IMG/VR virus record: IMGVR_UViG_3300044641_000586
Location: 1 to 25,947 of that record
Direction: 5' to 3' (one strand)
Length of the DNA: 25,947 bases
Source: a virus
Taxonomy: Duplodnaviria; Caudoviricetes
A model generated the notes under the pieces. That model did not search any database. It was not told where the DNA came from and saw only the letters and a program-made list of their open reading frames with translations. Position numbers and translations under genes: made by a program. Shown here piece by piece: positions 1-25,947 of this stretch; the first letter of the stretch is position 1; each line of letters starts with the position of its first letter.

Positions 1-189
1 GACGTCACTTTCTGTGTCCGCTGCATGGAAAACGACATTCCTGTCTGGGTAGACCACGAATTGTCGATGCACATCGGGCATATCGGAGTCAAGACATTCG
101 GATGGGACGACGTAAAGCATGGCCCTAACGACCTACAGCGATCTGCAAACCGCAATCGCAAACTATCTCGCAAGAAGCGATCTAAGTAG
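1..189 (+). CDS. 3' end of a glycosyltransferase family 2-like protein (partial)
   Basis: Frame 1 translated by hand: DVTFCVRCMENDIPVWVDHELSMHIGHIGVKTFGW...KKRSK*. This matches the (E)DxxFCxR...xVD...GHIG C-terminal motif of GT-A fold phage proteins. Not in the ORF track because it is 5'-truncated. Confidence 0.65.
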   Translation, partial: DVTFCVRCMENDIPVWVDHELSMHIGHIGVKTFGWDDVKHGPNDLQRSANRNRKLSRKKRSK

Positions 190-736
190 CCAGATCCCTG
201 ATTTCATTCGGCTGGCAGAGATTCGCTTACGTCGAGAGCTTCGCATCCGTCAGATGCTGAAGAACGTCACCACCTTGACCACGAGCGGTGATGCGACGGT
301 GCAGCTACCGTCAGACTTCCTTCAGATGCGTGACTTGTACATCGATGGAGACCCGCTTCAGCCGGTGATCTACCTCACTCCGTCATTGTTTACGAGCAAC
401 GCTCAGTCTACGTACTCTGGCAAGCCAACTCGCTACACGATCCTGGCAGACGAGTTCAAGTTCGCACCCTACCCTGACACTGCGTATACGCTGTATATGC
501 TTTACTACGCTTCGCCACCCTTCCTCTCGAGCACGCAGACGACGAACGTGTGGACAGCGAACTCGATGGACTGCCTGCTGTACGCATCTCTGGGTGAGGC
601 CGAGCCGTATCTTATGAACGACGCTCGATTGCAGACCTGGGCGACGTTGTATCAGCGTGGCATTAACAGTCTAACGAAGTCTGACGACGATGCTGAGTTC
701 AGTGCATCACCGTTGACGATGCGAGTGAGTCGATAA
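119..736 (+). CDS. Head-tail adaptor/connector protein
   Basis: 205 aa. N-terminal TYSDLQTAIANYLAR..IPDFIRLAE, central LPSDFLQMR and GKP.RY, F.PYPD.AY, and C-terminal LLYASLGEAEPYLMND are typical of podovirus adaptor proteins that follow the capsid genes. Confidence 0.75.
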   Translation: MALTTYSDLQTAIANYLARSDLSSQIPDFIRLAEIRLRRELRIRQMLKNVTTLTTSGDATVQLPSDFLQMRDLYIDGDPLQPVIYLTPSLFTSNAQSTYSGKPTRYTILADEFKFAPYPDTAYTLYMLYYASPPFLSSTQTTNVWTANSMDCLLYASLGEAEPYLMNDARLQTWATLYQRGINSLTKSDDDAEFSASPLTMRVSR

Positions 737-2451
737 TGGCGCTCGTACTAAAAGATCGCGTCAAAGAGACTACGACCACCCAAGGAACGGGAGCGATTAC
801 CCTGCTGGGTGCTGTGCAGGGGTATCAAGGTTTCTCGTCTATCGGGATTGGAAACACAACCTATTACTGCATCCAAGACACGACTGATTGGGAAGTTGGC
901 ATCGGTACGGTCGGGGCTGTGTCGCTGACCCGAGATACCGTTCTTGCAAGCAGCAACAACGGAAGTCTTGTAGGGTTTGGGTCTGGCGTTAAGGATGTGT
1001 TCTGTACTTACCCTGCTGACAAGTCAGTAAGCACTGACAGTCTGCCGGTGACGGGTGCGATCAGTAGCGCCTCGCCTAATGCCACGGTAAACGTCGCTAG
1101 TCTTACTGCTGCTGTCACGACTGCAACTGGCGACATTGCACTTATTCCGAAAGGGACAGGAGCAAAACTCTCGCAGATTCCCGATGGAACGGCGACTGGT
1201 GGAAATAAACGCGGAACGTATGCCGTTGACTGGCAGACCATTCGCACTGGTGCTACACAGGTGGCAAGTGGATCGCTTGCTGTAATCGGTGGTGGATACG
1301 CAAATATTTCGTCTGGGACAAACAGCACAGTTGCTGGTGGGAGTCAGTGCCAAGCGACACAAATTGGCGCGACAGTTGGTGGCGGCGGCGGGAATATTGC
1401 AAGCAGTTTTTATTCGACAGTAGCCGGTGGCGCTGACAACACTGCGAGTGCAACGCATACGACAATCGCTGGCGGCAGATTTAATACTGCATCGACCGAG
1501 TATGCAACTGTTGCCGGAGGCCGGGAAAACGCAGCGTCTGGTGGGTACTCATCGGCAGGTGGTGGTCGGCAAAACACCGCAAGTGCAGCTTATTCTGCGG
1601 TTGCTGGTGGCTATCTCAACGCTGCGTCCGGCGCCGGTAGTGCTATCGATGGCGGTCAGCAAAATGTCGCTTCATCTGCCTATTCATTTGTCGGTGGAGG
1701 GCTGACGAATACAGCATCTGCAAGTGCTGCCGTTGTTGCTGGTGGCGAATCAAACACTGCGTCTGGTGGGTATTCGTCCGTTGGCGGCGGGATCAGTAAT
1801 ACCGCTTCTGGGCTATGGTCTGGTGTTGGATCAGGGTTAAACAATATCGCAAGCGGTGGCATCGCTTATGTTGCCAGCGGTGGGGCAAATACTGCGTCTG
1901 GGGATTACTCTTTTGTTGCTGGTGGCTCAGACAACGTAGCGTCAGGGAATGTGTCTGCTGTGGTCGGTGGTGTTTACGGCACTACTCGAGGGATCATTGG
2001 CTATCTAGTCACTCCTGCTAGCAACACCCCGATTGAATCAAAAGCAGGGGTGCAGCAAGCCGCTTATCTTGTGCTCGGAGTGCAGACGACGAATGCCACT
2101 GCGACAAAGTTGCGTAGTAATACAAGTGCTGCTGATGCGACTAATCAGTTGATCTTGCAGAACAACAGTGCAATTTATTTCAAAGGTACTGTGATTGCCA
2201 ATGTTACGGCAGGCGGCGATACGAAATCCTGGACATTTGATGGGCAGATCAAGCGTGGTGCAAATGCTGCGGCTACGACACTGACAGGCTCAACGGTGAG
2301 CAGTCCGTATGGGGATGCTGGTGCGTCTACCTGGGCGGTATCGCTTGCTGCCGATACTACGAATGGTGGTCTTGCTGTAACGGTAACGGGTCAGGCTTCG
2401 ACTACTATTAGGTGGGTGTGCAAGCTGGAAACCACTGAAGTAGGCTTCTGA
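736..2451 (+). CDS. Tail fibre/spike protein with Gly-rich 15-residue repeats
   Basis: 571 aa. N-terminal LKDRVKETTTT.GTG..TL.GA...WEVGIGT virion-attachment module, followed by tandem GGxxNxASxxxSxVx repeats. Coupled to the upstream gene by TAATG. Confidence 0.75.
   Translation: MALVLKDRVKETTTTQGTGAITLLGAVQGYQGFSSIGIGNTTYYCIQDTTDWEVGIGTVGAVSLTRDTVLASSNNGSLVGFGSGVKDVFCTYPADKSVSTDSLPVTGAISSASPNATVNVASLTAAVTTATGDIALIPKGTGAKLSQIPDGTATGGNKRGTYAVDWQTIRTGATQVASGSLAVIGGGYANISSGTNSTVAGGSQCQATQIGATVGGGGGNIASSFYSTVAGGADNTASATHTTIAGGRFNTASTEYATVAGGRENAASGGYSSAGGGRQNTASAAYSAVAGGYLNAASGAGSAIDGGQQNVASSAYSFVGGGLTNTASASAAVVAGGESNTASGGYSSVGGGISNTASGLWSGVGSGLNNIASGGIAYVASGGANTASGDYSFVAGGSDNVASGNVSAVVGGVYGTTRGIIGYLVTPASNTPIESKAGVQQAAYLVLGVQTTNATATKLRSNTSAADATNQLILQNNSAIYFKGTVIANVTAGGDTKSWTFDGQIKRGANAAATTLTGSTVSSPYGDAGASTWAVSLAADTTNGGLAVTVTGQASTTIRWVCKLETTEVGF
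1258..1975 (+). repeat. Coding tandem repeat, about 45 nt / 15 aa period, about 16 degenerate units
   Basis: Units such as GGADNTASATHTTIA, GGRFNTASTEYATVA and GGRENAASGGYSSAG are visible in the translation. The DNA copies are divergent. Confidence 0.8.
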
Positions 2452-2753
2452 TGTTCGGGATTGCGTCATTCTCTGAAGTACCGTTTAGTTCGCTGCCGAC
2501 GAGCGGTGGGATATGGCAAGAGGTACGAGGCGACAGTAATGTTTGGACTCGTATTGACCCGACAGAATCGAGTTTTCTGGTCAGGGATAGTAACGGTGTG
2601 CAGTATCAGGCTTCGCTGATTGTTTTATCGAGTTCTGCTGTTCAGTTTGTTGTGCCGCGAGAAGTCAAAGACAGTAGCGGTACGACGTTTGTTCCGGTCA
2701 CTAACTTGTGGCAAGATTCTTCAACATCATCCAGTTCGTGGGTAGAGGTCTAA
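2451..2753 (+). CDS. Small structural adaptor protein (MFG..FSEVPFS N-terminus, Trp-spaced repeats)
   Basis: 100 aa, TGATG coupling. Contains three 14-aa V[KR]DSxGxxY/F-type repeats. Confidence 0.65.
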   Translation: MFGIASFSEVPFSSLPTSGGIWQEVRGDSNVWTRIDPTESSFLVRDSNGVQYQASLIVLSSSAVQFVVPREVKDSSGTTFVPVTNLWQDSSTSSSSWVEV

Positions 2754-2754
2754 C

Positions 2755-3006
2755 ATGGCTGCACCATTCTCAACGACACCCGATAGTTGTGCAGTCAACT
2801 GCATTGCTATCACTCCTGCCGACTCTGATCTGGTTGCGCCCGTTCGTGCGCTCTATATCGGCGGGTCGGGTAACGTGCGGATCAACGATACCGGCGGTGG
2901 AAGCGTGATCTTCTACAACGTCCCTGCTGGCGTCATCCTGCCGGTGATGGCTCGACGGGTCTGGTCAACCAACACGACTGCCAGCAACATTGTTGGACTG
3001 CTGTAA
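2755..3006 (+). CDS. Head-spike base protein, RcGTA Rcc01079-like
   Basis: 83 aa. AITPADSDL...RALYIGGSGNV......G.SVIFYNVPAG.ILPV.ARRVWST.TTA.NIVGL matches the Rcc01079 spike-base pattern along its whole length. Confidence 0.8.
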   Translation: MAAPFSTTPDSCAVNCIAITPADSDLVAPVRALYIGGSGNVRINDTGGGSVIFYNVPAGVILPVMARRVWSTNTTASNIVGLL

Positions 3007-3209
3007 TGTTGCTCGGTCTTAACCTGAAGCTGCCTAACCTCCGATCACTCGGGGGTTATGTCCCTGTTCCTGGCGCTCCGTTCATTGTGAAAGATAGTGC
3101 AGGGACGGATTACACGATTGGCCTGCCTGTTAGGGATGGGTCAGGGGTTGACTACACGGTTGCATCATCCGTCAAGACGAGTGACGGAACAGAATACTAC
3201 CCAATTTGA
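3006..3209 (+). CDS. Short head-spike anchor/adaptor (Rcc01080-like N-terminus)
   Basis: 67 aa. MLLGLNLKL N-terminus resembles the LGLGL anchor peptide of head fibres encoded after Rcc01079 homologues. It is followed by three 14-aa repeats. TAATG coupling. Confidence 0.6.
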   Translation: MLLGLNLKLPNLRSLGGYVPVPGAPFIVKDSAGTDYTIGLPVRDGSGVDYTVASSVKTSDGTEYYPI

Positions 3210-3217
3210 GGTAAATC

Positions 3218-4945
3218 ATGGCTGTCTACGAATCACTTCTTCTCAATACAGCAGTCCCGCAGATCCAAGCCGCACAAACGGGCGACAGCTATGTCATGGT
3301 GGTGAACGCCACCACTCCAGCACTCAGGATCACGCAGACGGGTACTGGCAATGCGCTAGAGGTGGAGGATAGCGCCAACCCGGATGCGACGCCGTTTGTG
3401 GTGAGTGCTGCGGGGGATGTTGGGATTGGGACGAATGCGCCTGGGGCAAAACTTCATGTTTCCGGCGGAAACATTCGTCTTGATAACAACCAAGGTGTGG
3501 AGTGGGGAGGCGGAAATAACTTTATCTATGGGAATGAAGCCACCGACTTTGTGGCGATTGCTACAAACGGCTCCGAACGCGCCCGTCTCGACTCCTCCGG
3601 CAACCTCGGTCTGGGGGTGACGCCTAGTGCGTCTGCTGCGCCAACGATTGAAGTAGGCAACGCAGGTAACTGCATTACATCTCGCGGAGCCGTTGACTTT
3701 CGCATTTTAAGCGGTGCGTTCCAAGACGGCGCATCTAGTTGGAAATACGCACAAAGTGGGCAACCTGTTGGAATGCTTCAAATGGTCAACGGATCATTTG
3801 GATTTAATAACGCCCCCTCCGGCACCGCAGGCGCAACTACATCTATTACGAGTGGGCTGGCTTATTCAGTAACTACGCTTGGCAGCACAACGCTAGGACA
3901 GTGGCAAGCCTTTTTTAGCGCGTTGACAGGTATTCCTTCTATTGGTCAGACCGTCACCGCAACCGCAACAGGAACCCTTGCTGGCGGCGCAACTGTAACG
4001 CAGATCATCTCCTTCACCACAGCAATGACGCTGGATGCTAGTGGGAATTTGGTGCTCGGTAACACCAGCGTCACTAGCGGAATGCGCCTTGATGTTCAGG
4101 GTGGCGATTTTAGAGTTGGTGATGATGCCAACCAAGGCTTTGAAGCTGGATATTCTGCCGGGGGTTCGCAAGCCTTTATACAAGGTTACAACAGAGGCAC
4201 ATCTGCATTTATTGACTTGGCAGTAACTGGGTCAAATATTAAATTTCTTTCCGGGTCATCAGCCACCGAACGCGCCCGTATCACCAGCGGTGGGTACTTT
4301 AAAGCGAGTAATACGGGGACTTATACTGGGGCTACAGGCGCGTATCATGAGTTCAATAACAACTTTAGTGATTACATAGTTTGGGCGAAAAACTCAGTAG
4401 CCTCTGGTCCATTTGGAATTCGCGTTCAATATTCTGCTGCGACGCCAAATGGCACAGGCAATGAATTTTTGGTTTGCGATGATTCAACCGCAACAAGAAT
4501 GACGGTCCGATCAAACGGTGGTATTGCCAACTATTCTGCCAACGATGTAAACCTTGCTTCTGACGAGCGACTAAAGAAAGATATTTCCCCTCTGGCAAGC
4601 ACTTGGAGCCGACTAAAAGCTGTAGAAGTTGTCAACTTCCGATACAAAGACTGCAACGAAGGCGACCCCGCTCTGTTTGGCGTGATTGCACAACAGGTGC
4701 AGCCAATCGTTCCTGAGTTGGTCGTAGTTACTCAACAAGCCAAGGATGCGGTAGAAGCCAAGGATGCGGTTCTTGATGCAGACGGAAATGTTGTTGAGCC
4801 TGCTGTTGCGGCGAAAGAAGCGACGCCTGAGTATTACGGAATCCGCGAGCAGCCGATGTACTGGCTTGCCATCAAAGCCCTGCAAGAAGCAATGGCCCGT
4901 ATTGAAACGCTTGAAGCCAAGATCGCCGCTCTGGAGGCCAAATAA
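3218..4945 (+). CDS. Fibre protein with C-terminal intramolecular chaperone (Peptidase_S74)
   Basis: 575 aa. GDVGIGT..P..KLHVSG and ERARI/MTLDASGNL fibre repeats; SDERLKKDI cleavage motif; GVIAQQVQ.IVPELV; C-terminal coiled coil IKALQEAMARIETLEAK. RBS GAGG upstream. Confidence 0.9.
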   Translation: MAVYESLLLNTAVPQIQAAQTGDSYVMVVNATTPALRITQTGTGNALEVEDSANPDATPFVVSAAGDVGIGTNAPGAKLHVSGGNIRLDNNQGVEWGGGNNFIYGNEATDFVAIATNGSERARLDSSGNLGLGVTPSASAAPTIEVGNAGNCITSRGAVDFRILSGAFQDGASSWKYAQSGQPVGMLQMVNGSFGFNNAPSGTAGATTSITSGLAYSVTTLGSTTLGQWQAFFSALTGIPSIGQTVTATATGTLAGGATVTQIISFTTAMTLDASGNLVLGNTSVTSGMRLDVQGGDFRVGDDANQGFEAGYSAGGSQAFIQGYNRGTSAFIDLAVTGSNIKFLSGSSATERARITSGGYFKASNTGTYTGATGAYHEFNNNFSDYIVWAKNSVASGPFGIRVQYSAATPNGTGNEFLVCDDSTATRMTVRSNGGIANYSANDVNLASDERLKKDISPLASTWSRLKAVEVVNFRYKDCNEGDPALFGVIAQQVQPIVPELVVVTQQAKDAVEAKDAVLDADGNVVEPAVAAKEATPEYYGIREQPMYWLAIKALQEAMARIETLEAKIAALEAK

Positions 4946-5253
4946 TGAACTGGAACATCTCCCAGCTTGATTGCAAAGTATCAGAAGGCGATCTGTCTGA
5001 CGTTTGCATCGTCGCCCACTGGCAGTGCTCGGACACCGTGGATGGCTACTCAGCATCCGTCTATGCGACCTGCTCGCTGCCTTCTCCTGATCCTGAGTCC
5101 TTTACCCCCTACGCCAGCCTGACCCAAGAGCAGGTTCTTGGCTGGATCTGGGCGAATGGGGTTGACAAGGACGCCACTGAAGCTGCGGTGGCACAGCAGA
5201 TTGAGAACCAGAAGAACCCTCCGATTGTGGCTCCGGCGCTACCCTGGGCATGA
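4945..5253 (+). CDS. Small fibre-associated protein (putative assembly chaperone)
   Basis: 102 aa. W.I..L...DV...AHW...F.PY..LT.EQVLGW...P..LPW pattern is commonly found directly after S74 fibres. Confidence 0.65.
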   Translation: MNWNISQLDCKVSEGDLSDVCIVAHWQCSDTVDGYSASVYATCSLPSPDPESFTPYASLTQEQVLGWIWANGVDKDATEAAVAQQIENQKNPPIVAPALPWA

Positions 5254-6899
5254 GAATAAATTTCGGTCAGTGGACACCAGACCGCCCGGGTATTGCCGAC
5301 AGTCTGGTTGAGGCAAAGAATGTCCTGCCTACGCTCGTAGGTTACGGGCCGATGCCTGCTGCTGCCGATTTCTCCAACGCTGCAACCGAAAATCTTCTGA
5401 CTTGTTTCGTTGGTCGCTGGGTGGCTGACACCGTTCTGTTCGGTGCGAGTGCTAACTATCTCTGGCGTTACTTCCCGACGAAAAGCGTCACGATTACCGG
5501 AGCAACGCAGGCTAACCCTTGCGTGATTACATCTGCCGGTCACGGGTTCCGCACTGGTGTACAGGTGACGATTTCCGGTGTTGTAGGCATGACTCAGTTG
5601 AACGGCAACACCTATACGATCACCAGGATCGATGCGAATACTTTCAGTCTAAACGGGGTGAACTCAACAGGGTTCACAGCGTACTCGTCTGGTGGTACAG
5701 CGGTAACGTACAAGTATCTGATGGACGTATCGCGTACTGCATCAGCGTACACGGCAACGACTCTCTGGACGTTCACGCAGTTCGGTCAGAAGGTGATCGG
5801 TGCCAACGGTGTAGACAAGCTGCAAGCGTGGACGGTCGGGTCATCCTCCAACTTTGCCGATCTTGCTGCTGCTGCTCCTACCGCACAGTTTGTGACGACG
5901 ATCCGAGACTTTGTAGTGTCAGGGAAAACGTCGAGCTATCCTAATCGCGTGTTCTGGTCGGACATCAACGACGAGACCGATTGGACTCCAGGCGCTGCAA
6001 GCCAATCCGACACACAAGACATTCCAGACGGTGGCGAGATCCGCGGCATCACTGGTGGGGAGTTTGGCATCGTGTTGCTGGAACGCTCCGTTGTACGGAT
6101 GACGTATGTTGGCGCTCCGCTGTTCTTCCAGTTTGATAACGTCACCTCTGCTCTTGGGTGTTATGAATCCCGTTCTGTCGTGCGGTACGGTGCGCTGACG
6201 TATTTCCTGTCTGACGATGGTTTTTACATGACTGACGGTCAGCAGGTGAAGCCTATCGGGAGCGAGCGGATAGATCGGTGGTTCTTCGACATCTGCGATC
6301 CCGGTAAATTTGACCAGATGTCGGCAGCGGTAGACCCGATCAACAAGACGGTAAGCTGGTGCTTTACAGACATCTTCGCCAACAAGCAGTTGCTGGTTTA
6401 TAACTGGTCTACGGACAAGTGGAGCCACGGAGACACGACTGCAAACTTCATCTCGACGATTGCCACCAGCGGGACGGACTTAGAAGCCTTGAGTGCTTTG
6501 TATCCGACGCTGGACACTGTTCCTGCAAGCCTAGACTCTCGCATTTGGGTGGGTGGGAAGCTGTTAGCCGGAGGGGTGAGCGGTGCTAAACTCATTTCGT
6601 TTGGTGGCTCGGCACTTACTGCTGAGTTGCAGACTGGCGATATTGAGGCGCAGGGTCTTGAGACTCTCGCAACGCTTGCAAGGCCGATCATTGACGGTGG
6701 ATCAGCGACCATTGCGATAGCGTCAAGAAAACGGCTGGACGGGAACATCAGCTATGCGAGTCCTGTTGCTGCTGATTCTGACAATCGCGTGTCTCTACGC
6801 AGTCGCGGGAAGTATCATCGTCTTTCTGTTGTACCAACTGGCAACTGGTCAAGCCTAGTCGGTACTGATCTCGATCTCGTTCCCTGTGGGGGTCGATGA
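5250..6899 (+). CDS. Tail hub/nozzle protein (P22 gp10-like DNA stabilisation protein) with inserted E1_FCCH-like domain
   Basis: 549 aa, beta-rich. FGQWTPDRP N-terminus, NRVFWSDIND..W, GC....SV, YFLSDDGFY..DG....PIG.E.ID and C-terminal R.RG.YHR motifs. Position precedes the ejection genes. Confidence 0.75.
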   Translation: MRINFGQWTPDRPGIADSLVEAKNVLPTLVGYGPMPAAADFSNAATENLLTCFVGRWVADTVLFGASANYLWRYFPTKSVTITGATQANPCVITSAGHGFRTGVQVTISGVVGMTQLNGNTYTITRIDANTFSLNGVNSTGFTAYSSGGTAVTYKYLMDVSRTASAYTATTLWTFTQFGQKVIGANGVDKLQAWTVGSSSNFADLAAAAPTAQFVTTIRDFVVSGKTSSYPNRVFWSDINDETDWTPGAASQSDTQDIPDGGEIRGITGGEFGIVLLERSVVRMTYVGAPLFFQFDNVTSALGCYESRSVVRYGALTYFLSDDGFYMTDGQQVKPIGSERIDRWFFDICDPGKFDQMSAAVDPINKTVSWCFTDIFANKQLLVYNWSTDKWSHGDTTANFISTIATSGTDLEALSALYPTLDTVPASLDSRIWVGGKLLAGGVSGAKLISFGGSALTAELQTGDIEAQGLETLATLARPIIDGGSATIAIASRKRLDGNISYASPVAADSDNRVSLRSRGKYHRLSVVPTGNWSSLVGTDLDLVPCGGR

Positions 6900-7678
6900 T
6901 GTTTCGTCGGCTACCTCAACAGGGTGGCAATCCGCGAGAGACTGCCGAAATCGTCAACCGGATTCTCGACGGTAAGGTCAACTCTGTCGGTCTACTTACT
7001 ATTGCGACCGGCAACGCCACTACAACCACCCTATACGACGCCAGGATCAGCCCTGACAGCATTATTCTGTTCGTCCCCTACTCTGCTGCTGCCATAGCAG
7101 ACGCAGTGCCTTACGGGGCGTTTCAAGACACTACAGACCAAACAGCGGCAAGCACTACCGCAGCCTATGCTGTTACGTTGAACACGACGGATTATGCCGT
7201 TGGTGTTGCGGTTGTCAGCAACTCGCAGATTACTGTTAGGTCTGCTGGCGTCTACAACATTCAGTTTTCGTTCCAGTTCGCCAACACCAATTCTTCAATC
7301 CAAGATGTTGACGTTTGGTTCCGCACGAACGGTACTGATGTTGCTGGGTCGAACAGTAAGTTTTCAGTCCCTAACCGTCATGGCGGGACGGACGGTCACC
7401 TGATTGCTGCGCTGAACTTTTACATCCAACTGGCAGCAGGCGATTACGTCCAGATCATGTGGGCGACAACTTCTACAGACGTGACGCTTGAGCAGTTGCC
7501 AGCGCAGACGAGTCCGACGCGACCGACTACGCCGAGCGCGATTGTCACGATCAACAAGGTGGACGAGTCATCCTCGTCGGACATTTACGCATCCAATCAA
7601 CTTCAGGGAGAATGCACAGTCAACCACTTTGCAAACGCAACAGCGGACAAAACTTATCGTTATGTCGTACTTGGCTAG
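6896..7678 (+). CDS. Virion structural protein with an internal C1q/TNF-like beta-sandwich
   Basis: 260 aa. Central PYGAFQD.T.Q...AY.VTLNTTD...ITV..AGVYNIQFS.Q...WFR.NG.DV..S...L.AGDYVQIMW resembles a C1q/BclA C-terminal fold. Confidence 0.65.
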   Translation: MMFRRLPQQGGNPRETAEIVNRILDGKVNSVGLLTIATGNATTTTLYDARISPDSIILFVPYSAAAIADAVPYGAFQDTTDQTAASTTAAYAVTLNTTDYAVGVAVVSNSQITVRSAGVYNIQFSFQFANTNSSIQDVDVWFRTNGTDVAGSNSKFSVPNRHGGTDGHLIAALNFYIQLAAGDYVQIMWATTSTDVTLEQLPAQTSPTRPTTPSAIVTINKVDESSSSDIYASNQLQGECTVNHFANATADKTYRYVVLG

Positions 7679-8039
7679 GTACGTAAAACCGGAGGAGTTA
7701 CGGTCAGTCTGGGATCAAGTTAGACCTGGGTTGTTGGAGGTCAAAGAGGCAAGTAACGAGCCTTGGATTCCAGAGGATGTTTACGCTGACTGCTTCGCTG
7801 GAAGGTCGATGTTGTTTCTGCTGGGTGATGGGTTCGGAGTAGTTCAACCGCAGGGCGATACGCTTCATGTTTGGTGCGGTTGGGGTGCGTGGATGATGGA
7901 TGACGGGATGGCTGAATTATTTGCGATTGCCAGACAGGGTGGAGCGCGTAAAATATCGTTTGACTCTAATCGTCCTGGCTGGCAGCGGGTGGCTAAAAAG
8001 TACGGATTTCGTCCGCGAAAGTGGATAGCAGAGGTGTGA
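7662..8039 (+). CDS. GNAT-like morphogenesis-associated protein
   Basis: Start trimmed to ATG 7662 (MSYLARY...), 125 aa. LHVW..W...AR..GA..I.F.S.R.GW.RV...YGF resembles the GNAT-like genes found just before ejection proteins. Confidence 0.55.
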   Translation: MSYLARYVKPEELRSVWDQVRPGLLEVKEASNEPWIPEDVYADCFAGRSMLFLLGDGFGVVQPQGDTLHVWCGWGAWMMDDGMAELFAIARQGGARKISFDSNRPGWQRVAKKYGFRPRKWIAEV

Positions 8040-8040
8040 C

Positions 8041-8883
8041 ATGGCAGGTGGTGGTGGTCAAACAGTCAGTCGGACGGAGCTTGATCCGACCCTTCAGCCT
8101 TTTGTGCAATACGGTTTGAGCGAGGCTCAACGGCTGTATCAAGGTCAACAGCCGCAGTATTACCCCGGTCAGACCTACGTCGGGCCGAGTGCTTATACTA
8201 CGGAAGCCATGCAAGCCGCAGCCGAGCGTGCAAGGATGGGTTCTCCGCTCACACAAGCCGCGCTAGGCCAGCAACAGGCAACGGTAGGGGGTCAGTACCT
8301 CGGTGGTAGTCCGTTCTTCCAAGGAGCCTTCCAAGCCGCTGCACGACCGCTTGAACAGACGTACATGGATGCCATCAACCGCGCTAGGTCTGCTGCATCG
8401 TCTGCTGGCCGATACGGGTCAGGTGCGATGGGTCAGTTAGAGGGTCGAGCAGAGGGTGCGCTTGCGACGGGTCTGTCGGATATTGCCGGGAAACTGGCTT
8501 ACGAAAACTACGCTCGTGAGCGAGGTTTGCAAGAAGCCGCAGCCACTCGTGCGCCTGCGATGGCTGAGACTCAATACGGCGACATTCAGCGGCTTGCCAA
8601 CGTCGGGGCGATGTCGGAGGACTATCAACAGCGGCAGATGGCAGCAGACATTGCTCGATTTAATTACGGGCAACTGGCACCCTATCAAGCCTTGCAGAGC
8701 TTCCTCGGGTCTGTGTATGGCGCCCCGTCAGGGATGGTAGCGACTCAGCCTGTAATCGGTAATCCCTTGCTAGGCGCTTTGGGCGGTGCTGCTGCTGGCT
8801 ACGCTCTCGGTGCCCCGCAGGGATACGGTGGCGCTGGTGCTGCTGCTGGCGGTCTGTTGGGTGGATTTGGGAGCCGAGCATGA
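8041..8883 (+). CDS. Internal virion/DNA ejection protein
   Basis: 280 aa, rich in Gln/Ala/Gly, with AGRYGSG motif and Gly-rich hydrophobic C-terminus. RBS GAGGT. Typical podovirus position. Confidence 0.65.
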   Translation: MAGGGGQTVSRTELDPTLQPFVQYGLSEAQRLYQGQQPQYYPGQTYVGPSAYTTEAMQAAAERARMGSPLTQAALGQQQATVGGQYLGGSPFFQGAFQAAARPLEQTYMDAINRARSAASSAGRYGSGAMGQLEGRAEGALATGLSDIAGKLAYENYARERGLQEAAATRAPAMAETQYGDIQRLANVGAMSEDYQQRQMAADIARFNYGQLAPYQALQSFLGSVYGAPSGMVATQPVIGNPLLGALGGAAAGYALGAPQGYGGAGAAAGGLLGGFGSRA

Positions 8884-9518
8884 GTGGAATGGAACCGATC
8901 ATAATGGGTGCAGTCGCTGGTGCTGCGCTCAACAGGGATGACCCGATGAAGGGTGCCATGATGGGCGCTGCGCTAGGCGGCGGTGCCGGTGCCCTGTTGG
9001 GTGGAGTGGGTGCGGCGGGGGCGGCAGAGGCAGGTGCTATGGGCGCTGCTGAAGGAGCAATGGCTTCCGACGCTATCCCAGCGTTTCTTGCAAATCAGCC
9101 AATGGGTCCGTCCGGGTTAATGCCGGTTGATGTGTTTCCCGTGAACGCTTATCCAGCAGCGGAAACAATCCCAGTGTTTAACAATGAGGCAATCGCACGA
9201 GCCTCGATGGGAGGTGACTACACTGGCATTGGCTCTGGGGCATCTGGCTCGTCTATGTACAGTCCATTCGGTGGCATGATTGGATACGAGGAAGCAGCAG
9301 GGAAAGAACTTGCAAAGGCGCAAGCAAAGGACATCATGATGCGTGGTGGTATGCCATCACTCGGCGGTGCAATGAATATGCTGAGTCAGGCTCAACCTCG
9401 AGCCGGGATGCAAGCACCAGGAATCCGCAGAGGACAGCCCCAGGCAGTCAACTACGGTGGTCTTGCTAGTTTGTTGGAACCTAAACTTACTGAGAGGCGG
9501 CGACTTTCGCTGTTGTGA
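8880..9518 (+). CDS. Putative ejection protein (Gly/Ala/Met-rich)
   Basis: 212 aa with glycine-zipper-like N-terminal segments (GAVAGAAL, GAMMGAALGGGAGALLGG). ATGA overlap. Confidence 0.55.
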   Translation: MSGMEPIIMGAVAGAALNRDDPMKGAMMGAALGGGAGALLGGVGAAGAAEAGAMGAAEGAMASDAIPAFLANQPMGPSGLMPVDVFPVNAYPAAETIPVFNNEAIARASMGGDYTGIGSGASGSSMYSPFGGMIGYEEAAGKELAKAQAKDIMMRGGMPSLGGAMNMLSQAQPRAGMQAPGIRRGQPQAVNYGGLASLLEPKLTERRRLSLL

Positions 9519-9519
9519 C

Positions 9520-10941
9520 ATGGATGAAATTCTCGCTCAGTTGTTCCCGCAAGCACCGTCCTACTTCCCTGGTTTGTTAGGGCAGGAGCAGGCCAATCTG
9601 CTTCAGCAGCAAGCCCAGCGACAGGGTTTGCTTGGTATCGGCATGGGGTTGTTGCAAGCCGCAGCCCCGTCTGCCACTAGGCCGAGTCTCGGTGCTGGTA
9701 TCGCGCAGGGGTTGGCGACTGGCCAGCAGATGGCGCAGAACGTCTATGCTCAGCGGCTGCAAGAAGCACAGATCGCACAGAAGCTGGCAGAACAACAGCG
9801 ACAACTCCAGCAGCAAGAAACAGTGCGGAGATTGTTCCCGCAAGTGTTTCAGCAGACTGTCGAGCGTGGTGCGGTGGCTGGCGAAGAAGGCCCGATTCCG
9901 ACTGCTCAACCACGTATCTCAATTGATCCGCAAAAATTGTCCATGCTTGCGATGGCATCTGGAGATCCGCTGGCTGCTCTTGGCAACATTGCGAAAGTAG
10001 TTCCAGAGTTGAGGAAAGGTGGTCTTATTGCGGGGATGGAGGCTGGCGTAGATCCATTCGCTCCATTCATGGCGAGTGACAATCCAAATCTGCAAGCGAT
10101 TGCGGCGCAATATTCGCGTTCGTTTAAGTCTGGTGCTTTGGATGAGGCGCAGATTGGGCGAGCAGTGGAAAGTCTTGGGAGGATGGCAGAGGCTGCTGCG
10201 AAGCCTTCATCACTTCGTGGCGACTATGAATATGCAATGGCGCAGCGAACCAGAGAAGGCCAACCAACAATATCGTTTGAACAGTATCAAGAAAACATTC
10301 GTAAAGCAGGAGCCGGAACAACTAGCACATTTGTCTATCCTCCTGGTGCGGTTGCTCCAGGCGCAGGAGCACAGTCTGAAATTGATAAGGCCTTGTTGAG
10401 TTCTGGATCACGTTTGCAGGTGTTGAACCGGATTTCTGAAGGCTATCGTCCAGAGTTTCTGCAAACTAGGTTTAAGGTCGCGCAAGGTTTGGTGGAGTTG
10501 GGCGAGAAACTTGGTCGAGAGCCTAACCCAGAGGAACGTCAAAACCTTGAGCAATACTCCCGGTTCAAGCAAGATGCTGTGCGTCAGTTGAACCAGTACA
10601 TCAACGAGATCACTGGCGCTGCAATTGGTCAAGGCGAGGAAGCGGAACGTCTTAAATCTGGCGTTCCTAATCCTGGGACTGGTTTGTTTGGTGGTGATAG
10701 CCCGACGGTGTTCTTGTCAAAACTCAACAATACCGTTCGTGACTTGCGTCTTGCTGAAGCGCGTTTGCAGTACATCAAGACCAAAGGGTTTAACCTTCAA
10801 GACGTAACGCTTGACCAAATGCCAACAATCATGCGGAAACGCAAAGAACAGATTGTTAAAGATTTCGGGCTTGACGAGGCGAATGCGACAGATAGAGAAG
10901 TGTTAAGAAATCGTCTTGCGGCTGAGTTTGGTTTGCTCTGA
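9520..10941 (+). CDS. Putative ejection protein (P22 gp20-like position)
   Basis: Start trimmed to ATG 9520 (MDEILAQ...). Helical and Gln-rich, located between the other ejection genes. Confidence 0.6.
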   Translation: MDEILAQLFPQAPSYFPGLLGQEQANLLQQQAQRQGLLGIGMGLLQAAAPSATRPSLGAGIAQGLATGQQMAQNVYAQRLQEAQIAQKLAEQQRQLQQQETVRRLFPQVFQQTVERGAVAGEEGPIPTAQPRISIDPQKLSMLAMASGDPLAALGNIAKVVPELRKGGLIAGMEAGVDPFAPFMASDNPNLQAIAAQYSRSFKSGALDEAQIGRAVESLGRMAEAAAKPSSLRGDYEYAMAQRTREGQPTISFEQYQENIRKAGAGTTSTFVYPPGAVAPGAGAQSEIDKALLSSGSRLQVLNRISEGYRPEFLQTRFKVAQGLVELGEKLGREPNPEERQNLEQYSRFKQDAVRQLNQYINEITGAAIGQGEEAERLKSGVPNPGTGLFGGDSPTVFLSKLNNTVRDLRLAEARLQYIKTKGFNLQDVTLDQMPTIMRKRKEQIVKDFGLDEANATDREVLRNRLAAEFGLL

Positions 10942-10948
10942 GGTAATC

Positions 10949-12961
10949 ATGGCTGACGTAATTGATGAGCTTTTGTCTGGCAAAACGTCTGCACCTCGCA
11001 AAGGGCCGGACGTTATTGATGATCTTTTGACTCCGCAGCGTGGACGGTTCTTCTATCAAGAGCCTCCAGAGATCGTCCGCACTCCTGAAGCGGCAGCAAG
11101 GCCAGCAACAGCGTTAGCGGCGGGTGTGCCAACGGACATTAAGTCAGCTATCAGAGTGTTTGCTAAAGCCAGGGGGATTCCGGAGGAGCGTTATCGCATC
11201 TATCGTGGTGACATTTTCTATCAAGGGGATGATGGCAAGTTTTATGCAGAAGTCCCTGGGATGTTAAAAGCACCAGCGACATCTGCTGCGTTTATTGCTC
11301 CTGACATTGCAGAAGCCATTCCAAGCATTGCAACAGGTATTGCAACCGCTCCAATGCTGCTGGGTGGACCAGGAGGTGCGGCGGCATCAATCGGGCTTAC
11401 CGGGGCTGCTGGCGCTGCCTCAAGTGCAGGAAGGCAGGCTCTCGCTGGGCTGTTGGGTGGGCAGGAGTTTAGCCCTGGGCAGGTGGCGGCTGCTGGCTTA
11501 ATGGAAGCCGGGACGCAGCTTATCCCTTATGGCATGGGGAAGGTTGCTCAACGAAGCCTTGCGCGAGATATTTCGAGGCTAGATCCGCAACAAGTTGCTG
11601 AGTTGCAGAGGCTTGCTCAACAGCAAGGCATCCAGTTGACCCCAGGCGAAGTTACAAACCTTCCAAGCCTAAAGGCCCAGCAGAAAGTTCTAGGCAACAT
11701 TCCTGGCGCACAGGATGTTCTTGGTAATTTTTACGGAAAGCGGTACACAGAGCAGATTCAACCTGCTGTTGATCGGTTCTTGTCTAGCATCAGTTCAGTT
11801 GATGACCCGATGACCGCGGGATTCCGTGGGCAACAGGCATTGCGTACAAGGCTTGAGGATTTGCAAACACAAAGACGGCAAGCCGCAGAGCCAATTTATA
11901 GACAAGCATTTGAGAATTCTCCTCCTATCGATGTTGGGCCGATTGCAGCAACGCTAGATCAACGGATGGCAATTGCAAAAGGTGAGGAACTCTCAGAGTT
12001 GCGACGCATCCGCTCAATGCTAAATCGAGACGTAACACGACTCAACGCACAAGGGGACGAGGTTACTGAGACGGTGTTAGAGAATCGTGCGCCAGCTTTG
12101 CAGCGCGTCAAGTTTGCTATTGACAATATGTTGCAAGGCGATGCCATCTCCTCAATGGACGCAACTATCAGGCGGGAAATAACTGGCATTCAAGACCAGT
12201 TGGTTCGGACGATGGAAAACGCAATTCCAGAATATGGTTTGGCAAACCGTGAATTTGAAAGATTGTCGGAGCCTATCAACCGTTTCATGGAACGTAGGCC
12301 AGGGTTGTCTCTCATCAACATGAGTCAAGACAACCTAGACCAGTTTGCTGGCAAGGTGTTTGGGGTGACAGAACCTGCGTCTCCACAATCAATTCGATAT
12401 ACACGACAGCAGATTGAGCAGTCAGGGCCGAATGGACCGATTATCTGGAATGAAGTAACCAGATCCTATTTGGAAAGTGTGTGGCAGAAGGCAATGAAAC
12501 CGACTGCAACGGCAACCGAGGAAAAGGTTGATGCTGGTTTGTCGTTCCGTAATATGCTGATGGGTGACGATAAACGGATCAAAGCATTGCAAGCGGCAAT
12601 GACTCCTCAACAGTTTACTGCGCTGAGTGATTTGACTAAGGTATTGGAAGCGGCAGGACGTGTGAAGAAACTAGGATCAGACACTGCATTTAACGCTCTA
12701 GTGTTGCAGGACATGAAAGAGACGGTTCCTAACTTGGTTGTTCAGGGAATGACTCCAGTGAAAAACTTGCAGAATTACTTTGCAAGGCAGGCATTTATGA
12801 AGAATGCTGATGTTCTGGCTGAAATCGTTACAAGCCCAGATGGAATCAATCGGCTAAGAGAGCTTCGCAAACTTAGTCCTCAACAACCTAAGTTCTGGTC
12901 TGGATTAGCGCAAACGCTTGCAAGCACCGGCTCGTTTGCTGTTTCAGAAGTATTGGAATAA
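10949..12961 (+). CDS. Large putative ejection protein (P22 gp16-like position)
   Basis: Start trimmed to ATG 10949 after GAGGT. About 670 aa, helical, with an Ala/Gly-rich hydrophobic segment near the N-terminal third. Confidence 0.6.
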   Translation: MADVIDELLSGKTSAPRKGPDVIDDLLTPQRGRFFYQEPPEIVRTPEAAARPATALAAGVPTDIKSAIRVFAKARGIPEERYRIYRGDIFYQGDDGKFYAEVPGMLKAPATSAAFIAPDIAEAIPSIATGIATAPMLLGGPGGAAASIGLTGAAGAASSAGRQALAGLLGGQEFSPGQVAAAGLMEAGTQLIPYGMGKVAQRSLARDISRLDPQQVAELQRLAQQQGIQLTPGEVTNLPSLKAQQKVLGNIPGAQDVLGNFYGKRYTEQIQPAVDRFLSSISSVDDPMTAGFRGQQALRTRLEDLQTQRRQAAEPIYRQAFENSPPIDVGPIAATLDQRMAIAKGEELSELRRIRSMLNRDVTRLNAQGDEVTETVLENRAPALQRVKFAIDNMLQGDAISSMDATIRREITGIQDQLVRTMENAIPEYGLANREFERLSEPINRFMERRPGLSLINMSQDNLDQFAGKVFGVTEPASPQSIRYTRQQIEQSGPNGPIIWNEVTRSYLESVWQKAMKPTATATEEKVDAGLSFRNMLMGDDKRIKALQAAMTPQQFTALSDLTKVLEAAGRVKKLGSDTAFNALVLQDMKETVPNLVVQGMTPVKNLQNYFARQAFMKNADVLAEIVTSPDGINRLRELRKLSPQQPKFWSGLAQTLASTGSFAVSEVLE

Positions 12962-12963
12962 TC

Positions 12964-13710
12964 ATGGCAAAAGTAAAAATCAGCGAGTTCGACACCAATC
13001 CAGACAACAACACTGATATTGACAACATCAATATCGCTGAGAACTGTCCTCCGGCAAACATCAACAATGCCATCCGCGAGTTGATGTCGCAGTTGAAAGA
13101 CTTCCAAGCTGGCAATCAGGCATCGAACCAACTACTAGCCGCTGGTGGCGGGACGGGCCTATCGTCATCTGGTACGTCTGGCAATGTCCTGACTTCTGAC
13201 GGTAGTGGGTGGGTATCGTCTGCGCCTAACTACGTTCCGACTGGTGGCATGGTGATGTGGGGGACTGCCTCTGCTCCGTCAGGGTATTTGCTCTGTAACG
13301 GCTCTGCTGTGTCTCGGTCTACCTATTCGGCGCTGTTTGCGGTAGTCGGTACGGCATTCGGATCGGGTGACGGGTCTACTACGTTCAACCTGCCAGACTT
13401 CCGAGATCGCTTCCCTGTCGGTGCTGGCACGACGTACAGTGCTAACTCAACTGGTGGTAGCAAAGACGCAATCGTTGTGAGCCACACTCACACTGCGACG
13501 GTTTCTGATCCTGGTCACGTTCACCTAATTGGATTTCAGAGTATCGACGCTGGGCCAAACTACGGATCAACTGCGTCCGGGAATACGGCTGGGAGTCAAA
13601 CACAATCTGCGTTCACTGGCGTAACCGTCAGCAACAGCACAACCGGATCGTCTGGTACGAATGCTAACCTCCCGCCCTACTTGGGTGTCTACTTCATCAT
13701 CAAGACATGA
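12964..13710 (+). CDS. Tail collar domain fibre protein
   Basis: 248 aa. VPTG....W....APSGYLLCNGSAVSRSTYSALFAVVGT.FG.GDGSTTFNLPD.R.RFPVG is the phage tail collar motif. C-terminal HTH...DPGH.H and N.NLPPY.....FIIK. Confidence 0.9.
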   Translation: MAKVKISEFDTNPDNNTDIDNINIAENCPPANINNAIRELMSQLKDFQAGNQASNQLLAAGGGTGLSSSGTSGNVLTSDGSGWVSSAPNYVPTGGMVMWGTASAPSGYLLCNGSAVSRSTYSALFAVVGTAFGSGDGSTTFNLPDFRDRFPVGAGTTYSANSTGGSKDAIVVSHTHTATVSDPGHVHLIGFQSIDAGPNYGSTASGNTAGSQTQSAFTGVTVSNSTTGSSGTNANLPPYLGVYFIIKT

Positions 13711-13865
13711 CAACCGAAATTGAGGCTAAGCTAATGACGCATGAACAGGTTTGCGCTGTCCGCTACGAGGGCATCAACGCTCGTCTAAAGCGTCTTGAGC
13801 AGATACTGATTGGGACTGCTGCGTTTATCATTGCGCTGTTGCTTGGGCTTGTTATGAAGGTGTGA
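13707..13865 (+). CDS. Small coiled-coil plus C-terminal TM protein (XhlA-like, lysis region)
   Basis: Translated by hand: MTTEIEAKLMTHEQVCAVRYEGINARLKRLEQILIGTAAFIIALLLGLVMKV* (52 aa). ATGA overlap; below the ORF-track cutoff. Confidence 0.7.
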   Translation: MTTEIEAKLMTHEQVCAVRYEGINARLKRLEQILIGTAAFIIALLLGLVMKV

Positions 13866-13866
13866 G

Positions 13867-14367
13867 ATGGTAGAGATCGCGGTCGCGCTTGCTGCTGCAC
13901 AGGCTGCGGTCGCAGGCATCAAACAAGCCATCCAGGTTGGCAAGGACGCAAAGGAGTGTCTAGGCGAATTCATGCAACTGTTTGACGCGCAGGATCAGAT
14001 CCAGAAAGCGTCAACAGATGAACGAGCAAAGCTGCCGGAGCAACAGCAGAAGTCTGCAATGTCAGAGGCTCTCGAGTCCGTCATTGCTGCGAAGAAAATC
14101 CGCGACATGACCGATGAGTTGAAGCAGTACCTCATCTGGTCAGGACAGTCTGACATCTGGGACGAGATCCAGAGAGAACGCAACGCTATCATCCAGAAGC
14201 GCAAAGCTGCTGAGTTGGCGGCAAAGAAGAAGGCCGAGGAAGATGCCGAGCTACGTCTTAAGCAGCGGAAAGAGCGAATGCTGCTGGCTGTAGTGCTAGG
14301 GATCGGTGGCATCATCTTCTACCATTCTGCCGCTTACATCTGGTCTTGGTATCAGGCAAACCAGTGA
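13867..14367 (+). CDS. Hypothetical coiled-coil membrane protein
   Basis: 166 aa with hydrophobic N-terminus, charged helical middle and C-terminal TM segment (MLLAVVLGIGGIIFY). Confidence 0.65.
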   Translation: MVEIAVALAAAQAAVAGIKQAIQVGKDAKECLGEFMQLFDAQDQIQKASTDERAKLPEQQQKSAMSEALESVIAAKKIRDMTDELKQYLIWSGQSDIWDEIQRERNAIIQKRKAAELAAKKKAEEDAELRLKQRKERMLLAVVLGIGGIIFYHSAAYIWSWYQANQ

Positions 14368-14435
14368 AGTACCTCGCTGGTGTCATGTTCTTCGTTGTAG
14401 TGCTGATGGCAACGCTTGCAGGGATAAGCCGATGA
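14364..14435 (+). CDS. 23-aa hydrophobic microprotein
   Basis: GTG start: MKYLAGVMFFVVVLMATLAGISR*. It fills the gap exactly, with a GTGA overlap upstream and an ATGA overlap downstream. Confidence 0.5.
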   Translation: MKYLAGVMFFVVVLMATLAGISR

Positions 14436-14713
14436 ACACAGAACAGATTGAAGTCAGAACGTGGTCGGTAGTGGTGCTGACGCTGAACTTTATTCTGTTC
14501 GGCAGTGTTGCAGCCATCCTCTATGCGGTGATGTTCGTCGAGCATGACCTCGAGCGCATCAGCCCTATCGACCAGCAGTTCCTTGCGATCCTGAAAGACA
14601 TCATGCTGCTGTGTATCGGCGCTGTCGGCGGGTTGGTAGGCCGGAAGGGTGCCTATGCTGCGGCTAACTTTGTTGCAAAGGAAAAAGATGATCCCACTCG
14701 GCCCACTCCTTGA
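14432..14713 (+). CDS. Two-TM membrane protein (holin/antiholin candidate)
   Basis: Start trimmed to ATG 14432 (MNTEQIEVRTW...), 93 aa, two hydrophobic helices, within the lysis cassette. Confidence 0.6.
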   Translation: MNTEQIEVRTWSVVVLTLNFILFGSVAAILYAVMFVEHDLERISPIDQQFLAILKDIMLLCIGAVGGLVGRKGAYAAANFVAKEKDDPTRPTP

Positions 14714-15101
14714 CATTGGCGGCAAGATTCTTGATCGAGTCTTGCCTGACCCTGCTGCTGCTGAAGCTGCCAAACGGGAGCTTGCAAAGCTAGAGCAGGA
14801 CGGTGAACTGGCGAAGATGGCTCAGCAGACAAAGCTGTTTGAGTTAAACGTCGAGAACACGAAGTCCGCACGAGAGATGCAGGTAGCCACCAGGAGCCGC
14901 ATCCCTGCTGTGCTGTCTATCGTCACCGTTGCTGGCTTCTTTGGGCTACTTGTAGGCTCTGCGCTGGGCTATATGACGCTGACCGGCAGCGATGTCATGA
15001 TGCTGCTGCTGGGTGTCCTGGCTCGAGAGACTGCCAGCGTGTACAACTTCTGGTTGGGTTCGTCCAACTCCAGTCAACAGAAGGACTTGATGAAGAAATG
15101 A
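14688..15101 (+). CDS. Holin (GTA-type 3TM holin-like)
   Basis: Start trimmed to ATG 14688. LLDIGGKILDRVLPDP...AK.EL N-terminus, SAREMQ, two TM helices and F(W)LGSS C-terminal motif. Immediately upstream of the endolysin. Confidence 0.7.
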   Translation: MIPLGPLLDIGGKILDRVLPDPAAAEAAKRELAKLEQDGELAKMAQQTKLFELNVENTKSAREMQVATRSRIPAVLSIVTVAGFFGLLVGSALGYMTLTGSDVMMLLLGVLARETASVYNFWLGSSNSSQQKDLMKK

Positions 15102-15619
15102 TTGATAACTGGAAAGACTCACTTGCTCGCGTCCTCCATCACGAGGGAGGATTCGTTAATCACAAGGATGACCCAGGCGGCGCCACCAACCACGGCTGCA
15201 CGCAGAAGGTTTGGGAGGAGTTTTGCGGTCATCCTGTCAGTGTTGACGATATGAAAGCACTGACGCATGACGATGTTGCCCCGCTTTACAAAACGAAGTA
15301 TTGGGACAAGGTAAAAGGCGACGATCTGCCAGCAGGGATCGACTATTGCGTGTTTGACGCATCGATCAACTCAGGTGTTGGCAGAGCCTCCAAGTGGCTT
15401 CAGGAGTCTGTTGGAGTGCAGCCTGATGGTGTTATCGGGCCGATGACGCTGCGAGTTGCACAGGCAATGGTTCCGAGCGATCTCGTCAACCTGTATTGCG
15501 ACAAGCGTCTGGCGTTCCTGAAAGAACTCAAAACCTGGGATGTGTTCGGTAAGGGCTGGGAACGGAGGGTGGAAGAAGTCCGCTCCCATGCGCTCACAAT
15601 GATCGCAAAAGCCGGTTGA
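15098..15619 (+). CDS. Endolysin, glycoside hydrolase family 108 with C-terminal peptidoglycan-binding domain
   Basis: 173 aa. HEGGFVNH..DPGGATN.G.T catalytic motif, YW, FD..INSG, LQ..VGV.PDG.IGP.TL, FGKGW.RR. Confidence 0.93.
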   Translation: MIDNWKDSLARVLHHEGGFVNHKDDPGGATNHGCTQKVWEEFCGHPVSVDDMKALTHDDVAPLYKTKYWDKVKGDDLPAGIDYCVFDASINSGVGRASKWLQESVGVQPDGVIGPMTLRVAQAMVPSDLVNLYCDKRLAFLKELKTWDVFGKGWERRVEEVRSHALTMIAKAG

Positions 15620-15809
15620 TGTACCACTGAGCTTTTTCTAAATCCTCTCTGCCGTTCTTCTTCTTCCACCGCCAGAGATACTTGATTGCGTTTCCAGTGC
15701 AGAAAGCCTCCATGCCTTGCAGTCCCTCCGTAGCGACTGCAATGGCATCGATGCACTCAACAGCACCTTTGTAGTGGTCGGGGTTGGTCGGGTCAGAAGG
15801 GTGCGTCAT
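15594..15809 (-). CDS. DUF3310 (SaV-like) protein
   Basis: Start trimmed to 15809. NPDHYKG.VECIDAI...F..GNAIKYLWRW..KNG.EDL.KA.WY is the DUF3310 signature. Confidence 0.88.
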   Translation of the reverse strand: MTHPSDPTNPDHYKGAVECIDAIAVATEGLQGMEAFCTGNAIKYLWRWKKKNGREDLEKAQWYINRLLRSL

Positions 15810-15993
15810 CTCTTGCCTTCGGTTCAGCCAGTGTTGCCCAGCCATCCCAGCCGACAGGAACTGACTCCATCTTGAGCGTCAGACCTTTAGCGGTTTGCAT
15901 GACAACGCCGATCTTCTGCCAGCGTTTCTTTTCCTCTCCCTGCTTGTTTGTGTAGGTTCCAGTGCTAGCGATTACTTCGTATGCGATGGGCAT
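15793..15993 (-). CDS. Small single-stranded DNA-binding-like protein
   Basis: 66 aa. Y..K.GEEKKRW..IG core and acidic C-terminal DDAPF tail like SSB C-termini. Adjacent to the exonuclease and ERF genes. Confidence 0.6.
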   Translation of the reverse strand: MPIAYEVIASTGTYTNKQGEEKKRWQKIGVVMQTAKGLTLKMESVPVGWDGWATLAEPKARDDAPF

Positions 15994-16574
15994 AGTTTCT
16001 CCATGAGGTTGTTGACTTCAGACAAAAACTCTTTGACCTTGCTCTCGAACTTCTCGATCTCCTCCTCTGTCGGCTGGAACCGGACTACAAACAACCGAAG
16101 GTGCTCGGGGAACCTGTCATCAAACGACACAAAATCCACCCATTGCCTGCCGGTACAGCTAAGTTGAGCCATCATCTGCGGGGTGTACTTTGCCGGAGGT
16201 TTCCCGCTTTGGATGTAGTCGAGGTGTGTCGTTGACCGCGGGCACTTGATCTCCACCAGACCGTCCGACCCAACTAGAGCATCAGGGCTGGCACCAAACC
16301 AACGGATTAGCGGGTGCTTAACAAACCCAACATCGTCCGTTAGTTCGTAACTCGCTTGATACGCAGCCTTTGCAAGCGGTTCGACATCAATCCCACGTTG
16401 CATATCTGCGTTGACGAACGAGTCTTGCGCTCGACCCGTTAGTCGCTCTGTGACCAACTGGGTCAGGTATCCCTTTCTTGCTTGCGTGTCCTTACCTGCA
16501 AGGATGTCGGCAGCACGAGAGCCTGTCGCGTGACCCAGCCTGTCCTGAAACCACTGTTCTGTCCGCTGTTCCAT
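15972..16574 (-). CDS. YqaJ/lambda-exonuclease family recombination nuclease
   Basis: 200 aa. EQRT.QWF..RLG..T.S, M.RG...EP.A, GASPDALV, VEIKCP and Q...Q...TGR.W.DFVSFD.R motifs. Confidence 0.92.
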   Translation of the reverse strand: MEQRTEQWFQDRLGHATGSRAADILAGKDTQARKGYLTQLVTERLTGRAQDSFVNADMQRGIDVEPLAKAAYQASYELTDDVGFVKHPLIRWFGASPDALVGSDGLVEIKCPRSTTHLDYIQSGKPPAKYTPQMMAQLSCTGRQWVDFVSFDDRFPEHLRLFVVRFQPTEEEIEKFESKVKEFLSEVNNLMEKLCPSHTK

Positions 16575-16912
16575 CAGCGATCCCCGGCAATATATCGGTT
16601 GAAGTAATCCAGCGATTGTTCCTCGTTATCAGGCTCCACCCACTCCAAAACCCTCTGAAAGCGCCCAGAAGCGGCTTTCCTGCGTCCGGTAGGCATCAGG
16701 TAGCCTTTCCTCACCAGCGGCGCTATACGGGGCGTTATCGTGTTGAGCGGGAGTCCTGGCAGACGCTTGGCTAGTTCGTCTGCTGTTAGACCCTTTTTTG
16801 CGCTCCTAAACTCGGCCAGCACGACCATCTCGAGTCGGTTGGCATCGACGCTGACTGCTGCCTCGTGGCTGGTTTGCGGATCGGTGCTGCGAGCTAGTCC
16901 TGGCCAATTCAT
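16574..16912 (-). CDS. Winged helix-turn-helix protein
   Basis: Start trimmed to 16912. ARSTDP.TSHEAA N-terminal motif, then GLTADELA.......TITPR...LV.KG....TG.R...SGR.Q.V. Confidence 0.7.
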   Translation of the reverse strand: MNWPGLARSTDPQTSHEAAVSVDANRLEMVVLAEFRSAKKGLTADELAKRLPGLPLNTITPRIAPLVRKGYLMPTGRRKAASGRFQRVLEWVEPDNEEQSLDYFNRYIAGDR

Positions 16913-17136
16913 GCTTTCACCCATGACTGATGGGGGATCGGAAACTTGGGAGCGTGAAAGAACTTCCGCAGGATCAGCGTGTCGGGGTTGTAGAAGGCAC
17001 CAGGGTTGATTGATTTGATCTGAGCGATTGCAACCTCCAGTTCCTTGTTGTCGTGTTGGTAGTCGCGTCCGACTCGAGCGGCGGCTCGGAGCGTGGCACG
17101 TTGTTGGTCATTCAAAAGAATTGCGGGTTGCATCAT
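16909..17136 (-). CDS. Hypothetical protein
   Basis: 75 aa, 4-nt overlaps with both neighbours, RBS GGAGGT. Confidence 0.6.
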   Translation of the reverse strand: MMQPAILLNDQQRATLRAAARVGRDYQHDNKELEVAIAQIKSINPGAFYNPDTLILRKFFHAPKFPIPHQSWVKA

Positions 17137-17678
17137 TTCACCTCCATCAGTTGTGTCTTACGGGTGTTTTTAGTTGCTTCGAGTTGCTGCATGAACTCGG
17201 TGTCTTTTAGAGCCTTGTAAGCGTGAGCAAACACGGTCTTGAGTCCGTCTAGGTTCTCAGCGTTTGCGACTTGCTTGAGATACGGAGCAGGGTCAATTGC
17301 TGGCTTCTTGCTGGCTGCGTTACCGTCATCGTCCTCTGGAGCGATGCCACAAGCTGCCATAAGGCTGTACCTGCGGGCGTAGGTCAGGGCCGATCCGTAG
17401 CCCTGCGGGTCTTGCTTTGCAGCAGGAACGTGGAGCTTACCGGCCGACAATGTTTCGCCAGACTCGTGAACGAATACGGTTTCTACGATCACCCCGTCCT
17501 CGCACTCGTGCGTCTGCTGCATAAGCATGATGCCGTTCCCGTTCAGCCCGTCGATAACAGCTTCTACGCAGGCCGCAAGATCAGCGTATCTGCTTTTGAA
17601 GTGCGGGTTTGTGGAGGATTTCAACGCAGGCCCGAAAGCCTTCTGTGCCTTGACCAACGATGATGCGATCTGTTTCAT
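17133..17678 (-). CDS. erf: ERF family single-strand annealing protein
   Basis: 181 aa. K...NPHFKS.YADL, H.SGE and DPQGYGSALTYARRYSL.A..GIA.EDDDGN signature. Confidence 0.92.
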   Translation of the reverse strand: MKQIASSLVKAQKAFGPALKSSTNPHFKSRYADLAACVEAVIDGLNGNGIMLMQQTHECEDGVIVETVFVHESGETLSAGKLHVPAAKQDPQGYGSALTYARRYSLMAACGIAPEDDDGNAASKKPAIDPAPYLKQVANAENLDGLKTVFAHAYKALKDTEFMQQLEATKNTRKTQLMEVK

Positions 17679-17823
17679 ATGTCCCTCGATATTTCTGCCA
17701 CTTGGTTAGGTATTGTTCCTGTTCGCTCGGTGGTGTCCACCCGAATCGTCGCCACGTTTGCTGCACATCTGTAGCGACGCCGGGAGTCCACTTGAAGTCT
17801 AGATCCGTGAGATGAGTTGCCAA
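17581..17823 (-). CDS. Hypothetical protein
   Basis: TTG start at 17823 preceded by AGGAG. FKWTP..ATDVQ.TWRRFGW.PPSE motif resembles small proteobacterial phage proteins. The 3' end overlaps erf. Confidence 0.55.
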   Translation of the reverse strand: MATHLTDLDFKWTPGVATDVQQTWRRFGWTPPSEQEQYLTKWQKYRGTYETDRIIVGQGTEGFRACVEILHKPALQKQIR

Positions 17824-17918
17824 ACAAGGTCTCCTATCGTTGAGGTTGAACCGATACTCCAATCGACTGCGGTCACTCCGAGAACCGCACCAGCAGCCAC
17901 GATAAGCAGATGTTTCAT
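17799..17918 (-). CDS. Small membrane protein
   Basis: Translated by hand: MKHLLIVAAGAVLGVTAVDWSIGSTSTIGDLVWQLISRI* (39 aa). ATGA overlap with the upstream gene. Confidence 0.5.
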   Translation of the reverse strand: MKHLLIVAAGAVLGVTAVDWSIGSTSTIGDLVWQLISRI

Positions 17919-18223
17919 TTCGCCACCTTGTAGGCAAGTTTGGATGACTGCTTCCAGGTGTCGAACTGCTTCTCTGCCAGTTCCTGAATGCGCTGCTTAA
18001 GCCATGCTTTCGCATCCTCACCGTTCCAGAGCATCTCGATCACTTGGTCGGTGGTGATGTCGGTATCGCGGTCTAGGTCAACCCAAACCCAGAGGATTTC
18101 TTTTGCTGTCGCTGAGTCGAGCCAGCAGGCAATCTCGTCGCTTTCCCACTCTTGCTGACGCTCGAGACTGTCGTTGTAGTTGTCCTCACGAATCCAGTGC
18201 AGGTCGATTCCAAAGTCGCTCAT
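17915..18223 (-). CDS. Acidic, Trp-rich hypothetical protein (first gene of the leftward early operon)
   Basis: Start trimmed to ATG 18223 with GAGG RBS. 102 aa with 23 Asp/Glu and 8 Trp by hand count. Confidence 0.65.
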   Translation of the reverse strand: MSDFGIDLHWIREDNYNDSLERQQEWESDEIACWLDSATAKEILWVWVDLDRDTDITTDQVIEMLWNGEDAKAWLKQRIQELAEKQFDTWKQSSKLAYKVAK

Positions 18224-18244
18224 GTTTGCCTCGGTTGTTGTTTG

Positions 18245-18273
18245 TTGACGGTGAAAGAATAGTACAGTAGACT
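18245..18273 (+). promoter_or_regulatory. Rightward sigma70-type promoter
   Basis: TTGACG (18245-18250), 17-nt spacer, TAGACT (18268-18273), upstream of the Cro-like gene. Confidence 0.75.
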
Positions 18274-18288
18274 TCACCCAGAGGTCAA
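18259..18288 (-). promoter_or_regulatory. Leftward sigma70-type promoter
   Basis: On the minus strand: TTGACC (18288-18283), 18-nt spacer, TACTAT (18264-18259). Overlaps the rightward promoter. Confidence 0.65.
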
Positions 18289-18332
18289 GCAAAGCGTTCC
18301 ATTTTTTACAACTTTTACAATTTGAGGTTGCG

Positions 18333-18557
18333 ATGACACCGAATGATGCGATCAATTTAGCCGCTGCCCTGGTGGGCACGAAGGGACGGTTGTGTGAGCA
18401 GTTGCAGGTCAGCAAACAGGCAGTGAACGGGTGGAAAACTCGGGGGGTGCCGATCAAGCGAGCTTTGCAGATTCAGGAGTTGACGGGCGGGGTGGTCAAG
18501 TTGGGAGACTTGTGTCCGCAGTACGCAAACATCGATGTGCAGATCGAAAATGTCTAG
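18333..18557 (+). CDS. Cro/YdaS-like HTH transcriptional regulator
   Basis: 74 aa. L...LQVSKQAVNGWK..GVP..RA..IQ.LTGG.V...DL.P is the Cro/YdaS pattern. First gene of the rightward operon. Confidence 0.85.
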   Translation: MTPNDAINLAAALVGTKGRLCEQLQVSKQAVNGWKTRGVPIKRALQIQELTGGVVKLGDLCPQYANIDVQIENV

Positions 18558-18858
18558 CCTGACTGCTCGGTCGAAGGCATTGCTTGTAGAGCTGGGCTAC
18601 CAAGTGGCATTGGTCGAGCACTACAACAGCTTCACAAAGCGCAAGCACGACCTCTGGGGCTGCATTGACCTGCTGGCAATTGGTCACGGCGAGACGGTAG
18701 CAATCCAGGTGACTAGCAAGGGTCATCTCTCAGAACGTCGGCACAAGATCGAGGAAGCCGAGGCTTACCCAGAGATGCTGCGTTCAGGGTGGCGGGTGGT
18801 GCTGCATGGGTGGTTTAAGGAAGGCAACCGTTGGCAGTTGAAAGAGGTGGAACTGTGA
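18550..18858 (+). CDS. PD-(D/E)XK-like nuclease (possible Holliday junction resolvase)
   Basis: Start trimmed to 18550. L...GY.V..VE......DL.G.IDLLAI....TVAIQV.S pattern. Confidence 0.6.
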   Translation: MSSLTARSKALLVELGYQVALVEHYNSFTKRKHDLWGCIDLLAIGHGETVAIQVTSKGHLSERRHKIEEAEAYPEMLRSGWRVVLHGWFKEGNRWQLKEVEL

Positions 18859-19289
18859 TCTTCACACTAGCGCACGACACCGCCCGACAGAGGGCTGTAG
18901 AAGCCGTCAAAACCGCTCGGCATGGCTGGGTGGTACGGATAGAGCCACCCAACAGAACAAGCGCCCAGAACTCTTTTTACTGGGCCACACTGTCAGCGAT
19001 CAGCGAGCAGATACGTCCGCAGGGTCAGGCTCACGATCAGGATGTCTGGCACGCTTACTTCAAGACTCGGTATCTTCCTGGGAGGATGTTGGAGTTGCCC
19101 AACGGTCAGGTGATGGAGGCAGAGCCGACTACAACAGGGCTGACGAAGGCACAGTTTTCCGACTACGTTGAGCAGGTACTGGCATGGGCGATCAATCACG
19201 GGTTGACTCAGACGGACGAGATGTCTGTTTTGCGTGCGGCGAACGACACGACAACGCAAGACTCGTCACTCTCCCTGATGGCACCGTAG
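18855..19289 (+). CDS. ninB: NinB/YbcN family recombination protein
   Basis: GTG start at 18855. V.I.P..RT..QN...WA.L..IS.Q, W...FK..YL and TT.LTK.QFSDY.E.V.AW motifs. Confidence 0.8.
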   Translation: MIFTLAHDTARQRAVEAVKTARHGWVVRIEPPNRTSAQNSFYWATLSAISEQIRPQGQAHDQDVWHAYFKTRYLPGRMLELPNGQVMEAEPTTTGLTKAQFSDYVEQVLAWAINHGLTQTDEMSVLRAANDTTTQDSSLSLMAP

Positions 19290-19471
19290 TTGGACTACAG
19301 TCCAAGGCTTACACGATCTACTGTGAGGCTCAGACTGTGTTGTCTTGGACAAAGCCTAAACGGACAGAGTATCTCGAGCGTGTTGAAAAGGCTCGCGGCA
19401 TAGCAGGCAGGGAAGAACTGGCAAAGGAGATCATGAGATGGTACGCAGTAAAGCGTGGCTCAAAGCGGTAG
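19184..19471 (+). CDS. Hypothetical protein
   Basis: 95 aa. CEA..VL.W....R.EYL..V.K.RG......L..E motif resembles small phage nin-region proteins. Start uncertain. Confidence 0.55.
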   Translation: MGDQSRVDSDGRDVCFACGERHDNARLVTLPDGTVVGLQSKAYTIYCEAQTVLSWTKPKRTEYLERVEKARGIAGREELAKEIMRWYAVKRGSKR

Positions 19472-19722
19472 CAAGTCTCGACTGCCAGCGATGCGGTCTG
19501 GATGGTCAGACACAAGCCGCACACGCTAACTGGGGTGCATACGGGAAGGGCCTGGGGATGAAGGCACACGATTGCTTTACCGCGGCACTCTGTCAGCACT
19601 GCCACTTTGCTATCGACCAGGGGTCGAAGATGACAGGAGAGGAGCGGCGGGAAGCCTGGGAGGATGCGTTCCGCAAGACGTTGGTTGCGCTGTGCGAGGC
19701 TGGCAGGCTGTCTGTCAAGTAG
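19438..19722 (+). CDS. Zn-binding HNH-like protein (DUF968/DUF1364-like)
   Basis: 94 aa. RS..WL.AV..L.CxxC...QAAH....GKG.G.K..D.F...LCxxCH..ID. Confidence 0.75.
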   Translation: MVRSKAWLKAVASLDCQRCGLDGQTQAAHANWGAYGKGLGMKAHDCFTAALCQHCHFAIDQGSKMTGEERREAWEDAFRKTLVALCEAGRLSVK

Positions 19723-19766
19723 GAAAAGGTTCTATAGCAGGTGTTTTCAACTACAAGGAGGTGAGA

Positions 19767-20009
19767 TTGAGTCAAGACAAAAGTGGTCCAGCGTTTCCGT
19801 TGCATCCAAACCTTGCGCCAGCATTAGGGTGCGTGAACTCTGTTAGCGATGCAGGGATGTCTGTACGAGACTATTTCGCAGCAAAGGCTTTGCAGGGCAT
19901 CTATGCACACACTGGTGGTGGATCTCCAGATTGGGCAGAAGATGATATTGATGTTGCAGAACATTGTTATGAAATGGCTGACGCTATGTTGGAAGTGAGG
20001 TTGAGATGA
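19767..20009 (+). CDS. Conserved phage hypothetical protein
   Basis: TTG start after strong RBS AAGGAGGT. GPAFP...GMS.RDYFAAKALQG...A..CY..ADAML motif. Confidence 0.75.
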   Translation: MSQDKSGPAFPLHPNLAPALGCVNSVSDAGMSVRDYFAAKALQGIYAHTGGGSPDWAEDDIDVAEHCYEMADAMLEVRLR

Positions 20010-20021
20010 AGAAGGTAGCAA

Positions 20022-20050
20022 TTGCAATACGAACTGTTTTTAGGTAGACT
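20022..20050 (+). promoter_or_regulatory. Sigma70-type promoter for the non-coding region
   Basis: TTGCAA (20022-20027), 17-nt spacer, TAGACT (20045-20050). Same -10 hexamer as the 18245 promoter. Predicted start near 20056-20057, at the base of the first hairpin. Confidence 0.7.
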
Positions 20051-20054
20051 GACA

Positions 20055-20151
20055 TTGTTGGCGTAGGAACCGACAACGAAAGGCCGCTATCTCATGCTCC
20101 TCGCCCTCGAAAGGGGGTTCCTACCGGGGGGCAGCAGATAGCGGCTTTTTT
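20055..20151 (+). ncRNA. Candidate pseudoknotted small RNA ending in a terminator-like stem and U-tract (module 1)
   Basis: Hairpin TTGTTGG/CCGACAA with loop CGTAGGAA. Long stem GCCGCTATCT (20083-20092)/AGATAGCGGC (20136-20145), then TTTTTT. Inner stem TGCTCCTCG/CGGGGGGCA with G-U pairs. GAAA tetraloop hairpin at 20104-20117. GTAGGAACC (20063-20071) is perfectly complementary to GGTTCCTAC (20116-20124). Confidence 0.7.
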
Positions 20152-20159
20152 CATTTCTA

Positions 20160-20415
20160 CGGCCAACCGCACTCCGAGCGAGATCAAGAGCCTGCATGGG
20201 CTGCGCGGAAGAAAACACAGGCCAATCTGACACCCTGATTGCGAGCCTCCCAGCCTGTCTGCGAGGGACTGGATAACGTATGTGCTGAACGGGTGGTAGA
20301 CCCAGCACAGACGGATGAATCGCAGCCGCTAGGTACTCTGGCTCTGTCACAGGATGACAGCAGTGGGAGAGGAGGAAGCCAGACGCTTGGCTACCACCCT
20401 GGGGGAACTATGCTC
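20160..20415 (+). ncRNA. Candidate multi-stem, multi-pseudoknot RNA or ssDNA structure (module 2)
   Basis: Stems AGCCT/GGGCT, CAATC/GATTG, TGTGCTG (20281-20287)/CAGCACA (20303-20309), TCTGGCT (20337-20343)/AGCCAGA (20377-20383) and CTGTCA/TGACAG. Loop-distal pairings GGGTGGTAG (20291-20299)/CTACCACCC (20391-20399) and CTGCGA (20259-20264)/TCGCAG (20320-20325). Confidence 0.6.
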
Positions 20416-20519
20416 AGAGAAAACACTGTTAGGCAGAACCTATTGCTAACGGACAATCGATAGAAAAGTTTTTTACACAAGAGCACAAAACCTCTTTACG
20501 ATTGCGTCAGGAGGTGCAA

Positions 20520-20804
20520 ATGAAACCAGACGACGTATCAGAAGGGTGTTGGCAGGACTTCTTGGCGCATCGGAAGCAGAAGAAAGCCATCGTCACTGAG
20601 AGAGTTGTGCAGCGGATACGCACAGAGGCTGATCTTGCTGGCTACACGCTAGAGGAAGCCCTAAACGAGTGTGTAGACCGTGGCTGGCAGGGATTTAAGG
20701 CTGAGTGGGTTGCGCCTAAGAAGCCAGCTAAGAAAGAGGATTTGATCTTTGGACGAGTCATTAACATGGGTGATGCCAATGTCAGACGCCTACCCTCTCG
20801 CTGA
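20520..20804 (+). CDS. Replication initiator C-terminal-domain-only protein
   Basis: ATG 20520 after AGGAGG, 94 aa. PDDVSE..WQDFLAHRK.KKA..T.......EA..AG.TLEEAL..C..RGWQGFKAEWV resembles the C-terminal domain of lambdoid O-type initiators. Confidence 0.7.
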   Translation: MKPDDVSEGCWQDFLAHRKQKKAIVTERVVQRIRTEADLAGYTLEEALNECVDRGWQGFKAEWVAPKKPAKKEDLIFGRVINMGDANVRRLPSR

Positions 20805-21147
20805 ACGGATGATGACGCACCTTGCGACTCTCTACGGGGCGCAGAAGGTCAAATCCATGTACCTAGACGATGACAACGCAATCATGGCTGCAAATCAGTC
20901 CTGGCAGTTGTTCCTCGAGTCGGCAAACGTAGAAATCATCAAACGCATCCTCCACACGCTACCAACACTAGACCGGCAATGGCCACCCAGCCTTGCAGAG
21001 TTTGTACGGATGTATCGAGACTTCGACCGCGTAGAGCACAGAACCTATGACGCCCTGCCAGCCCCGAAAGTACAGACAGACATTGGTCGGGCTGCATTGG
21101 CAGAGATGAAAGCAAGACTACGGGTTTCCCCCAATACCAAACTATGA
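20779..21147 (+). CDS. Lambda P-like / helicase loader-like protein
   Basis: Start trimmed to 20779. L...YG, W...L, WPPSLAEF and ALPAP motifs. Directly follows the initiator-like gene. Confidence 0.6.
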   Translation: MSDAYPLAERMMTHLATLYGAQKVKSMYLDDDNAIMAANQSWQLFLESANVEIIKRILHTLPTLDRQWPPSLAEFVRMYRDFDRVEHRTYDALPAPKVQTDIGRAALAEMKARLRVSPNTKL

Positions 21148-21347
21148 CAGACGAGCAGAAAATAGTGGATGCGCTGATAGCAGACTGCAAGGAAATAACG
21201 GAGTACCACCTTGCTGGCTATCGGTTCAAGTGGAACGGGAAACAGGTGATCCGCAGGACGATGGCAGCTAGGTTGGAGAGGCTTACGTTTGCTGGGTTTG
21301 GGGATCGGTTCCCGGTAATCATCAACGACAACCGGAAAACAAAATGA
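21144..21347 (+). CDS. Hypothetical protein
   Basis: 67 aa, ATGA overlaps on both sides. Confidence 0.5.
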   Translation: MTDEQKIVDALIADCKEITEYHLAGYRFKWNGKQVIRRTMAARLERLTFAGFGDRFPVIINDNRKTK

Positions 21348-21535
21348 GCCTGTGTCCTGTATGCGGATCGTGGCAGAGCAAGGTAAAGGAGTCCCGCCGA
21401 GACACTCGATTCGGATGGAAGTGGCGACTACGCGACTGTTCTAACTGCGAGCACAGGTGGTCAACGTACGAGGTGCCGGCGGAGGGAATGAGCGTGGATG
21501 GAGATGGAAACCCAGATGGAAGGTTGGAGCGATGA
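21344..21535 (+). CDS. Stand-alone NrdR-like zinc-ribbon protein
   Basis: 63 aa. CPVCG...SKV.ESR.......R.R.CxxC..RWSTYE matches the NrdR N-terminal Zn ribbon; no ATP-cone. Confidence 0.75.
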   Translation: MSLCPVCGSWQSKVKESRRDTRFGWKWRLRDCSNCEHRWSTYEVPAEGMSVDGDGNPDGRLER

Positions 21536-21756
21536 ACCAAAACGAAATCCTGAAGATCGCTGCCGAGGCCGGAGCGTTTTGGGAGCTATCGGAGACGCCA
21601 GAAAAGGATTTGTCCTTTCTGATGCGCTTTGCAGAGCGTGCTGCAGCTGCCGAGCGTGATCGATGCATCCTGATGCTGGAGCGCCTGCACGAGCGATCTG
21701 GTGGGCAGTACAACTACTACGCACACGCAGCCAAAGTGCTGAAGGGGGAGATATGA
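21532..21756 (+). CDS. Conserved phage hypothetical protein
   Basis: Start trimmed to 21532. M...EI.K.A.EAG...RFA...AAAER..C motif. Confidence 0.65.
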   Translation: MNQNEILKIAAEAGAFWELSETPEKDLSFLMRFAERAAAAERDRCILMLERLHERSGGQYNYYAHAAKVLKGEI

Positions 21757-21935
21757 AATTCTTCTGCGTGATGCTAAAGCGCCAATTGGTGACACCGCGC
21801 GGTTACACAAACTTCATCGCCACTCGCTCTCTTGGCCGAGCGAGATATTTTGCCAAACGATTGCCACGAAAATATCGGCAGATTGATGTGCGCGATGGGC
21901 GTAGGAAGTATGTGCTTGCATGGAGTTGGCTATGA
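21753..21935 (+). CDS. Hypothetical basic protein
   Basis: Start trimmed to 21753 (GGAG RBS, ATGA overlap), 60 aa, Arg/Lys-rich. Confidence 0.5.
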   Translation: MKFFCVMLKRQLVTPRGYTNFIATRSLGRARYFAKRLPRKYRQIDVRDGRRKYVLAWSWL

Positions 21936-22063
21936 CTGAACTGTTTTTCTACGGGTGGGCAGTCGGCATTCTCACTGGCTATGTGGTCTGGGCGCCAGAG
22001 ACGCGGTTCAAGCGGAACTTCGTTGATGGACTGACACTGCGGTTTTTGTGGAGGCGGAGATGA
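21932..22063 (+). CDS. Small membrane protein
   Basis: Translated by hand: MTELFFYGWAVGILTGYVVWAPETRFKRNFVDGLTLRFLWRRR* (43 aa). ATGA overlaps at both ends. Confidence 0.55.
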   Translation: MTELFFYGWAVGILTGYVVWAPETRFKRNFVDGLTLRFLWRRR

Positions 22064-22338
22064 GCATCGAGGCAATGAAGCAGGCATTGGAGGCGCTGGA
22101 GCAAATCAACCAACTCAGCATTGGCGAAAATGCTATCGCTCTGCCGGGTGAGATTGACGCAGCTATGGACAACCTCCGCGCTGCCATCGAGCAGGCTGAC
22201 ACCGCACCGCGCCAATGGGTCGAACTGACGGACGACGAAGCGCGTGCTCTAGTCAATCGCGCCACTTTTGGCGACAAAACAAACTGGCAAGCGTTGGTTT
22301 ATATGGTCGATGCAAAACTGAAGGAGAAGAATGCGTAA
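22060..22338 (+). CDS. Conserved phage hypothetical protein
   Basis: MSIEAMKQALEALE N-terminus and RQWVELTDDE...DAKLKEKN C-terminus, a common mosaic phage ORF type. Confidence 0.7.
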   Translation: MSIEAMKQALEALEQINQLSIGENAIALPGEIDAAMDNLRAAIEQADTAPRQWVELTDDEARALVNRATFGDKTNWQALVYMVDAKLKEKNA

Positions 22339-22633
22339 AGACCCGATCACTGTCGATCAGATTGCAGGACGGATGATAGAACTCGTCCAGCAGCGCAACA
22401 GTCTGTCGAGAGATGACCTGGAGTATGTCGTTGAGACAATCGCAAAGCTAAAGGACGAGCGTCTCAAGTCTTGTATTGCAGAACTGATCGGGTGGGGTGA
22501 CGATGAGCGTGCTGAAGTCGAAACCTTCGTTGCAATTGCAATCGAGGTCATGAAGCGAACGAATGTATCAAAGCTGAGAGAGTGTGCAAGGATCGTCGAA
22601 CTGAGGTACTTAAGCCATGACTTGCCAAAATGA
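22331..22633 (+). CDS. Hypothetical protein
   Basis: 100 aa, RBS AAGGAG. Weak internal duplication (LEYVVETIAKLKDERLKSC / VAIAIEVMKRTNVSKLREC). Confidence 0.6.
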   Translation: MRKDPITVDQIAGRMIELVQQRNSLSRDDLEYVVETIAKLKDERLKSCIAELIGWGDDERAEVETFVAIAIEVMKRTNVSKLRECARIVELRYLSHDLPK

Positions 22634-22817
22634 TTTCAGACTTGTCGATCAATCAATCACTGAGCATTCTGTTGTCGAACTTTATGTTTGTTTTCACTGC
22701 GGGGCTGAACGGTTCCGCGCACTATCAGGGAGGTTCTGTGGAGTCGAGGCTACACAATTGGGCAGCATGGAAGCGGAAAGAGCCGCTCGCAGATCAGACA
22801 GACGCGAAGATCGTTGA
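22617..22817 (+). CDS. Hypothetical CxxC protein
   Basis: 66 aa, GAGG upstream. Fills the gap before the Q-like gene but overlaps it. Confidence 0.35.
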   Translation: MTCQNDFRLVDQSITEHSVVELYVCFHCGAERFRALSGRFCGVEATQLGSMEAERAARRSDRREDR

Positions 22818-22980
22818 TGCTGTAGTCCAGAAACTAGGGCCAGATGACAGGGCAGCCATCAACGCTGTCTATGTCTCCCATCCCTACCAGTCGATTTACT
22901 ACGTCTCTGCTGAAATCTCTACCCCGCCAAGCTGGATCAACAGAGCAATCGAAAAGGCCAAACGTGGACTCACAACCTGA
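22738..22980 (+). CDS. Short antiterminator Q-like protein
   Basis: GTG start after GGGAGG, 80 aa. RLHNWAAW N-terminal motif, DA..VD.VV.KL....R..I...YV and C-terminal HTH-like helices. Located just before the late region. Confidence 0.55.
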   Translation: MESRLHNWAAWKRKEPLADQTDAKIVDAVVQKLGPDDRAAINAVYVSHPYQSIYYVSAEISTPPSWINRAIEKAKRGLTT

Positions 22981-23404
22981 AGCCCGACTATTAGCCGCTG
23001 TCGTATCTCTGGCAATCCGAGACATGACGCACCGTCCTGTCATGGAGGGCAAGCGTCCGATTATGACTGTCGAGGCCAGGACAGCGTGTCGATTCCTGTT
23101 TTCAGACGCTTCTGACGGATACCTTGATTGGCTGGATTACGATCCACCAGTGTTTCGCGATCAACTTTTAAGGATAATGAACAACACATCACACGAAAGG
23201 CTGGCGGGACTCGAACCAATGGATCGCAGGGTCATGCGTCAAAACTATCAACTCTGGAGTTCAAACTATGCAGGACTGGATCACGAATTACCTGACGATG
23301 AGGATGAACTTGTCGAAATTGCACGACCTGCTGCTAAAAAAAGAAACCGACCGCGCAATAAACCTGGCACTGGAAATCTCGGCAGACGCCAGAATCTGCG
23401 CTAG
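22964..23404 (+). CDS. Conserved phage hypothetical protein
   Basis: GTG start at 22964. PEARLLAAVV..AI.D....A..A.RFLF......YL.WLD.DP motif. Confidence 0.6.
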   Translation: MDSQPEARLLAAVVSLAIRDMTHRPVMEGKRPIMTVEARTACRFLFSDASDGYLDWLDYDPPVFRDQLLRIMNNTSHERLAGLEPMDRRVMRQNYQLWSSNYAGLDHELPDDEDELVEIARPAAKKRNRPRNKPGTGNLGRRQNLR

Positions 23405-23435
23405 ACAGATCGAATTGCAACGGGATAAACTGTGA
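23268..23435 (+). CDS. Small helical hypothetical protein
   Basis: Translated by hand: MQDWITNYLTMRMNLSKLHDLLLKKETDRAINLALEISADARICARQIELQRDKL* (55 aa). GGAG RBS; overlaps the low-complexity tail of the previous ORF. Confidence 0.5.
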   Translation: MQDWITNYLTMRMNLSKLHDLLLKKETDRAINLALEISADARICARQIELQRDKL

Positions 23436-23449
23436 GCGTCTCCTCCTTT

Positions 23450-23475
23450 TCCCCCTATTGCAGGGGGATTTTTTT
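23450..23475 (+). terminator. Rho-independent terminator
   Basis: TCCCCCT (23450-23456), loop ATTGC, AGGGGGA (23462-23468), followed by a run of T. Confidence 0.8.
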
Positions 23476-24081
23476 GTGATCCCCAAGATCCTGCACTTCG
23501 TCTGGGTGGGCGACGAGACCAAAGCCCCGCTGCAAACCATCCAGAAGTGGAAAAACCTCAACCCTGACTTTGAGGTCAACCTCTGGGGCAACTCCGACCT
23601 GTCCAAAGGCTGGCGACTTGCCAAGCACATGAAGCACTTCTGGAAAACAGAGCTTTGTGGCGTCGCAGACTGCATGAGGTGGGAGATCCTATACGAACAC
23701 GGCGGGATCGCGTTAGACGCCGATTCAGAGCCTTCCAGGGCCATTCCTGACTGGATGCTAGAGCCGGATGTCTGGTGTTCGTGGGAGTCGGAGCTTCTCA
23801 GGCCGGGATTGCTGTCTAACGGTGCGGTAGGGGCGATCCCTAACCATCCGTTTATCGGGCAGATTGTCGATGATCTGTTGAACGACGATCCTGGCGACCT
23901 GATGGCATGGCAGTTCTCAGGCCCGACGAGGTTGACGAGTACCTGGGTGAACCACGAATACCGTGATCTCACGATCTGGCCTAGCCATTTCTTTCTGCCG
24001 GATCATTTCGCAGGACTTCCGTATTCCGGCGAGATGGTGTTTGCTCGGCAGGAGTGGAAATCGACGCGAGGTAAATGGTGA
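23476..24081 (+). CDS. Glycosyltransferase family 32 (DXD, OCH1-like)
   Basis: GTG start at 23476. IPKILHFVW.G, W..LNPD, AD.MR.EILY.HGGI.LDAD, N....A.P.HPF and SGP..LT motifs. Confidence 0.9.
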   Translation: MIPKILHFVWVGDETKAPLQTIQKWKNLNPDFEVNLWGNSDLSKGWRLAKHMKHFWKTELCGVADCMRWEILYEHGGIALDADSEPSRAIPDWMLEPDVWCSWESELLRPGLLSNGAVGAIPNHPFIGQIVDDLLNDDPGDLMAWQFSGPTRLTSTWVNHEYRDLTIWPSHFFLPDHFAGLPYSGEMVFARQEWKSTRGKW

Positions 24082-24725
24082 TTCTGTTTCTCGTCACTTC
24101 TGCTATTAACGGCGATCCTCAACGGTTGCACGAAACAGAAAAAACTATTGAGAGCATTCAGCGAGCGTGTCCGATTGCTTCAATCTGGGTGCTGGAATCA
24201 AGTTTCGAGCATCAGAATGTCGTGTTTCCTCGAGCGACTGTTAAGCATTACAACTCTCGGTTTATTCAGGGAGTCAAAAAAACAGGACGAGACGTTGCGT
24301 ATATCAAAAACGCTATCGAATTACATACAACGATAGACATTCTCTCAACCATTCCCAACCGATACAGTCATATCTTCAAGATTTCAGGTCGATACGTATT
24401 GACCGATCAGTTCAACTTGCAGGCTCACGTTGCGAACAAGGCTACGTTTGCACAGGCAAGGCAGACAGGTTATCCGCTGGATTATGTCGGGACTGATGGG
24501 ATGCTGATGACTCGGCTGTATTCGTTCGACTACAACCTAATCCCGCAGATGTTGGAGACGCTGAAGCAGATAGAGAAGTTCTTCCACGAGCAGTGGGACG
24601 GTGGAAAAGTGTTCGACATGGAACATGGCTTCTACAAGTTTTTGCCTCGTGACATTCTCAACGAAGTCGGTACAATAGGGGTACGAGGCCGAATCGGGCA
24701 TCTAACTTCTATCGTCGAGGACTGA
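24075..24725 (+). CDS. Putative glycosyltransferase-like protein
   Basis: 216 aa. FLVTSAI...R..ET..TI.SI N-terminus, IFKISGRY, TRLYSF and D.EH motifs. Adjacent to GT32. Function inferred. Confidence 0.55.
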   Translation: MVILFLVTSAINGDPQRLHETEKTIESIQRACPIASIWVLESSFEHQNVVFPRATVKHYNSRFIQGVKKTGRDVAYIKNAIELHTTIDILSTIPNRYSHIFKISGRYVLTDQFNLQAHVANKATFAQARQTGYPLDYVGTDGMLMTRLYSFDYNLIPQMLETLKQIEKFFHEQWDGGKVFDMEHGFYKFLPRDILNEVGTIGVRGRIGHLTSIVED

Positions 24726-24726
24726 T

Positions 24727-24882
24727 ATGCCGATCACTAGCAAGGCTCAACAGCGACTCATGTACGCAGCCGCTGGCAGCAAGAAGGTGGCGAAAGACAC
24801 TGGTGTTCCGATGTCGGTGGCAAAAGAGATGATTGCCAAGACGCCGAAGAAAGCCTACAAGAAGATGCCAGCCAAGAAATGA
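24727..24882 (+). CDS. Small basic protein
   Basis: Translated by hand: MPITSKAQQRLMYAAAGSKKVAKDTGVPMSVAKEMIAKTPKKAYKKMPAKK* (51 aa). MP..SKAQ.R.M.A motif, GAGG RBS. Confidence 0.7.
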   Translation: MPITSKAQQRLMYAAAGSKKVAKDTGVPMSVAKEMIAKTPKKAYKKMPAKK

Positions 24883-25055
24883 AGAAGTCCACTGTCAACG
24901 CTGCTGGTAACTACACGAAGCCGGGGATGCGTAAAGCCTTGTTCAACAAGATCAAGGCTGCTGCTACGCAAGGCACAGCGGCAGGGCAGTGGTCGGCTCG
25001 GAAGGCGCAGCTGTTGGCGAAGGAATACAAAGCCAAGGGTGGTGGTTACAAGTGA
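24879..25055 (+). CDS. Small basic protein (N-terminal half of a DUF5872-like protein)
   Basis: Translated by hand: MKKSTVNAAGNYTKPGMRKALFNKIKAAATQGTAAGQWSARKAQLLAKEYKAKGGGYK* (58 aa). ATGA overlap. Confidence 0.75.
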   Translation: MKKSTVNAAGNYTKPGMRKALFNKIKAAATQGTAAGQWSARKAQLLAKEYKAKGGGYK

Positions 25056-25285
25056 AAGCCTCGCAGCGTTCGCTGAAAGACTGGACAGCGCAGAAGTGGC
25101 GCACAAAGTCTGGGAAACCGTCATCTGAAACGGGTGAGCGGTATCTACCGGAGGCTGCGATTAAATCTTTAACCCCAGCTGAGTACGCAGCGACCACAAG
25201 AGCCAAGCGAGCGGGTAAGGCTGCTGGCAAACAGTTTGTGGCGCAACCAAAACGGATCGCTGCAAAAACCGCAAAGTTCAGGTGA
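25052..25285 (+). CDS. DUF5872-like basic protein
   Basis: GTG start at 25052. Q.SL..WT.Q.W.TKSG.....GERYLP..A...L...EY..T...KR.....GKQFV.QP. Confidence 0.75.
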   Translation: MKASQRSLKDWTAQKWRTKSGKPSSETGERYLPEAAIKSLTPAEYAATTRAKRAGKAAGKQFVAQPKRIAAKTAKFR

Positions 25286-25289
25286 GAAA

Positions 25290-25616
25290 ATGAAGTGTCC
25301 TATTGTCACTGGTGATGCCGAGCTAAACGACGCCAACAAGCAGAAGGCAGTCGATAAAGCCGACTACATGGAAGCAGGAGAGGACGCAGAGTACAAGTGC
25401 GAGAACTGCGCTGCGTTCGTACAGTCGGATGAGATGCAAGGGTGTCTCGAAAACGGCATTGCTAAAGGCATGGAGGACGAAGCCGAGGACATGGGTTACT
25501 GTGCTCAACTTAACTTTGTCTGCTCAGAGGATATGGTCTGCAACAAATGGCTGGGTGGTCAGGCTAAAGGCAAGGGCGGGATCATCATCAAGATTGCTGG
25601 GATGATGGACGAATGA
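25290..25616 (+). CDS. Acidic Cys-rich protein with HiPIP-like cysteine spacing
   Basis: Start trimmed to 25290. Y......CENCAAF...GYC....F.C.....CNKW. Confidence 0.65.
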   Translation: MKCPIVTGDAELNDANKQKAVDKADYMEAGEDAEYKCENCAAFVQSDEMQGCLENGIAKGMEDEAEDMGYCAQLNFVCSEDMVCNKWLGGQAKGKGGIIIKIAGMMDE

Positions 25617-25906
25617 GTGCCGCATGGACTCGCAAGGCTGGCAAGAACGCGAAGGGCGGTCTAAACGAGGCCGGACGCAAGTCTTACGAGCGAGAAAACC
25701 CCGGTAGCGATCTAAAGCCTCCCGTTAAGTCAGGCGACAACCCGCGGAGAGCATCGTTCCTGGCAAGGATGGGCAATATGCCGGGGCCGGAGCGCAAGGA
25801 CGGTAAGCCGACTCGTCTGCTGCTGTCTCTGCAAGCCTGGGGTGCATCCAGCAAGGCCGATGCTAAGGCAAAGGCAAAAGCGATCAGTGCCAGAAACAAG
25901 CGGTGA
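25613..25906 (+). CDS. DUF6321-like basic protein
   Basis: 97 aa. AW.RK.GKN.KGGLN..GR.SY....PGS.LK.PV......RR.SF.ARM...R....L.AW. Confidence 0.75.
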   Translation: MSAAWTRKAGKNAKGGLNEAGRKSYERENPGSDLKPPVKSGDNPRRASFLARMGNMPGPERKDGKPTRLLLSLQAWGASSKADAKAKAKAISARNKR

Positions 25907-25909
25907 CGT

Positions 25910-25947
25910 ATGGACATGAGCCAACTTCTTCGTGCGCTTGGACTTCA
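25910..25947 (+). CDS. 5' start of the next ORF (partial)
   Basis: ATG 25910, MDMSQLLRALGL..., runs off the window edge. Confidence 0.35.
   Translation, partial: MDMSQLLRALGL

Follow-up and report, generated by a model that had tools for sequence, protein, structure and literature searches.

The analysed window, a stretch of 25,947 nucleotides, is an entire IMG/VR virus record with a completeness of 76%, and judging from its sequence it belongs to a small tailed phage of freshwater type. It encodes tail genes, a lysin, ERF/YqaJ recombination genes, Cro, NinB and HNH genes, and neither a CI-type repressor nor an integrase was seen in it. A rightward promoter (TTGACG-17-TAGACT), overlapped by a divergent one, lies ahead of cro at 18245-18273 and has the same -10 hexamer as the promoter of the RNA described below, and the late-early region includes a DXD glycosyltransferase at 23458-24081 (PF04488, also matching the PF12919 catalytic domain), probably a DNA or surface modification gene. 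An earlier note on this DNA had singled out a lone intergenic gap of about 500 nt, and with a hand-picked gene set the gap at 20010-20519 indeed measures 510 nt against 70 nt for the runner-up. The gap had been treated as one element, which did not hold: it comprises two separable elements that are exchanged independently, a promoter-proximal terminator hairpin module of about 100 nt (module 1) and a multi-pseudoknot RNA of about 245 nt (module 2, hereafter type A RNA). The features of the locus are as follows:

20022..20050, + strand: sigma70-type promoter-like site TTGCAA-17-TAGACT preceding module 1 (matching at 8 of 12, which is under the promoter scan's cut-off)
20053..20151, + strand: module 1, predicted attenuator or specificity RNA (5' hairpin, long stem, T6; folding z -6.3)
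20055-20076, + strand: 5' hairpin of module 1, loop CGTAGGAA
20079-20103/20125-20149, + strand: arms of the long stem of module 1, then T6
20116-20124, + strand: target GGTTCCTAC in module 1, complementary to the hairpin loop CGTAGGAA
20168..20412, + strand: module 2, type A RNA (covariation; no Rfam match)
20173-76:20206-09, 20189-92:20199-202, 20219-22:20245-48, 20250-55:20266-72, 20278-85:20305-11 and 20326-27:20332-33, + strand: type A helices (alignment/covariation)
20168-70:20178-80, 20197-98:20216-17, 20259-64:20320-25, 20292-96:20394-98 and 20301-02:20401-02, + strand: type A pseudoknots (alignment/covariation)
20329:20340, + strand: type A contact (alignment/covariation)
20231-35, + strand: second CACCC of type A (sequence)
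end of 20168..20412, + strand: type A 3' tail CACCC-T-G5-AA-CTATG (sequence)
20413..20508, + strand: A-rich/AT-rich spacer that may be an unwinding region or an RNA-to-DNA switch (composition)
20472-20502, + strand: promoter-like TTTACA/TACACA..TACGAT in the spacer (sequence)
20520..20804, + strand: mini-initiator of 94 aa, C-terminal domain only of an O-like initiator (PHROG 678 match; three helices in residues 1-67)
20779..21147, + strand: P-like helicase-loader-like protein of about 122 aa (PHROG 109, E 0.003, weak)

The 94-aa ORF covers only positions 219-292 of the 346 of PHROG 678 (O-like; E 8e-20) and has AGGAGG at 20509-20514 as its ribosome site. Just 29 codons are open in frame upstream of it, and 56 full-length initiators compared by tblastn match the window only at this ORF, with nothing in the gap below E 0.008. 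The description given in the earlier note, namely a C-terminal-like domain alone, with its own strong ribosome site and no in-frame helix-turn-helix upstream, is thus upheld, as are the absence of iterons (no iteron-like direct repeats were found in 19900-21200) and the P-like ORF behind the mini-initiator, the latter by a weak match to PHROG 109, to which relatives match at E 2e-4 and 4e-5. Stand-alone relatives of the mini-initiator with 88-106 aa made up all 18 candidates of a near-length search. Profile comparison with the PDB gave no match and fold searches no clear match; weak leads to ssDNA-binding domains were the DnaD domain 2i5u (rank 14, with Z 3.1, rmsd 3.2 and 54 aligned) and DnaT in the Atlas (0.87). 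No polymerase, primase, helicase or second initiator was found among the 55 of 114 ORFs scanned in two complete mini-initiator phages (structural and tiny ORFs omitted), which suggests that these phages would depend on host enzymes. The cultured phages with related domains, DC33 and P19250A, have long initiators and no gap.

The same comparisons speak to whether the missing half of the initiator decayed in place, the outcome that the earlier note had named as counting against it. Insertions and deletions in type A copies are single letters in 63% of cases and multiples of three in 12% of 717, ruling out the gap as decayed coding sequence; the tblastn result given above likewise rules out a decayed N-terminal domain, and a linker remnant is ruled out with a best E of 2. 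The gap sequence had no meaningful blastn match among 50,697 GenBank phages. Four metatranscriptome runs yielded a few short low-depth contigs (one over 20134-20324 and two over 20017-20094), too thin a coverage to speak to transcription or transcript ends.

The promoter proposed earlier lies at 20022-20050 with a score under the scan's cut-off, and a promoter-like pair occupies the matching position in relatives; the scan, run at a strict cut-off, returned no minus-strand promoter within the gap. Folding of 20060-20520 gives a z-score of -5.3, the source of which is module 1, since module 1 alone reaches -6.3 and module 2 alone -0.6. The claim of two heavily base-paired modules therefore holds for module 1, while the structure of module 2 shows through covariation alone. 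In module 1 the loop of the 5' hairpin complements a segment of 7-9 nt inside the long stem. Among the 80 distinct segments upstream that contain a T-run, 50 show such a loop-target match of at least 7 nt, part of these matches sitting within the long stem, compared with 3% of shuffles, and 34 hand-picked copies of the module contain 15 distinct loop-target sequences whose contact covaries. Module 1 has no Rfam match. A model of it (R2) proved too narrow, with one clear match in 100 loci and variants visible by eye missed, so that it was unusable for testing the absence of module 1 beside long initiators. The family of promoter-proximal hairpin/terminators has many length variants (window 20053-20151, L039, L043, L144, L221, L317, L322). 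In about 20 loci (L003, L013, L025 and others) a secreted-looking peptide of 46-49 aa, ending CTTCC..NC.TNCF, is encoded directly before module 1 and about 300 nt upstream of the RNA, the -35 box overlapping the final codons of its gene; the window is without the peptide and retains its first and last codons. In L133, L192, L238 and L176 the RNA is closely preceded by short units of tRNA-like or inverted-repeat type (GATGGTGG...CCACCATC).

Type A RNA was collected from viral contigs with two exact patterns, which gave 119 and 104 stretches; the resulting profile matches 233 of 240 pattern-bearing sequences, 206 of them full-length, and yields 122 distinct phage copies of about 240-245 nt. Covariation was assessed on 83 representatives (mean identity 0.61) against our own tree-aware simulation null rather than R-scape. 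Thirteen pairs reached E<0.1, all of them canonical where assessed and including the pseudoknot pairs 20170:20178, 20198:20216 and 20260:20324, while of the 12 further pairs at E 0.1-1, 6 reflect indirect or lineage effects. Covariation at the long-range pairs 20296:20394 and 20302:20401 was seen in an earlier alignment of 78 sequences analysed without the tree null. The excess of G-U over A-C (45 versus 11) fixes the strand of the RNA as +. The upstream ACC, the central GGTG and the 3' CACC change together in 2 of the 83 copies, and one GGTG with two CACC partners that changes jointly with them fits a two-state fold. The conservation and covariation that the earlier note had asked about are therefore present, and the covariance-model scan against all families of Rfam 15, covering the window and the loci of 20 relatives, gave no match at the gathering cut-off: the catalogue lacks the element. 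Searches by blastn with type A, its 5' domain and an Acidovorax variant against the 50,697 GenBank phages, and with type A and its 5' domain against 72,556 plasmids, found no meaningful match and no plasmid copy. Variants with the 5' double-pseudoknot domain only and unrelated 3' parts occur at L093:1700-2050, L060, L436 and L440.

Type A copies end in CACC-G4-5-CTA(TG). A run of at least four G is present in 64 of the 83 copies, and in 42 of these YTA(T/G) comes next, against a background of 79 of 1406; in ColE1 the same combination of G-run and YTA(T/G) occurs once, at 1175. There GGGGGGCGGAGCCTATG precedes an A5 run at the end of the primer region, at what we take to be the RNA-to-DNA switch point, where an upstream G-loop pairs with the template; the G-run and CTATG of the type A tail match it, a likeness of 5-10 letters that is absent in 22 of the 64 copies with a G4 run. 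Behind the tail the AT-rich stretch reported at about 20455-20500 was recovered (20420-20509, GC 0.35-0.38), and the 100 nt following type A copies are 56.5% AT compared with 47% for the loci. No terminator lies behind type A RNA. A promoter pattern was found in 14 of 31 distinct family-1 spacers. Of 98 distinct 3' ends, 38 have an ATG behind the G-run, and in 30 of these 38 it opens a frame of at most 28 aa; the next real gene begins within 30 nt of the RNA in 2 of 84 loci, the median distance being about 115 nt.

Relatives of the mini-initiator (family 1) were gathered at 74 loci (71 IMG/VR, 3 GenBank) and sorted by the open codons upstream of the domain, one locus cut at a contig end being dropped. 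Type A was found near 44 of 48 short forms and near none of 25 long forms, the long-form controls coming partly from other habitats. The distance is mostly 100-600 nt, with two at 1.0-1.3 kb, and of the four misses one (L289) is a contig that stops too soon, the others being three distant proteins that lie beyond the clade. The short forms constitute a single clade (support 0.88) of redundant loci, and the 44 of 48 therefore counts as one event. Type A was absent from all 47 whole records that had been selected because their initiators are long or outlying (42 long, 5 outlying short; 18 of the 47 near-complete), a positive control having been run.

A second family, identified in the neighbourhood survey, consists of 98-141-aa proteins that match only the C-terminal domain of PHROG 270. 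Among the best 80 of 571 confirmed family-2 loci (46 short, 31 long, 3 cut), type A lies beside 16 of 46 short and 0 of 31 long forms, and a conserved element of one kind or another fills the slot beside 39 of the 46 short forms: the orphan Rfam motif Betaproteobacteria-1 (RF02932) in 8, and elements designated type B in 4, type C in 7, type D in 3 and type F in 1, the last four types having been grouped by blastn and by eye. In the same sample, four of the remaining short forms have at most 520 nt of upstream DNA, one of which holds a type A tail, and no element was seen beside three (L339, L359, L360). A long (TTGAA)n tandem run lies about 1 kb upstream of the short initiator at L339, where no RNA element was seen. 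The layout is constant, with promoter, module-1 variant, T-run, element and AT-rich spacer in this order, and close relatives switch element class from the T-run onward (L342 D/L343 C, L327 C/L317 B, L322 E/L346 C), as replicon cassettes would behave. On a tree of 74 residues with weak deep support, the short forms of family 2 split into at least three groups. The co-occurrence of element and short initiator proposed at the outset is thus strongly borne out in two protein families.

The four further uncatalogued elements (types B, C, D and F; L317:7403-7635, L327, L341, L324) lie upstream of short family-2 initiators and have no Rfam match. Type B contains the 5' double-pseudoknot domain of type A, compensatory changes included, together with a T-loop-like GGTGCAAATCC, and its end is formed by an invariant GGGG(T/A)AGGGGG, a double G-run that presumably resembles mitochondrial CSB II. 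Types B and C show compensatory changes and small-set covariation, types D and F are defined by conservation or folding of one to three copies, and the folding z-scores of types B-E fall short of significance. PMC5333043 mentions a G-quadruplex hybrid at the site of mitochondrial initiation. Of 25 records with short initiators 8 contain RF02932, and of 25 with long initiators none does, making the short-initiator slot the first functional context for this motif. Eight copies (L318, L319, L320, L322, L323, L328, L365, L380) run on for about 80 nt past the Rfam model and finish in CACC..GGG like type A. One copy used as a blastn query against the 72,556 plasmids gave no meaningful match, and a search of 151 genomes found one copy, without phage context.

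Type A is nevertheless not exclusive to short initiators. Its 95 non-redundant loci (6 partial) include 21 ahead of a family-1 mini-initiator or loader, 6 ahead of family 2, 17 ahead of a ParB-like gene and an SF2 helicase, 18 ahead of an early operon (leading, in one genome read, to ParB-like, helicase and primase genes) and 3 ahead of a primase or helicase, in all 65 of 95 at replication or early operons; 16 lie among terminase/portal (packaging) genes and 14 are unassigned. Four genomes with the RNA in the packaging region, found in a search of 49 RNA-bearing records, have initiators of 245 aa (G075) and 216 aa (G089), a 224-aa initiator-like HTH protein (G071), or a T7-like polymerase with a primase-helicase (G047), and in two loci (L192, L144) the RNA comes after tRNA arrays. 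The link to short initiators is accordingly no strict rule. The type A 5' domain was matched eight times in GTDB genomes, three times directly behind a Toprim primase gene, one of these three being in a prophage of the cultured Acidovorax sp. NB1 on NZ_BJHU01000035.1; a pattern search of 401 Burkholderiales-order genomes found only the already known copy. A P-type loader is absent, by PHROG 109 match, from the family-2 phage G073.

We posit that the conserved pseudoknotted RNA forms a persistent RNA-DNA hybrid, by which the phage replication origin would be opened and primed, and that a ColE1-like R-loop or primer origin makes the DNA-binding half of the initiator dispensable. This interpretation, with its inferred R-loop step, we hold on balance to be somewhat probable. 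Type A RNA would arise by read-through of module 1, with the loop-target contact setting the level of read-through and providing phage-specific control. The central GGTG would pair with either the upstream CACCC or the 3' CACC, and in one of these states the G-rich tail may stay hybridised to the template. The mini-initiator could then bind the displaced strand and the AT-rich spacer and, together with the P-like loader, recruit the host helicase; in 60-kb relatives a phage helicase and primase may take their place on the same DNA. In lambda O the N-terminal domain normally creates the opened DNA, which here would be supplied by the R-loop, and copies in packaging modules might act as position-independent extra origins. 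The absence of a copy from 72,556 plasmids counts against an R-loop origin, as an autonomous RNA origin might be expected there. The broader proposal is that interchangeable, unrelated pseudoknotted RNAs (types A, B-D, F and Betaproteobacteria-1) specify the origin in a widespread replicon class. They would have taken over repeatedly from the DNA-binding half of lambdoid initiators, and an attenuator with a kissing loop on the same strand would provide replication control particular to each phage; this broader proposal we regard as a serious possibility falling just short of probable.

An unlikely alternative, though the one we would weigh most heavily, is a free trans-acting phage RNA, GOLLD/ROOL-like in life style and placed behind strong promoters, for which the short-initiator link would be lineage history. 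It would account for the packaging-module and tRNA-array copies, for coexistence with long initiators and a T7-like polymerase, and for the compact multi-pseudoknot fold, and GOLLD and ROOL lie close to tRNAs in prophages according to PMC5737381. Such a role sits poorly with six different elements filling one slot beside short initiators of two families, the scatter of short forms over several places of the family-2 tree, variants sited immediately behind primase genes, the lack of a terminator behind the RNA, and a conserved unpaired G-run tail and AT-rich spacer. The adjoining terminase or portal genes at 16 of 95 loci, and the two CACC copies per GGTG that could pair between molecules, also recall the packaging-motor RNA of phi29 (pRNA), a comparison that is very improbable given that 65 of the loci are in replication or early operons and that it offers no reason for the link to truncated initiators.

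Two further readings retain the locus as a control or initiation site, and to both we give little credence. A cis-regulatory leader for the downstream genes, by gating of a ribosome site or by antitermination of a long operon as in the put antiterminator RNA, would explain why the element always heads an operon behind the promoter/terminator module and why G-run plus ATG resembles a ribosome site in some copies. The scarcity of such ATGs (38 of 98 ends, mostly opening frames of 28 aa or less) and the distance to real gene starts argue otherwise; ribosome-site gating as a general rule is ruled out by the 2 of 84 loci with a real gene start right behind the purine run. A second promoter-like site often intervenes, the downstream genes vary widely, and the loss of the N-terminal half of the initiator would be left unexplained. 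Alternatively, the structure might act as single-stranded DNA, after the manner of G4-type or ssi signals, which are recognised by primase or primosome. Variants abut primase genes, G-T wobble is possible in DNA too, and the part of Weinberg 2017 (PMC5737381) consulted allows that such plasmid motifs may act as ssDNA. For this, the duplex would first have to be opened in some other way, and the element has its own promoter and terminator module in front. The GNRA loops, A-rich pseudoknot linker and T-loop-like sequence of type B are moreover habits of RNA.

If the R-loop origin is correct, a new 245-nt RNA family and an orphan Rfam motif would both gain a job, a hand-over from protein to RNA would have taken place more than once in abundant freshwater phages, and the cassettes would be compact, swappable replicons testable on a vector. 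Even under another mechanism, the slot adds five candidate RNA classes that the catalogue lacks, together with a new family of loop-target terminators. Replication started by RNA is known from ColE1, MRB plasmids and T4. The literature consulted described no phage replicon in which a folded RNA replaces an O-type origin-binding domain, though the RNA may be listed as an unnamed candidate in the supplements of PMC10690425 and PMC5737381; the supplement files of PMC10690425 that were searched hold no match to type A RNA, and the word 'replication' does not occur in the available part of bioRxiv 10.64898/2026.10.21.760802.

The type A system is not a member of ColE1, MRB, lambda O/P or any Rfam family. 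Like lambda O/P it has an O-like C-terminal domain, then a P-like gene, and an adjoining AT-rich stretch, but an RNA cassette takes the place of the N-terminal DNA-binding domain and iterons. Module 1 presumably resembles C4 antisense RNA (RF01695) in its short hairpin with loop CGTAGGAA and complementary downstream target, whereas the window has no C4-clan match at gathering or at E<=10 and the C4 model did match a C4 RNA in L438. Betaproteobacteria-1 shares the slot beside short initiators, and in its extended copies the CACC..GGG end, although type A does not match the RF02932 model. T4 origins consist of a promoter and an unwinding element served by the phage replisome, in contrast to a conserved complex RNA in 35-kb phages without a phage polymerase, primase or helicase among the scanned ORFs. 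Priming in T4 comes from an RNA-DNA hybrid made by a phage transcript (PMC3016281). The consulted parts of PMC3035462 and PMC5737381 describe MRB plasmids of Vibrionaceae, PAGEV, ARRPOF and GEBRO as Rep-less or Rep-independent replicons with structured RNAs of 220-500 nt, in which loop sequences set specificity. Type A would resemble these in Rep-independent replication, in a structured RNA and in specificity set by loops, and differs in its hosts, its fold, its lack of an Rfam match and its coupling to truncated O-type initiators. From ColE1 it differs by the absence of any sequence match to the RNA I/RNA II region (Rfam, plasmid blastn), by a pseudoknot-rich fold of 245 nt in phages rather than plasmids, by a module 1 loop and target on the same strand as opposed to antisense RNA I, and by a phage-encoded mini-initiator and loader. 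With ColE1 it has in common a long folded transcript, a G-run and CTATG before an A-rich stretch, the lack of an origin-binding Rep domain, and loop-loop recognition in a small upstream RNA. The type A system likely works as an RNA-primed replicon.
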